This document shows, piece after piece, positions 1 to 64,000 of a DNA stretch of 64,000 nt (within the stretch, counting starts at the first letter, position 1; every line of letters starts with the position of its first letter). The position numbers were made by a program, and so were the translations under genes. The stretch spans positions 29,512,001 through 29,576,000 of the forward strand of contig NC_135760.1 in assembly GCF_052425735.1 (NCBI RefSeq). The letters run 5' to 3'. Below the pieces are notes generated by a model that had not been told where the DNA came from, searched no databases, and saw only the letters and a program-made list of their open reading frames with translations. This stretch comes from Oculina patagonica (taxonomy: Eukaryota).

Positions 1-285
1 TCGAGTTGAGCGCTCAAGCAAAGCTCGACAAGTAGAATGAGCAGAAGAAAATATCGATCTGGAAGAGGTTAAACCCAGAATCTTTTATTCAGACAATTCA
101 TTTGACTGTTTAGCCAGATTTTTTGACTAAAAACTTTTTAAACATCGAGGAACCTATACGTTGTTTGGGCTTTGACCTTGTTTTGAATGAATGCGTGATG
201 ATATTTGCCGAGTTTGAATAAATTGTTTTTGTACGAGATTTGCGCATGTTATTTTCTCGCAATTTTTTCATGAATATTATTAATA

Positions 286-455
286 AGTAATTACATGATT
301 TTTCTTGTGCAATTTGGGATAAATAAGCACTCGTAAATTTTTCAAAGACTACAAATTGCACTCGCCCTACGGGCTTGTGCAATTTTGTTAGCCTTTGAAA
401 AATTTACTCGTGCTAATTTATCCCAAATTGCACTCGAAATCATGTGATTACCTAT
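286..455. repeat. Imperfect palindromic repeat (MITE-like)
   Basis: gtaattacatgatt...gtgcaatttgggataaataagcac mirrored by gtgctaatttatcccaaattgcac...aatcatgtgattac. Confidence 0.6.
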
Positions 456-861
456 ACAAAGATGAAAGTCAGTTGCCCAAGCCTTGCAAATTTGGCCATA
501 ATCTTTAAACTATATGATTTTTTCACTGTATCACACCTGCATGGTCAGAAATTGTCATGACCAGGCCAAGCTTTTGCTGGTCAAAATGCCAAAACCCAGA
601 ATTTCCTGGATAATAATTTATTTTCCAATGACCAACTGTTATTTTGCAGGCTTGTTACATGAGATATGAACAACAACCTCTACTGTTACAAAAAGAATGT
701 CATTCAGGGAATGAAATGTATAATGGTTTATTGTGGTTTATGATCTCTATAAAATTCTCTTCTTACATGTATTTGACCGTGTGCTTCAGGTTTAAAAAGT
801 GGGCTTGCTACAAATTTCTATGTACGTAATTATTATTTGTTTTGTTTGTTTGTTTTTGCAG

Positions 862-2383
862 AGCTACTGTTCTGTCATTCTTTTAGCAGCTGTATGCTGC
901 AGCTTTCTATGGAAGCTCACAGGTAGCAAAAAAGCCAAGAAAAAGAAACCTGGCCCTGCCAAAACTGTAAGTACTAAAGGCACAAACATTAATTGACCAA
1001 ATGGTTGATTTCAATTTTTGGTCATGCTCTATTTGTTGTTTAAATGTTGTTATGTTTTGTTGTTTTGAAACGACATAAAAGTGCAGCATGGTAAAGTGAT
1101 AAATTATTATTACCTTCATTGTAAAAGATGAAGTTTATTCCAAAATAAACTTTTTTCTTCATTCCAACGAAAAAGTAATACAAAGATATGTTTCTCACCA
1201 AAATTTCGGCTTCTAAAGAACATTCAAACCCTATGAATTCCTTGTCTGAAGTAGTCTGAAAATTGAGAACCAGCCGCCACCATCTTGGCGTAACTTAGTA
1301 GCCTGACGATGTATGTGTGACATCAAAGAGCTTGGAATTAACTTTCATTGGCATGCAGAAAAAAGTGCCATTTTGGAATGAACTTCTTCTTTAAACATGG
1401 AGGTCCCACCCCATCTGATTTATTGTGGGGACTTGTGCAAACAGTCTGGACAATCATTTTGATGATTGACACTTTGATCATCTTGTCAAGGTTATCTTGA
1501 AAGTAGGATTATTGTACTTTTTGTTGCACCCGATTTTTGGTTAACACCTTGTTAGTAATCATGTTAAAAGTAAAGAGCATAAAAAAGTTTGGATAATTGA
1601 GGTCTAAATAGTCAAATTATGTTCCTTACTGTATGCCGCTAGAAACTATGTTTTTGAAAGACAATGTTTCAAAAAATGTTTTGTTTTGATCAGATTGAAG
1701 AGATTGAACCATTCAAGGAGTTTCTATCAACACTTAAGTGTTCAATCACTGCCATGCATTCAGCACTTGAGGAAGTCAACATTGCTCAGTTGTCGGATGA
1801 ACTTTTGGAACTAAATCTTGTTGAACTGGACAATGAGGTAAATGGGTATAAAAAATTTAAAAAAAGTAAATGCTCTTGGGTAGTAATAATCAAAATAGAA
1901 CTTTGTAGCCTAAGTGAAGGCAGTAGTCTTGCGAATATCAAGTTTAAGAACTTGTCATCACAAAATTGAGTGTTATTTTTTGTCCTCTCTGTAAAGAAGC
2001 CCACCTTTTACATTGTACCTCCTTATACTTTCAAGCATCACTGTAAACTGTAGATTTGATTTGCATAATAATCATTATCTACAGGAATTAAAAAGTAAAT
2101 TACAATGAAACCCCACTCTATGGAAACACACTTATAACAGACAGTTTTGTTTGACTTGACAAAAAGCTCATACATGTATAAATTCAGTGTCCAAAGAATG
2201 TCCTTGCAAACCTTAAAAATTTAATTATTGCAAATGAAACTGTTATTGTTTGTTCTTTAGACCAAGTCTTCCATTGTGTCAGAGATTTGGGAGAAACTGC
2301 AGTCCAGCTACAAACAGTCAGTAAAAGAAATCTCAGAACTGTTACATCACAAAGTTGCATTTACCAAGTCTCTTCAAATCTAG
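862..2383 (+). CDS. NAA25: NatB auxiliary subunit NAA25, last three coding exons (862-966, 1694-1837, 2261-2383); 5' exons not resolved
   Basis: AG/GT-bounded phase-0 exons give SYCSVILLAAVCCSFLWKLTGSKKAKKKK...IEEIEPFKEFLSTLK...IWEKLQSSYKQSVKEISELLHHKVAFTKSLQI*. This resembles the NAA25 C-terminus as I recall it (poly-K tract, then KVQSSYLHSLLEMGELLKKRLETTKKLKI). Confidence 0.8.
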
Positions 2384-3989
2384 CTTTGGAGCATAAAACA
2401 AGTGAAAGTGTGAAATCAGAAGAGTGCTTATCAAGCAGCTGAGAAATGCTGGGAAGAAAAGCAAGCTCTCTCCAGCCTGCAATACAACCTGAGAGCTTTG
2501 CAAAGCAAAAGCTGCTAAAAGAGCCTTTGCTTATTATCATCTACAGAACAGTTATCATAGAGAGTCACAGTAGTGTTGTTTGTAGGCGAAAGAACAGCTA
2601 ATATTGTAGTCTGAAAACAGTGAAGAGATGTTGTCATTTTAAGAAGGTGGTAACTGTGTGTTGTATGTTTGGTTTACTTAATAGAAATGTACACTGACAT
2701 GTACAACAACAAATGGATACTACTAATTTATGAAGATATTGTTAAGGGTTCAAGTGTCAAAGCTGTGTGAGGATGTTTAGTGGTATATGGGTGGAAAGTT
2801 GAACAGTTTGTTGGTACAAGAGGTATTAGCAGCTAACATGGTCTATGGTCATTGGAGGTGCGGATTAGGGTGTTATTGAGATTGGGAAGTCAAACCCAGC
2901 CACTGCTCTGCGGCATGTTGTATTTACAGGCAACTCACTTTACTCTCACAGTGTCTGTCTCCACCAACTTACACCATGTTTACCTGGCAAGAGATTTGGA
3001 ATTAACCCATGAAAGACCAAAGAACGCTTCATCTGTGTAGAGCTCTTTGAATTAGTCATGATAGTGCAAAGTTAACTTGCAATATGGCCAAGAAAAAAAT
3101 GATGGGGGAAAGGCAATCGATTGTTCAGCACATCTCTGATTGTTGGAGGGTCGAAGGAACATTGTGTAGTCCAGTGTGTATTAGATTGTAAACTGTGAAT
3201 AGAATGTAGTGTGGAAACCATTCTGACAGTTGTTTGCAATTTAAGCAAACATTTAAGGGATTAAACCTTTATTTCATGTCAAAGATCATGGCCAGTTTAT
3301 TTCGTTCCCAAAATGATTTAAGCTGAGCCACAGGCGAGGGTTCTATCAGCCATTTGAGGGAGCGAAATGATGTGGGCATGATCTTTGTTTCTATAGACAT
3401 AGAAACAGAGGTTTTATTCCTTTTATGAAAATTAATTGCAAAGGTTAAGTGATACATAAGCATGAAAAATCAACGGCAATATTGTATGACATCTTGGAGT
3501 TGTCATGACACCGTTTTCAAGTTCAAAATGAGTTGAAAATAACTGCCAGAAATAGGTCGCTGAAAATAAACATAATAAATAATTATGCAATGTCACACAA
3601 AGATTTTGGCTCAAATTGAGTCCAATTGGACATTAAGAGAGGGGGTGTCAATTCTCTAATTAGAGTGATTTCATTTAACCTGTGAAAGAATATCTACCAG
3701 TTTGTGTGTAATAGTCGAAAGGAAACAAAAGAAAACAATGGAATTTGTGTCTAATAGTAATTAAAAGGGTAATAACTATTTCACGGATTAACTGAAATCA
3801 CTCTAGCAGCATTTCACGTACTAAACAGTTTAACCTATTCTTGTTACTTCTTAAGGACGAAAAACTGTTTGTTAGGGTCTTTCTGTACAATACAGTGCTT
3901 TTCTGTATAGTGCTTGCCATTGCAAGATGTCTGGTTCTTATGCTCATCCACATACTGGTGTTAAGGTCTCGGCTAGTGTATACCCTACA

Positions 3990-4173
3990 TAAATCCCGGG
4001 CCAAACAAGGATGAAAGTCTGTCAAACTCTCATCGACTCTCGTGAAAATTTGAACATGTTCAAAGTTGATGAGAGCGCATGAGAGTCGATGAGAGTGCAT
4101 GAGAGTTTCATGCCAAACGAGAGTGAGAGTGTGAACTCTCATCAACTCTCATCCTCCTTTGGCCCGAACTTAA
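3990..4173. mobile_element. MITE-like element
   Basis: Imperfect inverted ends (cgggccaaac..ggatga / tcatcc..tttggcccg) and internal actctcatc/gatgagagt repeats. Confidence 0.55.
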
Positions 4174-4696
4174 CTTGCATAAATTTCAATGCGACTTGTG
4201 TGATTGAACTTTACAAGATTTAAGAGTCATTTCATTCTTTTTGTTCTAGAATTTTTTGTCATCACTTTAATAAGTATTTTCTTTGTGCTATTTTCATAAA
4301 TTTTCTTTATCGAGAAGTATTGTCTCATTCACATTGATTTCCTTTCTTTTTAATTTGTTAAGAAACACATTCACAGAGTTACCAGTACTTTTCTTTTAAA
4401 TAAAGTATTTGTTGGGGAATGAGTGTAAGACTGAACATTGAAAGAATTATTTTATGGGCCCACCAGCGTGGTATTGTAATAGAAAGAAAATAGAAAAATT
4501 GAATATTAAAGACTTAGTTTGTACATATTTCATAAAATGTCTATGGCTTTACCATTCTTAAACAGCAGAAAGGCCAAAAAAACAAACATGACAACTTAGA
4601 AATAATTTTTACGATGTCGTGTTTGCATTTTTGTTAATATTTTAAATTTCATGGATATGTTGTTTTAGTGACTACTTGTACATCTCTACATGTGTA

Positions 4697-4868
4697 CAGT
4701 CAACTCTCGCTTTGCAGACACCTCGTTATTATGGACACCCCGGTATTACGGACAGGAGTTGAAGTCCCGGCAAATAAGAATTACTGAAAATAAGTCTCGT
4801 TACAGACTTCCTGTATTATGGACACCAAATGGTGGTCCCGAAGTTGTCCGTTACGAAGGGAGTTGACT
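4697..4868. mobile_element. Tc1/mariner-type MITE
   Basis: TA-CAGTCAACTC ... GAGTTGAC ends with internal ttatggacac repeats. Confidence 0.6.
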
Positions 4869-5557
4869 TTACATGCTTTCTACATAGACTGGGCTAAATG
4901 TAACACTAGCTGTGTTGTTATTTTTTAACTCTAAAGAAACAATAAAAAAAGTTTGTAAGCAATCAAGTGGTATGAAATGTGGTATGTAGCAACAAGAGGA
5001 ATAATGTCAAAATATTGTCATTAGATAGATATTTTCATATTTTCTTTTAAAAACCCCAATGTACAGATATTTGTATGGTGGTGTTGCCACACATTCATAA
5101 AAATGTCTAAACATAATTGTAACTTTTGAATGAATTATTTATAGCATGTTTTTATCCTTTGTCTTCAAATTCGGAAAGTAACTAAAATAAACTTTTCTGT
5201 TCATTTATGATCCTCTCTGATTATACAGCATTTTTTTAACAATAGCTCCAGAAAGATTGTACCATTTAGAACCATGCAAAAAAGGCAGCACGACTTATTA
5301 AGTTTAAACTTTTAATTCATTGCTGAGAAATAGGGTAGTATAATCATTTTCAGTGACCCCCCCTTACAGACCATATTTTTTGGCTGCCCCCCCCTTTGAA
5401 GCCATACTTTTTTCATGACTACCCCGTCAAATCCCACCAACCCCCCCCCCACACCTCATAAATAAACGGTCCCTAAAGTCGGAGAACTGAGTGACCCTTT
5501 AGCTTTATGCAAATCATATGGTTGTTCACCAGACTTCATGGAGTTTTGTACAATGTA

Positions 5558-5722
5558 ATAGACCCTTTGCATAAATGGCGTCTTCATTTGAATAACAATA
5601 CATATACATCCTTAGCCTCACGTTCACGTAAAAAATCCTTTGTCTAAAAACACCCACACGGGGCTAAGAATGTACATAGTATTGTTATTCAAATTTGGGC
5701 GCCATTTATGCAAAGGGTCTAT
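5558..5722. mobile_element. MITE
   Basis: TIR atagaccctttgcataaatggcg / cgccatttatgcaaagggtctat. Confidence 0.7.
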
Positions 5723-6114
5723 TCTATTTTTAACTTACACCCCAAGCAGGGGCGGATCCAGGATTTTGATTAGGAGGTGTGCACCATTAAGGGATGGCAT
5801 AACTGACTTTTTTTGCAGAATACCACTTGTATTATAAAGCCGCAGGTCATCTCGGGGGGGGGGGAGGGTTGCAACCCCTGCACCTCCCCCTAGATCTGCC
5901 CCAGCCAAGTTATGTTATTTACCCTCACTGTGATAACTTTGAAAATAGCACACAACTTGGTCTTTACATATTGATTATTAGAGACTATGCTTTTACTTGT
6001 TTACTTAATTTTGTACCCAGATGTCTTCTTTCCATGGTAGTATTGAAGATCTAGGTATGAAGTTATTCTTCACTGTGACAAACAGAATAGTCTTATGTTT
6101 GTTTTAATCAAGAC

Positions 6115-6332
6115 CAACCCTCCAAGTTTATTTTTTTCCTTTGTGGCCATTTGGCCACCGACTGCTCAGGTTTGGTCGCCAGTGAAAAATTTTAGTCGCT
6201 AAATTAAGCTTACACTTTCAATCCTTCTTCTCAATTTTAGTCGCCAGGCTGGCGACTTTGGTTCCAATTTAGTCGCCAGCTCCAAAATTTTAGTCGCCAT
6301 GGTGACTAAAATGGTCTTAACTTGGAGGGTTG
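6115..6332. mobile_element. MITE, same family as 57089-57304
   Basis: TIR caaccctccaagtt / aacttggagggttg, internal ttagtcgcc repeats, flanked by aagac on both sides. Confidence 0.75.
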
Positions 6333-7566
6333 AAGACAGTGATCACTTTTAATGGGCTTGATTCAACACGACCACCATGCAGAGAAAAATATACTAAGCA
6401 TCTGTTATTAGAATACCCCATACAGTTCTTGTACAGGAATGCTCAGATTTGCTTGCATTTTTCATTTCATATCAATTTCAGTGAAGAACAATTTGTAGGA
6501 TTTTGACACGAATTTGTGAAATAAAAAAAAGTTTAGTGTCAGCCTCCCTAATAACTGATCAAGTTAAAACAAAGCAACTCATAACTGGAATGGTGGTTTA
6601 GTTATCTGATCTGTATTTCATTACATTTCTAAACCTCAAATTTTGTCAAAAAATCTCTGCTGTGCATCATATTTTCAACTGCCTGCTCAGTATTTGGAAA
6701 TGAAAATACAAAAAGTTTTTTCATATATTAGAGACATTTGTATGGTTATGTGGCGGCAAATTATGTTTGGGCGGCACCAGAAAAACTCGGTTAAAATCTT
6801 AATGTCAACTCCACTCTTCCAGATTGGAATAAAGTATCTACTGCATTGGTACATTAGTTTCTTCGAATTGAGCACCATTCTAGGGGCTATGTTGTTGTCA
6901 AGTACGGCGGCTCTTATTTGAAGGAGGTGCTTATTTGTGTTACCAGTACTTGGGGAAGGTGCTTTTTGAGTAAATATGGTTGTGTCGATGATAAAATTGT
7001 TTTATTTGGATAAAAGAAAATGCCCATTCATGACATTAAAGACAGCTTGGGAGTTTAAAGCAGTCTGTGGTATTTGTGCAAGTACTTTTCAGTTTTCCAA
7101 ACTTTAGCCCTGGTTAATTTAATGGACTCAATGTTTAATCCCACATCTTCCAACACTGTTGGGTAAATTGTTGCCACAAAGTGTAGCCCAAAAATGCAAC
7201 ATGGGGACTGTTCCACGCAGTATTTCAAATGTTGGACCCACATTTAACCAAAATCAAACTTTTGTCCAACAGTCCCAACAGGGTGGTCAACCAGTTCCAA
7301 ACTTTGGGTTGGACAAAATGTGTTCAACATATCGGTTCATTAACGAAATGTTGGATCACTTGACCAGGGCTTTGTGAGTGTCTTATACCGGGTCACACAT
7401 GCAAGTAGACAAAATGGTAGTTTTCTATCTTCTTTTATTTAATTAAGCCAAACATCCACACAGCACCCCCATATTTTTTTATAAAATATTGTCCTGAATA
7501 ATTAAACAGAGCTCTGCTATAAAGTGTATCAAAAGCAGAGGATCTTGAACAGATGCATAAGCCTCC

Positions 7567-7939
7567 CCCAGGGGGGATACTCCGGCTTGTAAATGACGGG
7601 GATGATCGAAGGATTTTTTTGGGTTTGAAATTTTCTATTCCTGGATTTTTTGGGTTGGAAAATTTGGCAAGTATTTTTTTGGGTGACTTGATTCAAATAA
7701 GGGATTTATTTGGATACTAAAAACGAACTAAAGTGCCTTGGCGTATTTATGGTATGATGAATAATCAAACTTGAGCGTTATTGCTCCTCCTGGTAATTTG
7801 ACAAGGGATTTTTTGGGGGGTTATTTTTGGTCCAGGAATTTTTTTGGGTAATGTCGGAAGACTTAAGGATTTTTTTGGGTCCTGAGTTTTGCCTTCATTC
7901 GATCATCCCCGTCATTTACAAGCCAGAGTACCCCCCTGA
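7567..7939. mobile_element. MITE
   Basis: TIR cagggggg.tactc.ggcttgtaaatgacggggatgatcgaa / ttcgatcatccccgtcatttacaagcc.gagtacccccctg. Confidence 0.75.
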
Positions 7940-8049
7940 GAAGCCTCCTTAGTACAAAAATCTTTCATAAGAGATCTGCTGATTCAAAGTTATCTTCTTT
8001 CTTCTCAGTAATTATTAGTGTTTTAGGATTTGCTCCATTTTGTCACAAG

Positions 8050-10839
8050 TTAATTCCCTGCTTGCCCTTGACCTTGAAGCTGGCTCATTAGCTTCTCATC
8101 CTGCATTGACATAGAAGTCAGTTTCTTGCCGATCCTGTCATGTATCTCCAGATATTTTGCAACACACCGATCCAAGCAAACTGATTCTCCTTTTGTTAGA
8201 TCACCTTCTTTGTACTTAGGTGATATACACTTCTTTTGACATGCCACTGTTAATCTGAAAATCAATAAAGAACAATAACAAGTAATGAATAATCTCAGTT
8301 GTTATAAAAAAATTATTATAAATTATTAATCAATAACTTTTTAGCTGAAAGGCTACAAAAGGTTCAAGAACTGAAGTCTGTTTTATTTAAAAATAATTTC
8401 ATATTGTGCCTCGATGCCATTGTTAACAAATTGATTGCAAGAAAATCTAACTTGTAACACCTGTGAAGCCATTATTATGGATGATATTTAATTATTCAAA
8501 ACATACGTCATTGTAATCAATATTTTTGTGACATTATATTTGACATCACCCAAAATTTGGGGAATAGCCAGTGAACGAGTAGAATCCCATCCAACAAAAA
8601 TAACAATAGTCCTAGTCTCCCTCAATTCAAAGTCTGCCCATCTTCACCGGCTCGTATTTCTCAGGTATTTGACAACTTATCAGGTCTCAGACTTAAAGTA
8701 TGAGGCCTTCCAAGGGGTTTTGGTGACAGGTGACACTACTCCAAAATAGCTAAAAATTTTAGGGACAAACTTGTCCAAGAGGGATTTTACCCTTAGCTTG
8801 ACCTCTTGACACTAAATAATGTTTCAGTCATTTCCAAGCGAGATCATCCCCCCCCCCCAGGCATTTGACCGCTACTGAGGCCCAGATAGTGGGGAATTTG
8901 ATTGAACAGAAGCCCGGATGGTCAGGCATTTGAACGCAATTCATCATGTAAACCGACTCACAATGGCATTTCAGCCCTGACCGGTGGGGGGCATTTGACC
9001 ATGCAACTGGCCCACATAGTGTACAAAACAATATATATTTAATATTGACTTAATTTTTTGCTTTCAAATGGCGCTGCTGATTCTATTAGATGTAATGAAT
9101 AAGTCTTACAGTGAAACGAACTCAACCGGGGCCACCCAACGTTTTTTAGCCAATCACAAGACGTGTTCAAAACAAAAGAATTGGAGTTCCTTGGTCAGGG
9201 GACCAATCACAGTGAAGGGCAATTTTAACTCTTCGCTTGACTGAATACGATGCGAAGGCACGCTAAAGTGTTGTTTTTACGGCAAAAATATAATTTTGTT
9301 CATTTCGTTTAAGGTTAAGGCGAAAGTCTGCCAGTAATTTGGAACACTGGACGGAATCAGCGTAAATAAGTTTACCGAATTACGGCCGCGAATATTTTTG
9401 AAGACTGAAAGGATTCAGCGTATCACCGAATTACGGCGAGCAATTTTGAAGACTTCGAAACACTGAACGAAGTGATGAACGTAGCGAAATAAATTTACCG
9501 GCCGATTCACGGCCAGCTCAATATTTTCCGAAAGACGGCTTGGAATGTCGAAGACGAAAGCTTGGATAATTTATCGAATATTACGGCCGGGAGTTTTTAA
9601 GACTGAACGGACGCAACGTAAATATAAAATTTACCGAAGCATGATCGGCTATAAAACTAACAATATGCCACACATTTTCCAAAACACGGCCGGGAATGTC
9701 GAAGACGAAAGCTTATGTCAGTTTTCCTCGAATTTGCGGCCGACATTTTTGAACACGAAACGGGCTCAACGTAAAAATAAATTTACCAAATTACAGCCGC
9801 TAACAAGTATGCGTGAACCTGTCACGTTTCTGCACGTTTTGTTGAGTTTTATCCGGCGATGAATATATTTATGGTTTGAAATGTTCGCCGTTGTAATTTG
9901 TTCATTAGGTACAATGTTCTTTTTATCACTGTATCACTGTATAGATATCACTGATGTAATACACTGAGTTTATCTCTTAGTGGACCGGTGTTGATTCGCT
10001 TCGGCAAATATATATACTGGTTTGAGGAAAAGCCGTTTCGTCTTCACAGTTTCAGCCGGTGTCAATTCGGTAAATAAATTTGTGTCGAGTCCGTTTTGTC
10101 TTCATTCCAGGCGCAGGCCGTGCTATTTTCGTTGAGTCCGTTCAGTCTTCAAAATTCCCGACCGTCATTCGGTAAACTTATTTACGTTGATTCCGTCCAG
10201 TGTTCTAACTTACCGGCAGACTTTCGCCTTAACCGTAAACGAAATGAACAAAATTATATTTTTGCCGTAAAAACAACACTTTAGCGTGCCTTCGCATCGT
10301 ATTCAGTCAAGCGAAGAGTTAAAATTGCCCTTCACTGTGATTGGTCCCCTGACCAAGGAACTCCAATTCTTTTGTTTTGAACACGTCCTGTGATTGGCTA
10401 AAAAACGTTGGGTGGCCCCGGTTGAGTTCGTTTCACTGTAAGTTGCGTTTAGTATTTGTTGTTTTTAAGAGCCTATATTTCATCAAGGTTTTGTACAATG
10501 GTATTTTTGGAAAAGTGTCTGTTCAAGATAAAAAACATGGTCAAACACAAATATTCGCCCGAATGATTATTAACTCTAGCTTATAATAAGCTTATCAAAA
10601 ATCGATTACCTAGCTGCAAAAATTATGAATATAGTGTTTTTAAGTAAGACATTTCCTTTACATTTTTCACCAAGATGACTGTAATAAACCTCCCATAGGT
10701 CTCCGATCACCCGTAAACCGGCGTTCTGAACCGACCTGCGAGGCAGAGCATGCATTACATTCCGTACTCACCGGTTATACAAGTCTGTCATCATTTCAAT
10801 TTCAAGTTCGGCGACCATCTGCGCCTTTGCTGGATCCAT
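8050..10839 (-). CDS. TIMM10: Mitochondrial small Tim chaperone Tim10 (exons 10839-10772, 8254-8050; 90 aa)
   Basis: Spliced product [68 protein letters not shown]...; twin CX3C motif; phase-2 GT-AG intron. Confidence 0.95.
9109..10438. mobile_element. Non-autonomous foldback-like DNA transposon with ~300-bp TIRs, in the TIMM10 intron
   Basis: TA|CAGTGAAACGAACTCAACC...GGTTGAGTTCGTTTCACTG|TA; near-perfect arms ~9109-9410 / ~10140-10438; internal aatttaccgaattacggcc-like subrepeats. Confidence 0.9.
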
Positions 10840-11204
10840 GATTGAGCTGACGTTTACTTTAAACGTTTTCCACTAACAAAAATCTAACTTAAATGCTGTT
10901 TTACTCTTACACGTGATTAGCAAAGCGATTCATCCGCCATTTTGAAACTGGTTCCCATGGGTAAAACCGCAGACTACTAGACTGTCGCTTCCGAAATACG
11001 TATTCTCGTCCCAGGCTACCTGTTGGTTGCTGTGCCAAGTGCAAGGGGGCCGGGACATGATGAGGGGTCTTAACCCGGTATTCAATTACTAATAAATGCA
11101 TCAAACAGAACTTACCTGAAATTTGTTGGTTGCTCTGCCGAGTACAGGGGTTATCACCGGGAAGGTATCAGCATTTTGAGGTTCTTCCAAATATCAGCAC
11201 CGGG

Positions 11205-11762
11205 TAGGCCTTTCTCGATTATGCTAGCATTTTTTTCGGCATTTTTTTGGAAAACGAGCATTTTTTTTCGTTTTTTCTTGAAAAAGAATTGCTAGCATTT
11301 TCTGTCATTTTTCATGACTGTGATCCAGACTTCAGCACTCAGAAGGATAAATAATCCTAAAGTTTCACAATTTTGATTACTTAATTTGATTGTTTTCTGT
11401 CTGGTTTGACTGTTTGTGCGTTGTGTTACTTATTTACTTGTGTTGTGTTACTTGTGTATGTTTTTTTAATTTTTTTTTAAATATATTTTTTAAATTTTTT
11501 TTAATAATTTTTTTAAAATAATTTTTTTTATTTTTATTATTTTTTTTTATAAACAAACAATTATTAAGTATCACCTGTTGTTGATATGAGCATATAATGT
11601 AAGAGTTTGTACGTTTTGTTTGAAATAAAACAAAGCATTCTTTGGAATTCAAGTGGCATTTTTTAAAGAAGTCAGGCATTATTTTAGCATTTTTTTGGCT
11701 TTATGCGAGAATTTCTAGTAGCATTAAATGCCAGTTTTACTAGCATAATCGAGAAAGGCCTA
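11205..11762. mobile_element. MITE
   Basis: TIR taggcctttctcgattatgctag / ctagcataatcgagaaaggccta, internal tagcatttt repeats. Confidence 0.75.
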
Positions 11763-13607
11763 GCACCGGGAGCAAGTGTCCTTTATATCTAGGACAATAA
11801 AATTTTGAATCATATAACGCCTCTTCTGCGTGAACCAATGCAGTTTTAATAGTAGTGTTAACTTTACTCTATAAAGTGGGGACTATAAAAGAAAATTGTA
11901 TGGTCACGGTCAACACCTGAGAAAGTATGCAAGAATTCCAAAGTACTTAATGTCCTCAAAATGTTTTCATTTCCATTCAAATTCTCTATATGGAAAAGCG
12001 GAATTGAACAAAGTTTCCGTGAACTGCAATGATCCCAAGTGCTTATAAACACGATAAATATGCGAGCAAAAGCCTTTTAACTCTTCCCAGTCAGAATCGT
12101 CCACAAAATTTGGCAGAGTTCAATAGAAGGTCCTCCATCTTCGATTTTGGGGTCATTTGGCGACGTCACGAAATTTCGCGCCAAATCGGTCAGCGGCCAT
12201 TTGGCGCATTCTCGAGACATGCTGTCAGATTACACAAATTATTCTCAAACTCATTAATAATTGCCAACGAGACAGCCGAGCCAAGAGGCGAGGCTGTCGA
12301 GGCGGCAGAATCATAGAGCCGTGTGCGTATGAGTGTATAGGCAGAGAAAATCTTAAGTTCTGCGTAAGGGACTTTTTTTTTACCATATTTGGGTGTAAGT
12401 AAACCCCATATTTGGGTTGTATTGTTCTTCCCAACTGGTTTCCAGTCTCTCACTCCTTGCTAGAGAGCAAATGACCGTCCACGCGGCTCGCTGTTAAAAT
12501 TTTCAATGTGGTCATTCATCCCTTTACCGATAAATACACCTTTAGGGAATTATAAATCGAAAGAGAATACCCTACAGAATATTCGACCGCCGAAAAAATG
12601 AACATCAAGGTCTTCAAAGCGATGAAATAATCTTTCGACTTTGGAGTGCTTTGATTTACGATCGAAGAGAGACATGAAAATCAAATGCTGAAGTCGGGTA
12701 AATGCTTCCTTTTAGTGTTGATTGTGTTTATAGTAATTGTTTGACCGATGATTTATTCTAAATCAAATACCGTTTATATTTTATTTGGCACGCATTTTCG
12801 CTCCGCGTAGGAATAACATCAATACAAAGCGACGCTCACTAAAATTACTGCATGTCATACACACAAGAAAGTCAAAAGTTTTTTGCTTCTCACGGCAAAT
12901 GTAATGTTAACTTGAATAAAAATTTTGTCTCCAAATAATCCTTGACCGTTCAAGTTTTGTTTTCTGTTCAAATTTTTCAAGGTTTGCGTAACTGAACATG
13001 ACACTTCGCATGCGAGACTGAAATCTGACCCGTGCATTACTGTCTCTGATTACTGAAAATTATTTTTAAAAAAGCATCTTAGCAGTTTTGATTTTGGGAT
13101 TTGATTTATAAGAAGTTCTCGAAATGCAACTATCCCTTTTGTGGACGGAAACATTTTAACCATCGCGTGTTGTATTTAAAAAACAAAAAACCTCATTTAT
13201 TAATTAATTATTGCCTACATTTTGTGACATTTTAACGTTAAACAGAATTTAAAGATTTGTCAAGAGTTATCAATCTGTCAAACCCGTAGCATGCGTAGCA
13301 GACATATGTCTACGTTTTTTAGTGTGTTTAAAAGAGTGCGCGATCGCGAGAATACGCGCGCTGGAACTGACTACGGCGCCTGCTACGCAGGCTATCAAGC
13401 CTGTGTCACTTATGAACACCAAAGAAATAGCACTTTTTTCGCATATTACCTAAATACAATTTACCATATTTTGGTCATTTCAAATATAGTTCTATCAAAA
13501 ACCATTCAATATCTGTTCTTATGAACAAACATGAGTATTTCGCTCGTTGGCACTTACCGATAGGTACAACTAGTTTATCGAGTTAAAACAAAGAAAATCC
13601 GGTCTTA

Positions 13608-13833
13608 CAGTGCGACGCGCCTTACCGTGGCCACCTAGCAAACTTTTTTACAAGTGTGTTTTCGTAATATTATTATTTGTTTGACGAACACGCCTCCTTG
13701 CAAAGTTAAATACGATCAAATAGAAACTTGTTACATCATACTTATCGACAAGACGCAGTGAAAACGCAAAATATTGCAAGATGACACTTGTAAAAAAGTT
13801 TGTTGGGTGGCCACGGTAAGGCGCGTCGCACTG
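13608..13833. mobile_element. Tc1/mariner-type MITE inserted in another repeat
   Basis: TA|CAGTGCGACGCGCCTTACCGTGGCCACC...GGTGGCCACGGTAAGGCGCGTCGCACTG|TA, ~50-bp TIR. Confidence 0.8.
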
Positions 13834-13970
13834 TAATTATCATAGATTTGTACGATTTTATTTCTCTTAAGTTCTTGTTTTGATTGAGAAGACATATCAA
13901 ACACTAGAAAAGTGTTTCGTCGGCTATCCAAACACCTCAAATAAAATGCTCCGCTGCGCGTCGTATTCTC

Positions 13971-14142
13971 TAAAGGTGGATTTCCACTGACGCGTAATTT
14001 TTTACGTGCGTGAAAAAATTAGAGACAATGTATGAACGACTTGCGTACACGTTTACGCAAGTCGTTCATACATTGTCTCTAATTTTATTTTCACGCACGT
14101 AAACGCACGTAAAAAATACGCGTCAGAAGAAATTCACCTTTA
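13971..14142. mobile_element. Palindromic MITE
   Basis: taaaggtg..tttc..ctgacgcgta...attagagacaatgtatgaacgacttgcgta mirrored across the centre. Confidence 0.7.
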
Positions 14143-15272
14143 CTCTCTTCTCGATGAAAACTGCCTCTTGTGTTTGATATTTTACTTAAAACTAGCAATG
14201 GTATATTGCAATTCGTGCGTTTTGATTGGTTGGCATCCAATGGTATATGAAAAAACGCCTGATCGCAGGTTATATACACCATTGACCACAAATATGGTAT
14301 CTGATACGCGTCAACGAAAACAGCTTGGGCGCTTAAATGTATAATAAAACAATTATCTCACGTTTGCGCTTGTTGGATATGAGATAATTATAGCCAACTC
14401 AGCGCTATGCACCTCGTTGGCTATCTACCACCTCGTATCCAACGCGCGCTCGTTGTTAAGTACACCACTCGAAAGCGTTGCATAACTACTGTAGTATGTA
14501 CTCAGTAAAAACCATAAAGGAATATGAGTTCCAAGGTTTTCCAATGACTGATCTGGAGGGCCAGATGGGAAAAAATATTCGGCTCAAGATTATGGAGCCG
14601 CATATTTTCACGTCCTGCCGTACCTAAAATCTTTCATAACATTTTGTCATACAACCTTTATCAAACTTTGAGTATGTTGCAAAGTTGCAAAAAATGTCTT
14701 GCTGAATGTTCTGAATTGGACGCGCTAAATAAATTGCCGACATGTGTGGGGTAGGAGGTTTCTACAGTACCAACATTTGTAAATGAACTTGTCAACCCTA
14801 CACACGTCCGTTCGCTGTATTGTTTTGGGTTATTGTGCTCGTGGATAATCGGCTAGGAATAATGAATAGAATATTGTTCTGAGCAATTTGTAAATCTATG
14901 CGTACATCGATCTATAAAGCAGGTCACGCCGACAGAGTTTTAAATAAACACTTTTAAAAAATTTTTGAGGAACTAAGAAAAAGTCAACACTAAAGTTCAG
15001 ACTTGAAGCGAGTTTTATGTTATTCTTACAAAATTCATCGACAAAATGTTAATTTGAGTTAATTAGTCTCCGATCACTTCGCGTCACTCTTTTCTACTAA
15101 ACGCCGCGTTGTGGATAACTTCTTCGAACAGAAGATGAACAACTTTATCTCTGTTCTTTCTCACTCTGTTTTTTTTTTTACCCCAGCCACCAGCCAAAGT
15201 ATCTCATTGTTACAGATCACCAGCCGTACAGATCGCAGGCAAACTCCGTAGTTTCTTGACGTTATCTCAGAG

Positions 15273-15854
15273 TTATATGTCGCTAGACATTGTTTTCTTG
15301 AGTTCAGGCTTCGGAACCAAGTTCTGCAAAAGCTTTCTGAATCTGGGATCGAGTGTAGCGTCTTTCTCGCTAGATTTCCTTATCAAATGTGGCGATAACA
15401 GAGCAGGCAATGTAGTTGTTTCTGAGTGGTAAACGTGATCGGAAATTGGTTTACACGCAACTTTTGGCAGATGCATATCTTCTACTGAGCTGTATGGGCT
15501 CCGTTCCGGTGAAGAATCTTCCGTACTTTCAAAGCGTTTCTTCGCAATTCGAGTCATCGTCGAACTGCGTCTTATTCCCCCATCCTCAATTGGAGGCAAG
15601 TTTAATATTTCGGGAGTGGATTTACCCCGACGCAGTAAATTTTTTCTCATTCCTTTGATGGCATGTGCTTTCTCCCATCGCAGCCGACTTTCTTCCTTCT
15701 TCTGCCAGAGTTTTATGTGATTAATCTCATCCTCCAGTTTTGTGTCTTCGAAAACGTTGTCCTTTAGAATAACCTGTCCTGTTTTACTGTCTTTGACTTT
15801 CAGAGCCGTGTGTACTCCGCGAGCTCTGATAAGTTCTCTTGTCCTTGATTCCAT
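15273..15854 (-). CDS. Uncharacterised basic, partly coiled-coil protein (~193 aa from the first ATG)
   Basis: Long ORF in AT-rich DNA with protein-like composition, ending DPRFRKLLQNLVP...; the ORF track starts at a GTG (15923) and the first ATG is at 15854. Confidence 0.6.
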   Translation of the reverse strand: MESRTRELIRARGVHTALKVKDSKTGQVILKDNVFEDTKLEDEINHIKLWQKKEESRLRWEKAHAIKGMRKNLLRRGKSTPEILNLPPIEDGGIRRSSTMTRIAKKRFESTEDSSPERSPYSSVEDMHLPKVACKPISDHVYHSETTTLPALLSPHLIRKSSEKDATLDPRFRKLLQNLVPKPELKKTMSSDI

Positions 15855-16774
15855 TGCTCTATTTGTTTTTAGCTGATTAACTGTTAATTGCTGAACAAAC
15901 GTGCTGTCTGAATGAATTGTCACTTAGTCACGGTATTTCTCAGCATGTAGTGCTAGTTTTGAGCAACGGGTTTCCACTTATTTGTGGTAATAAACAACTG
16001 TAATATAAACAATTTCTCGAACATTCTCTGATTCGTGAAGTGAAGTGAAGTGTGTTAAGCTGTGATGTGGACCATACAATTCTTTTCAAATTCTTTCCCA
16101 TTATTAACCTTTTTCTATTGTGTTGGCACGCCTTAGCACTGACTGTTTGAGTACAAAGCAATTTGCATGTTTTATTCCCTCCTTTGACTCGTCAACTGAT
16201 GCAATTTATTATTTATTCATTTATCCAGGTACATCTAATTAGCCAAAGCTAGTTTAAATACAGCCCTGACTAAAAGTAAAGTATTAGTACCGTATTTATT
16301 CGATTAAGCGCTCAACCTTGAATGAGCGCCCACCTCGAAAAAGGGCCCACCCTGTTTAATATTTCGGGAGTGGATTTACCCCGACGCAGTAAAGAGTCGA
16401 GTAAGCGTCCACGTGAGTGAGTTCAAACATCTTTGGAACTTCGTTTAAGTCTTTGGGAAAGTTCGTTTATTTTTGGAAAGGTTTGAAAAACGATCGGAAT
16501 CGTTCGTATGGCCTTCGAACAACAATTGGAGAAATTTTCGGAAATCTTCGGTCTAGGAACTGCTCAGAAATCGAAAAGTTGCTGGAACGGAAAAACGTTT
16601 CTCCAAATATGAAAACCTGCCGAGTATTTTTGGGACAGTCTTAACCCCCCCCCCCCCCCCCAAAAAAAAAAAAAAAAAAAAAACGTTCAAAAACGCTCCG
16701 CCGCCTCTGATACACAGTGCGAAAATATTTCCTTTTTTTACAAATACACAGTCATAAATAAGTTATAAATATGA

Positions 16775-16810
<36 letters not shown>

Positions 16811-19800
16811 GCTGTTGTTGTTTTTCCGAAGAAAAGAAGGCTAATGCTCATTTTAACAAGAACTGCAAGCAGTTTATAATCGTGCGGGTAATGTTTGACC
16901 TCCTGACCTCTTTCAGTGCTTTGGCTTAAAGGCACGGCACCGCACAGTAAAATATTTAGAAAAGCAGTCACTTGAGAAACACACAAGTCGTGTTTGCGTT
17001 TGTCACGGAGTGAACGTGACATGAATTTCCTTTACCACGTCATCTTTTTCTTTTTAAAACCACATGCCTAGCCGGAAAAATGCCTGCTTACGCATGCAAA
17101 TATTTATTTTGTTCCAAATGTTCAATAAAATAACCCAAACCAGTTCATTTAAAAGAAAGCCAAATCACGCCAAAATAAAGAGTAGACTATTAAGGCCATC
17201 CCATTGTATTTCTCCGTTTAGCGTCTTCCGACAAGCTTTTGGTAATTCCGCGATGACGTGTATCCCGTGCTTTGACACATTCTTGCTGAGCTTGCAACTT
17301 ACATTTCGATAACGTTTCGATTCTCAAAATACCGTAAACTCAAAACAAAAATTGGGATATCCAGAAAATAAGTCGTTGTTTTGCAATATTTAACACGTTC
17401 CGGCTAAATTGTACGACTTGTACTTGCTCCGAGCCAAACGCTTGAGTAACACAACAATAAGTATTTCACACAAACAGAGCGCAGAGTATTCAAACAGAAA
17501 ATAGGTGAATGATTATTTATAGCTACAAGCGAGAGATCGCGTGACATGGGTCTGACGTAGTGGTAGTTTTAAATAGCTTGGACATGTCCAAGCGGTCTTT
17601 GTTTTCTCTATGTGATTATATTCAGCCCTCTCTTCTTGTAAAATATGGAATGAAACAAAATTATACATTTCAGAGAGCAGAGTGTTCATGTTAAACGCGA
17701 GTGATCAGCTGATCGCTATTAAATATTAAATCTTGCGTGACCGTGACAGAAGAGCCGGCTCAACAATGCTATTGCATCACAGCTCACTGCGGTTTTGAAA
17801 TCTGTCATGACCTAATGGTTCTTTATTTAGCTTGCACCACTTGTACATGTCAAACTGCGTTGTTTTGCGGTATTCAGTACAGTCCGGGTATGTAATACGG
17901 CGTTTTGTTTTCACTCTGAGTCAAACGCTTCAATAAAACAGTTCTTCCTCATAAAATTTCTTTAAAGTGGAGTCTGGCTGAAAAAAATGCACTGCAGTGA
18001 CGCTTGCAGTTTCCGGCGAAGACAAAATTGCGTGAATGACGTAGTGTTTACTACGAAAATAGCTTTCACAATTTGAATATTTAGTACTCGCTCTGAGACA
18101 AACGTAAGAATCTCCAAAAAGATGTTTCAGATTGATTTTTTTTTTTCAAGATAAGACCAAGAAATGTTTCGAAAAGTATTTGAATTTCGAAAGTTTTGAA
18201 GCCGTACAAATTGTGCGTGTCTGAGCCGTGGAATTTATTGCGTTCACAATAATAGTTTGGACATGGCAAAGAAAGCAAGATTTTGCAATGCGAATCTCCA
18301 GTACTCGCTCCAAGTCAAGACTTAAATGCCGGACACAAAAATATATATATATTTCGCGTTTAACAGAGCATAGAGTACTCGTAAAATTAGACGGGAATGA
18401 ATTTGTAACACAGCTTCCAGGGAGTGAACATTAAAACTTGTACGATTTGAACGTAATATTTCGCAAGTAATGAAAACTTGCGTGACCGTGACCAAGGGAT
18501 CGGCTGGGCCGCGAGGTTCTGGAACGATTTACCGACAAAAAAAAAAAAAAACGACAAAATCTGACACAGATTATGAATCGGGCCCAGGCCCCGCCCGATT
18601 AATGAGCTCATTCATTAAAGCACTTCAATATACCCACATATCATTCCTTTCATTCAAACAGTTTAACTATAGAGTGCAGCTGAGTGCTGCACGGCTTCCT
18701 TCCCAGTCTCCAACATGGTTGCCGTGGAAACCTTCATTCTGATGGAAACACTATGATACAGATTTAGCCTTCCACAATAGCCGTCTCTCTGTTCCCTGCT
18801 GGCCGGCATGAATATCATTAGTAACAGATTATCACGTGACAGCTATCAAACCTTCGATTTATAGTTTCCCGACTAAATTGAGAAAGTGAGAAAGCCTTTT
18901 GAAGGTAGGTAAAATATATATTTTGTTTCACACCATAGAAATTTTTTTGGAAATTAGAAATCGTTGTGAGAGCAAACGATGTTTCCAACACATAAAGCTC
19001 TAGGGAAACAGACACGCAAGCGGATCACGTAATAAGTTCTGCTACCGAGTTTGGTCAAAAATCTGTAACGAAAAAACCGGAGTTGGTTTGTGATCATTTT
19101 CTTCGTTCGTTTTGATCGAAATTTACCCGCAAGTCTATGTAAGTTTTATTCACGTTTGGCCAACCAATGCTAGTCGACGCATTCAACTCGGTCTTGTTGT
19201 TCTGTTGCGGTGTTTTGATAAATCCGACAGCTGAAGCGTCAACTGTAAGATTGCCTGTACCGGCGAGCAGGCTTGGGAGTCCGTCTAGCTACATGTACAG
19301 AAGGTACGTGGGGTGAGTCCGGCTAGGCGCAACTTCAGTATACTTTAAAACATGTTTTGATATTAAGGACTAAGCGTTCCCTTGGCCCTAGTAGAACTAC
19401 CTTCTAAGAATGCCGCGCAAGTACTAGTTGACTGTACGTGTTCGCTCAGTGAGCGCTGTATCCTGATCGGGATGGCTTTTCGGTGCTGTTGGTAGTGGAC
19501 GATGCCAAAACTGATTCTAGAACTATAATAACGGAACTGTAACTAGCGATCGCGTGACCGTGAGATTTAATCATGTTGTGCTTTGAATTCTCAGTGGTAC
19601 CAAGTGCTCTATGTGTCTAAAGATACATGAAGAAATACACTGAGTCAGGCTGGTGATCCCTGAATTTTTCTGTGGAGGATCTTTTGGTTGGTTGAGGTCT
19701 TCAGTGACTTTCGTCCCTTCGGTAGAACTTGAGAAATCGATACTCCACATCTCCAAGATCTCCCAACTGTAAAACTGCTTAGCCTTGTCTTATTGTTAGT

Positions 19801-21982
19801 TGATCAGTATATGATGGGTTTTAATCAACTGAACTCGCTTTGACTACCGCGACCCTGTTTAAACTAAGTGTTCCAGTTTTTAGTTACATTGTAAGGTTTG
19901 GCTCTATACCTTTTTTGTCAAACTTGCACTAAATCCATAATCCAAGAAGCTTGCATCAGTCAGAGCAATTATGTTTGTCTTTTAAATTTATTCATCTGTT
20001 ATAGATTACTTAGCGTGCTGAAGTTTGAATTTTTGATGCAGCTCGACTCTACCATAAAAAATGTATAGGTTAGAGTCGAAAGTGTTCCCAGAATTCTTTA
20101 GCTTGAACTCAATATAATATTGCTTTTAGCTCTCACAATGACAACTCATGAAGTGGGACTTCATGATTATAACAAACCGCAAAGACATAAACCCATTCAA
20201 AAGGAACGACCACAAGCAGCGAGCACCGCCTTATTTATTATTGATCTGATATACGTACAAGGCGTCGCGGAATAAATGTTAGTTTCTGCAAAACAATCAT
20301 TTTACATGGCAGTTGCATTCTTGGCTGTTGTCTCACCGAATACAGGACAAACGTTAACAACTTACATTAGGCAACTGAAACAAATTCAACTGAGTACACC
20401 AGCTCAAATAGTAAGAAATCAGTAGTCTGTCAAGTGTTGCGGCAAGTGGATAGTCGAAGTAATCTGCGATGTTACCTAAACTCGGCCTCGGATGCTTGAG
20501 TAAAGTAACATTTCACAATTTAATACTGCCGTAAAGTTTGTGTCAGGAATAAAAATGAAGAAATACATGTAAGGATTGTTGGGACTGATAAAACAACAGA
20601 GACCTTCAGGATAGTTTTCGCTATCATGTGGAATATATGGTTGTTTTATTATACATATATGCCAATGAATACTATAAATTCCGGCTCCGTCACTTAGAAT
20701 TATAAGCCCTTGCTAGCAACACAGTCAGTGACAGTAATTTACAGATGCTACTTTTGACTTAACACGCGGCCAAAGAAGTTTTTACTCTCGGTCACCAGAA
20801 TTTTTTTTCACTTAATCGCGCTTATTGAAAAGCACCCGTCGTGCATGCAAATTACGACAATGTTCCTTACCGACTACTTGGTCTTAATAAGCCTTATGTT
20901 ACTTATTCAATTTTACACTAATACAGAAAATGAAAAAAGTAACAAAGATCTAAAAGGAACGACTGAAAACATGATTTTAACTCTACTCTGAAAAGTACTT
21001 AGGTTCTTTCTTTTAATAATTTCGTTACTGCTACAGACAAAACTCTTCAGTACATTACATCTCTGCCATACTTATTACAATGCTTACATTTAACATTACA
21101 ACAATAACATTACATTAAAAAGAATTACTTGCATTATTTATAAAAAACAAAGCTAAACAAATCAAATTCAAAAATAATATTGTTATGTTGTAGTGCTGAT
21201 ATGATCAGATAAATTTGCAACCTCGTCCCCAGGGCGCTTCCACTGTATTTTGGAACTACTAACAGTCCTTTTTTTGGCGGAGCGATGCTTTCTTCTGAGT
21301 TTATACTTATTTCAAGTGTCTGTTAAATATTTAGGACCAATTTCATAATGTGCCCGTATATTTTGCTGTCAGAATGTTATGATTTCTGACTATAGCTAAT
21401 TCGTTCCCATGTTTTACTCGTCAAAAAACTACATTTTCAGCCGCCGCCTCTAGCCGCTTAGAGAAAGGTTGTCAATAGGCCACCCTAATAAATCGTTTCC
21501 TCAAACTTGAAATTGCCGAGCTAAAAAACTTTTATTTCCATAAAGGTGCTAGAGCACGCGCCAAAGGCCTCGATTCAAGGAATAAGGAATTCGTTGATGG
21601 CTTTGAACGTGCAGAATTTGGGGTCACTGCCAGTTTTAAGTGCAAGCATGCTTTATATTAGATTTTACCTGATTTGCAGCTTGTTTGCACATGCAATGTA
21701 ACCATGCAGGAGGCGGCCAGGAGTGGCCAGTGCTGGTGCCAGGCCCCTTTCCGTTTAAAATCGTATGTTTGTCTGTCTTGATATGAATTGAAAACACTAA
21801 AAACAAGACGACTTGTCTGTCTAGTTTTCACACTAGACGAACAAATCGTCAGACGACTTGTCCGTCAAGACGATTTGTCCGTCTTTTAGTGTGAAAACAG
21901 CCAACACTATAGATGAAAAATGTTCTTTTAACCTGATTATTATGGCTGTTCTCCTATTCTTGTATAGATTGAAAGCATCACA

Positions 21983-23242
21983 ATGATATGGAAGCGAAGA
22001 CGAGGGAAGAAGTGTTTTCTATTGAGATTTCCACTGTGGCTTCAAGTTATCATAGCTGCTTGGCTTTCGTTTTCTGCTGTCTTTGGTGTTTATTTGGCCA
22101 ACTCTGCTTCCCTACAACATTCAGACACTGTAAGCAACAGAAGATACGATAAAATAGGGCTTCCCGAGACAGTTTCCATGCACCAGTATAACAAACGACA
22201 ATCAAGAACAGCGAGGAGAAACTTGATTATTATAGCTCATGGTCGCTCGGGATCTTCATTCACAGGAGACATTTTCAATCACCACCCTGATGTATTTTAC
22301 ATGTACGAACCGTTGCAGACGGTGGAGAGAACCCGGAAGGACTTCAAGTTAGATTACAACAGCCTTGCGCAAAAGTTCTTAAGCAATGTACTGCAGTGTG
22401 ACTTCAGTGAACCAATCTTCCTTGCTGACATCGAAAGATATTATCGCAAACCAGCTCACCCACAAATCAGTCAAGCTATCGCTTCACCGCCTCTTTGTCC
22501 TTACAACATATCAGACGCGAGATGGGATTTCAGACAATGTCCCAAAATGTCAAGCGAAACACTTGGAAATGCGTGTAAAAATTATTACAAACTCACTGTT
22601 ATAAAAGTGCTTATGAAGCGCATTCCGTACAACAGTCTAGAAAAGACTTTATCTGCCTGCGATTCTCAAGATATAAACTGTAAAGTTGTGTTGTTAATAA
22701 GAGATCCTCGTGCGGTGATCCCGTCATCTTTGAGTGTGAGCTTCTATAAAGAAGAGGGCGGAAATGCCAAGCTAGGAACGAGAATGTTTAGCTACAAGTT
22801 ATGTAAGCAGACCGAGGAAAGTTTAAACTCTGTTAAAAATCTTCCCGCTTGGATGCGAAGCCAAATCAAAGTGTTACGATATGAAGACTTAGCAAAAAAT
22901 CCCTTGGAGGAAATGAAGCGCTTGTACAAGTTTGCTGGGTTGTCGGTTTTAGAGAGTGTCACGACTTGGTTAAATGAAAGCACTCATCCAACCAAAAGCA
23001 GATCAAACATGAAGATACAAGGCAGCCAAGCTGCGTTTACTGTGGATGACGCGCAAGCCGCCATTAATCGGTGGAGATGGAAAGTGCATCCTTACGAAAT
23101 AACTATCATTGAACACTACTGCAGGCATGTGATGCAGTTAATGGGATACAGGCCTGTGGACAGATCACATGAACTACAGGCTAACATTTCAATTCCTCTT
23201 GTCAATGGTGATTATGAAGCGAAGAATTGGTTACGAGATTAA
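21983..23242 (+). CDS. Golgi carbohydrate sulfotransferase (CHST1/3/4-like GlcNAc/Gal 6-O family), single coding exon
   Basis: N-terminal type II TM, 5'-PSB RSGSSFTG, YMYEP, 3'-PB RDPRAVIPS, RYEDL, C-terminal CRHVMQLMGY; splice acceptor just upstream. Confidence 0.92.
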   Translation: MIWKRRRGKKCFLLRFPLWLQVIIAAWLSFSAVFGVYLANSASLQHSDTVSNRRYDKIGLPETVSMHQYNKRQSRTARRNLIIIAHGRSGSSFTGDIFNHHPDVFYMYEPLQTVERTRKDFKLDYNSLAQKFLSNVLQCDFSEPIFLADIERYYRKPAHPQISQAIASPPLCPYNISDARWDFRQCPKMSSETLGNACKNYYKLTVIKVLMKRIPYNSLEKTLSACDSQDINCKVVLLIRDPRAVIPSSLSVSFYKEEGGNAKLGTRMFSYKLCKQTEESLNSVKNLPAWMRSQIKVLRYEDLAKNPLEEMKRLYKFAGLSVLESVTTWLNESTHPTKSRSNMKIQGSQAAFTVDDAQAAINRWRWKVHPYEITIIEHYCRHVMQLMGYRPVDRSHELQANISIPLVNGDYEAKNWLRD

Positions 23243-24365
23243 GACAAGTAACAGTAGATTTGCTTCTAAAATTTCACACTGGTGGCGTAGCATTACAGAG
23301 ATCCGTTTCTCGGTCGCGATTTTGTCACAACTGACCTCAAGTGTCATGTTTTGGGACCAGGTTGTGGTATGGTGTCTTGATTGACCGTAAGCGTGCATGC
23401 TATGGGACCAGGTTGCGGTATAGTGACTTGGTTATAATATAACAAATTTAGACACTTATCTCTGTAAATTTTTGCCATCAGTGTGGAATTTTTCAAGTCG
23501 ATCCTCAGAGGTCTCTACATCACTGACATAATTCAGTCCACGCGCACCAATCAACTCTTTTCTTTTCTGGTGGTTTAAAGGATGATTTTGGCTATATCCG
23601 TGGGATAAATCACTATCCATTTATAGATAGCCAGCCTTATCCAACCTTTGAATAACCAGGCCTGATTTATACAGTTATGCTCCATGAGGATAAAATGGTG
23701 TCTGAATCGAGCTCTGATTGGTTGTTACTAGCACGCGTAAATTCATTAATGAGCGACGATGGTACGTCATAGGTATGGAATTTTTCGGCTCCATCAGATG
23801 TCTCGTTTGATGTCGAGCAATAAAAGACATCTGCTTTAATACTGGAGTCTGTTCTCATATCCCGAAATAAATGCATAAGTAAGGACAAAAATCTGGTAAA
23901 TTTATTTATTTTAAATTTTTAGCTTGGGTTTGCCGTCTAAATCAATAGTCGTCTCTTCAAAGTCGCTCCAAAGTCAAACTAAATGTATTAATCCCGAGGC
24001 ACGAGTGCCGAAACGGCGTATGCACCGGGTATTTGTACTGATAAGTGTTTTTTAAAACACTTGTCAGTACAAATACACTAGTAGTTTAAAAAAACTACTA
24101 GTGACAGCATTTTCAACTAAAACACATTCTTTCCACAGTCGCAATTGGATGTCCTCTAGCTGTTTGGTTTGACGAGCTTTCTGTGTTATGCTCTCTTTAC
24201 ATTCCAGTTAACTTAATTCCTCCTTGTCTTGGCGATTCCGAACGAACATGCAGCCATGCGCAGTCCTGAGACGGCGAACTGATAGATATTAAACAATGGA
24301 AAGTGAAGTACGCATGAATTTGAAACAGTCGAAAGTCCCAAGTTTCTCCTGTGTAATACGCGATG

Positions 24366-26596
24366 TTACTTCTGAATTTCTTCACTGCCAGATAAGGGAG
24401 ATCGGTTTTCCAAGATAGAGCGAAGGTAATCTTCCATGACGCGTTGGACTGAAAAAGAAAAAATCACTGTTACAATTGTGCTTTTCCAAAAATACGAAGG
24501 AACTGGGTGGGGCAGGCGTTTGACGCGGAAAAGCTTAGGGGATGTGTTTGTAGTTTGACAACAGTAACAGTAAAATCTGTCTCGTAGAATTCTGAAAATA
24601 ATCTTGGGCAAAAAAATGCTGAATTTGCAGTTAAAGATGGGCATAACAAAATTTAAACTGGTCTGACACTGAACGTACTGAACGAAATACATGTTGAATG
24701 CAACGTTCAAGAAACTAAACCATGAAAAAACTAAGTTTTTAATTTAGTTTTTTGAGAACGTTGTATATTACGTTAGGTACTTCAGTAAATGTCAGACAAG
24801 TTTAAATTTTGTTAATCTTGCGCTTATCTTATGGAAGGGTTTATTTTCGGACTCAAAGGGATTCATCGTTTGGAATTTTAGGTGCATGTAAAAATGCCAG
24901 ATGGTTGGTCACGAAACGGAAGTCAAAACTTTGAACAGACAACAATCTTAACAGGCCTGCATGAAATGAACATCAAAAGGATCTTTTGCGTCAGATATCT
25001 GCGGCTTATCTTTGGCACAGTTTGGTGCTGGCTCTCAAAGCCTCTGGTGAGTTCATGGGCTGGTATCCAGTCTGCTGGCAGGTTTGCCCTGCAACTGCTA
25101 AGATCCCACACTGCAGATGTCTCTTGCGTTATTAGTGACTTACCATTTTTGTTGCCTACTCCCACAGCAAGACTCAAAGCAGTATGCCCTTCATTGTTTG
25201 TTGCTGTTAAGTCTGCTCCGTGTTCTAAATAAAAGTATTAGCGTTTAATATATCACTTACTGATACAGCTACCTGCAACGAGAAAATCGCCACGGTGTTC
25301 TTTTCTTGTCCTGCTGATATCAATATTCAATTTATTACCTTTTTCTTACTTATTTTCGCGCATATTTAATTTCACGGAAATTCGGGAGCTGTATTTTACG
25401 CAATTCCAGGAAAAAAAGTGAACAAAGGGACATTAAATTTCGCGATTTTGCCATCCCTTTCATCTCACAAACCCTTATTTGGGTCATTGTTGAAATGGAT
25501 CATACGTCAACACGGTCAAAGATAAATGCAAAGAATAAGGAAATACTGGCAAGATCAAAAGCCCGGTTAAATCTAACTACAAGGACGGAGCCTACACTTG
25601 GAGAATTCACTGTACTAAAGAGGTTTTGGCTGATTTACAAGCTGAAGACAACAGCGAGTTAGAGAAAAAGTGCTTGTCGAAAACAAGACCAGAAAGATAT
25701 ACAGTTTCAAGGACAGAATATTTAAAATGATTTAAAATATCTTATATGGTATGGTATTAAATTTCGCGTGTTCGACTTTTGTGCACTTTTTTTTTCGTGA
25801 GTACCTGGAATTTTTTCTTAATACGCAAAAATCGCGAAATGTACCAACAAACAATTAAAACAGATACAGTACAAACAGCTAAACATCGCTAGCTTGGGAC
25901 TTTATTTGATTAAACAGCACTTTAAATTACTTGGAAAACTACTTCAAAACTCATTAAGGTTAGGAGATGTTTGCTTACCGAGTAGAAGCTTGACCACTTG
26001 CGGATAGCCATTATAAGCCGCATACATAAGTGGGGTTCCTCCTTCCTGCATACAGAAATTCAGTTGCATGGTAAACACATGTATAAACATCCCATTTGTA
26101 AGCCCTGGGCCTATTTAGGGGAGAGCTTAGTTCTAGGAGGGTGTTTTTAAAAGGTAGTACAAGAAAATGTTTCGGTATGAGCCGTTAAAAGAACGATTTG
26201 AGAGTAACTTATATAAGGAATTATCAAGGCACATATTTTATTTAATGACAAGGGTTAGTGATATTTCTACGCGACAGTCGAGGCATGGAAGCATAACCCT
26301 GAGATGCCCGAAATACTCGCGTGAAACCGAGGGAGGAAGGACTTTTGCAGTCACGGCAGCGAAAGAGTGGAATAAGCTCCCTACTAACATTAGATCTAGT
26401 CAGAATGTTAAGCTTTTTAAAAATAATTATGTAAATTACCTTAAGGAATCTTACGTAGGTCTCGACCATTTCTCTATTTCTTAAGTTAAACTCTATTTTA
26501 GTACTTTGTTTTTAGTCATTTTAATTGTATAATATAATGAGGGCCACTAGTTTCTCAGTTTTTAACCGTAAAGTGTTTTTACCCTCGTTAAATAAA

Positions 26597-26657
<61 letters not shown>

Positions 26658-29600
26658 AGTCTCTACGCTTAACATATCAATAACTTGATAATATTCTGTG
26701 AGGTAGTTGGCAAGGAAATAAGGAATAGCGGGAGGGGGTGTAATGACGAGGATAACTTCTGTTGTTAGCAGACAGAAGGGTCTATAACCAGTGGGAGCTA
26801 TAACTGAGGAGCAGGAGGGCATTTTGCGTGCGCATGCGTCGATATGGACTAGTGCGCACGACAGAGAAGTTCTGCTATCGATTGTTTACATATTTTCCAC
26901 AATTTATGGCCTAATTTCTAGCTCAAAATGAAACGTGTTTTAAGTTTTACTTGCTGTATACAATACTAAGAGTCCTTGCTTTATCTTCTGACAACAACAA
27001 GCAAAGTTTGGTGTCGGCGTGCTGTTTATCTGATCGACTTTGGCTATGTGTATTAAACATTGCACGTGGACAAAATGGCGACCGAATGTCGAGAACCTAA
27101 ATACCTTGCCCATGTTTTTAATAGCCGGAAGATCTAAACGGACAAAGCGCTACGGCTACTTAGTACTAAAGTATAAAACAGCAATTTTAACTATACGATG
27201 TTATAATCAAGTATCCCGGGTTTGAGCGAGTGGTCATGATTTTGTTCAGATTTGTCATAAAACTACAATTTAGTGGTTCTCACAAAGCAAAAATCTCAAA
27301 ATCTAGCCTTGATCTCCAGCGTCTACCGATGATATATGGAGCCTGAAGTACTTAAACTATCGTCTAATGCTGCGAAGGTAGCGTTAAAAAATGGTCAATT
27401 GTGGAAATTTTTAGCTTTCTTTAACGTACGTTCTCGCTGGTTTATCCTAACAGAGAAACTATCGTTTGTGATTATTTCCTTAAACGTGAGCATTGGTCAA
27501 AATAACTTCACATTTCGATGATACCACAATTATTCTGTTGAACAAGAAAATAATTACTGCGATCGGTCTTAATTTTAAAGTGTTATGGTAATTCTTTGCT
27601 GGTAGACTATTTGTTTACATTTTACTATGTTAATTAGTACATTTTTGGCTCCTTTATCAAAATCTAGCCTTGATCACCAGTCAAAAAATAGCATGAAACG
27701 AACAAGCTATATATATATTTTTCAGAAACGTTTTAATAACTGCTGTATAAAATGTCTTAAGAAATAATTTTTAACTATAAACAATGTTATTTTCAATTTT
27801 TCATTCAACGTTTATTTCATTAAGTTTGATGTTTATTTTGTTATAACGGCTGTTTTACTTCTGTGTCGCCTAAATGTGTTTTAAAGAACTGCAGTTCTTG
27901 TTCCAGGAAACCCTGTAGCCAGTCGAGGGCAAGTTGGCTTTGCTTTGGAGTCATCAGTGAGCTGCATTATCATGTGCAGAACACCCAAACATGTCGTTCC
28001 CCTCAGGGAAAACCCTTTTCTTTGGTGGCCGTCCCTTTAGGCAAAAAATCACCCGACAAGCTATAATATTGCTCGCACTCTGCCTGTATTACAGCAATTG
28101 ATTTGATGTGAAGTTTTGATCCTAATATATCACACTCCAGCACACGGATAAATGTTTTCCTCTTTTTACGGCCTGTTTAATTTTTGTCGGTGAAGGCTTT
28201 CCTACCTGTCCCACATATTTTTCCATTATTTGCAACAACGATCCCGAAGCTGGCCAGAAAATCTGCTTTATAAGAGCCTTGCCACACACAAAACACTTTT
28301 TCTTAGCGAAATTTAGGCCTATATTAAATTATGTGACGATAAACAGTACAAAAAACAAAGTTTGAATCTTCCGCGCCATTTTTATTCCCAAGATCACGCG
28401 GTCTTTGTACAGCGGTTGCACGCATGCGCACGCAAAATGCCCTCCTGCTTAACTGAGGGGACTTTAAACTGGTTTTTACACTGTGTACTGTTTTGAAAGA
28501 AACACATCCCTGAGAGGTTTCCTGCAGGGGTGAATATGACAAAAAACCGTTATAAAGGCTACAAAATATAACTTTTAGTTCAATTGTGTGTAAAATGCTC
28601 TTAAATATTTTTAACAAAGTGAAAGGTCAAGCACTCCAGTGCCCTCCAGTAGACTCTTTTGGAAAACGGTTTGGTATCCAACCCATAAAATGGCAAATAC
28701 CCAATTTAGCTTAATTTATACTGCCCGGCCCCCACCCACTTTCAGATAACAATTTCAAAATGACATTAATTTTGTAGAACATCTAGAACATTTCATTACA
28801 CACCACATTTGCGACATCAGGATCAGCTCCATATTCTAACAGTTGTTCAACAGCATCCAGCTGGCCCTGACAAGCAGCAAATGAGAGTGCTGTCTCTCCA
28901 GTTGGACTACATACAGTGGCATCTGCACCACTCTTAAGCAACACTGTTATGGTTGCTTTCTAAAATGCAAAACAAGCAAGATGGAGTATATGTTAATTGG
29001 ATCACACATTCACAAGTGCCAGATGGTTAAAGTAAAACCTTGCATTGTAGGTGATGAGATGAAACAATTTATTTTTCAGAAGCCGGTGGAGATTATTGCA
29101 CCTATCAGTGACATCTCTATTTTATGTATTGTCCTGGAATGTTTAAAAATTCCTTTGTTAATTTCCAAATATTTTGTTATCAGCAGTTTTTTTTTCAGCC
29201 TTGCAAAATCTCTTTAAAATCTAACTGATGACTGGTTCGCTAGAAATCACCCCAGTTCCAGGTAGGACAATAAAACTTGACCCAATCGCAACTCTTTGAT
29301 CAACCTGTGCACACGCAGCATTTTTGTTTTTCTCAAAGCCTTGAGCGTGCACACTTGGACTCCTGTTAGCATTCATGTTGAATCTAAAGAACGTGCAGAA
29401 ACTGTATACAGCCACCTTAATCAGATCTTCTAACATGTCAAAGGCTTCTAAAGTTTTTAAGACAATATTATTCTTTAAAAGAATAATATTGTCTTAAAAA
29501 CTTTAGAAGCCACTGAAATGTGATTGATGATAAAGTATATATAAATGCAGCTGTTTGCTGAGAATTGAACTTAAGGGGTTCACAGGTTATTGAAAGGTAC

Positions 29601-32600
29601 AGGAAAGAGAATGAGCAAATGAATGTGTCCAAGTTTTTTTAAATTGGGAGGTAATGAGATAAGCAGTGACATTTTGTATGTGTATGTGTACACAAAATCC
29701 AAAAAAACTATACCGACCTGTCTGTGTGCTGCTGCCCAAGCAAGGGGTGTCAGACCTGTTTTATCCACAGTATTAACATCTGTTCCTACAAAACACGAGG
29801 AAAATACTGACTGAGGTGTTTGAATTACAGACCCTGGCCTTTGGTAACAGTATACATTTCAGGGGACATGGCCTTGTGGGGGTTGGGGGGTGGCATCCCC
29901 TATAAAGATTTTGTGGCTGCTCATCAGAAAATTTCAAAAACACCCCTAAAAGGTAACACGAGGACCTCATTTTGTGGGGTGTCCCAAAACCATTTTCACC
30001 ATAAGAGGTACCAATAATAAAATAACAAATTAAGTGACACAGGCAATTTGATGACTGGATGACTGTTTTCGAGTAGATAATTCAGGACTAAAAAGTCATT
30101 CGTATAACAAATACAGTTACTGCTCCCATCATTTTTTAGATCAATACCCTTGAAGGCCCATTAGAGGTACTGCGACAACTGTAGCAGCGTTTTAGGAATA
30201 CGCATCCTTAGCAGTACCAATCAAAAATTTTAACCCCTAAAAGGTATGACAACCACCCCTGTTAATTTTATAGGGGAGTTCCCCCCAGAAGGGGGGCATG
30301 GCTCCTGATGAGTGAACATTGACATTGGCCAGCCAAGTTAGCCACATCCAAGACGGAAATCATTCTTGAAAACTTAAGCTCCTGTTCATAATTTAATTTA
30401 ATGATATTAACTTTAGTTAATTTAGGTTAATGAATAAATGTACAATCGCCAGCGTATTATATTTCACGATCACATTCGCGTCGATCGCTACATCGTGTTA
30501 GGCTAGTTTCGTTTTCTCTCGTTTGTATTTTCACATTTACGATGCCCGGTGGCAAAGCAAAACGAAAATCCAAGTGTCCTGGCTGCCACACAGCCCACTC
30601 TCAACATTACTTCGGACCGCCAGGCCCTCAGTGTTCCGGCGAACAAGAAAGTGAACAAGACGGGGAAGATATTCAGGGCGCCATGGCGGATCCGCCCCAT
30701 AAAAGCCCCAAAACCACAGCCAAAACCGAGGATATTTCTGCACTCCTGTCCGCGGTTCGAAGTTTATCAGACCAAGTACACGACTTGGCCCTGGACAACA
30801 AAGCGATCAAAGACCAGCTGGCACAACAACAGATTACAGAGCCAAAAGTCAACCCAACGAGTCCGGCGCCCAAAGATGCGTCTATTCCTGTCTCCAACAA
30901 CCTCGCCGCCGCTGCACAGGATCGCTCACGTACCAAGCTTGTCGAAGCCATCACTTGAGGTAAGTTCGTTCACTTTATCGAGCTTCTTCGCCTCGAGGGA
31001 GATTTGCATGCGAGCGAAGGTCAGCAAGTGATTATCACGCCCGAAGGCCAACTGTTTACAAAACGTGCTCGACCCCAACGCGACATTTCCTCGTTCGACT
31101 TATGGCTCGCCGCTTGGTTCCAGTTCGAAAAGATTCTGGTAAACGTACACCCTAACCGCTACTCTGAGCTTTGTGCCTATCGTGAAGTCATTCATGCCGC
31201 CAGTAGGAAATTCCGCTGGTCCTCTGTTTACTCCTATGATGTCCGTTTCCGCACGAAACTCGCGAATGGAGAAATCGCCCGCTTCGATCAGCTGGATCAA
31301 ACACTTTATACCACCATCCTCGATGCTACAGCCCTCCGCTCTGACGCCAGGCAGTGCGCTCGCTGTAAAGGATACGACCATTTGGCCCGCGAGTGTCCTT
31401 TTCGTTCGCAATCCGCGTTGGAAAAAACAAAGGAGACGCCGACGCAGGAGGCCTGGAAACGAGAACAATGGTTCCACGATGGAAAGGAGGGATGTAATCT
31501 CTTCCAGCGCAATTCCTGCTATTTTGGAAACGCCTGCCGACGGGCACACGTCTGCAAAAGCTGCAAAGGTAATCACCCCTTGGCAGATTGCTCTGTCGCT
31601 ACCTAAGCTCTGGTCCCCGTTCCACGTAGCCACCTGGAGGGAAGCGTTACGAAATCACCCTGATCGTCATTTCGTGGACGGACTCCTTCACGACATTGAC
31701 AACGGTGTGGCACTTGGCTACGAGGGACCAAAAATTTCGCAGTGCCACACGAATCATTTATCTGCGACTACGAACAGTCACTCTGTGATTCATGAACTCT
31801 CACGTGAACTTAACATGTACAGAAAAGCCGGGCCTTTTCTGACACCTCCCTTTCCTGATTTTGTGGGTTCGCCACTGGGTGCAATTCCGAAGAAACACTC
31901 GAATCCTCCACGTTACCGTCTAATTCATGATTTATCGTGGCCTGCGGGCCGATCAGTTAATGACTTTATCCCGCCGGATAAATTTACTTGTCAATACGAC
32001 ACCCTTGACCGCGCCATCTCCTTTATCAAACAAGCCGGTCCAGCAGCACAAATGGCTAAACTAGATTTGTCGGACGCGTATCGTCACATTCTCGTTCGCC
32101 CTCAAGACTGGCCTTTACTAGGCTTTACCTGGCCCATATTTGTGGATGGGTCTTTACGTACGGGATACTTCTTCGACATGTTCCTCCCCTTTGGCGGTCG
32201 CAGTGCTCCGGCACTCTTCCTTCGTTACGCGGACGCTCTTGCCTTCGTCATGGCGGACAGAGGTGCCTCCACAGTTTGGCACTACCTCGATGACTTTTTT
32301 ACATGCGGCCCCGCCTCCCCCTCCAACCAATGTCGACACAACCTAGATGTCATGGTTTCTTCCTGTCAATTACTAAACTTCACACTAAACCAAGACAAAC
32401 TCGTCCATCCGACAACCTGTCTTACCCTCCTAGGCATCGAGCTGGACTCTGTTGAATGCGTTGCCAGAATTGACGCCACACGGTTGGCCGAAATCCTTGA
32501 TCTAGTATGCTATTGGTCAACTCGTACAAAAATCACCAAACGGGAACTGCAGTCCCTGCTGGGGAAACTAAACTTCGTCTGCAACGTTTGTCGTCCTGGA

Positions 32601-35600
32601 CGGACCTTTCTATCACGCATGCTAAACCTTTTGTCTAGGGTACATCAACCCCACCATCATGTATGTCTCACCAACGCGTTCAAAAAAGACTTAAAGTGGT
32701 GGGAGTTGTTTCTCCCAACGTGGAATGGTAAGAACTTCTTCTTCGACGACCACTGGAGCAGTAACACTCTGTTGGAATTCTACACCGATGCCAGCAATCA
32801 GGCATTCGGGGCTTACTTCCAAGGGGCGTCCCTTAAGAAAAAGTCTACCCTGTAGAAACCCTGTGGCAGCCCAGTAAAATCCTGTTTCCAGCCCTCTTTA
32901 GTTATTTACAAGGCTGAAAACTAGACGTGGCAGGGTTGTAGCAGGGCTGCAACATAACCTGAGTTAAGACAAGCAGAGCTGTGACAGGGCTGTAAAGATT
33001 AAAAGCAAAGTACAACAGGGCAGAAACAGGGTTGTAACATGACTGGGAAGATATACATGCATAACAACAGGGTTTAAACAGGGCTGCCAAGTCATACATA
33101 GACAGTAGAACAGGGTTGCTAAATGGCTGTAAGTTATAACACTGCACAATAACAAGCAGGGCTGTGTTGTAAGTGGGTTCTAGCAGGGCTGTGAAATTTA
33201 TTAAAGGGATTTAAGCTAAAAAAAAGAAAAGAGCATAATGATCGTTCTTATAAACAAGTCGTGGCATAAAAGCTTGATAAGTCTCACATCCGTGTACACA
33301 TGCATCTGCTCGGTTAGCGACTTGCTTGAGGGCCGACAAGTAAGTTAACGCAAATCAAACACATGACCGAAAAGTTTAAAAAACCAATTTTGTTTGTATT
33401 GGCAACATAGCAATGACAAGTTAAAACTTATAAAAAACAGCAAAAAGAAAAATGTTTAAGCTAATTAACATAGCTGAACACGGCTATCAAAGTTTCATTA
33501 TTTAATTTAGTGTTTCTGTAAATATCGATTGCTTCCACAAGTTCTGTACCCTTTGTCGTATGAAATTCAGAGGGTCTTTGTCAAACGTAAAAGTTAAATG
33601 ATAAAATAGAACCTCTCTTCAGCTTACCATTTACTAAGTATTCCTTATTCCGGTATCATTTATAGGATCGCTGTTCCCAATCATCCATTGAACCGGGATT
33701 GAAGAGTGTGATAAGCGATACTTGCGTCGATGAAATAATTTCCAGTGCCTTCGTTAATTCTTAATTTGATTCCTATGAAAACTATAGCTTTCAAATTTAT
33801 AGAAATATCATTAAAGTTCGGATTATTTTGCAGCTGAAGTGCTTCCATGTCCGCTGCAAAAAGAAACACACATCAAGGACGGTATTTTGCTTTGCTCAGT
33901 GCTAGTCTCTCAGCGGTCAACCTGGAAGTGAGGTTGTCACGTCACACAGCGAAATTTCCTTTGGGTTCATCACGCAATCTTTCATCCTGCGGTCATTTTT
34001 GCAGAAACCTTCTTGCAATTTTTACCGGATTTTTTTTTAGAACGGTTACAGTTAATAGACGTCTTAATTTGGAAGAATTATACAAACACCGTGCAAGCTA
34101 GGCGACAGAATTGGCGACAGAAACGTCAACAGAGTAACCAGCTTCTTGTTTTTGCCCGGTACCCGGGTACCCTGAGTAGTTTTGACTTCTCGACCCAGAT
34201 TTCCCTCGGGATGAGATCCATCCAAAATGGCGGCTCGTTCATTGGAGATCGCTTTGTAGACCATTGTAGGAAATAACAGATCGATTTGGAAATAGCATGC
34301 CGATTAAGTTTACAGGATGTTGTCAATTCAAGGAAGAGAAGACCGTGGTGATAGTATTAAAGCTAAGTTGAAGATTTTATTGATCGTTTTACCAAGGTTG
34401 CACATCGTTCGTGATCTGATTCTGTTATTGTTCCCATCGAGTACACCTGAAGCTATTTGATTAGGCGCAGAGAACGTCTGTACTTTTCGATGTCTTGTAA
34501 AGTTTTAATCTTTTCCCATTTATATCTCTTATTGATTCAAGCGTTGAAGAGTATAGAAGTTTATGTAGTATATATAGTCAAAATAAAACTGCAGCGTTTC
34601 TAGCTTGTTTTAAACATGATTAAATAAACTTAATGATATAAGCTTATGTTCACTGTACAATTTTAAAGCCAAGCAGACAAACAATCATCAAGACATGGAA
34701 ATTGATTTCTGTAGCTTTTAAAAATAATTATTGTCTTAATATTTTCTGTTCCAGAAAACTTTTCAAAAGACAGCCACAAGGCAGGAAGCTCGTGATCCTG
34801 ATTTTGACCTAACAAAAGACACAGAAAGTAGTAACTCTGATCTTGTAAGTCGTTTGTTTAAAATTCTACTTAATGTCACATCAAAGTTTGCCTTTATTAC
34901 CTGGTATTAATTTATGTGCAATAAAAAGCTGAGATTGGCAAAGAACAGTTGGATACCATTATTTACTCCTAAATCTATTGATAAATTATTAGAAATGTAC
35001 TTTTGACTGTAACAAAATTGCAAGGTCAAATTATAGCACATCCTAAGTGTAAAAACCTTCAAAATCACCAGTTACTTAAAAAAGTAAGGACCTGGAAGAC
35101 AAAGAACTCAAAACAACGTAGAACAGGAAAACACGCGCGGGCGGGGGGGGGCGGGGGGGGGGGGGGGGGGCCGGGGCGGGGGGGGCGGGGGGGGGGGAGA
35201 CGGGAAGGGCGCGCGGGGAGGAGGAGGAGGGGCGGCCCAAACACACGGAAAAAGGAAACTATGTCACAGTTTCTTACAACAAACTAAACCTCAAATTATG
35301 TAGTATACGAGCTAAAGAGATTTGAAATTCCTCAAGTGAAAAAGAATGCTTCCAAGATTCATCAAGGCATGCAATGTTTTTTATGAAAGATGAGGGGAAC
35401 CTGATTCTTTCCTCTTCAAATTAAACATCTATTTCAATTTCTGCTTTTTTTCAGGATGATGACATTGAAGAGAAGACAAATGAAGTTGCCCACTACACTA
35501 AAAATAAACATATAAGTGATTACGAGAAACAAAACTTAAGAAATATTCGACAAAATCAAGAGAAGATCAAGGAACTTGAGCTAAACATTTTGGTAAGTAT

Positions 35601-38600
35601 TATAGTTAAAGCACATTTAGACAAAAGTATATACATCATATAGTATCTATAACCACTCTTTATTTTACATGGGAAACTGGTTCCTGAGAAAAAGGAGAAA
35701 TCCAAATTTTGCAATATGAAGCAAATGGTCTCTCTTTTATCAATGTAGGGGAAACCTGGAAGTCAACTCTCTGCTCCAAAGAAAAAACCTGAAAAGCCAC
35801 AACTAGCTAAAGCTGCCACTGTAAGTAATTTTCATACATTAATACTAGAACACAGTCATGTATTATAAATAATAGCGAAAGTATGTTCCTTTTTTAAGTT
35901 GTAGACTTTATATTGGTTTTTATGTTGACAGAAATGCTTGAAATGTGATTTAACTTTTTGGTGACTTAAATCTGAACAATTAATGATCATACCTGTCCAG
36001 CACAATAACAAATTAAGAACATTTCAATCTATTTAAAGTGTCAATTTTCCTTAATAATCAGACATAATTATAGTATTGCCAGAGTGTGCACTGTCAAATG
36101 AATACAAAACTGTTTTGTAACAATTTGACACTTACCAGCAATTTTTCGCAGAAAAGTTTTGGATTTTGAAGGCAAGTGCGTGAGGGATTCCTAGTTGAAA
36201 GCAGGCAATGGCAATTTTTACTTTTTCTCTTGATTACATATCCAGATAAGGTAATATGTTGTCCTGTTCATTCTGTTAGGAACCAGCCAATACCTTAAGT
36301 CCAGGCACTTCAAGGAATTCTCCCACACAAGTGAGTTTCACCAAAAACTGCTCTTGTGTTTATGTTATTAATTTCCTTCATTTTTAAAATTTATACTTCC
36401 TCCTTTGCATTAACTTCCTTAATTCAGGAGTAAATTTTTTTCCAATTTGCATTACTGACTAAGTCACATTAATTTCAAATACCTTGATCAAATTTTATTT
36501 TCCTTTGATAAAGTTAACAACTGTATTTACTTTCAATCCACAGCCACATTCTCAAGCAGCTAGTTCAGACTCACAGCAGTCTCCTGCTGGGAATGTCACC
36601 ATCATGAAGGTTAGAAACTACTTTTAATATATATATTTTTAGCAGCTCAGTCGGCCGAAGCAGTGGGTAGGAAGAGGGGTCACACAAAGAGCACAGACAA
36701 AGAGAGGAAGCGACGAGGGAGAAGAAGGAGGGAGGGGACCCGAAACGCAACGCCCGCCGCACCGCCGCCGGAGCAGGCCCACCACTGATCGTCATCGAGC
36801 GACGTGGAGAGGCAGCAGACAGAGAGAAGAGTGGCGCATCCGCGGGGAGGAGGGGCAGGGGCAAGAGCGCAGCCCCCGCGACCGGGGCCACGCACGGAAG
36901 CACCGGCGAGCCGACGCCGAAACGGCCGCGAAAAAGGCAGCACCGAAGGGGAGCACGACGAGACACCGCAACGCCACCGCGCGACCCGCCCCCGACGCCA
37001 CCGGCGGGAGAGCCGCCGGACGCCGGGGGGACCCGAGCGGGGGGCGGGGCGAGAGACGGGGGAGGGGACGAACCGAGAGGCTATGGACGGGCGAGAACAA
37101 GGGTTCGTGTTCGTCGAAAACAGAGGTCTCGTCAAGGAGAACAACAGAGTGGGAGCAGCAGGCGTGCCAGCGCCCCGCCAGAGAGGGGAGGAGGAGCCCG
37201 AGGGCAGCAGGAAAGTGAGGGGCCGCAAGCCAACCAGGCAACACCCAACAGGACAACACCCAGCACCCCAAGCCACCCCAAAGAAAAACTCCTGCACGCT
37301 TAGCGTGCCTATGTTTTGCTTAGTCATCATTACATGTTAGACAAGTAGCTTTGTAAAATAAGTACTTCAATGTACAGTTGCACTAATCAAAGCAAGAGAA
37401 TATGTTACCTGAGTCACTCTTACGCAGTAAGTTCCCTTAACACATTCGCAAAGCTTGCTTGCTATCCCTGGTCTAAAATATGAGCTGTGAATATTGCATT
37501 CTTTCCTTGCTCTGATTCTAGTTGCTGTGACTGTTTATATTTTACTTTGAATAATTATAGTAGTGATTTTGATTTTCATTTCCTTCTTTCTCATTTTTAA
37601 GAGTGAAGTTAAACTTGTGGAGCTGGTCTCAGGAATGGGAATTTTTCTCAGGGCAGACAAGCTCTCCTTGGCAATAGAAAAATCGAAGGAGATACCAACA
37701 AGGCTCCTTCGTACATTAATGGACATGTTTTTTACCCCAGAAGTAATGGCTGGAAGTACTGCCAAGGGCAGTTTAAAAAGAGGGCTTGATGCTCTGGACC
37801 CTCAAACAATGGAAGCTTTATACCGTGAGTATTGTTACTACTATTTTCTTTTCATTTTTATACCTGCCAACTCTCACGCCTTCGCCTGCGAGGTGAAAAC
37901 TTCGATCTCATGCCAACTCACGCTTACGCACCAATTTCTCACGCCTAGTCAATGTACTGGGATTGGGATATGTTCGCAACATCTTCGGAATCGCAACATC
38001 TTGGACGTCTTCGGAAAACTTCGTACATTTTCTTATTGGCTTCGGAAATCCTGCCACTCTCAGGATAAAAATCTCACGCCTTTGACCCAGAAAAAGTTGG
38101 CATGCAGGTATACATTATAAAAAAGGCCAAGTAAAAAAATGAAAAGATTAGTATTAAGCATTCAACACATATATATGTATAGAATGCATATGTATGTATT
38201 GACATTATTTAGTTGGGCTGAAATGGAGTCCTCTAATACCATACCACCCTCATGTATACCATTTTTAAGCCTTGTCTAAAATTGCAAGACATTTAATTTA
38301 ACCTTTACTCAATCTACATCCAACTTTTACAATCATGCAAAGCTCATATAAATATATCTAATTATCTCCACAGGATTTGTCATTGCTAAACACCCCGGAA
38401 AGACGATTTACAAGGAGTTGGTGAATGAGGCAAATGATAAATGTTACAGTTACAGAAGGAAACAAAAACAGAGCAAATGACATTTTGAAACTGACCTCAG
38501 TATACATTAAACTCCACAGAACTAATTATAATCACACATTTCTAGATATTTCCAGCTCTTTTTGGCCATAATTTGTTAAGAAAGCTATTTTAATAATATT

Positions 38601-41600
38601 ATTGTGCACTTCAATTATGCATGTAACTTAATAATTTTAAGCCAAAAAAGTCAAATATAAAAGCATTTGAGTTTGAAATGAACACTGTAACGTAGTAAAA
38701 AAATTGTTGACTTTTACTTGATAGTTGATATTATAAAAATTGTGAATGTATGCTCATTTATCAAAGCAAGGTTAAAATATATATTTCTTTTGGCAATTCA
38801 TACTCTGGTTGATTTTCAAGCTGTTGATTTGTGCAAGTTTAGAATCTTTTTGTACTATTGCATGACATTAGTACAGGGTTGCACTAGCCATGTAAACTAG
38901 CTCCTGCAGGGCTGTTTCATGGGGTCTACAGAGCCTGCTGGTTTAAAAACTGTTACAGGGCTGTTACAGTTTGGCTACTTGGTAGAAACAACCTTGCTAA
39001 CTGTGCCAATTTACGAGCTGCAACAGGGCTGTCCTGGACAAGCCTCAGAACAGCCTGTTACAGGCTTGGTACAGGGCTGCCACAGGGTTATTGTTGTCAT
39101 TAAATAGGCAATACCATGACAGGGCTGTTACAGGGTTGCTGCTTGGTAGAAACAACCTTGCTAACTGTGCCAATTTACGAGCTGCAACAGGGTTGTAACA
39201 AGGTCCTTTTTACACCCCTGTTACAGGGCTCCCAGGGGGTTTCTACAGGGTAGACTTTTTCTTAAGGTGGCTCTTCGACACCTTCAAAACTCATGGCATT
39301 CCCACGCGCTGATCAATCGCCTTCAAGGAGCTATTTGCAATCATCGCAGCGCTAACCAAGTGGGCACCACGACTCACTGGCAAACGTATCCTCTTCCACT
39401 GTGACAATGAGGCCGTCGAACATATCCTTCAGAGAGGCCGCAGCGTGTGTCCCCACATCATGACCCTCGCTCGTTATCCATTCTTCCTCTGTGCACATTA
39501 TAGCATAGAAATTTCTGCTGTACATATCCCAGGTGCCCAGAATAATCGTGCTGATGCCCTGTCTCGTTTACAGATCAGTCGCTTCAGATCCTTGACACCA
39601 GACGCCGACCCATATCCAACTCCAGTACCAGAGATCTCCCTGACTCCCTTCCGATGAAGGTCAACTACTATTTCCAGCATGGACTGGCTCCTTCTACTCA
39701 GCGTACCTACAGCGCTCCACAGCGTCAGTTCATAGCATTCTGCACTCAGCACCAACTCCAGGCCCTGCCGGCTTCGCAGTACACGCTCCAATTGTTCGCA
39801 GCTCATTTGGCCCAACGCCTCAAGCCCCAATCCATTCCAGTCTACCTCGCGGCAGTTCGCGCACTCCACATAGCCCACGGGTTCGACAACCCCCTGAAAG
39901 ACACCTTACAGCTGAAACAAACTCTACGGGGCATCTCCCGTGTTCACGGCGAACCACCCACACAAAAGCTACCCATTACGTTTGACATCTTGAATTCCAT
40001 GCGCCCACTCATTAATATCAGCCTCCATGACGACCTGGTATGCTGGGCGGCTATGGTCATCGCACATTTCTTCCTGCTTCGCTGTGGCGAATTCACGGTC
40101 TCCCAGCCAAATGCCTTCTCTCCTGCCTACCACCTCACGGTCGCCGACCTACAACTCAAGACATCCTCAGAGGGCCACCAGTACGTTGCGCTACGCCTTA
40201 AGACCTCAAAAACTGACCAATTTCGTCGTGGCCACGTCTTATATGCGGGCCACAGCAGCCACCATATCTGTCCTGTCTGCATCGCGTCTCAACTTCTCGC
40301 CTTGTACAATGGCAGCAATACTCCTGCAGACTCCACCCCTTTGTTTGCTCTAGATGACAGATCAGCTTTATCCCGTCCAGTTCTTCTGAAATTTGTATCC
40401 CAGCAACTGCGTCTACTCGGTTTTGACCCCTTAGCATACGGAGGCCACAGTTTTCGCGTAGGAGGGGCCACCTCTGCAGCATCTGCTGGACTGAACGACT
40501 ACGCAATCAAAACACTTGGCCGCTGGTCATCAGACTGTTACCGTAGATATATACGTACCCCTATCTCCAGTATATTACAGCTTTCCTCCAAAATAGCCAA
40601 ATCAGGACACTCCCAGTACTGTTATGCAAACCCTTACGATATTTAATTCCTATTATTATTAGCACTTTTATTATTTTTTTTCCCTTCTCTTATTATCCGT
40701 CTATTATTTTCATTACTTCTTGGGTCCTTAGCTTTTTTTGGGCAGTTTATAGGTTGACCCAGAAGTCCCTATCAATAAAGTCTGCCCACGTTTTTACCAA
40801 ACACTTTCGTTTTATTGTTGTGTGCATGTAATTAAATGATATTAACTTTAGTTAATTTAGGTTAATGAATAAATGTACAATCGCCAGCGTATTATATTTC
40901 ACGATCACATTCGCGTCGATCGCTACATTGTGTTAGGCTAGTTTCGTTTTCTCTCGTTTGTATTTTCCCATCCCTCCCTCCCAGGCAGTTTATAGGTTGA
41001 CCCAGAAGTCCCTATCAATAAAGTCTGCCCACGTTTTTACCAAACACTTTTGTTTTATTGTTGTGTGCATGTAATTAAATTACATTAAATACAGACCCCC
41101 CCCCCCCCCCTGCTAAAAGGTACTAACGCAACTGTGGAATATGAAATGGAAACTCCTAAGAGATGTCAAAACATGATTTCAACCTCTAAGAGGTACAAGA
41201 AGCATCCCCACCATTGCCAAAAAAGTTACCTCTCCCCCCTGGGCAACAGAGACTTCCCAGAGCTCCTACCATGGCACCCTGTGTCACTAGTCACCAGCAC
41301 ATCCTTCAACTACCGGTAATACAACCCTAATGGAAATTGATGGGGCAGCACTTCTCTTTCTCAGGAATATAGCAACTGAAGTGGCCTACAGAGACCAGTA
41401 AATATGCCAAAATAAAGCAATCTCATTAGTTTTGTTAAGAAACAATTCCTTGTCTCTCAATCTCGGTCTAGAATCAGTAGATCCAGAATCAGTAGATTTT
41501 TGGACCGTTGTAATAATGTCAGCAAACACATAGTTAGTAGAGCTATGCCTAACAGGACCAATTAATCCCATATTTAAACACACCTTTGTCAATTTCTTCC

Positions 41601-44255
41601 TTTATCTTTGCAATTTCGCCCTGGGCTGCCAAGAAATGAAGAGAGGGATCTGAAAACATCAAACATAATCCAGTTTACTATCAGAGCTTTATAATTTGTC
41701 CTTGAAAATATGACTTAAATTTTTAAGGATATTCCCCTTTGATATTCCCCAGTGTTGCATTGCGCATCTCTACTGCGTATAATTTTATGCAGTGAGATTA
41801 TGTGTTATAATTACCTTATTCTTGCTAAATTTTGTGAGTATTAAATTTTGCGAAATATTAAGAGCCACATTTCACGAGGAAGGTAGAATTGGAGTGTATT
41901 AAATTTGGGATTTTTTTCTATTCTTAAATATGAAGCTTTGACCTCAGAACTGTAACATGATTAATATTTGATTGTCATCGTAGAAAACAGCAAACAAAAT
42001 AAGCTAAACATAACAAAGCAAAAGGTATTCTACAGTCTAAACACCCAATAGGTACAACTGCAACTGCACAAGCAAGATTATGAAGAACTACTTAGCGGCA
42101 GAGGACAGTTCAGACAGTGAGATTCATGGAGTGAAAGGATAAATGATATACAAAATCAAACAAAAAACTCCCAAACATGAAGCTGAGAGAAGTTGGAATA
42201 ACTGTAATAAAGCAACAGCTTGAATTTCATTATTTTATTGATATTATACATACTAGTGGTAACCACAGGTTAGAAATTGCGGGCCCTCATTATTCCAACA
42301 GGTTGCGAAAATTTCTCTGACAGTGTCGATAAATCACTGGACAATTACTGGATTATTCCGAGTAACGCGTCACGCAAGGATGCATGTAATCGAACACGCG
42401 GTGTAATTGGGATGTGATTTTCCTCGGTCGGTGAACTAGCCTGGTGAACTTGCTATGTTGTCAGTGTTGTAACGAATTTTTCGAGATCAACCATTGTTGG
42501 AATCATTTGTTTGGCAGTGGTTTATCTGTGATACAATAACAGTAAATCTTCTCAATACCAACGCCGAAACAACGTCTGCAAAACGTAATGTTTCCAATCT
42601 TGCGTGTGACAGAAGCCCCGATCTTATGGGATAAACTGTTGAAATTGACGCATATTTTGCATTCTAATCATTCTTGACGAACAGATTTTCAACTTTCACA
42701 ATTAAATTTTGCAATTTTAATCTTTCCGTGATCCATATTTTGCGAGTATTAAATTTTGCGATTTAAGTGCATGCAAAATTAAGTAAGAATAAGGTATTTT
42801 CTAGCTTACACTGTGCTGCACTATCACCATTGCTGAGATTCTCCTTTACTTCTTGTTCCAACTACACAAGCAAAGACATATACCGGTACACGTCAGATGG
42901 AACGAGAAAAAAACAAATACATATTAAAACTTTGAATTCTATTCAAACAAACTTTATTACATTTATTCTATAAATCTAAAAAATGCAGATGCATGAGTAC
43001 TCAGTTGATTTTACTCCAGATAATAATTTTCTGGAGTAAAATTAAAGTTTAATTAATTATTTTTATCCCATTTGAAACCACGAAATGGTGTAAATTACCT
43101 TTTTTTGAGTGGAACAACTACCAGTAATAAAAAAATATCAGAATATCATTCAAGCATCCAGAAATTGAACTTCTTTTGTTATGCACCTATCAATGTTAAG
43201 CCTGAGGGGGGAGGGGGGTCGGGCAAGGGGGGGGGGATTTTGACATTTTCTATAAAAAAAAGTCAAATTCCCCACCCCTGGGACAAAATAATTGGCCAAA
43301 ATCCCCACCCGGGAGCAATGAAAGGTGGTCAGATGTCCTTCAAACCTTGTTGCAGGGGATCATATATGACCAAAATCCCTACCCTGGGGCAATCACGTAC
43401 GATCAAAATCCCTACCCTGGGGACCGACCTCAGGATCAAATTCCCGTGGTTAGCCCAACCCCCCCCCCCCACCCCTCGGGCTTAACATTGATAGGTGCAT
43501 TACTGGATCGAAAAGTGCTGTAGGTGATTTGCATACCCTCCACCAAACCATACTCCCCCTACCTAAGAGATGCACAGACCATAACATGCGGGACCTCACA
43601 AATTTTTATACTAATGCTGTACTCCATGTGCATGGGTACGTGACTACCCAGGGGATGATAAGCCTGTGTTTAATAATATACAGTAGCTCGCACCTTAATG
43701 CCGCTAGTCAATTCTTTTGTAGATGAAGGCCTAGAGCCTCTCTTGACTGAAGCAGGAGTACCAGACTGGGAAAAATTAGGCTCTGAGAAAGAATGTTGCC
43801 ATTTTTAGTAAACAAACAATTAAAATGGACAAAAGGAAATTAAAGAGATTGTTTAAAAACAGTTACGGCTTGTCCCAGAAAATACAGCAAAAAATAAAAA
43901 ATAAAAATATGATTTGCAAGAAATTTGAAAGCAACAAGTTATGACAAGTTATTGGAACTTCTTAGTTTTTCAACTATTTCCACATGTGTTTTCCATGGCG
44001 ATTTTAGTTTTTCGCAGGCGATGAGTACATTTTCGATAGTTAACAGTAAGCTTTATACATTCATTCTGTGTCAAGGTATATAACTTAACTATCAAAGCAG
44101 ACTGCAGATTATAAAGTATCCAGTAGTATCGAACTGCACGTGGTTTATATTTCGCTCTCACCTGTTGCCAGTACCGCGGCCACCTCTTGATCAGGTTCCA
44201 GGTGATTAGCCAGCTTATCTTGCGGCTCTCCCTGTGACTCTTGGTTCCCTAACAT
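24366..44255 (-). CDS. RFXANK: RFXANK/ANKRA2-family ankyrin-repeat protein; exons 44255-44162, 43782-43694, 42861-42810, 41649-41584, 29785-29718, 28959-28804, 26045-25979, 25224-25144, 24448-24366
   Basis: Phase-consistent GT-AG exons give ...SLHFLAAQGE...DKTGLTPLAWAAAHRQ...GETALSFAACQG...GGTPLMYAAYNGY...GADLTATNNEGHTALSLAVGVGNKNVQRVMEDYL, matching the RFXANK/ANKRA2 ankyrin series. Confidence 0.85.
26230..26652 (+). mobile_element. 5'-truncated LINE (CR1/L2-like) 3' end
   Basis: ...GRTFAVTAAKEWNKLPTNIRSSQNVKLFK C-terminus, AATAAA and (TTA)n tail. Confidence 0.75.
26810..28449. mobile_element. Non-autonomous Mutator-like element with 9-bp TSD
   Basis: TIR AGCAGGAGGGCATTTTGCGTGCGCATGCGT, perfect TSD TAACTGAGG at 26801-26809 and 28450-28458. 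Confidence 0.85.
29443..29511. repeat. Perfect 69-nt AT-rich palindrome
   Basis: 34-nt arms ggcttctaaagtttttaagacaatattattcttt with a 1-nt centre. Confidence 0.9.
30542..31606 (+). pseudogene. Ngaro gag-like ORF1 with an in-frame TGA at 30956
   Basis: ORFs 30542-30958 and 31004-31606 are in the same frame; WLAAWFQF and YSYDVRFR motifs, CCHC knuckle CARCKGYDHLAREC and C-terminal Cys/His finger. Confidence 0.85.
34227..38480 (+). pseudogene. Transposon-borne multi-exon BEN-domain gene; degraded first exon ~34227-34396, then 34755-34844, 35455-35592, 35749-35820, 36280-36330, 36544-36609, (unclear), 37602-37824, 38374-38480
   Basis: Clean phase-0 exons; C-terminal RLLRTLMDMFFTPEVMAGSTAKG...LDALDPQTMEALYRFV...NDKCYSYRRK fits the BEN pattern; the putative exon 1 has stops and a frameshift. 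Confidence 0.75.
37860..38111. mobile_element. MITE in the last intron of the BEN gene
   Basis: Ends atacctgccaact / agttggcatgcaggtat; internal ctcacgcc and cttcgga repeats. Confidence 0.7.
39654..40646 (+). CDS. Ngaro tyrosine recombinase (intact ORF)
   Basis: FLLRCGEF, KTSKTDQ, GHSFRVGGAT, GRWSSDCYRRY (R-K-H-R-W-Y catalytic set); ATGA overlap with the pol stop. Confidence 0.95.
   Translation: MKVNYYFQHGLAPSTQRTYSAPQRQFIAFCTQHQLQALPASQYTLQLFAAHLAQRLKPQSIPVYLAAVRALHIAHGFDNPLKDTLQLKQTLRGISRVHGEPPTQKLPITFDILNSMRPLINISLHDDLVCWAAMVIAHFFLLRCGEFTVSQPNAFSPAYHLTVADLQLKTSSEGHQYVALRLKTSKTDQFRRGHVLYAGHSSHHICPVCIASQLLALYNGSNTPADSTPLFALDDRSALSRPVLLKFVSQQLRLLGFDPLAYGGHSFRVGGATSAASAGLNDYAIKTLGRWSSDCYRRYIRTPISSILQLSSKIAKSGHSQYCYANPYDI
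41813..42796. mobile_element. Non-autonomous TIR element with a nested repeat (~42253-42680)
   Basis: taccttattctt...aagaataaggta ends and repeated attaaattttgcg motifs. Confidence 0.55.
43182..43499. mobile_element. PIF/Harbinger (Tourist-like) MITE
   Basis: TTA|TGCACCTATCAATGTTAAGCC...GGCTTAACATTGATAGGTGCA|TTA. Confidence 0.8.
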
Positions 44256-45199
44256 TCTACTGTGATCATTAGTGTTAAAAAACTTTCACTCCATTCAACA
44301 AAACACAAAATCGCAAAATCTATTCATCAAGTCATTCATCAAAACAAATGATTTCATGGTTCTCGTTCCAGTCCTAAGCTCGGTTTTGCCTGCCACAACC
44401 TGAAAGGGATTGTGGGAGATCAACCTGAGACTTTTTCAAATACGAAACAATTCAAAATGCAAGGCAACTCCACATAGAAATAAAATAGAACATATTTACT
44501 GAAAAATAGTTTGGCATTTGATCTGCCCTTCATCTCAGATTGTTTTGATTCCCAGTTCGAGTGAAGCTTAACCCGAGACGGTTTTACCGGGGGGGTCCGC
44601 ATGGCGTACTGATTGGCTCTCCTGTGTGTCTCGATATTAGATTATGAAATAAAGAAGATACTACGCGCGCTGTGGTTGGGGAATGGTTGATAACCAACAA
44701 ACCTTAACTGTAAGACGGAGATAGGAAACTATTTAATATAGATTATAGAACACTTTCTTTCCATCAGTTCCAGCCAAACACTGGTTATTGAAACACTCGT
44801 GCAAAGTTTGGGCGAACTAGAAATGTCTATGAAAACGTTTACACCGCATTTCTTGTGCTACTATGACGCTTTGGAAACACAGAAGATTTTTCGTACTTTT
44901 TAAAAAGACAAAGACTTCAAATCAGTGGAACGGCCTGATAAACTACAATAATTCGTATCAAGTCTAAATGATTCATGTAGTTGAAGAGTGGGAAATGTAA
45001 GATCTATTTCCACCGGCGAACCCAAAGGAAGACTGAAGGGCGCAGTTACAAATGTATTGAGATGATTTTTCCCAAATAAAAAATAACATCAGAGACTAGA
45101 CTGGCTTGGGGCGTCTTTTTCAAGCTTATTTATTATTTCTATCGGCACATGCTGACAGTTTTCTACCTGTTTCATAGCAAGCACGTTATGTTTGTGTGT

Positions 45200-46093
45200 T
45201 TAGTCCCAGTCTGTTTTGATATCATGGAGCTTAGTAACAACTGATTTTCTCAAACCAAAGTTTGGCAAACTGCTTTCCAATTCAGTAGCAATGTGAACAG
45301 TCTTGTCAGCGGACTCCTCTTTGAACAGTTGAGGCTGTTGAGCGTCTAATTTTCGTTGGTCTGAGGAAGTTGAAGATGACGATGGATGTTTATTAAGGGA
45401 AATATCAACTCCTCCTGATTCACTGCTTAGCGTAGTTTCGTCTTTTGTAACGTGCATTTTTAGTTTTCCTGCATCACCACTTACGTGAAATCCTCCATAT
45501 TTAACATCTGATTTTTTACTACCCGAAACGTTCTGTTTATCAAAGGCAGACTGCTTTGTAAAATATTTTCTTTGCTTTTCTGGTGAAATTGAAGAACCTT
45601 TCCTTAACAAAACCCTTCTTAGTTTTTGTCCCGACTTTAACTTTTCTGAACTCTTTGAATAAACTCTTTTTTCCAGTGCGAGTGACTTCATTGATTTGTT
45701 TCTTCCTGATTTCTTGGCTTGCCGTCCTAAAGGTATCATTCTCTTGAAAATCGCAGATTTACGAAAGCTGATGGAACTCCATCCTGGCTGAGTAACATGT
45801 ACTATAGGTTTGTCCGACTTTAGGACGGGATATTCCGCTGTTCCAGGCTTAACTACTACTTGAACAGAATCTGCTTGGGCTGTTACCTTCGCTTGGTCTT
45901 TAGTTGCTGTAATTTTCAAATCCCCTGATTTGTCCTCAACTTGAAAGTGCGCCTTTTGTCCCGCGCTTTCAGCGGCTAGAGCAATAGGCATCAAAAGCGA
46001 CTGGAAGACAATACACGCAGCGAGCAAGCCATAAAATAACTGCATTATTTTGCTAGTGTAGACGGCAGAATACTTCCTGGAGAAAATTGCCAT
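45200..46093 (-). CDS. Uncharacterised secreted protein, 297 aa, with two copies of a ~40-aa beta-rich domain
   Basis: Hydrophobic signal ending IALA-AE; repeats HFQVEDKSGDLKITATKD... and GFHVSGDAGKLKMHVTKD...; basic linker with RKS/KKS sites. Confidence 0.8.
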   Translation of the reverse strand: MAIFSRKYSAVYTSKIMQLFYGLLAACIVFQSLLMPIALAAESAGQKAHFQVEDKSGDLKITATKDQAKVTAQADSVQVVVKPGTAEYPVLKSDKPIVHVTQPGWSSISFRKSAIFKRMIPLGRQAKKSGRNKSMKSLALEKRVYSKSSEKLKSGQKLRRVLLRKGSSISPEKQRKYFTKQSAFDKQNVSGSKKSDVKYGGFHVSGDAGKLKMHVTKDETTLSSESGGVDISLNKHPSSSSTSSDQRKLDAQQPQLFKEESADKTVHIATELESSLPNFGLRKSVVTKLHDIKTDWD

Positions 46094-46922
46094 CTTGCCA
46101 AGCGAAATGGAATTGCTAAACGTCTTTCAGTCAACTGCTATTGTTTTCTTTAACTCGTGGTAAGAGCTGTTAAATAATTTATTAGAACATTCTATGTTCA
46201 TTTGGACGAGAAAAACTTCATCCTGCCGGAAGGACTTCATGATCATGAGTTTTTAAAGTTCGAACTCATCACCGAGACAGCTTATTACTGGCACTCCTTC
46301 GACAACACTTAAATAATAGAGAAAAATTTCAATCTCTAAATAGAGAGACAAATTATTTGAGACACGTTCCACCAGTTATTTTTTGTCGGGTGGTTTTCTG
46401 TGTGCCTGTTAGTTAAAGACGCGTAGATCGTGTCAACTGGAACATTTCTTCAAAAACCGACTTCATTTTAGTATCGCGTTTGACTACCGGCGGAAACGTT
46501 GTTTATATTTCTAATTAAATTCAGTGATGTTTTTTTTGTTTAACGATGGCGCTAATTAAAGTTTAGAAAACTTGATGCTAAATATTTGTCTTCTTCAATT
46601 TATCGAGGTATACAACAATAAACCGGAATGGATCACGAAATTTCTTTCTTTCATTTTTATTTCATTTTTTGCAGTATATGACAGTGATAACGGCGGTTAA
46701 GTAAATCACACAGAATTCTTATTTGAGATTTTAGAGCTTTAGGCGCAGAAAACCAATGAAAAAGGACAATCGCGACCAAACTGAGATAGCTTGTTAATTG
46801 TCTTTTTCAATATTTATTTAATGAGCAGGTTCTTTACCGATCCCATTATCCCTTTAACGCCCCTCTATTGTTTCCAGAACCTGCTAAAGTTAAACCGATG
46901 CTTTGTCACTTAAGTGCCCATC

Positions 46923-47824
46923 ATGGAAGTGTTACGACTTGTGCGTTCCTCGAGAATTTCGTTCCTGACTATTTACTGTTTTGTCATTGTCGTCGCAATG
47001 TTCATATCATCGATTAAATCTTCTCCCATTCCGCAAGACGCTGGAGGTTTTCAGAAACCACATTTCCAGGTAACGCCGAAGAACTTCTGACGCGAAAATT
47101 GGACCTCCGAATGGAGCACGAGATATCGTTCGTGATTGATTTTAGATTATTAGTCGTGCAATTTTGAGAGATTATAATTCAACTTTTATGCCAGAAAATA
47201 ATTTGCTTAACTTGGAAATATCGCATACTTGTTTTGATTTTTTTTTTGCCAGTTTAAGTTAAATCAACCGTACGTAGTCTAGACTGAGTTTTTGAATTGT
47301 AACTTTTTCATCTTTTCACGGTTAGGACGGTTAGCTTGCGTCTTCTTAGAGTTTTGACATTTAATATTTTTTGTGCTGAAATTCCAAGTTAAAAAGCGAA
47401 GAAATGCAAAATTTACCTCTCCAGCGATGCCTCGATCGTTTTGTTACACGTTAAAAATGTTTAACAGTTCGCTGTTCTCACTAATGTTTTCATTAGTATA
47501 TGTATCGAGCGATCGAGCGATGCGATCTCTGTATGAAAATCAGATTAACGACGAAAAAAAGAAAAGGAAGGAATAAGCCTGGACAATAAGAAGAGAACCT
47601 ATCTGGCTTACAATTATTTTCTTGTCTTACGTTTTTATCAGGTGGAACACAAGGCTGGTGTTTTGTCGATCATGGCTACAAAGGATAAAGCTGATGTTGA
47701 TGTGAAGTCCGACACGATTCGTTTGCTGGTAAAGCCAGGAGATAGACAAGTTCCCGCTGCTAAAGAACCCGAGGTCAAGACAGTTCACGTGGAAGCAAAT
47801 TTACCGCAGATTTCCGCCCTCTGA
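46923..47824 (+). CDS. Uncharacterised secreted protein, 109 aa, paralogue of 45200-46093 (exons 46923-47069, 47642-47824)
   Basis: MEVLRLVRSSRISFLTIYCFVIVVAMFISSIKSSPIPQDAGGFQKPHFQ|VEHKAGVLSIMATKDKADVDVKSDTIRLLVKPG...; phase-0 GT-AG intron. Confidence 0.8.
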
Positions 47825-48675
47825 CACTAAACAAAACCCTTGATATAGCTTAAGAGTCAACGTGAGTTCAACAGCTTTTATACTGCATCAACGTTTTGAG
47901 CAAACGCTCGAAGAGGCCATGCCACGAATGCGTCTATGTTTTTCTTAATTTAAGACTACTTTCGTAAGATATTCTTCTGAAATACCAATTACTTGCATTG
48001 ACAATTTCACTTCTGCACAGCGAAATGAAGAAAGCCAGTAGTACTATGTAATTTCCTCTCGAAGAACGAAGTTGTCGCACGACAACTGGTAGCCAAAGGA
48101 GCAGCCAAACAAGAATTCGGCCATGTCGATTTTGTATTGTTACAGGAGATAATGCCCTGTAGCTAAGAACAGGCTGTCTGCATGCACGCAGTGAGGGTGG
48201 GGTGGCCGGGGCAAGAACTGGGCGAAAGAAAACGCACGCCACGCGCGCCCTTTTCAGAGAGACTCGTTGCTCGTGGTGGTTCAATGAAAAAATAACCAAA
48301 AAATTGATAGCCGATAAAGGAAGACTATGTAAAGCTCAGGTTTTGTTCGAATCTCTAGATGTATTTTCAACTGTGGTGAAATCGTAGAAAACCATTTCAT
48401 TCAGGAGCCAGTGGTTTCTCTAGACCAGATTTAAAGCAATTTTTTAAGAAACGCCTGTTAGCACTCAGAATCTAAGTTACTGGACTGGGCCACCGTTTGG
48501 TCTGGCTGGGTCATCTGGGTTCTACGGGGCATCTCTTACGCTGAATCATGTGGAACACAAGCTTCAAAAGAATACAAAGTAGACTAAAAACGAAGCTTTT
48601 ATTGGAACATTTTCAATATAGACTAACACCGCTTCCTTTTAAAGATAAATTGCAGCTATTCACAGTTAAAACGCT

Positions 48676-50520
48676 TTATGGGTTTACAGCATGGAAGCAC
48701 TGTTGGCAGGACCATGATCCATGATTTTCACATCTCCACACAGTAAAGTCTCGCTGAAACAAAATAAAATAACTACTTAGCATTAATTTGTCAGGAATAA
48801 AAGCAAGAGACTTTTTAATCTTTTTTTTGTACTGTTTTAAGTTCGTGGACTCTGAATGTTACTTTTCTCGTTTTAATTTTCTGATAAATGAATTGAAATA
48901 CGACTAAACAACAACCTGAAACAAAATGTTGAGAGAGATTGATGCGTGTGTAAATACTCGCCTGCGTGTTTACACAAAATCTCGAATTTTCCAAACCAAG
49001 ATGAAATAATATTTGCTCTTGCCAAAACTAGCTCCCTTGTATGTTTGTGCCATGTTTTGCAATATAAGCACGTGCGCGTTTTCTATTAATTGTACAGTCA
49101 AGTTGGTCTATATATCTACAACAGCTCTCAAGTAGGATGTAAGATTGGTCGCTAAAATAGTGATTTTTTCTTCCCTGGTAAATGCTTGGCGATTTCTCTA
49201 ACTATATCATTATTTCATGTAGCGCGCCTTATTTGAAAAAATTAAATCTTAGATCTCTTTCTTATGTTCTATTCAACAGAAGCGCACGGATAAAATACTT
49301 TTTTGGTACGTTTAACCCGAATAAAACGCCAAGTTAAAAAGTACATGCGCGATGTCTCCGCTCATGACAGCGGCTTGTCGAAACTGTTGTATTTGCTGGT
49401 TAAAATTTCTTTTGAAAATTCGAAACTCACGGGTTGAGGAACGTGGTGATTGTAGACATATCTTTCCTCTCTAACCGGTAGAGTCGCAGCTACAAATGTG
49501 TTTAGTTCAGCCAGGGGTGATACTTGACTGGCCGGGATCTGTTGCGGGGAATGGAGGTGACGTTGTTCAGGCACGGCTTGGGTTAAGAGTTGATCATCAT
49601 TGGAGCCATTTGTTGACTGGAGTTTTGCCCCAGGCTCAATAACCACGGCCCTGTAACCTGGTGGAGGAGCTGGGGCTGAATTTCTCAGCGCGAGAAGCCC
49701 ATAAGCAGCATCAATTTCTTCTTGGGAATATTTCTATTTGAAATGGAAATTAATCATCATTCTCAAACAGAGCAAATTACACTGCAACAACTTAGGAAAT
49801 ATACAACTGAAACAGCCTTTACAAACGGATGAGAGTAGCTTTCGATTAACAACCAAAAGCAATTTTATAGTGCTTTGGATGAGAAACTCTATTGTGATTG
49901 GCCAGATGTCTGGTCAGATGTGTAAACTTTGGTGTCGGTTTTTACCGCAGTCAAATTATAAAGTCTCTATTCTTTAATTAATGGTACAGCATACGGACAC
50001 TAGTACAACAGAAACTGTCCATAATGACGAAGCCTCCGTATTAAGCGGGATCCGACTGTACTTAAAAATTTAAAAGGTAAACTGGTACCGACTTCAGGGA
50101 TTACTCTCCGTCAAACAAGTGAGATAACCGTATTTTCTCAATTAAACGCCTCCAGCGTTTATTTAAAACTTAGCCTGGTGGACCCGACGTTTATTTGACT
50201 CCTGCAATTTGTTCGAGCCCGGTGTCCATTATGCAAAAGATTTAATTCGTTATTTTTTAAAAACATATATCTTGCTAATAAACCATAGCTTATTTACCTC
50301 AAACAAATATCTGAGGGGCCTAATTTCAACTCCACTTTAGAGACCCGGCGTTTATCCGTTAACCGGCGTTAAATTGAGAAAATACAGTACTCTTATACAC
50401 GCTTTTTTTAAAATAAAAATTAATCATTTCTCTGATTCTTACCTGTGTAATCACTGGATCCGGATTGTTTTCCTTTAACTGATTGGTTAAGCTTGAAGCT
50501 TTATTGCTGACAGACTCCAT
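48676..50520 (-). CDS. Uncharacterised 152-aa protein (exons 50520-50443, 49733-49431, 48753-48676)
   Basis: Three phase-0 GT-AG exons give an open frame containing EIDAAYGLLAL, PPPGY and C-terminal CENHGSWSCQQC. Confidence 0.65.
50128..50389. mobile_element. MITE
   Basis: cgtattttctcaatt.aacgcc / ggcgtt.aattgagaaaatac inverted ends. Confidence 0.65.
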
Positions 50521-52132
50521 TATTAATCTTAAAATCACACAGTAATTCGGTATCTGAAAAAAAAAAGACTTTGTTAAGTTCTTTTCTAATAACTGAACTT
50601 GCAAGATCTTAATCATAAAAACAATTAACGGTCTTTTATTAAATCAGTTTATTTTTTCGCAAACAGGGTATTTTTGCTCACCTTAAACAATGGAAATAGC
50701 CTACCGTCTGTCTACAGCTTAAGACTTCGACTTATTCTTTGGAACCATGGAAACAGTGACATCACAATGGTTTAAAATCCTATTTTCAAGAAGGCGCGCG
50801 CCAAGACAAGGCTGCGCGCGTGCTATTGCATGTGCCCGGAGGGAGTCTCCCATATCAAAGAGTCGGGGATATTCGAATGAAAATTGCAATTAAACCAATC
50901 GAGGAGACTAATCTGGGCGTGGCTCAACCTTTTGTGCCCCTAAAAGACACATTTTTTTTCTTCACGTTGTGCGCACGATAGTAAAAAAATATCCCATGAG
51001 AATTTTAAAAAGACAAAGCCATGTTGTTGCTGGAAATAGTCTTTCATTTTATTTGCGCAAAACGAAAGATTTCCGCAAAGCGATTCACTTCGAAAGCTTA
51101 CACGACTCCTACGTTCACGACATCTGTACATTTGCCGTTTGCTATAGTCTTCCGAATTATTTTACTTAATTATTACTTGTTTTTGAAAGCCGACACTACG
51201 TGTTGTACTTCTAGCAGGCGTTTGACATGTTTGAAGATGAATAGAACAGCAAGTTTGTGGCTTTCGGTTTGCTTGTTTCATGTTTGTAGATTTTGGCACC
51301 TCTGAAGCTTGTTTTGTGTTTTGCTCCTGCAGTTTGTTTTTGCTCATTTCTGTTTGAAAGATATGTTTGAAGCTCTCAAAATTTTTGCTTTGGAAGGACA
51401 AGGTCTGAAACTTTGCGTGGGTTACTGATTACTTGCATTTAAAATTTGTGACGGCGTGCCCGGCTATTTACTTCATTCTGTTGCAAGATGCGTTATATCT
51501 TATTACGGATGGCATATTTATTTCGAGAAAGGTACAGGTTTTGTTCTAGAGAGATTTCTGTGCCGTGTAACACGTAAAGCTTCTGTTTCCTGCATTTCCC
51601 GTGTTCGTAGGAAAGAAACGCGTGACGAGCCCAAAGAACGTCTGCGTAGAACGCTACCCCTATGAAATAACTTCTCAGGTGGACGAGGTATTGTTGTCAT
51701 GTATCAACAGTCTGCCCAACGGTCTATTCCGAAACCTCAAAAATTAACTCTTCTTGTGAATACGCCGTTTCACAAACGTATGGATTAACGAATTTTTCGC
51801 AAAGCTTGAAAATTTGTTTCAAGAATATATTTAACTTACAAAATACAGTTGAGGTAATAAAAAGCAACCTTACTTAATTAATCAAGATGTTGACTTTCAC
51901 TGGTTTCTGCCACTTCGCTCCTTTACCGCGAAGACTCGCTCGTCACGCCCGCGCGCGGAGTCGCGCACTTAGCAGCAGCAACTTTGCAGGCAAAGCGACG
52001 GCGCATAAAGCAGTCAGCGGTTCAACTTATGAGAGTTGTTTTCAAGATGGCGGCTATGGCGACAGCTTCGGGAACTAACTTTTTAAAAAATTTTTGCCAT
52101 TTGAAGTCAGAATTTGTCTTGTAACTGTTGAA

Positions 52133-55100
52133 ATGATGAAAAATATCCCGTTTTTCGTTGCATTAGCATTTGTGTCGCAGTATTTCTTATGTCCGGCTGA
52201 TGGAGGTAAGTCGAGTTATTTTCTTCCTTCCTGTCCTATCTCGTTTTCCGTTCGATTTTGGTATTTTTGGTTCTTAACTTCTTGGAACAGAAAAGAAAAC
52301 TAAGGAAGTTAACATTTAATATAGCGTTAAGTAAAATTTAGCAAATTTAAATTACGTGTGTTCAAATCACAAAAGCCAATAACCCTTTTTGTTTTATTCT
52401 TGCAACTCTAGTGGAAGTCAATATCAACTTTGCAGATTTCAAGGGAGGTATACTAACTGTTACAAAAAATCAGGAGCAAGGACAGATACAAGTTAATCTA
52501 ACAGAAGCAGTGAGCTCTGCACCAGTAAGATTAACAGTTTTTCTAAACATACTGTGCAATGTCTTCATAACACTTGTTTTATCCTGCACACAATCAGGAC
52601 TAAACTTAAAGTGTATTTTTATTTTTCTGTGAGGCCATCCCAATAAAATGTTTCGTTTCCCATCGCCCCATCTCTTGTGATGGTGGGTCGGTCGGTGGGG
52701 CAAAAAAAAAAAAGAATGAACACTTGAAGGGTTTGGGTTCAAGAGAAGGCTGGGCTGCTATGTAAGAACGCCTGATTACAAAGTCAAGTCGAAAACGTGG
52801 ACTTTTCATTCGTTATTCCTTATCAGATGTCTAAATAGTCTTTAATAACGTAGTATCAATGTTAATTAAAGACAAAGACATCACATTATACCAACTGTTG
52901 TTAATAAAACAAGATCGTGTGCATGTAAATTAAAGTACTTGCCTCTTTCACCAGTGAATCTGGATTTTTCTTTTTTACTTTTCAAAAAAAACGGGTCGGT
53001 CGGGCCATGGGAAACGAAACATTTTATTGGGATGGCCTGAGCAGTGTGTTGGATATGTGCCCGGTTGGGGGGGGGGGGGGGGGGGGTAACCCTGAACCTG
53101 TTTAGGACAATAAAAACTTACAATACCTACCCTGTGTAAGACAACACCACCTATTTTAAGACCCTACTTAGGACAAAGGACAACAACGACAATCATTAAC
53201 ACTTTATTGTGATTGCGCCCTGTACGCAATGTGCGAAGCATTGAAATGTGAACACCGATCCCACCTAATAAGTGAAAACAATGTAAATACTCGACGACAG
53301 TCTTGCCGCCATACCCTGTCTAGGACAGGTACAACCCCTGTTTAGGACAGAGGAGCTTGGAATTACCTATACTCTATCTATCGGCACATCCCCGTATAGG
53401 CCATATAGGGGAGTGCCCGCCCCCTGGGATAGGTGATGGTTGATAGGCAATGAGGTGCACAGTACCTTGAGTGTCTTTCCTGAGAAGACAACACAGTGAC
53501 CCTATGCACAGCTTTTTGAACTCAGATCTCTTGGTCTGGTGCCCAATGTGTTAGCCATTAGATCATCAAACCTCACATTGTAAGATATAGTTCATCCTTG
53601 GATTACTATCCTATTTAGCAGTATGTGTGTATGTTTTTGTTTCTACTCAGATGAAAGTGGCTTTAAATAGACATATTATCAAGTTTTACTTTGTATGATG
53701 AAACTTAGCCAGGAATGTACATAATTTATCTTAATTGCCTGCCCATTATTTTATAACAAATCTGTTTTTAGGTCACAGTTGTTTGCAGTGCTTTGGAGGC
53801 TGGCCCTGGCTTGACAAGTGTAGAGTTTAGAAATTCCTCAGCTCCTGTTGGTGCAACACAGGTGGATGTCATCTTCAGGTATATAACTTTTTTTAAATTT
53901 TAATACAAACATTATTTAAAATAAAAAAAATAAAAAATAAAATCATATAACTACTGCAGATCATAGCCACAGTCATAGTCACTTTCACGCAAAACATGCT
54001 AAGAAGTAATGCTGAATAGACGGAAGTTATACTATTTACATCCCGGTTCACCAAGACACCCAACATCGAGAAGCTCTCATTTGACAATACCGTTATTGAA
54101 CTAACTGAGAGAGTTCGTGATCTTGGTGTTAGATAAAATCTATCACTAACGTATCACATAAATGAGACATGTAAGAAAGCAACAAACTCCATCAGGTCCA
54201 TAGGACGCATTCGCAAATACCTCACCAAGGAAAATCTCAAGCTGTTAGTTAATGCACTGGTAATATCGCGCCTGGACTACTGTAATAGTATCCTTTATGG
54301 TCTGCCAAAACAGGAACTGGATAAACTTCAAAGAATTTAAAACACTGCCGCACGTCTTATCACTGAAACTAAACACTACGATCACATTAAACCTGCCCTT
54401 TGAGAACTACACTGGCTACCTGTTGAATCACGTGTTATATTTAAACTTCTACTCATCACTTTTAAAATTATTCATGGACTCTGCCCGGCCTACTTGTCGC
54501 CCCTCCTACAACAATATCGCCCGCAACGGAACTTACGCTCATCTTCTAAAACTACTTTTTACTGTCCCTACTGTGAACTCTATGACATACGGTGAACGTG
54601 CCTTCTCTTTGAGCTGCACCTATACTATGGAACAGCCTACTGGACTCTCTCAAAAATGCACCATCTCTTTCGACTTTTAAATCTGCACTTAAAACATTTT
54701 TGTTTCGGAAATTTTATTGTTGATCTATTTTTATTGGGCTAACCTAGTTTTATGTACCGGTAACCTTAATTTTTTTTTCCCTTTGATTAGTTGTTTCACT
54801 TATTTTATTTTTTAGTGTCTTAGAAAAATTATAACATTATATTAGTCTTAGCTAATTTTTTAATAGAGAAATGTAAGCGCATTGAGTTTTTTAAATGCAT
54901 CCAAAAAACCTTATTATTATTATTATTATTATTATTGATTCAGAGTCCAATACTCCAACTAAACTGAAAAGGATGATGCTAAATATTGAAGAGGCATACT
55001 TTCACACTACAATGTATTTTGCAACACAGTGTATTTACTACTTTGTGTGAAATCCACCATCCCCCCCAAAAATGGAAACTGGTAAATACTTAGAGGTTAA

Positions 55101-58100
55101 ACAGAAACCCTGTAATTTGTCCATAAGCAAAGTATGGAGAGTATGTGTGATTGGTAAGTGGCATGTGCAACTAGCAACACCAAAAACAAGCGAAATGCAA
55201 ATGCAAAGCTAACCATGGTAACCTCCCTGGCATGTGTTTTAACTTACCAGGTAAGGAGATCCCTGGTGAATCCAGAGGTGGGATGAGAGGGGTAAAAGAA
55301 GGGCAAAGAACTAGCCAGGGAACCACAAAGGCTAAACTAGCTCTCTTAAAAGTGAATGAACTGCACATATGCTAGAATGCTATCTGCTGACCAACAGCCA
55401 AACCCCCAGTTAACTATGATCAGGGATGTAGCTAAGAAATCACTAAGCTGGCTCATTAACAAGCCCAGCTACAGCACGTCCAGAATGCCGCCGCTCGTCT
55501 CATCACCTTCTCAAGAAAACACGAACACATTACACCTATTTTGTTAAATCTCCACTGGCTTCCAGTTAATTATTGCATCATCTTTAAAATTCTACTCATC
55601 ACGTACAAGCCTCTAAACGATCTGGTACCTTCATACGTTCGCGATCTTCTTACCCCTTACACTCCACCTCGTCAGCTACGTTCATCTTCTAAAGACCTTC
55701 TTTCTATTCCGTATTTCAATTTGAAAACATATGGTGCAAGATCTTTCTCCATAGCAGCTCCTACACTCTGCCTTCTGACGCCAAGAACAGCTCCTCAGTG
55801 TCCCTTTTTAAACATAAACTTTAAACTTTCCTTTTTAAAAAAACATTTTTATAACTTTTTTAGCGACATTTTTTTTATTAGTCTTAAGATTTTAAGCATT
55901 TTAGTAACTTTTTTACTATTTTTATATTTATTTTTTTAATAGTGTTTTAAATATTTTTAACGTTACTTCTGTATTTAGCGCTTTTGGACTTTTAGGATAT
56001 TGGCGCTATACAAATTTTTTTATTATTATTATTTATTATTATTATTGTTTTCATGTGAAACTTTAGCCGGACTTAAGTTCTCTTTCAGCTGGTGAAATTA
56101 GTCGGCAGCTGGCCCTTAGCGACATCCCTGTATGATTATAAATAAGCTAAGCATACATTTACACAATGTTGTTAGTATAGGGACAAATTTCACAAACACT
56201 ATGGCTTTTCTGTCTGCCTGAAGGGTGTGTTGGGTTTTCCAAGCTTAAGGTCAATATTGTTAAATGTACAGAAGTACATTATGGACCAATCAATATCACA
56301 AATTAAAATTGAAAAAATGGACCATGACTATAAACAATCTTAATTATTTAATAGTGCCTGTTCAAACAAGTGTTGCTCTTCACAGGATCACAAATGAGAT
56401 AAACACATTTGCCAATTTCTTACAATGTGGGTGTTTCTAAGTAGTTATCAGTGATTTGGTGTCATCCGTTTACATCTATCTTGTATGTTCATCTTTTGGC
56501 AGGATCATCTCAGCTGGTAGGGCTGTTACAATCCAGTGTTCAGGCCAGAGTGATGGCAACAACAAACAGTTCACATTTTCTGGATCAAAGGGAAACATTG
56601 GGTAATATTTAGATTTGTTTTTACTTCAATTGAGAATTGAATTTTTGAGCTAAGTACTGATAAACTATATGGTGGCTTGCAAGTCGAAAAGCCTTTGATT
56701 TGTTTTTAGTTCCAGTATTGGTTTATACATTTTTTTTTTTGAAATAAATCAGCATAATTTGTTGATTTTGACAGAAATCAGTAATATTTGCAATCAAGGT
56801 TGTTATCCACAGTAGCATACCATAATTCTCACACATTACTCCATTGTTTGATTGATCATACTTGCATTTTAGGTCATTGCATGTAACTAAAGCACCAACT
56901 CTTCATGTATGCCCAGATGTTGTTTTGCTTCACAAGTATCTTCCCAAATCAACTTTTCAAGTACAATTCAGGTGAAGATAGCAATACACTTTGTAGTTAT
57001 AAATGTTAAAGTACATGAGGCTACCATAGTTTCACGAAGTTTTATTTGACACTTGCGTTTTAGCTATATTTAGTTCTAAATATTTTGACACCCTCCAAGT
57101 TAAGACAATTTTAGTCGCCATGGCGACTAAAATTTTGGAGCTGGCAACTAAATTGGAACCAAAGTCACCAGACTGGTGACCAAAATAATTGAGAAGAAGG
57201 ATTGAAAGCGTGAGCTTAATTTAGTGACTAAATTTTTTACTGGCAACCAACTTGAGCAGTTGGTGGCCAAATGGCCACTAACGAAAAAATAAACTTGGAG
57301 GGTTGTAGAATGTTATTTGTCTTAGGTAAATAAATAGCGCAGTTTCATACTCTGGAAGTCTGATGTTCCTCTGCATTATTTTCTAGCAGGGACTAAAAGA
57401 GAGTGAAACCTTTGCATGAAACTGCTTGATTTCCCATTAAGATCACACTTTTCCCATGCCATGACGAAGAATAATGATGTAATTCATTTTGGACTGTCAA
57501 AATGTTAGCAACATTGTCTGTGGATGATAGAATGAGCAGCATAGAAGATATAGCAGAAGTTTATCTGTCATTTGCTTGCTGCGTTAAGATTCCTAGGTAT
57601 CTCCCAGAATCATTATGGGGAAAAAATTTGTGTCAAATTGTGTGCCACTGACTGGGGTTTGGTCTAGTCTGTGATGTAGTTTTTTTTATTAGCCTTTGAA
57701 ATGGCCTGGTTATCCTGTGTTGATTTCTGTAAGAATAAATTATGAACTATACCAAACAAAAGTAAGCACTTAACCAAACAAAATAATGCAACAAAAAGCT
57801 GTTTAGAATTTTGTTGTTGGTTTAAATCAGTTGTTATTAAAATTGATTTAACTTAATGGGTATATAAATTGAAGAAATGATCCTCGCAGTGAATTGCAAT
57901 AACAGAAATTGCAAGGAAAGAAATCAGAAAAAATTCTGGCCTCAACGGGATTTGAACCCGTGACCTCTGCGATCCTGGTGCGATGCTCTACCAACTGAGC
58001 TATTGAAGCTACACATTAGTAGGAAGGTTTGGTTTGAAAAATCAATCATTCAATTCATTGATGTTAACCTTATTTAATCGTCATAGAGTAACAGTCTACA

Positions 58101-58317
58101 TCCAAATCTTGTGGACACCACACTGTCATCACGTTTTTTTTTTACCAAAATATAATTTATAATTTTAAAAAATTCAATTTTGTTTGATCCACAGTGAGAG
58201 GATAAAAGATTTGCCTGTTGTTATTAAATGCTCTACTGTTGAGTCAGTTGGTTAGTAGACTTAGCAAAATGCGAATGCACTATTGTTTTTTTTTTGCAAA
58301 GTACTTTTATTCACATT

Positions 58318-58356
<39 letters not shown>

Positions 58357-59716
58357 CAAATGTTTATATTATTATTTTAACAATTAGCGTGAAACTACTT
58401 AACAATAAGACAACTAGTAAGAATAATAGACAACAGAATCAACAATCAAACATCTTACTAATGATAAATTACACTGCCAACATCAATACTTTAACAATAA
58501 TGCTACTAACAATAGCATAGCTATAAGAATGCTTGCAAAACTTAACATGTACAGAGCGTTGTGTCATTTGGTTAGTGAATGACTATTGCTTTGTAGTTAA
58601 TTTATTTGTTGCCACATGGGTTTTTTATTTTTTAAGGGCTTTTGAAGTGGCGTGGATGGGAGGATATGGTGGGGTAATTGCATGGCTCACTGAAAGTCAT
58701 ACTATAAGTGCTTTGTTTTGTTATCACATTTAAAGTAAGAACAACAATTAATTAAAACAAGAGCAGTTTTTAATTGAGTGTTGCAAAACCAAAACCAAAG
58801 TAATCACTATGACAAACAACAAAGGGTACAGCATGGGAAAATGTGCATAAGCGAGTCACAGTCACGGTTGGTTTTGGTTTTACTTCTGATTGGATGGGAA
58901 ATAATGGTGCAAGTTTATAAATCAACTGCTGAGCAAAGTAATGCAAAACTAAAGCAAAAAAATTCTTTAGTGTTTTTGTGTTTTTGCTTTATTGTTCTAA
59001 ACTAGGGCTTTGTTAGTGATCTCAATTTGGTTTCCTTGACTAATTAAAAGTGTCTATATCCTTGAAGACAGAGCTTAAGTGGTTCCTATTCCAGTTGTGA
59101 ATAGTTAATTTAACAGAGAGGGAGGGAGGGGGGCAGGGGGTGAAAGAAAGTGAACATAGAGAGGGGTGTTGATTATCCAAGGCAGGTTTTGTGGGGTGGA
59201 TGGAACAATTACTTGAGGTTTTCGATTATCTTAAATAATTATTTCACCAAAGAGGGGAAATTCATTGACAGACGTCTATTATTCAAGGAAATACACTAAC
59301 AGTATGTGTGATTGTTTGTCTTCATAGGTGATCCATCAGTGTTACAGTTAAACTTCCCAGAAACAAGGGTTGGTGTTGATGCTGTTACAGCTCAGGTATT
59401 AAATTTACATGGAGCTCACCTCTTCCTTATTATTTGCCTTTTGGGTGGAGTACCACCCTACCATGAACTGTACAGAGTATTGATTACATTAATAAGTGAT
59501 GTGATTATCTGGAAACCTTATGAAGTGTTTGTTTAGTGTTCAACTTTGTAACTAACCTTTATTGTCAGCAGTAGTCCCATTGTTACTTTAGAGACACAGG
59601 CAAGCAATAGTCAATATTATAATTTATATGTACCGGTATGCAGTTTCATGCATGTACCGGTAGTTAGAATTAGTTGGTATGTAGTTAGTCAGAATACATA
59701 TGTAGTTCAATCAATG

Positions 59717-59775
<59 letters not shown>

Positions 59776-62700
59776 CTTTATTTATCGAGGGTGACACATA
59801 ATAGTTTGTCAACTACCGGTAATAAATTTAGATTTGAGATCCATTAAGAGTGTAAAAGACTGCTTGGTTAGAGCGATAAAAGTGATTCCTGACAAATTTC
59901 TCGGCTGCAGAATGCTTTGGGAGGGCTGCTGAAAAAAAAAAAAAAAGAATTCCAGAGAGGTGCAAGTAAACCCATGATAATAATAGTATCCCCCTCCCCC
60001 ACAAAAATCTCTTTCATCAAATTAGTTATAAAAAAGATAATGATTGAGTTCAACATTGTAAAGGAGCTTGTTAACCCCCTAAAATACCTCCTAACATGGA
60101 AATGTGGCCAAATACTATGCCAGTTCATTTACCCAAAGCTATTGCCTTAATCTCCCTATTACTTTTTTCCATGAGTGCCTCCACCCCAGCATAGCAGCCT
60201 GTGAACAGTGACCATTATCTCTTTCCTTGTTAAAGGTTCCTTATGAGATAGTGTCTGTTGGTGGTCCTGTGCAAGTGATATGCAGAGCACAGTCCACCAA
60301 TGTAACAGTGTTTCCAGAGTCCTCCTCATCTACAAAGTTGTCCCCAAGTTCAACTCAAGTCATTTTAACTCAAGTCACAAACAGTGTTAATCAGAGTACT
60401 GTGACAGCAGCATCTGTGACGAGTGTGCTGGCAGCCACTACATCTGTCACTAGGAAGAGACGGAAAAGAAGTGTTGGCCTTCTCTCTGCTAACAGGACTG
60501 TACTTCAGTATTGGTTCAACAATTCTGCAGGTAATTACACTGTATATTTTAAAATTATCTAGGTAGCTCTACGTACTTACTTGGCTGTGTAAGACGCATT
60601 GCATTTTGCGACTCACATACATACTCAGCTACAGGTCACCGAAATCTATTACTATTTAGCGAGGCAAACACTGATACAAGCTTCTGTTAGGGTCTCGCCT
60701 TTTTTTCGTGAAATTTGAATGCTGTTTTACTGACAAGGAAAATGTACTGGAATCTTTTGGAAGAAGAACAAATTGCAAAAGCATGAAGAATGTGTTTGCA
60801 TAAACCCTCAGTTTTTTACCTTTTACAATTTTCATTTGCACGAATTCTGTATGTCGTGAGAGTTAGACAGCACACTTCACTAAACGGAAAATTGGGAAAA
60901 ACTAAAGCAATGGAAAAACCTGGCAGGCTACTTTAAGGTTTAGGTAGGTTTGGGAGGGCCAAACCAAAACCCTTTTTCTTGAAATCAGTGAAACCAACAT
61001 TTCGTAGTACAAACAGGTCATAACAAAGTACAAAGTTGAAGGATAATAATGGTTAAGATACTGTGCACAAATAATATGCATTTAATCAATAATATTTAGA
61101 ATTTGCTTCCAATTGAATTTATTTTGTGTGTGATTTGGCAGCTGAACTTTTTAAGTTCCTACCTCTAATACTGTGTTTTTGTATTGAAACAGTTCTTTCT
61201 CTTTGAATGTGCATAATTTTAGTATTGGCGCGTTCTAAATATTTCGGAGAAACGGTTGAAAGATTTAATACAATAGTTGGCACTCATGTTCTGCATCATT
61301 TCTTAGCTGCTTTTAAAATGAAGTCTGTTTTTACTGAAAATCTGTCAAAGTGTAATTTGAAGTATCTGAATTGGTCTCTTTTGCGTAATGCTTACTATTA
61401 GCGACGAGAGAGAAAAGATATAATTATTGGATTTCAAGTATTTGTCATTTCTGACTTGCAACCAAGAGTTGTGTTTGACTTTAACTTAAATAGTTTAACA
61501 ATAAGCAAAATATGCACTTTAAATATAAAATACAGGATTATTTACAGATATTTATAAGGATAAAAAGGCAAAATTGTAGGTGCTGGGGGTAGCCAAAAAC
61601 AGGAGTTTAATGCCCTTAATGATTGGCCAGCAACAAACGAAAATAAATGGTTAATAAACAAAAAAAGAATAAGGCTTGTTTTGTTTACTGGTGTGTTCAT
61701 AATTTGCCGCTTGGTGCAAGCTGTTTGACAATTTGACCTCTTTTTTGTTTCGATTTGCTCCTTGTTTGAATAAGCTTATTTTGCATGCTAATCGGTCTTG
61801 TGTTTGTTCGATAGAGCGAGTTAAAGAATCGAGAGCTTTTGATGGGTAAGGAATTCTTGGCACCAGAAACTTCGTCTGATTAACATGCACAGATTTTAAT
61901 AATAAGTGCTTGAATTTGAGCGTTCAACTGTGTTCACATCTAAAAACGTTAACACTATGATACTCTACTTGGAGTTGCTGTTTGAGCTTGTTCTTATTCT
62001 GAGTTTTAATGAACAATTTTCAGGTAAGATCCGACAAACATTTGCATTATTGTAAGCAAAGCTCAAATCACTTCAAGCTCGACGCTGTAATGGAGCAATA
62101 CGTTATTTGACTTGATACGGATCTGTTGACCAGTTGACAGCTTATTCCGCCATTTTGAATGGTGTAAAGTTCGATTCCCAAAATATTTTACGTTTATCGA
62201 TGATAGCAGACTTTTTTTTACCGATAAATTGAATGCATGTTGGTGTGTAATCCACCCCGGGGGGAGTGCTCCTGGCTATGTGCAGTCCCACAGGGTATGT
62301 TTTTTTTGAGGCGATTTGGTCTGTATCAGGGTATGGTTTGTGAGGTGATGGTGATAGGGATGGTGTGAGGTGATGGGAGGTGGTGGAGGTGAGGATCAGG
62401 GTATGGTGTGAGGTGAGGGTCAGGGTATGGTTTTGTGAGGTGATTTGGTCTGTATCAGGGTATGGTTTGTGCACTCTGGTCAGCAATTAGGTTTAATTTT
62501 TAGACAAATAGTTTTATGAAGCCCTTCCTTGTATTTGTTAACACAAACCGAAATAGTTTCTGGGTAGGGTCTGGGCAGAAAAAAGGATATCGAGTTTTGG
62601 GTCAGGTCTGAAAAAGGAAAGGAAAATCGCAGATTTTTGTCTGAAATAGCGTAAAGGTTTTAGGAAGCGCGCCGCACACCCCTACCCAAATATTTGGAAA

Positions 62701-63703
62701 TTCCCCCCCTACCCCCATTATTTCTGGGTAATTATTTTTTTAAGCCCACTTTAGACACTTTCGAATTTTATCAAAGTGAAAAAAGGAAAATATTGTATAT
62801 AAAGTGCGCTGAGGTGGAGTTGAACGGAAACGAATTCAGTAATTTCCCTTTTGCTCAAGTTTTCAAGTCTTACCTACAGGACCTCCTGTGACATTTGCTA
62901 TGGATGTTTCCCCGTTACGGATTCTCCCGCCAGCGGGTTTCATCCGGGTACCTAGCGGTAGTTTTAGCGCGGTCCTGGTGTTGGATGAACCAGCTGAGAA
63001 CACTGTGGACATCACATGTTCACTGGATGCTGTACCGAGTGTGGCTCAGTCGCACAATACCTCTGAACTGTGCTTCAATTCTCCAAAAGACAAAGTAACA
63101 TTCACTAATAGTTCTGTGGAGATAAAGCTCAACAAGAAAGATATTCAGTTCCAGGTAAGGTGTCCTTAGATTAAAAATACAAAACATTTTACGTGCTTAC
63201 CAGTTAAGTAGACAGTTCCCTTATGAACTATTTTCCACTCCCCACTACCAGAAAGGAGAAAACCTCTATTGTCCAACGTGTACTGTGATTGGTCCATTTA
63301 AAATTTATTACTGACCCTCTTTAAATTCTATTGTTTTCTCTCTGCAATACTCAGCTGCCTGCAATATACCTAATTATGCTGTGAGCCTCAGTAATTATCT
63401 GTTAAATAGTCTCTTAGCGGAATATGTGTCTTCGCAGGCGCACTCGAGATAACGGTGAAAACAGGTTGCTATTTCGGGCTATCGAATTGAAATTTTGTTT
63501 CGCTCTTCAGAAGGACGAGTTATTCACCACTATAACCTTGACACTGAGTGGAAGTCCTGCAGGGCGCACAGAGAGCCTGGTGCGAGTCACGTGTTGCGGT
63601 CAGGATACAGGGCTGAGCCTTCGATACGCCAACGAGACAGCGGTGGCGTTCACATGGGTTGAACTTCGGAAGCTGCAAGCTGTAGACTGGGGCAGTATAA
63701 CAA
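52133..63703 (+). CDS. 5' part of a large secreted or membrane protein with beta-sandwich-like repeats; exons 52133-52205, 52412-52524, 53772-53878, 56503-56601, 56873-56971, 58195-58250, 59328-59395, 60236-60530, 62880-63154, 63511-63703; continues past the window
   Basis: Signal peptide MMKNIPFFVALAFVSQYFLCPADG; ten phase-consistent exons; Val/Thr/Ser-rich strands with spaced Cys; furin-like RKRRKRS; the window ends at a pyrimidine tract plus CAG acceptor. Confidence 0.75.
52633..53037. mobile_element. Harbinger-type MITE
   Basis: TGA|GGCCATCCCAATAAAATGTTTCGTTTCCCAT...ATGGGAAACGAAACATTTTATTGGGATGGCC|TGA. Confidence 0.85.
53990..54937 (+). mobile_element. Degenerate L2/CR1-clade LINE 3' fragment
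   Basis: LLVNALVISRLDYCNSILYGLP...LHWLPV; (TTA)n tail. Confidence 0.85.
55465..56045 (+). mobile_element. Degenerate L2/CR1-clade LINE 3' fragment
   Basis: LQHVQNAAARL...LHWLPV...YGARSFSIAAPTL; (TTA)n tail. Confidence 0.85.
57089..57304. mobile_element. MITE, inverted copy of the 6115-6332 family
   Basis: Full-length reverse-complement similarity to 6115-6332. Confidence 0.75.
57870..58010 (-). mobile_element. tRNA-derived SINE fragment
   Basis: Minus strand reads tagctcagttggtagagcatcgcacc...cgcagaggtcacgggttcaaatcccgttgaggcc (A and B boxes), then a SINE body ending gcgaggatcatttcttc. Confidence 0.75.
59716..59773. repeat. (AATC)n microsatellite
   Basis: Direct observation. Confidence 0.95.
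62305..62470. repeat. Low-complexity GTGAGGT / cagggtatgg tandem expansion
   Basis: Bounded by duplicated gatttggtctgtatcagggtatggtttgtg. Confidence 0.7.
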
Positions 63704-64000
63704 GTAAGTACATTCCTGTGATACTGCTTCTCGCTTCATGTCATCAGAAACTGCGGTAAGTAAGCTACGACTGGGCTGGCCGTTTTGCTCGTCCTACTTA
63801 CGCAGCACTCATATATTTGCGAGGCTTGAGAAAAAGCGTGCTTCGGGGAACACTGCTCGCTAACCATAATTTACTGTAATAAAGCACAGTCTGTCATCAG
63901 TCATCAGTCATCTGTCATCAGTCTGTCATCAGTCTGTTAAGCACTCCCTCCTCCCTTCTATACACCTTTCTTCTCTTTCCCTCCCCCCTTCCGTTTCCAG

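Follow-up and report, generated by a model that had tools for sequence, protein, structure and literature searches.

Among cut-and-paste transposons, En/Spm and Harbinger are examples with two genes. En/Spm elements have terminal inverted repeats (TIRs), arrays of a short subterminal motif and a second element-encoded protein, and their internal-deletion derivatives (dSpm/I) are mobilised in trans; Mirage elements make 2-bp target-site duplications. Chapaev elements make duplications of 3-4 bp and have invariable CAC..GTG termini (PMC4079192). For the CMC (CACTA/Mirage/Chapaev) group as a whole, target-site duplications are 2-5 bp, the termini are CA..TG 'in most cases', and the transposase signature is given as D, D, C-x2-C, H-x3-H, E (PMC12730594). 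PIF/Harbinger elements carry within the same TIRs a DDE transposase and a separate Myb/SANT DNA-binding accessory protein (PMC12730594). The BEN domain is an established sequence-specific DNA-binding domain.

The 64-kb stretch of DNA analysed here (the window) contains a TIR-bounded element at 32830-39267 that very probably belongs to a two-gene metazoan CMC family as a non-autonomous member whose transposase has been deleted, because relatives sharing its ends and its BEN-domain gene carry a transposase. An earlier note on this DNA had suggested either a deletion derivative or a partner element of a two-component system, with an analogy to CACTA/EnSpm; given the transposase-bearing relatives, a deletion derivative of such a system is the best reading. 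Like En/Spm (CACTA) of maize, the family has TIRs, subterminal motif arrays, a second protein and a non-autonomous derivative, and the transposase of the relatives is of the TNP2/Transposase_21 type by Pfam match. It differs from En/Spm in its termini (CCCTTAG..CTAAGGG rather than CACTA..TAGTG), in a duplication of 2 bp rather than 3 bp, in a second protein that has a BEN domain at its end and is not of the TnpA type, and in having two separate and divergent genes where En/Spm has alternative splice forms of one transcript; the window derivative, unlike dSpm/I, also retains the accessory gene. Animal hosts and short duplications within the CMC range are shared with Mirage/Chapaev (CMC), whereas the CC..GG termini and the 2-bp duplication set the family apart from Chapaev and most of CMC, and the searchable literature on the Mirage and Chapaev lineages attributes no BEN partner gene to them. 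The two-gene logic resembles that of PIF/Harbinger, although the transposase superfamily is unrelated, the DNA-binding fold is a different one, and the Harbinger duplication is 3 bp. Host BEN factors (NACC1/NAC1, BANP, BEND3, BEND6) belong to the same fold family, with the NAC1 match extending over about 100 residues, but each is a single-copy gene of the host in which BEN is combined with BTB or other domains, whereas the transposon gene resides in a mobile element, encodes an SDYE-motif helix and low-complexity linkers ahead of BEN, and is present as many diverged copies.

Each TIR arm (32831-32877 and 39221-39267) measures 47 nt; the two are 91% complementary, and the outermost 31 nt, which the earlier note had recognised as the TIRs, are perfect; the chance expectation for such a match is 0. 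The left end of the element was set at C32830, one base being added by comparison with the relatives. Dense subterminal repeats had also been noted, and the motif ACAGGGYTG indeed occurs 12 times in the window compared with 0.72 expected (0 of 100 shuffles gave 12), with 11 of the 12 matches positioned inside the element ends (32984-33118 and 38873-39195), every one on the + strand. The CAGGG core is present in 12 and 13 copies in the two terminal 700-nt stretches, compared with 0.8 per kb in the interior, and several of these are paired as doublets with an 11-bp spacing. As had been reported from the letters alone, there is no transposase ORF in the element, and tblastn with the family's transposase gave no match in the element or in the whole window, so that no remnant is present.

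Table 1. Positions in the window of the element, its terminal features and the exons of its BEN gene
Feature	Position	Strand	Description
TIR element	32830-39267		6.4 kb, transposase-less
Left TIR	32830..32877	+	Transposase-side end of the family; begins CCCTTAAG; two CCCTGT cores inside
Left subterminal array	32931..33192	+	About 10 (A)CAGGG(C/T)TG motifs, all on +, several as 11-bp doublets
Exon 1	34059..34844	+	Transcribed; unspliced in RNA contigs; short upstream ORFs
Exon 2	35455..35592	+	SDYE..R.NI..N...I.EL helix motif; RNA junctions; motif exon conserved in autonomous relative
Exon 3	35749..35820	+	K/P-rich linker; RNA junctions
Exon 4	36280..36330	+	S/P-rich linker; RNA junctions
Exon 5	36544..36609	+	First in-frame ATG at 36604; RNA junctions
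Exon 6	37602..37824	+	N-terminal two thirds of BEN domain; RNA, homology
Exon 7	38374..38480	+	C-terminal part of BEN domain (..NDKCYSYRRK..) and stop codon; homology
Right subterminal array	38874..39220	+	About 10 ACAGGG(C/T)TG motifs on +, one on -
Right TIR	39221..39267	-	BEN-side end; terminates CTTAAGG

The BEN gene has seven exons, rather than the eight or more previously proposed, with the first starting at or before 34297. The splice-junction check suggested in the earlier note bears the gene out, as an RNA contig of 1089 nt, matching without a mismatch, contains five GT-AG junctions. Within the gene region, T-poor blocks that may be assembly artefacts lie at 35120-35240 and 36638-37313. 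The last intron, between exons 6 and 7, is placed by homology, its splice being absent from the RNA contig; exon 7 has 82% amino-acid identity to the relative and corresponds to the C-terminal end of homologues that are BEN-positive. Within exon 1, the long ORF begins at 34740 without an ATG, and the observed transcript has no in-frame ATG in this ORF until codon 138 (36604), which makes a full-length protein from the window copy doubtful. Judged from its reading frame, the most that this copy is likely to make is a BEN-only product of 111 aa, if it makes any, and the window element, an ordinary non-autonomous derivative, is probably coding-defective. Exon 1 has no significant homology by tblastn to the 50-codon first exon of the relatives, and a MAFFT alignment of the two is ambiguous.

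Exon 6 alone scores 12.6 bits against the Pfam BEN model (PF10523, cut-off 23.2), and the homologues P0008, P0015 and P0018 score 24.5, 24.0 and 23.9 bits respectively. The spliced window protein aligns with P0018 across the entire BEN domain (E 3e-24), and a family profile including both window BEN exons matches the solved NAC1 BEN domain (8yzs, 7bv9) with E values of 3e-10 to 4e-10 over profile positions 23-121, in agreement with the BEN-like domain previously read at the end of the gene. Matches of the same profile to BANP, BEND3 and BEND6 are marginal, and Pfam searches with the SDYE-motif exon and with the first two BEN-gene ORFs of the relatives gave no matches. The BEN exons have 75-82% protein identity to those of the relatives, with dN/dS values of 0.06-0.27 at saturated synonymous sites; on this comparison, the BEN gene is under purifying selection.

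Three complete relatives of 12.9-15.1 kb, located in the public contigs L013, L014 and L015, have both ends in common with the window element; the assembly that contains them (ENA ERZ25067546) is that of another organism and not the window's genome. The three elements are mutually 97.6-99.7% identical, have the termini CCCTTAG..CTAAGGG, and are each flanked by a 2-bp duplication (TA/TA, AA/AA and GA/GA). The transposase and BEN genes are divergently transcribed, and the same BEN gene adjoins the same end with its SDYE-motif exon kept. The transposase is encoded by intact, intronless 940-aa ORFs that match PF02992 (Transposase_21) at 38.6 bits (cut-off 28.6). In a comparison of 14 homologues, D350, D438 and C457-x2-C460 are invariant and H673-x3-H677 and E697 nearly so; an invariant H245-C248-C251-C263 zinc-finger-like module is located upstream of the catalytic core, and there is a weak match to DUF1258, a Caenorhabditis family. 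The relatives also carry a captured-looking fragment of a RecQ-type helicase. The left end of the window element is 80% identical to the transposase-side end of an autonomous relative over 257 nt from position 1, and for the right end, identity with the relatives' BEN-side end is 74.5% across 318 nt and extends to the final base. In the left array, the motif cores are identical to those of the relative at 55 of 56 positions, compared with 152 of 193 for other positions, and between the window copy and the relatives the element ends are far better conserved than synonymous sites. The non-coding interiors have diverged too far for deletion breakpoints to be mapped.

The family's transposase is widespread in invertebrate genomes, and a BEN gene is kept beside one end in families down to 30% transposase identity. 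In a distant family of the sponge Halichondria panicea, a transposase remnant is on the - strand and BEN on the + strand, with ACAAGGTTG arrays at both ends. Two other contigs (L021 and L022) contain just the BEN-side part of an element and are therefore silent on whether BEN-only, TIR-bounded derivatives recur, and the short contigs with the closest BEN exons (L001-L003 and L011) are of a length at which element structure is not visible. Scanning JGI metagenome contigs for the TIR gave 0 matches with a first pattern and five with a second, with L020 the sole true end among them.

The CMC transposase signature is present in the autonomous relatives, the window copy being without transposase, and the duplications of the relatives (2 bp in 3/3) are within the short CMC range, with that of the window copy imperfect (GT versus TG). 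The termini of the window element and of all relatives are 5'-CCCTTA(A/G)..(C/T)TAAGGG-3' and not CA..TG; as the latter are described for most cases, we regard the CC..GG ends as a departure and not as an exclusion from CMC. A Repbase-style rule assigns non-autonomous elements by the same duplication length and by termini aligned from position 1. The window element has its ends in common with transposase-bearing elements when so aligned, with three differences in the first 30 nt, which is looser than the rule allows (one mismatch in 11, confined to positions 7-8).

Autonomous members, 13-15 kb in length, have ACAGGGYTG arrays inside both ends and two diverging genes, one for the intronless Transposase_21 DDE transposase and the other a spliced BEN gene directed at the right end. 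In the window copy both ends, both motif arrays and a transcribed and correctly spliced BEN gene are retained, and about 6 kb with the transposase is missing from it. With its own transposase lost, it presumably can move only when its ends are acted on in trans by the transposase of an autonomous copy. The earlier note had proposed that the BEN protein binds the element's own ACAGGG motifs or counters silencing; such binding is plausible, and the one indirect line of support for either role is the strong conservation of the motif cores. We see about an even chance that this protein is the end-binding accessory factor of the family, recognising ACAGGGYTG doublets, in which case it would be the counterpart of TnpA of En/Spm or of the Myb-like protein of Harbinger.

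Taken by itself, the window copy offers TTAA, CTTAAG and CCTTAAGG as possible duplications, such that the palindromic CCTTAAGG at both ends could be the target duplication of an element from a TTAA-targeting (piggyBac, Kolobok) or 8-bp-duplicating (hAT, Zisupton) superfamily. This is extremely unlikely, as the relatives have CCCTTAG and CTAAGGG at these positions, with CTAA in place of TTAA and lying within the inverted repeat, and perfect 2-bp duplications are found just outside the ends in all three full copies; the linked transposase, moreover, is Transposase_21. Both the TTAA and the 8-bp palindromic duplications are ruled out by the ends of the relatives. It is similarly very unlikely that this element captured the BEN gene, whole or as a fragment, from the host (Pack-type transduplication), or that a host gene happens to lie between chance inverted repeats. 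The gene does have ordinary introns and is transcribed, and the RecQ-type fragment indicates that the family takes up host DNA; but three autonomous elements of another organism share the motif exon, both BEN exons and the spacing to the corresponding end, the gene is present in the partial copies and in the distant sponge family, and no TIR match of this kind is expected by chance. Whereas the earlier note described the BEN gene as cargo, its conserved position and purifying selection argue that it is the family's resident second gene and not captured cargo.

Instead of binding the ends, the BEN protein could act on the host, as a transcriptional repressor or insulator-type factor, or as a self-regulator that damps or protects expression of the element, with the zinc-finger region of the transposase reading the TIRs and the ACAGGG motifs. 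We consider this a serious possibility, albeit short of probable: the invariant module upstream of the catalytic core could read the ends, the CCCTGT core is also present within the TIR itself, and NAC1, BANP and BEND3 are examples of BEN proteins known as chromatin or transcription factors. Retention of the BEN gene beside one end across families as distant as 30% transposase identity, purifying selection on the gene, and motif doublets whose 11-bp spacing suits a dimeric sequence-specific binder all point the other way, toward an end-binding accessory factor, but none of these is decisive.

In a literature search, no paper came to light that connects BEN-domain genes with a CACTA-type or CMC transposase, and a recent survey of human transcription factors enumerates transposon-derived DNA-binding domains without BEN. 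We tentatively suggest that a widespread CACTA-type lineage of animals may have in BEN a dedicated accessory protein for binding its ends, one that recognises ACAGGGYTG-type doublets as a functional analogue of TnpA with a different fold, and that transposon BEN genes may have been a reservoir for the repeated recruitment of host regulators (NACC1/2, BANP, BEND). If so, BEN would join the transposon-derived DNA-binding domains. The family would offer a protein with its natural target, namely a BEN protein together with 9-bp motif arrays in which the cores are near-invariant while synonymous sites are saturated, by which BEN specificity and the possible transposon origin of animal BEN regulators become directly testable. 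For the annotation of invertebrate repeats, it is useful that the CC..GG termini and 2-bp duplication depart from textbook CACTA ends.

The window element is inserted in the RT/RNase H ORF of a DIRS-like retroelement, with GT at its left flank and TG at its right, and hence no clean 2-bp duplication. An empty-site search found no second copy of the host retroelement within the window, and a distant DIRS-like element in another contig (L012) is too diverged to fix the insertion junction. A GT duplication would fit only if the G run at the right junction is short by two G. When the flanks are joined as GCGT|GG, the reading frame of the retroelement is restored (..YFQGAWLFDTF..), as argued from the sequence.

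The window element is a real feature and is well explained: it carries the cis parts of its transposon family (ends and motif arrays) and the partner gene, without the transposase. It extends from C32830 to G39267, and its terminal inverted repeat (TIR) arms, 32831-32877 and 39221-39267, span 47 nt with 91% complementarity, the first 31 nt being perfect. A 28-nt TIR probe has only two sites in the 64-kb window, one at each element end, where none is expected. The window holds 12 matches to ACAGGGYTG, compared with 0.72 expected, and 11 of them lie within 32984-33118 and 38873-39195, every one on the + strand. There are 12 and 13 copies of the CAGGG core in the outermost 700 nt of the two ends, compared with 0.8 per kb of interior, and several core doublets have a spacing of exactly 11 bp. 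Two cores inside the left TIR are oriented opposite to the subterminal array and the element ends are therefore not mirror images, an asymmetry that is also kept in the relatives.

No transposase-like ORF lies inside the element. Members of a BEN cluster with 77% identity were located on long contigs of ENA assembly ERZ25067546, from another organism, and at three independent loci there the BEN exon is 5-7 kb from a 940-aa Transposase_21 ORF on the opposite strand. The three complete elements (12,879, 13,487 and 15,103 bp) start with CCCTTAG, finish with CTAAGGG, and have target duplications of 2 bp at their flanks (TA/TA, AA/AA and GA/GA). Among themselves they are 97.6-98.8% identical in the transposase gene and 99.0-99.7% at the BEN-side end, and were therefore recently active in that organism. 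The left end of the window element matches their transposase-side end (80% over 257 nt, aligned from position 1) and its right end matches their BEN-side end (74.5% over 318 nt, aligned to the last base). Motif positions 19, 30, 102, 113, 156 and 187/188 correspond nearly one-for-one, and the exon with the SDYE..NI..N motif and both BEN exons are also kept. With the family transposase as tblastn query, the window element gave no match even at E 10, nor did the window as a whole at E 1e-3.

The relatives' transposase scores 38.6 bits against PF02992 (Transposase_21; cut-off 28.6), with a weak match to DUF1258. Homologues with 30-47% identity are present in a hemichordate, corals, molluscs, an echinoderm, a hydrozoan, thrips and fishes, nearly all with PF02992 and PF06869. 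Across 14 aligned sequences D350, D438, C457 and C460 are invariant and H673, H677 and E697 nearly so, which is the signature described for EnSpm, Mirage, Chapaev and Transib (PMC12730594). All three autonomous relatives also have an ORF of 140-150 aa downstream of the transposase (L013 13861-14313, L014 13905-14327, L015 13923-14327); its match to a DEAD/ResIII helicase core is confined to the first half and includes RecQ-like motifs I and Ia, and it is apparently a captured piece of a host gene, not a third gene. On L022, a contig with a partial BEN-side copy, a different Transposase_21-type gene (12481-13140, 30% identical to residues 720-940) adjoins a truncated BEN-side fragment, so that organism harbours several CMC (CACTA/Mirage/Chapaev) families. 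The same layout, in about 5.2 kb, recurs in a much more diverged family from Halichondria panicea (L004): a transposase remnant with about 30% identity to the transposase of the window element's family lies on the - strand, BEN (about 35% identity to the window protein) on the + strand, and ACAAGGTTG clusters at both ends.

Exon 6 alone falls under the Pfam BEN cut-off (E 0.17, 12.6 bits). An exhaustive HMMER search with this exon gave 48 relatives with identities from 86% downward, all of them short ORFs called on eukaryotic contigs, and three attain the BEN gathering score. The spliced window protein aligns through both BEN exons with P0018, a BEN homologue above the gathering score (E 3e-24), and a family profile including both window exons matches solved NAC1 BEN domains (E 3e-10), with marginal matches to BEND6, BANP and BEND3.

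Transcription of the gene is seen in an RNA contig of run X1 (1089 nt, word depth 164, no mismatch), the first block of which lies on 34297-34844.

Intron junctions of the BEN gene seen in the X1 RNA contig
Feature	Junction	Strand	Splice sites
Intron junction	34844>35455	+	GT-AG
Intron junction	35592>35749	+	GT-AG
Intron junction	35820>36280	+	GT-AG
Intron junction	36330>36544	+	GT-AG
Intron junction	36609>37602	+	GT-AG

Counting the last exon (38374-38480), which has 82% protein identity to that of an autonomous relative, there are seven exons. The 37824>38374 junction was not seen in RNA contigs; the frame joined over it carries on the BEN domain exactly as intronless homologues do. Starting at 34740, the spliced frame stays open over 247 codons, and its first in-frame ATG is at 36604, preceded by 14 other ATGs in the observed transcript. 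In the relatives the gene opens with a first exon of 50 codons that has an ATG and a GT donor, and the window copy showed no significant match to it. Unless a 5' exon absent from the observed transcript is joined to 34755, the product of this copy would therefore be a BEN-only protein of 111 aa, or there would be none. The relatives' first exon (L013 9052-9216, - strand; MAKFCVVLFDVD..VRWSKNITYEGSIVGEAG) resembles a small Tudor/chromo-like barrel, with no Pfam match. Upstream of BEN is a helix motif, S-x-YE-x4-R/K-NI-x2-N-x3-I-x-E-x-x-L (window 35455-35592; L013 7570-7692, - strand), conserved between the autonomous relative and the window (54% over 24 residues); Pfam has no match for it, and it may be a protein-interaction helix. 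Two low-T blocks inside introns, 36638-37313 (5% T) and 35120-35240 (0% T, 69% G), are probably assembly artefacts and not biology: contigs of runs X2 and X3, with 0-1 differences at the flanks, skip 36638-37313 exactly, and reads seem cut at 35127-35209.

Between the window and the relatives, dN/dS for the BEN exons is 0.06-0.11 at saturated synonymous sites (pS 0.63-0.67); against L003, a short contig with the closest BEN exon copy, it is 0.27. The left terminal 250 nt retain about 83% identity, with motif-core positions identical at 55/56 compared with 152/193 elsewhere in this end. Selection therefore acts on the ends, most of all on the motif cores, as would be expected for protein-binding sites. 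We propose that the ACAGGGYTG doublets are binding sites of the BEN protein, which may help to assemble or regulate the transposition complex, by analogy with TnpA in En/Spm. The main rival is that the transposase reads the ends through its own zinc module and BEN acts on host chromatin or element expression; an H245-C248-C251-C263 module, invariant in the 14-sequence alignment, lies upstream of D350. The window element would be mobile only via transposase from an autonomous copy.

CMC elements, two-gene transposons and deletion derivatives have each been described before; the family is a variant on a known kind of transposon, and the copy at this locus is an ordinary non-autonomous one. Full-text searches, with Repbase reports and subscription journals outside their reach, found no paper joining BEN with CACTA, EnSpm, transposase or transposon-derived domains. 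BEN is absent from the transposon-derived DNA-binding domains listed in the Codebook survey.

The insertion interrupts a DIRS-like retroelement within its RT/RNase H ORF: ORF 31173-32855 matches RVT_1 (E 9e-12), and the retroelement frame picks up again past 39267. A TTAA or 8-bp duplication, first suggested by the palindrome CCTTAAGG at both ends, was rejected because the relatives place those bases in the TIR. At the family boundaries the window copy has GT as its left flank and TG as its right, with no clean duplication. Taking the original site as ..GGGGCGT/GGCTC.. restores the retroelement frame over the junction, and if so, a GT duplication in the window copy would need two extra G in the right-junction G run. 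Nested in the last BEN-gene intron, as the third level of the nest, is a MITE-like repeat of about 250 bp (37859-38112, ends TATACCTGCCAAC..GTTGGCATGCAGGTATA), which is high-copy and transcribed, since RNA-run contigs of 90-95% identity cover it to word depths of thousands. The host retroelement occupies 31173-32829 and 39268 to about 40600, with the RVT_1 ORF followed by an RNase H-like ..SIAFKELFAII.. segment containing an internal stop, and a distant relative of it on contig L012 (16088-18542) has a weak Phage_integrase match.

Follow-up and report, generated by a model that had tools for sequence, protein, structure and literature searches.

A conserved, putative docking helix in the BEN-domain partner protein of a two-gene coral transposon family

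A short amphipathic helix encoded by an exon at 35455-35592 (+) of the window (the 64,000-nt stretch of Oculina patagonica DNA analysed here) is conserved and probably serves as a docking helix; it sits centrally in the accessory ('ORF2') protein that a two-gene coral transposon encodes. The copy that the window carries is inert for this function, and the architecture that gives the helix its likely context comes from related elements. The helix had attracted attention through its likeness to a motif of the chromatin proteins WDR76/Cmr1 and CDCA7, and below we weigh that likeness against more mundane explanations.

The gene containing the helix is transcribed and spliced. A 1089-nt contig (record 17) from RNA run X3 aligned to the locus with 0 mismatches and joined 34844/35455, 35592/35749, 35820/36280, 36330/36544 and 36609/37602, with GT..AG at every intron, and a contig from run X4 (record 22) joined 37824/38374. 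The resulting window gene has seven exons and lies within a 6.4-kb element with terminal inverted repeats (TIRs). The first exon seen in RNA (34297-34844, +; X3) ends in 90 nt (34755-34844) that are a coding exon in the intact gene (77% amino acid identity to 7238-7327 of the related locus L003 by tblastn) and are preceded by a conserved acceptor, ttgttccag/AAAAC. The motif exon follows as exon 2 of the window copy, corresponding to exon 4 of the intact gene; it is flanked by ...ttttcag/ and /gtaagt and translates as DDDIEEKTNEVAHYTKNKHISDYEKQNLRNIRQNQEKIKELELNIL. Exons 3 to 5 (all +, from X3 splicing) encode a linker: a basic segment, GKPGSQLSAPKKKPEKPQLAKAAT, at 35749-35820 (75% amino acid identity to L003 8597-8668), a Ser/Pro-rich segment at 36280-36330 and a last segment at 36544-36609, which contains the first in-frame ATG, at 36604. 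The BEN-like domain begins in exon 6 (37602-37824, +; X3) and ends in exon 7 (38374-38480, +; X4), with the stop codon at 38478-38480. Within the motif exon, the helix itself, SDYEKQNLRNIRQNQEKIKELEL, spans 35515-35583 (+), and its hydrophobic residues (Y, L, I, I, L, L) are spaced i, i+3/4/7. AlphaFold2, given the exon alone, predicted a helix at residues 22-45 with a pLDDT of ~96. The exon and peptide of the original prediction are thus real, as judged from the mismatch-free RNA contig with its GT..AG joins and from the confidently predicted helix.

The reading frame of this gene is less straightforward. The RefSeq product of LOC144645779, P0001, is a BEN-only protein of 111 amino acids that ends in ...CYSYRRKQKQSK; its start Met spans exons 5 and 6, and the motif exon lies upstream of this annotated start codon, with 12 upstream ATGs before the 111-amino acid ORF. 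The spliced ORF from the window locus comes to ~250 amino acids. P0001 matched the Pfam BEN profile (PF10523) at positions 2-62 of 76 with 16.4 bits (E = 0.011), below the 23.2-bit cut-off, and a single-sequence AlphaFold2 model of it was all-helical and poor (pLDDT 50). A GC-rich stretch at 36641-37309 was considered as coding sequence and ruled out, as it is intronic and missing from another assembly.

The TIR element occupies 32831-39267. Its left TIR (CCTTAAGAAAAAGTCTACCCTGTAG...; 32831-32877, +) and right TIR (39221-39267, -) form 47-nt arms that are 91% complementary, and just inside them lie two arrays of the motif CAGGGYTG, with eight copies each by motif count, at 32931-33191 (+) and at 38874-39195 (+), the latter including two 87-nt direct repeats. 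Both arrays fall within ~350 bp of an element end, and these two subterminal regions hold 16 of the 19 matches in the window, all on the + strand, against a whole-window expectation of 2.4. By blastn, window positions 33380-33934 correspond to L003 7-562 and those from 34162 onward to L003 6638 onward; the two elements are otherwise collinear, and L003 563-6637 has no counterpart in the window element. The junction at 33934-34162 therefore marks an internal deletion of ~6.1 kb, and Pfam searches of the window element's other ORFs revealed no remnant of a transposase. On this comparison, the window element is a decayed, non-autonomous internal-deletion derivative of a two-gene transposon, in which the deletion removed the transposase, exons 1-2 of the partner gene and its ATG. 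As a result of the deletion, the helix exon is transcribed only within a long leader, rich in upstream ATGs, before the BEN-only ORF and, as the helix is not preceded by a start codon, the window copy itself cannot run an anti-silencing system.

The missing parts are present in L003. A 948-amino acid ORF at this locus matched PF02992 (Transposase_21) with 38.2 bits against a cut-off of 28.6 bits, which places the transposase in the Transposase_21 (CACTA/En-Spm-like) family and points to a stony-coral transposon that has two genes and moves by cut-and-paste. The putative partner gene of L003 comprises nine exons, all with AG/GT boundaries (exon 1 was joined to exon 2, and exon 2 to exon 3, solely by reading phase and canonical splice sites), which together form an uninterrupted, ATG-initiated ORF of 431 codons. 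Its putative product starts with a small domain at the N-terminus, continues through a coiled-coil segment of basic character and an acidic tract of Ser and Asp to the helix, and ends with a low-complexity basic linker followed by the BEN-like domain at the C-terminus, with the motif near residue 230, ~90 residues upstream of the BEN-like domain. The coiled coil upstream of the helix in this intact type of protein, NTEKIQSLQTEVEELKAKLRAASERKAKTK, is longer and more typical than the helix. A transposon protein that joins the helix to a BEN domain, as originally proposed, is therefore upheld in part: the gene does lie in a transposon and does end in a BEN-like domain, and the L003 ORF contains both modules, but the annotated 111-amino acid product of the window copy lacks the motif exon. 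Two further relatives are informative. In L002, an 87%-identical family copy, the 1.2 kb that precede the BEN exon contain neither the motif exon nor the linker exons. L004/L005 is a distant homologue that is expressed but carries a frameshift inside BEN, so that it too is a decaying copy.

The helix is conserved under purifying selection across this family. The motif exon shares 80% amino acid identity with L003 7739-7873 and 42% with L004/L005 (tblastn), and the pattern SDYE...L.NI..N..KI.EL.L..L is invariant across the three available motif-exon sequences (window, L003 and L004/L005). Such conservation in two independent relatives makes the motif more than a product of chance, and it bears out the expectation of the original prediction that copies of the element would retain it. 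The ratio of non-synonymous to synonymous change (omega) for the motif exon is ~0.22, an estimate based on six synonymous and eight non-synonymous changes. Values for the linker exons range from 0.6 to 2.3 (0.62 for exon 3; ~2.3 for exon 4, on 17 codons), and that for BEN is 0.07 (exon 6 compared with L003; 0.29 compared with L002). Relative to L005, the motif has a dN of 0.36, compared with 0.75 for the remainder of the exon.

The likeness to host proteins was assessed with the pattern YE..R..NI..N...L..LGL, which we take to describe the helix of WDR76/Cmr1 and CDCA7-like proteins; it is an uncurated pattern, fixed before any relatives were compared. The window exon matches 7 of its 10 fixed positions, with Arg replaced by Asn and Gly by Glu, as does L003, and is the sole match of at least six positions in the six-frame translation of the window. 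When the window was shuffled 300 times with its composition preserved, 2.7% of the shuffled sequences gave matches of at least seven positions, so the 7/10 match alone is only mildly unusual. The helix of L004/L005, LSDYELVRLKNIEENNKKIKELGL, matches 9 of the 10 positions, with Ile for Leu in addition, and has the Arg and the LGL that are absent from the window copy. In ungapped comparisons with helices that were likewise uncurated, human WDR76 and yeast Cmr1 aligned in one register with BLOSUM62 scores of 51 and 56, which none of 500 shuffles reached, and the human CDCA7 helix gave a weak score of 28 (P ~0.05). In this single register, the uncurated WDR76/Cmr1 sequences and the coral helix share [YF]-[EQ]-x-x-R-L-x-N-I-x-x-N-x-x-x-hydrophobic-x-x-L-x-L; of the 27 residues compared, 9 and 8 are identical in the window copy, and L005 has more identities; unlike WDR76/Cmr1, the coral protein has no WD40 propeller (no WD40 match) and ends in BEN. 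The helix of CDCA7 (HLBH, or 'leucine zipper') is comparable in its length of ~25-30 residues, its acidic, Ser-rich tract before and basic stretch after, its position N-terminal to a DNA-binding domain and, in the uncurated sequence used, its N-I-x-x-N core with L..L spacing downstream. It differs in register upstream of N-I, and the coral DNA-binding domain is BEN-like rather than zf-4CXXC_R1, for which no exon gave a match. The resemblance thus appears closer to WDR76/Cmr1 than to CDCA7, a ranking based on uncurated sequences.

Database searches did not extend this likeness. Searching the exon with phmmer against 1.84 billion representative proteins returned no matches at E ≤ 0.001, which rules out recent capture of a host WDR76 or CDCA7 exon while leaving room for motif-level kinship. 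Pfam searches of the exon and its L003 and L005 counterparts gave nothing relevant, PDB searches by exon sequence and by a three-sequence profile gave chance matches only, a word search of the 46-amino acid exon against proteins of 25-80 amino acids gave no candidates, and scans of JGI metagenomes with the exon and with the family alignment gave none. The uncurated CDCA7 and WDR76 helix peptides matched no PDB chain and no full-text literature. The proposed likeness to WDR76/Cmr1 and CDCA7 therefore holds up in part: L004/L005 fits the pattern better than the window copy does, but the profile search of the peptide produced no database or profile match to either protein.

How might such a helix act? 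In the explanation that we favour, the BEN domain would bind the element's own ends, with the CAGGGYTG subterminal repeats as the candidate target, and the helix would dock a partner protein, most likely a host chromatin factor, and so recruit it to those ends. A quite different account, in which the exon is non-coding leader and the motif appears only by chance when an A-rich 5' UTR is translated, would fit the position of the exon upstream of the annotated start, behind 12 upstream ATGs. We regard it as scarcely credible: the frame runs without a stop through the 142 codons that precede the first Met, where the other five frames contain 5-19 stops and shuffled sequences remain open in a fraction of just 5e-5, the exon shares its frame with the ATG-initiated 431-codon ORF of L003, and the exon has an omega of 0.22 with conservation concentrated on the motif. 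A more serious contender, although clearly the less likely one, is that the helix serves the transposon machinery, through self-association or contact with the transposase, and that its WDR76/CDCA7 likeness reflects convergence of a common type of charged amphipathic helix. BEN proteins often combine a coiled coil with a BEN domain, and this general pairing, the i, i+3/4/7 hydrophobic spacing, the 2.7% of shuffled windows that reach 7/10 by chance and the lack of database-level likeness to any host protein would all suit such a role. However, a longer and more typical coiled coil already lies upstream, the invariant polar residues S, D, E, N and N are unusual for a plain zipper, and the distant homologue gains both remaining pattern residues, for which a back-of-envelope estimate gives a chance of ~0.003. 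Because of the separate coiled coil and the invariant polar residues (S-D-Y-E and N-I..N), docking of another protein is favoured over plain self-association.

The most specific proposal is that the helix is a HELLS binder of the CDCA7 HLBH/WDR76 type, which recruits or titrates HELLS at BEN-bound ends and counters silencing through methylation or chromatin. Its premise that an N-terminal helix of CDCA7 engages HELLS is confirmed by the literature: HELLS binding requires this helix (human residues 108-140; Xenopus CDCA7e residues 74-105), which pairs with the CC2 segment of HELLS, and Nematostella has both HELLS and CDCA7 (PMC11343034, PMC11417364). WDR76 homologues co-purify with HELLS, MUS-30 and Irc5 (PMC4714748, 10.1101/650028), and the plant Spm/CACTA protein TnpA, a sequence-specific anti-silencing factor at clustered subterminal motifs (10.64898/2026.08.24.746577), provides a precedent. 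The family motif also fits the pattern (7/10 in the window, 9/10 in L004/L005), and the two residues that the window copy lacks, Arg and Gly, are precisely those restored in L004/L005. The scores of 51 and 56 with the uncurated WDR76/Cmr1 helices were unreached by 500 shuffles. We nonetheless consider this proposal improbable. The comparison sequences are uncurated; phmmer, Pfam and PDB gave nothing; the match to the uncurated CDCA7 helix is weak; the WDR76-HELLS association is salt-labile (10.1101/650028), and in the cited papers the contact was not mapped to the N-terminal motif (PMC4714748, 10.1101/650028). The window copy, moreover, cannot make the helix from an AUG. Methylation in cnidarians is mostly gene-body methylation, and may thus not be what chiefly restrains these elements. 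Still less probable is the full chain of events, in which the BEN protein of an intact copy, seated on its own subterminal repeats, docks HELLS CC2 through a WDR76/CDCA7-type helix and, by recruiting HELLS or competing with CDCA7, alters methylation or chromatin. If true, HELLS docking would be an animal counterpart of plant TnpA/VANC anti-silencing, achieved by mimicry of a host adaptor helix.

Two-gene DNA transposons with an end-binding second protein are known in plants, where that protein can undo methylation silencing. Arabidopsis TnpA, for example, causes sequence-specific hypomethylation of element termini (10.64898/2026.08.24.746577). Like TnpA of plant CACTA/En-Spm elements, the coral protein is the second gene product of a Transposase_21-family element, and its predicted DNA-binding domain goes together with short repeats clustered in both subterminal regions of the element. 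In contrast to TnpA, its DNA-binding domain is BEN-like, its host is an animal and its element's termini have no CACTA start; plant TnpA also uses active demethylases rather than a DDM1-binding helix. The BEN second protein of the coral family keeps a helix in which the invariant positions fall on those of an uncurated motif ascribed to two host partners of HELLS. Should the docking helix that we favour bind HELLS or another host chromatin factor, it would offer a compact, testable case in which a transposon has copied an adaptor peptide of its host and, if so, a handle on the role of the uncharacterized N-terminal motif of WDR76/Cmr1. If there is no docking, the helix would still add a conserved module to the little-described transposons with BEN partners.

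At the termini of the family, the sequence CCTTAAGAAAAAGTC... occurs at three independent ends and CACTA is absent. A target-site duplication of TTAA, or none, fits the insertion, and a 3-bp duplication does not. The palindrome CCTTAAGG was considered as an 8-bp target duplication and ruled out, as it is common to L003 at an unrelated site. The end sequence of the left TIR recurs at the right end of L003.

The exon at 35455-35592 on the + strand (exon 2 of the window copy, exon 4 of the intact gene) is flanked by a polypyrimidine-AG acceptor at its 5' side and a GTAAGT donor at its 3' side, and translates as DDDIEEKTNEVAHYTKNKHISDYEKQNLRNIRQNQEKIKELELNIL. RNA contigs of four public runs were mapped onto 33100-39000. 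One run (X3) yielded a single 1,089-nt spliced contig with 0 mismatches to the window, joining + strand exons at 34844/35455, 35592/35749, 35820/36280, 36330/36544 and 36609/37602, all across GT..AG introns, and a contig of another run (X4), from a source copy ~98% identical, contained an additional join at 37824/38374. These spliced contigs indicate that the motif exon is real, transcribed and properly spliced on the + strand. AlphaFold2 modelling of the exon alone returned a helix at residues 22-45 (pLDDT ~96). The exactly matching RNA bears out the exon, and the model the helix.

Joining the RNA-supported exons gave a reading frame open from 34740 to a stop at 38478, whose sole in-frame ATG (36604) falls in the last nucleotides of exon 5. 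RefSeq annotates LOC144645779 with exactly the BEN-only, 111-aa protein beginning at this ATG, and 12 out-of-frame ATGs lie upstream of it in the RNA contig. The 142 codons 5' of this methionine contain 0 stops, compared with 5-19 in each of the other five frames, and only 5e-5 of shuffles keep them open, which argues that the motif exon is coding sequence whose start has since been lost. The 111-aa product scored 16.4 bits against Pfam BEN, below the cut-off of 23.2, and its structure model from single sequence was poor; we term this C-terminal domain BEN-like.

A word search with the 111-aa protein identified BEN-exon fragments in other assemblies, the contigs of which were then compared. 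One related copy, L003, occupies 20 kb of an ENA contig 608 kb long. It aligns collinearly with the window element (75-91% nucleotide identity), with the exception of L003 563-6637, which is missing from the window. This segment includes a 948-aa Transposase_21 ORF on the opposite strand (PF02992, 38.2 bits, cut-off 28.6) and two more partner-gene exons on the + strand; the ORFs of the window element gave no transposase match. Nine L003 exons, seven of them common to the window and all with AG/GT borders, form an unbroken 431-codon ORF starting at an ATG (joins 1-2 and 2-3 were set from phase and canonical sites only). The putative protein opens with a small domain, continues through a basic segment that includes a coiled coil and an acidic Ser/Asp tract to the helix at about residue 230, and closes with a low-complexity basic linker and the BEN-like domain. 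Its first exon (5172-5316; MVYYVVQFDVDSKTSAVEEKKVLSRDGNRCEIRWSKTKTFMATIVGDG) had no Pfam match. Given this collinearity outside 563-6637, the window copy derives from a two-gene transposon by internal deletion, and its accessory gene is 5'-truncated.

To assess conservation, we aligned the motif exon in three independent forms: the window copy, L003 (80% amino-acid identity to it) and a distant homologue, L004/L005, represented by a pair of spliced RNA contigs from other runs (42% identity over the motif exon, 73% in BEN). The helix positions S-D-Y-E...L.N-I..N..K-I.E-L.L..L were invariant, and just 4 of 19 positions were kept in the exon's first half. By the Nei-Gojobori method, omega between the window and L003 was 0.22 for the motif exon (6 synonymous and 8 non-synonymous differences, small counts), 0.07 for the BEN exon and 0.6-2.3 for three linker exons; between the window and L005, dN was 0.36 in the motif part, where dS was saturated, and 0.75 in the remainder of the exon. 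Retention of the motif among copies, as anticipated, thus held. A non-coding artefact is excluded by the open frame, the in-frame L003 ORF and this omega. A further copy, L002 (87% identical), lacks motif and linker exons over the 1.2 kb that precede its BEN exon, so the layout is not kept by every family member. The two contigs of the distant homologue, from two runs, share an identical frameshift in the first BEN exon (L004 658-760, L005 450-550), indicating that this transcribed copy has also decayed; its helix is nevertheless the most canonical of those aligned.

The helix had been likened to those of WDR76/Cmr1 and CDCA7 through a proposed pattern, YE..R..NI..N...L..LGL, fixed before the relatives were known. 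The window copy matches 7 of its 10 fixed positions, as do 2.7% of shuffled windows, and this match taken alone is weak. The distant homologue (LSDYELVRLKNIEENNKKIKELGL) matches 9 of 10, with Ile replacing Leu, and has precisely the Arg and Gly missing in the window copy; we take the chance of both to be ~0.003, a rough estimate of our own rather than one computed with a tool. Ungapped, the window helix scored 51 and 56 (BLOSUM62), in one register, against putative human WDR76 and yeast Cmr1 helices, values attained by 0 of 500 shuffles; against a putative CDCA7 helix it scored 28 (P ~0.05). All three reference peptides are provisional and could not be matched to a sequence in PDB, papers or supplements. 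An exhaustive protein search with the motif exon returned 0 matches at E ≤ 0.001. The family thus carries a motif that follows the proposed WDR76/Cmr1 pattern; its homology to the WDR76/Cmr1 or CDCA7 helix is putative.

The CDCA7 N-terminal helix (Xenopus CDCA7e 74-105, human 108-140) is needed for HELLS binding, and its predicted pairing with HELLS CC2 extends across animals and plants, Nematostella included (PMC11343034, PMC11417364, PMC11995263). Homologues of WDR76 are recovered together with HELLS, MUS-30 and Irc5 in purifications from human, Neurospora and yeast (PMC4714748, 10.1101/650028), the human association being salt-labile (10.1101/650028); the texts consulted do not map it to the WDR76 N-terminal motif (PMC4714748, 10.1101/650028). 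In plants, the TnpA proteins of Spm/CACTA elements counteract silencing in a sequence-specific manner, acting on clusters of subterminal motifs (10.64898/2026.08.24.746577). This literature renders biologically coherent the proposed chain from motif to HELLS binding to anti-silencing, each link of which we infer.

The proposed likeness survived in part, with the pattern and the WDR76/Cmr1 scores in its favour and the empty protein search and low CDCA7 score against it. The same evidence bears on the legitimate, testable hypothesis that the helix of intact members recruits or sequesters HELLS, which we consider improbable. A more prosaic rival, in which the helix serves self-association or transposase contact and the likeness is coincidental, would fit the empty search; we regard it as possible, if doubtful. 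Our results point, with rather better than even probability, to a conserved docking helix of a BEN-type accessory protein from a Transposase_21-family two-gene transposon, the window copy being dead, non-autonomous and without an AUG-initiated helix.

The 6.4-kb element (32831-39267) is bounded by 47-nt terminal inverted repeats and carries eight + strand copies of CAGGGYTG within ~350 bp of each end, against a chance expectation of 2.4 in the entire window. These 16 subterminal copies (32931-33191 and 38874-39195) run in the same direction at both ends and are therefore direct, not mirrored, whereas the termini are inverted. All three available termini (32831-32838, 39260-39267 and L003 11454-11460) read C-CTTAAG-(G), suggesting that the palindrome CCTTAAGG either belongs to the element or is a TTAA-centred target with strong preference; such ends depart from what is expected of Transposase_21 elements, namely a CACTA terminus and a 3-bp duplication. 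The element interrupts a degenerate DIRS-type retroelement (30391-41088) within its reverse-transcriptase/RNase H region. The retroelement contains one RVT_1 ORF, another that is tyrosine-recombinase-like, and repeats of 146 nt. This host has repeats of 146 nt and 105 nt (97% identity) and a frame shift and stop near the insertion site, and the same nest occurs in a second assembly.

Within BEN-gene introns lie two stretches rich in GC and purines (35134-35248 and 36641-37309), which have several frames open on both strands. Both are missing from the same locus in that assembly (GCA_044670265.1, elsewhere 99.9-100% identical), and runs X1 and X2 likewise gave contigs without them, with a joint at 36637/37314; they could be polymorphic insertions or assembly-specific. 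The last BEN-gene intron contains a short repeat (37859-38102), missing from L002, whose contig depth reaches the hundreds to thousands in each of the four runs, with many diverged copies and loose ends, resembling a very high-copy MITE/SINE-like element.

What the first reader, a model, noticed from the sequence alone, without database searches (positions are those of the whole stretch)
45200..47824. Head-to-head paralogous secreted proteins defining an unrecognised ~40-aa domain family
Seen: the ATGs are 830 bp apart and divergent, and both proteins have signal peptides. The domain occurs three times: QKAHFQVEDKSGDLKITATKDQAKVTAQADSVQVVVKPG, GGFHVSGDAGKLKMHVTKDETTLSSESGGVDISLNKH and QKPHFQVEHKAGVLSIMATKDKADVDVKSDTIRLLVKPG. 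Each is followed by a K(T/PI)VH(V/I) strand. The mature regions lack cysteine and alternate hydrophobic and polar residues (beta-meander). The long protein has a very basic linker with RKS/KKS/KR sites. Inference: co-regulated, proteolytically processed subunits that may co-assemble as matrix, mucus, cnidocyte or defence proteins. The second gene appears in the ORF track only as its 3' exon, without the signal peptide.
Basis: partly seen in the sequence, partly recalled or inferred. Interest (0 to 1): 0.75.

Follow-up and report, generated by a model that had tools for sequence, protein, structure and literature searches.

The report
Cnidarian-only secreted beta-domain gene pair
Two back-to-back coral genes encode small secreted proteins built from a roughly 40-residue beta-sheet domain that matches no known family. 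The pair has stayed side by side since corals and sea anemones diverged, but what it does is still unknown.

Summary

- **Gene A** (minus strand, 45200-46093, intronless, 297 aa) and **gene B** (plus strand, exons 46923-47069 and 47642-47824, 109 aa) are real and transcribed. Their ATGs are 830 bp apart.
- **The B splice** (GT..AG, phase 0) appears in assembled contigs of four runs from four studies.
- **Both proteins** have one N-terminal hydrophobic segment and no cysteine in the mature part.
- **The domain** occurs twice in A and once in B. The statistical support is B vs A-N E 1.4e-11, and A-N vs A-C hhalign 85%, E 6e-6.
- **No known relatives.** The domain has no significant Pfam, PDB-sequence or fold match. 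AlphaFold2 predicts a four-strand antiparallel meander.
- **Rarity.** A profile search of 1.84 billion proteins found 67 representatives. Every one that carries an organism name is cnidarian (Anthozoa, Scyphozoa).
- **Two further paralogues** lie on another contig of this genome, one a 6188-aa His/Pro-rich repeat protein.
- **The head-to-head arrangement** recurs in all five other genomic loci I could read, including Nematostella (LOC116612445/6).

Function is inferred only. I read the domain as an N-terminal assembly module of secreted, mostly low-complexity proteins, with A and B as a co-regulated pair. Processing, co-assembly and cell type remain untested, and I found no literature. The scan's other notes do not cover this family.

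The parts
45200..46093 (-). Gene A coding sequence: intronless, 297 aa plus stop. It encodes a secreted two-domain protein.
   Evidence: ORF. 48 homologues from E 3e-160 to 2e-35 across Hexacorallia. An RNA contig covers 45122-46112.
45122..46112 (-). Gene A transcript as assembled (991 nt). An AATAAA signal sits on the minus strand at about 45129-45134.
   Evidence: X1 record 1; sequence.
45971..46093 (-). Signal peptide of A (about aa 1-41, probable cleavage after A-L-A).
   Evidence: Hydrophobicity. Aligned orthologues have short signal peptides ending just before S-x-G-Q-K-A-H-F-Q.
45842..45958 (-). Domain copy 1 (aa 46-84, QKAHFQ...VKPG). It is nearly invariant from coral to sea anemone.
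   Evidence: Alignment A1. AF2 predicts four strands with pLDDT 82-90.
45794..45811 (-). K-P-I-V-H-V strand following copy 1.
   Evidence: K79, P80 and H83 (281-aa numbering) are invariant in 31 sequences.
45755..45763 (-). First conserved R-K-S site (F-R-K-S-x-I).
   Evidence: K96 invariant.
45527..45745 (-). Basic linker, variable in sequence and length (pI 11.4).
   Evidence: AF2 pLDDT is below 50.
45386..45496 (-). Domain copy 2 (aa 200-236, GGFHVSG...LNKH), preceded by a conserved S-K-K-S.
   Evidence: hhalign against copy 1. AF2 predicts four strands with pLDDT about 71.
45242..45304 (-). K-T-V-H-I strand and the third site, G-L-R-K-S-V-V.
   Evidence: H251 is nearly invariant; G264, K267 and S268 are invariant.
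46113..46917 (.). Intergenic region between the two transcripts, a presumed bidirectional promoter.
   Evidence: No RNA depth here in X1; X3 reaches only to 46213. No motif is conserved across species.
46923..47069 (+). Gene B exon 1: signal peptide plus the first six domain residues (QKPHFQ).
   Evidence: The same exon lies upstream of A in Nematostella and three other loci.
47070..47641 (+). Gene B intron: GT..AG, phase 0, 572 nt.
   Evidence: Joint seen in contigs of four runs. The intron sits at the same position in L013 and L012 and is absent in L011.
47642..47824 (+). Gene B exon 2: the rest of the domain (to 47740), the K-T-V-H-V strand (47777-47791) and the stop codon.

Best explanation
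Genes A and B are a deeply conserved, divergently transcribed pair of paralogous genes in a scleractinian coral. They encode cysteine-free secreted proteins built from a cnidarian-restricted domain of about 40 residues. I call it the HFQ domain, with consensus H-F-Q-V-x-D-K ... K-P-G.

Shown:
- Both genes are transcribed.
- The domain is duplicated inside A.
- The family has no known sequence or fold relatives.
- The pairing predates the coral/sea-anemone split.

Predicted: each domain is a flat four-strand antiparallel meander. Hydrophobic and polar residues alternate along its strands, so one face is greasy.

Inferred: the domain is an assembly or docking module that pairs sheet against sheet, with itself or with other family members. 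In most family members it sits directly behind the signal peptide, at the head of long low-complexity bodies (His/Pro-rich, Gly/Met-rich, Asp-rich). A (two domains joined by a basic linker) and B (one domain) would then be the minimal, co-regulated core subunits of such an extracellular or secretory-organelle material. The conserved [RK]-K-S sites would be processing or cross-linking points.
For: - Transcription and splice.
- Orthologues from Acropora, Stylophora, Pocillopora, Exaiptasia, Actinia and Nematostella.
- Conservation: the N-domain is 77% identical between this coral and Nematostella over 73 aa, while the linker is not conserved in sequence or length.
- Paralogy statistics.
- Head-to-head adjacency in Nematostella (L007), L011, L012, L013 and L014, plus adjacent gene numbers in three Acropora species.
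- Four-strand model of copy 1, with pLDDT 82-90 over residues 11-40. The same strand pattern in copy 2.
- Other members carry the domain on low-complexity bodies: a 363-aa protein and a 6188-aa protein in this genome and members elsewhere.
- Only 67 representative hits among 1.84 billion proteins. The named ones are Anthozoa and Scyphozoa.
Against: - No experiment and no expression atlas was available, so cell type and localisation are unknown.
- The full-length AF2 model is poor (mean pLDDT 52) and does not pack the two domains together.
- The A-N + B complex prediction gave no verdict, so it counts neither way.
- Conservation of the domain is unusually high for a structural matrix protein and would also fit a ligand.
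- I found no shared promoter motif.
- Seeing both transcripts in the same runs is biased by how the runs were chosen.
Confidence: 0.45

Rival explanations
1. A is a precursor of the prohormone type. Convertases cut at the three conserved [RK]-K-S sites and in the basic linker, releasing the highly conserved N-domain (and B) as secreted signalling ligands for a conserved receptor.
For: - The N-domain is extremely conserved: 32 of 74 columns are invariant in alignment A4 (18 orthologues) and another 14 are at least 90% conserved.
- The di-basic-plus-Ser sites flanking each module are invariant.
- The linker is basic and variable.
- Larger family members carry many K-R-Q sites typical of convertase cleavage: 16 in the giant protein.
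Against: - R-K and K-K are weaker convertase sites than K-R or R-R.
- No amidation or other peptide-hormone signature is present.
- The same domain heads 6000-aa repeat proteins, which are unlikely to be ligands.
- There are no cysteines to stabilise a small ligand.
Confidence: 0.2
2. The pair are defence or membrane-active proteins. The amphipathic beta-hairpins insert into or coat target membranes, and the cationic linker acts like an antimicrobial peptide.
For: - The alternating hydrophobic/polar strands and the very basic linker.
- The weak shape matches are to long beta-hairpins of pore formers (NetF, CDTb, lysenin), but all are non-significant.
Against: - All fold matches fall below any meaningful threshold (best Z 2.4, E 0.6).
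- Immune effectors usually evolve fast, whereas this domain is almost frozen.
- The linker sequence is not conserved.
Confidence: 0.08
3. The C-terminal domain copy is a diverged Toastrack (Pfam DUF4097) beta-helix repeat, so the family is an offshoot of a known superfamily.
For: One orthologue (P0029) scores 23.9 bits against a cut-off of 22.9, E 3.2e-5. Nine of 31 orthologues reach E <= 0.1.
Against: - The window protein has no DUF4097 hit even at E 10.
- The hit covers only about 60 of the 247 profile positions.
- AF2 predicts antiparallel hairpins, not a beta-helix.
- No fold match to any such structure.
Confidence: 0.1

Closest known systems
Pfam PF13349 (DUF4097, Toastrack domain)
   Same: Both are beta-rich with short strands carrying S-G-x-[VIL]-x-[VIL] patterns. 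Some orthologues of A give marginal hits on the second domain copy.
   Different: The window protein has no hit. Only a quarter of the Pfam profile is covered. The predicted topology is an antiparallel meander. The family is confined to cnidarian secreted proteins.
Terminal assembly domains of low-complexity structural proteins (spidroin N-terminal domain; minicollagen/cnidoin cysteine-rich domains, PMC4321713)
   Same: A small conserved domain at the end of long repetitive, compositionally biased secreted proteins. Some family members have Gly/Met-rich stretches reminiscent of cnidoin's composition.
   Different: There is no sequence or fold similarity. The HFQ domain has no cysteines, whereas minicollagen and cnidoin domains work through disulfides. 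The resemblance is by architecture only and is my inference.
Prohormone or polyprotein precursors cut at basic sites
   Same: A signal peptide, conserved basic sites flanking conserved modules, and a variable spacer.
   Different: The sites are R-K-S and K-K-S rather than K-R or R-x-x-R. The released units would be 70-100 aa beta domains, not short peptides. Processing was not tested.

Membership tests
Pfam DUF4097 (Toastrack) | Score at or above the Pfam gathering threshold (22.9 bits) | tested here: not met
   The window's A and B have no DUF4097 hit at E <= 10. One of 31 orthologues scores 23.9 bits, and eight more are weaker, down to E 0.1.
Pfam DUF4097 (Toastrack) | Single-stranded beta-helix-like 'toast-rack' fold | tested here: not met
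   AF2 gives four antiparallel strands per copy. No structural match above Z 2.4. The models are of moderate confidence only.
Any Pfam-A family | Significant hmmscan hit | tested here: not met
   A, both exons of B, ten diverse family members and both large paralogues have no family above its cut-off.
Any solved structure | Sequence-profile or fold similarity to a PDB chain | tested here: not met
   hmmsearch with profiles A1 and A8 found 0 hits at E <= 10. Best Foldseek E is 0.6. Best VIA-align Z is 2.4.
Minicollagen/cnidoin-type cnidocyst wall proteins | Cysteine-rich domains (CRDs) at the termini | tested here: not met
   Mature A and B contain no cysteine. The giant paralogue is 0.1% Cys.
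Minicollagen/cnidoin-type cnidocyst wall proteins | Localisation in the cnidocyst wall or expression in cnidocytes | not testable with these tools
   No expression atlas or proteome could be queried by these gene identifiers.
Neuropeptide/prohormone precursors | Cleavage at basic sites releasing bioactive products | not testable with these tools
   Only conserved [RK]-K-S motifs are seen. No peptidomics data were available.

The most novel reading that the evidence does not exclude
The HFQ domain is a cnidarian invention that works as a polymerisation or docking module, pairing beta-sheet face to face. It nucleates assembly of a whole set of low-complexity secreted proteins (His/Pro-rich giants, Gly/Met-rich and Asp/His-rich proteins) into a cnidarian-specific material such as part of the stinging capsule or another secreted structure. 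The A/B pair, kept under one bidirectional promoter for more than half a billion years, is its obligate heteromeric core.
Probability: 0.25. Interest if true: 0.75.

Novelty: categorically new. Interest (0 to 1): 0.55.

Why it matters
Cnidarian-specific gene families are the main candidates for explaining cnidarian-specific structures such as stinging capsules, mesoglea, mucus and skeleton-forming tissue. This family has four features that make it worth following:

- a domain with no known relatives;
- near-frozen sequence across Anthozoa;
- members ranging from 100 aa to more than 6000 aa;
- a gene pair whose head-to-head arrangement has survived since before corals and sea anemones diverged.

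Such conserved divergent pairs are rare outside histones and usually mark subunits needed in fixed proportion. The pair exists in Nematostella (LOC116612445/LOC116612446), where knock-outs and reporter lines are routine. The question is therefore directly testable.

Tried and rejected
- **Complex prediction.** A N-domain plus B, using the Nematostella sequences, scored 0.02. The tool gave no verdict, so this is not evidence either way.
- **Full-length AF2 model of A.** Mean pLDDT was 52, too poor for a fold search.
- **Fold searches with the domain model.** Searches against PDB, AFDB clusters, the wide PDB set and the ESM Atlas gave only generic beta-hairpin matches: HU/IHF arms, pore-toxin hairpins and OMP barrels. 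None is significant.
- **ESM Atlas feature search.** No usable hit.
- **PDB sequence-profile searches.** Nothing.
- **Pfam.** Only sub-threshold beta-repeat families (DUF4097, DUF6470) appeared. I reject these as memberships.
- **Literature.** I searched for gene and protein accessions from Nematostella, Stylophora, two Acropora species (A. millepora, A. digitifera) and Exaiptasia. I also searched peptide strings and the supplements of the Nematostella matrisome paper. No paper mentions these genes.
- **Shared promoter motifs.** Six intergenic regions share no more exact k-mers than shuffled sequence.
- **Contig look-ups.** Those for the Stylophora, Acropora and Exaiptasia orthologues failed: no exact record. 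One locus came without DNA.
- **Asp/His-rich family members.** A homologue search for organism names returned none.
- **Earlier notes of this scan.** A words search found no note on this family.

Full report
**What is there.** The window is from a scleractinian coral. The best named relatives of the long protein come from Stylophora, Pocillopora and Acropora (56-64% identity), then Nematostella, Actinia and Exaiptasia (43-45%).

Gene A is an intronless minus-strand ORF at 45200-46093, encoding 297 aa. A 991-nt RNA-like contig covers 45122-46112. It therefore includes the first ATG and ends just past an AATAAA signal.

Gene B starts at 46923 on the plus strand. Exon 1 ends at 47069 and exon 2 runs 47642-47824. 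The GT..AG intron is 572 nt and phase 0, and it falls between H-F-Q and V of the domain.

The splice is present in contigs of four runs from four studies, one of them a recorded polyA RNA-seq library. Two of the runs have no depth over the intergenic region or the intron, so they behave as RNA.

**Protein features.** Each protein has one N-terminal hydrophobic stretch and nothing hydrophobic afterwards. The orthologues show short, typical signal peptides ending a few residues before the domain.

The mature proteins have no cysteine.

A consists of a conserved module, then a basic linker, then a second module.
- The linker has pI 11.4 and 23 K/R in 73 residues, and it varies in sequence and length between species.
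- Each module is a roughly 40-aa domain, a spacer, a K-x-V-H-[VI] strand, about nine residues, and an [FL]-[RK]-K-S-x-[VIL] site.
- A third site, S-K-K-S, precedes the second module. These residues are invariant or nearly so in 31 orthologues.

**Is the repeat real?** Yes, on four counts.
- B's domain matches the N-domain of Nematostella A at 50% identity over 56 aa, E 1.4e-11.
- In the coral's own genome, B's exon 2 alone scores E 1.9e-4 against A.
- A profile of A's N-domain aligns to a profile of A's C-domain with hhalign probability 85%, E 6.2e-6.
- B also hits another species' C-domain at E 5e-4. The family profile matches A-type proteins in two stretches.

**Is the domain known?** No.
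- Pfam gives nothing above threshold for A, for B's exons, for ten diverse family members, or for the two large paralogues.
- The only recurring weak hit is DUF4097 (Toastrack), on the second copy. One orthologue is 1 bit over the cut-off, eight more reach E <= 0.1, and the window protein has no hit.
- Profiles find no PDB sequence at E <= 10.

AlphaFold2 with a 61-sequence family alignment predicts four antiparallel strands: HFQVEDK, DLKITA, AKVTAQ and SVQVVVK. pLDDT is 82-90 over residues 11-40. The full-length model shows the same four-strand pattern in the second copy, at pLDDT about 71. Everything else in that model is low.

Fold searches return only generic long hairpins. The best Foldseek E is 0.6 and the best Z is 2.4.

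Hydrophobic and polar residues alternate along all four strands. A flat sheet of this kind would have one greasy face. That is my inference from the sequence.

**The family.** A profile search of 1.84 billion representative proteins found 67 hits at E <= 0.001. Every hit that carries an organism name is cnidarian. The named species are Nematostella, Exaiptasia, Actinia, Stylophora, Pocillopora, several Acropora, and the scyphozoans Sanderia and Aurelia. Many other hits are unnamed, so a wider range is not excluded.

The hits fall into several architectures:
- A-type (two domains);
- B-type (one domain, 95-125 aa, one with a long repeat tail);
- proteins of 150-700 aa with His/Pro/Gly/Tyr-rich bodies;
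- proteins with poly-His and poly-Asp tails;
- giants of more than 5000 aa.

In most of them the domain sits directly after the signal peptide.

This coral genome has two further members on another contig, 35 kb apart.
- One is a 363-aa protein.
- The other is a single-ORF protein of 6188 aa, with the domain at residues 401-440.
- It also has 17 R-P-P-x-I-Y-H-P-P repeat units and 22 matches to [GAS]-[KR]-S-x-[VI] motifs.
- Its C-terminal series has 15 units that start at K-R-Q and carry P-[RH]-V-S-[VI]-N-V-[EQ] strands.

These motifs echo A's R-K-S and K-x-V-H-V motifs.

**Conserved arrangement.** The head-to-head pairing appears in every other genomic locus I could read.
- **Nematostella (L007).** The A orthologue (LOC116612445) lies 398 bp from the first exon of the B orthologue (LOC116612446) on the opposite strand. 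An ankyrin-repeat gene lies downstream of A.
- **L011, L012, L013, L014.** Four loci from other cnidarians show the same arrangement, with ATG-to-ATG distances of 206-668 bp. The B intron is at the same position in two of them and absent in one.
- **Acropora.** Three species have adjacent gene numbers for the pair.
- **Downstream gene in the window.** Weak similarity (E 0.002) to the Nematostella ankyrin gene's first coding exon lies at 44157-44234 (-), just downstream of A. It has the expected place and orientation.

**How it probably works.** What is shown: there are two transcribed, secreted, paralogous proteins carrying a new domain, and their pairing is ancient. What is inferred follows.
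- An amphipathic four-strand sheet needs a partner surface.
- Almost every residue of the domain is conserved across half a billion years. That suggests both faces and both edges are constrained, as in a homo- or heterotypic assembly interface.
- The domain heads otherwise fast-evolving, low-complexity secreted proteins.

I therefore favour an assembly or docking module for a secreted or organelle-bound cnidarian material (confidence about 0.45). In this reading A (bivalent) and B (monovalent) are made together from a shared promoter. The [RK]-K-S sites could be convertase or cross-linking sites, but nothing here tests that.

The rivals are:
- a processed signalling precursor (0.2);
- a diverged Toastrack relative (0.1);
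- a membrane-active defence protein (0.08).

The complex prediction returned no verdict and is not used.

**Novelty.** RefSeq annotates the genes as 'uncharacterized'. No paper in the searchable library mentions them by accession or sequence. I rate the domain family as new at the level of family and fold assignment. Its biological interest is moderate to high, because the function is unknown but testable in Nematostella.

Noticed in passing
G000:C2:27907222-27925785 (-), read as L010 and L008; N-terminal part in L004: A single uninterrupted ORF of 6188 aa with a signal peptide. The HFQ domain is at aa 401-440. It has 17 His/Pro-rich R-P-P-x-I-Y-H-P-P repeat units, most ending F-G-K-S-x-V. It also has a Gly/Met/Asn-rich stretch and 15 C-terminal units that begin at K-R-Q and carry a P-[RH]-V-S-[VI]-N-V-[EQ] motif. 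No Pfam family matches. Orthologues of more than 5000 aa exist in other assemblies (P0071, P0075, P0082).
   Followed up: partly
L002:694-1785 (-) = G000:C2 about 27888811-27889902: A 363-aa secreted paralogue with the HFQ domain right after the signal peptide. It continues with a His/Pro stretch, an R-K-R-Q site and a Gly/Tyr/Ala/Leu/Gln-rich body. It lies 35 kb from the giant gene on the same strand.
   Followed up: partly
window 44157-44234 (-): Weak similarity (tblastx E 0.002, 61% over 26 aa) to the start of the ankyrin-repeat gene that lies downstream of the A orthologue in Nematostella. The three-gene order B / A / ankyrin (RFXANK-like) therefore looks conserved between sea anemone and coral.
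   Followed up: partly
L011:214-1501 (Logan contig of SRR30948330): In a divergent cnidarian of unknown identity the pair is compressed to 206 bp between ATGs and B has no intron. There B ends with L-G-K-R-S-R-V-P, the same kind of basic-Ser site that A carries.
   Followed up: no
window 47825-48400 and beyond: The gene B transcript contig continues unbroken for more than 1 kb past the stop codon (X1 record 4, 1250 nt). B therefore has a long 3' UTR, or the contig merges with a downstream transcript.
   Followed up: no
window 44600-47066 in run X2: One contig of run X2 runs continuously across gene A, the intergenic region and exon 1 of B, yet skips the B intron. This suggests read-through or mixed DNA/RNA assembly in that run. 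I did not use it as evidence for a single transcript.
   Followed up: no
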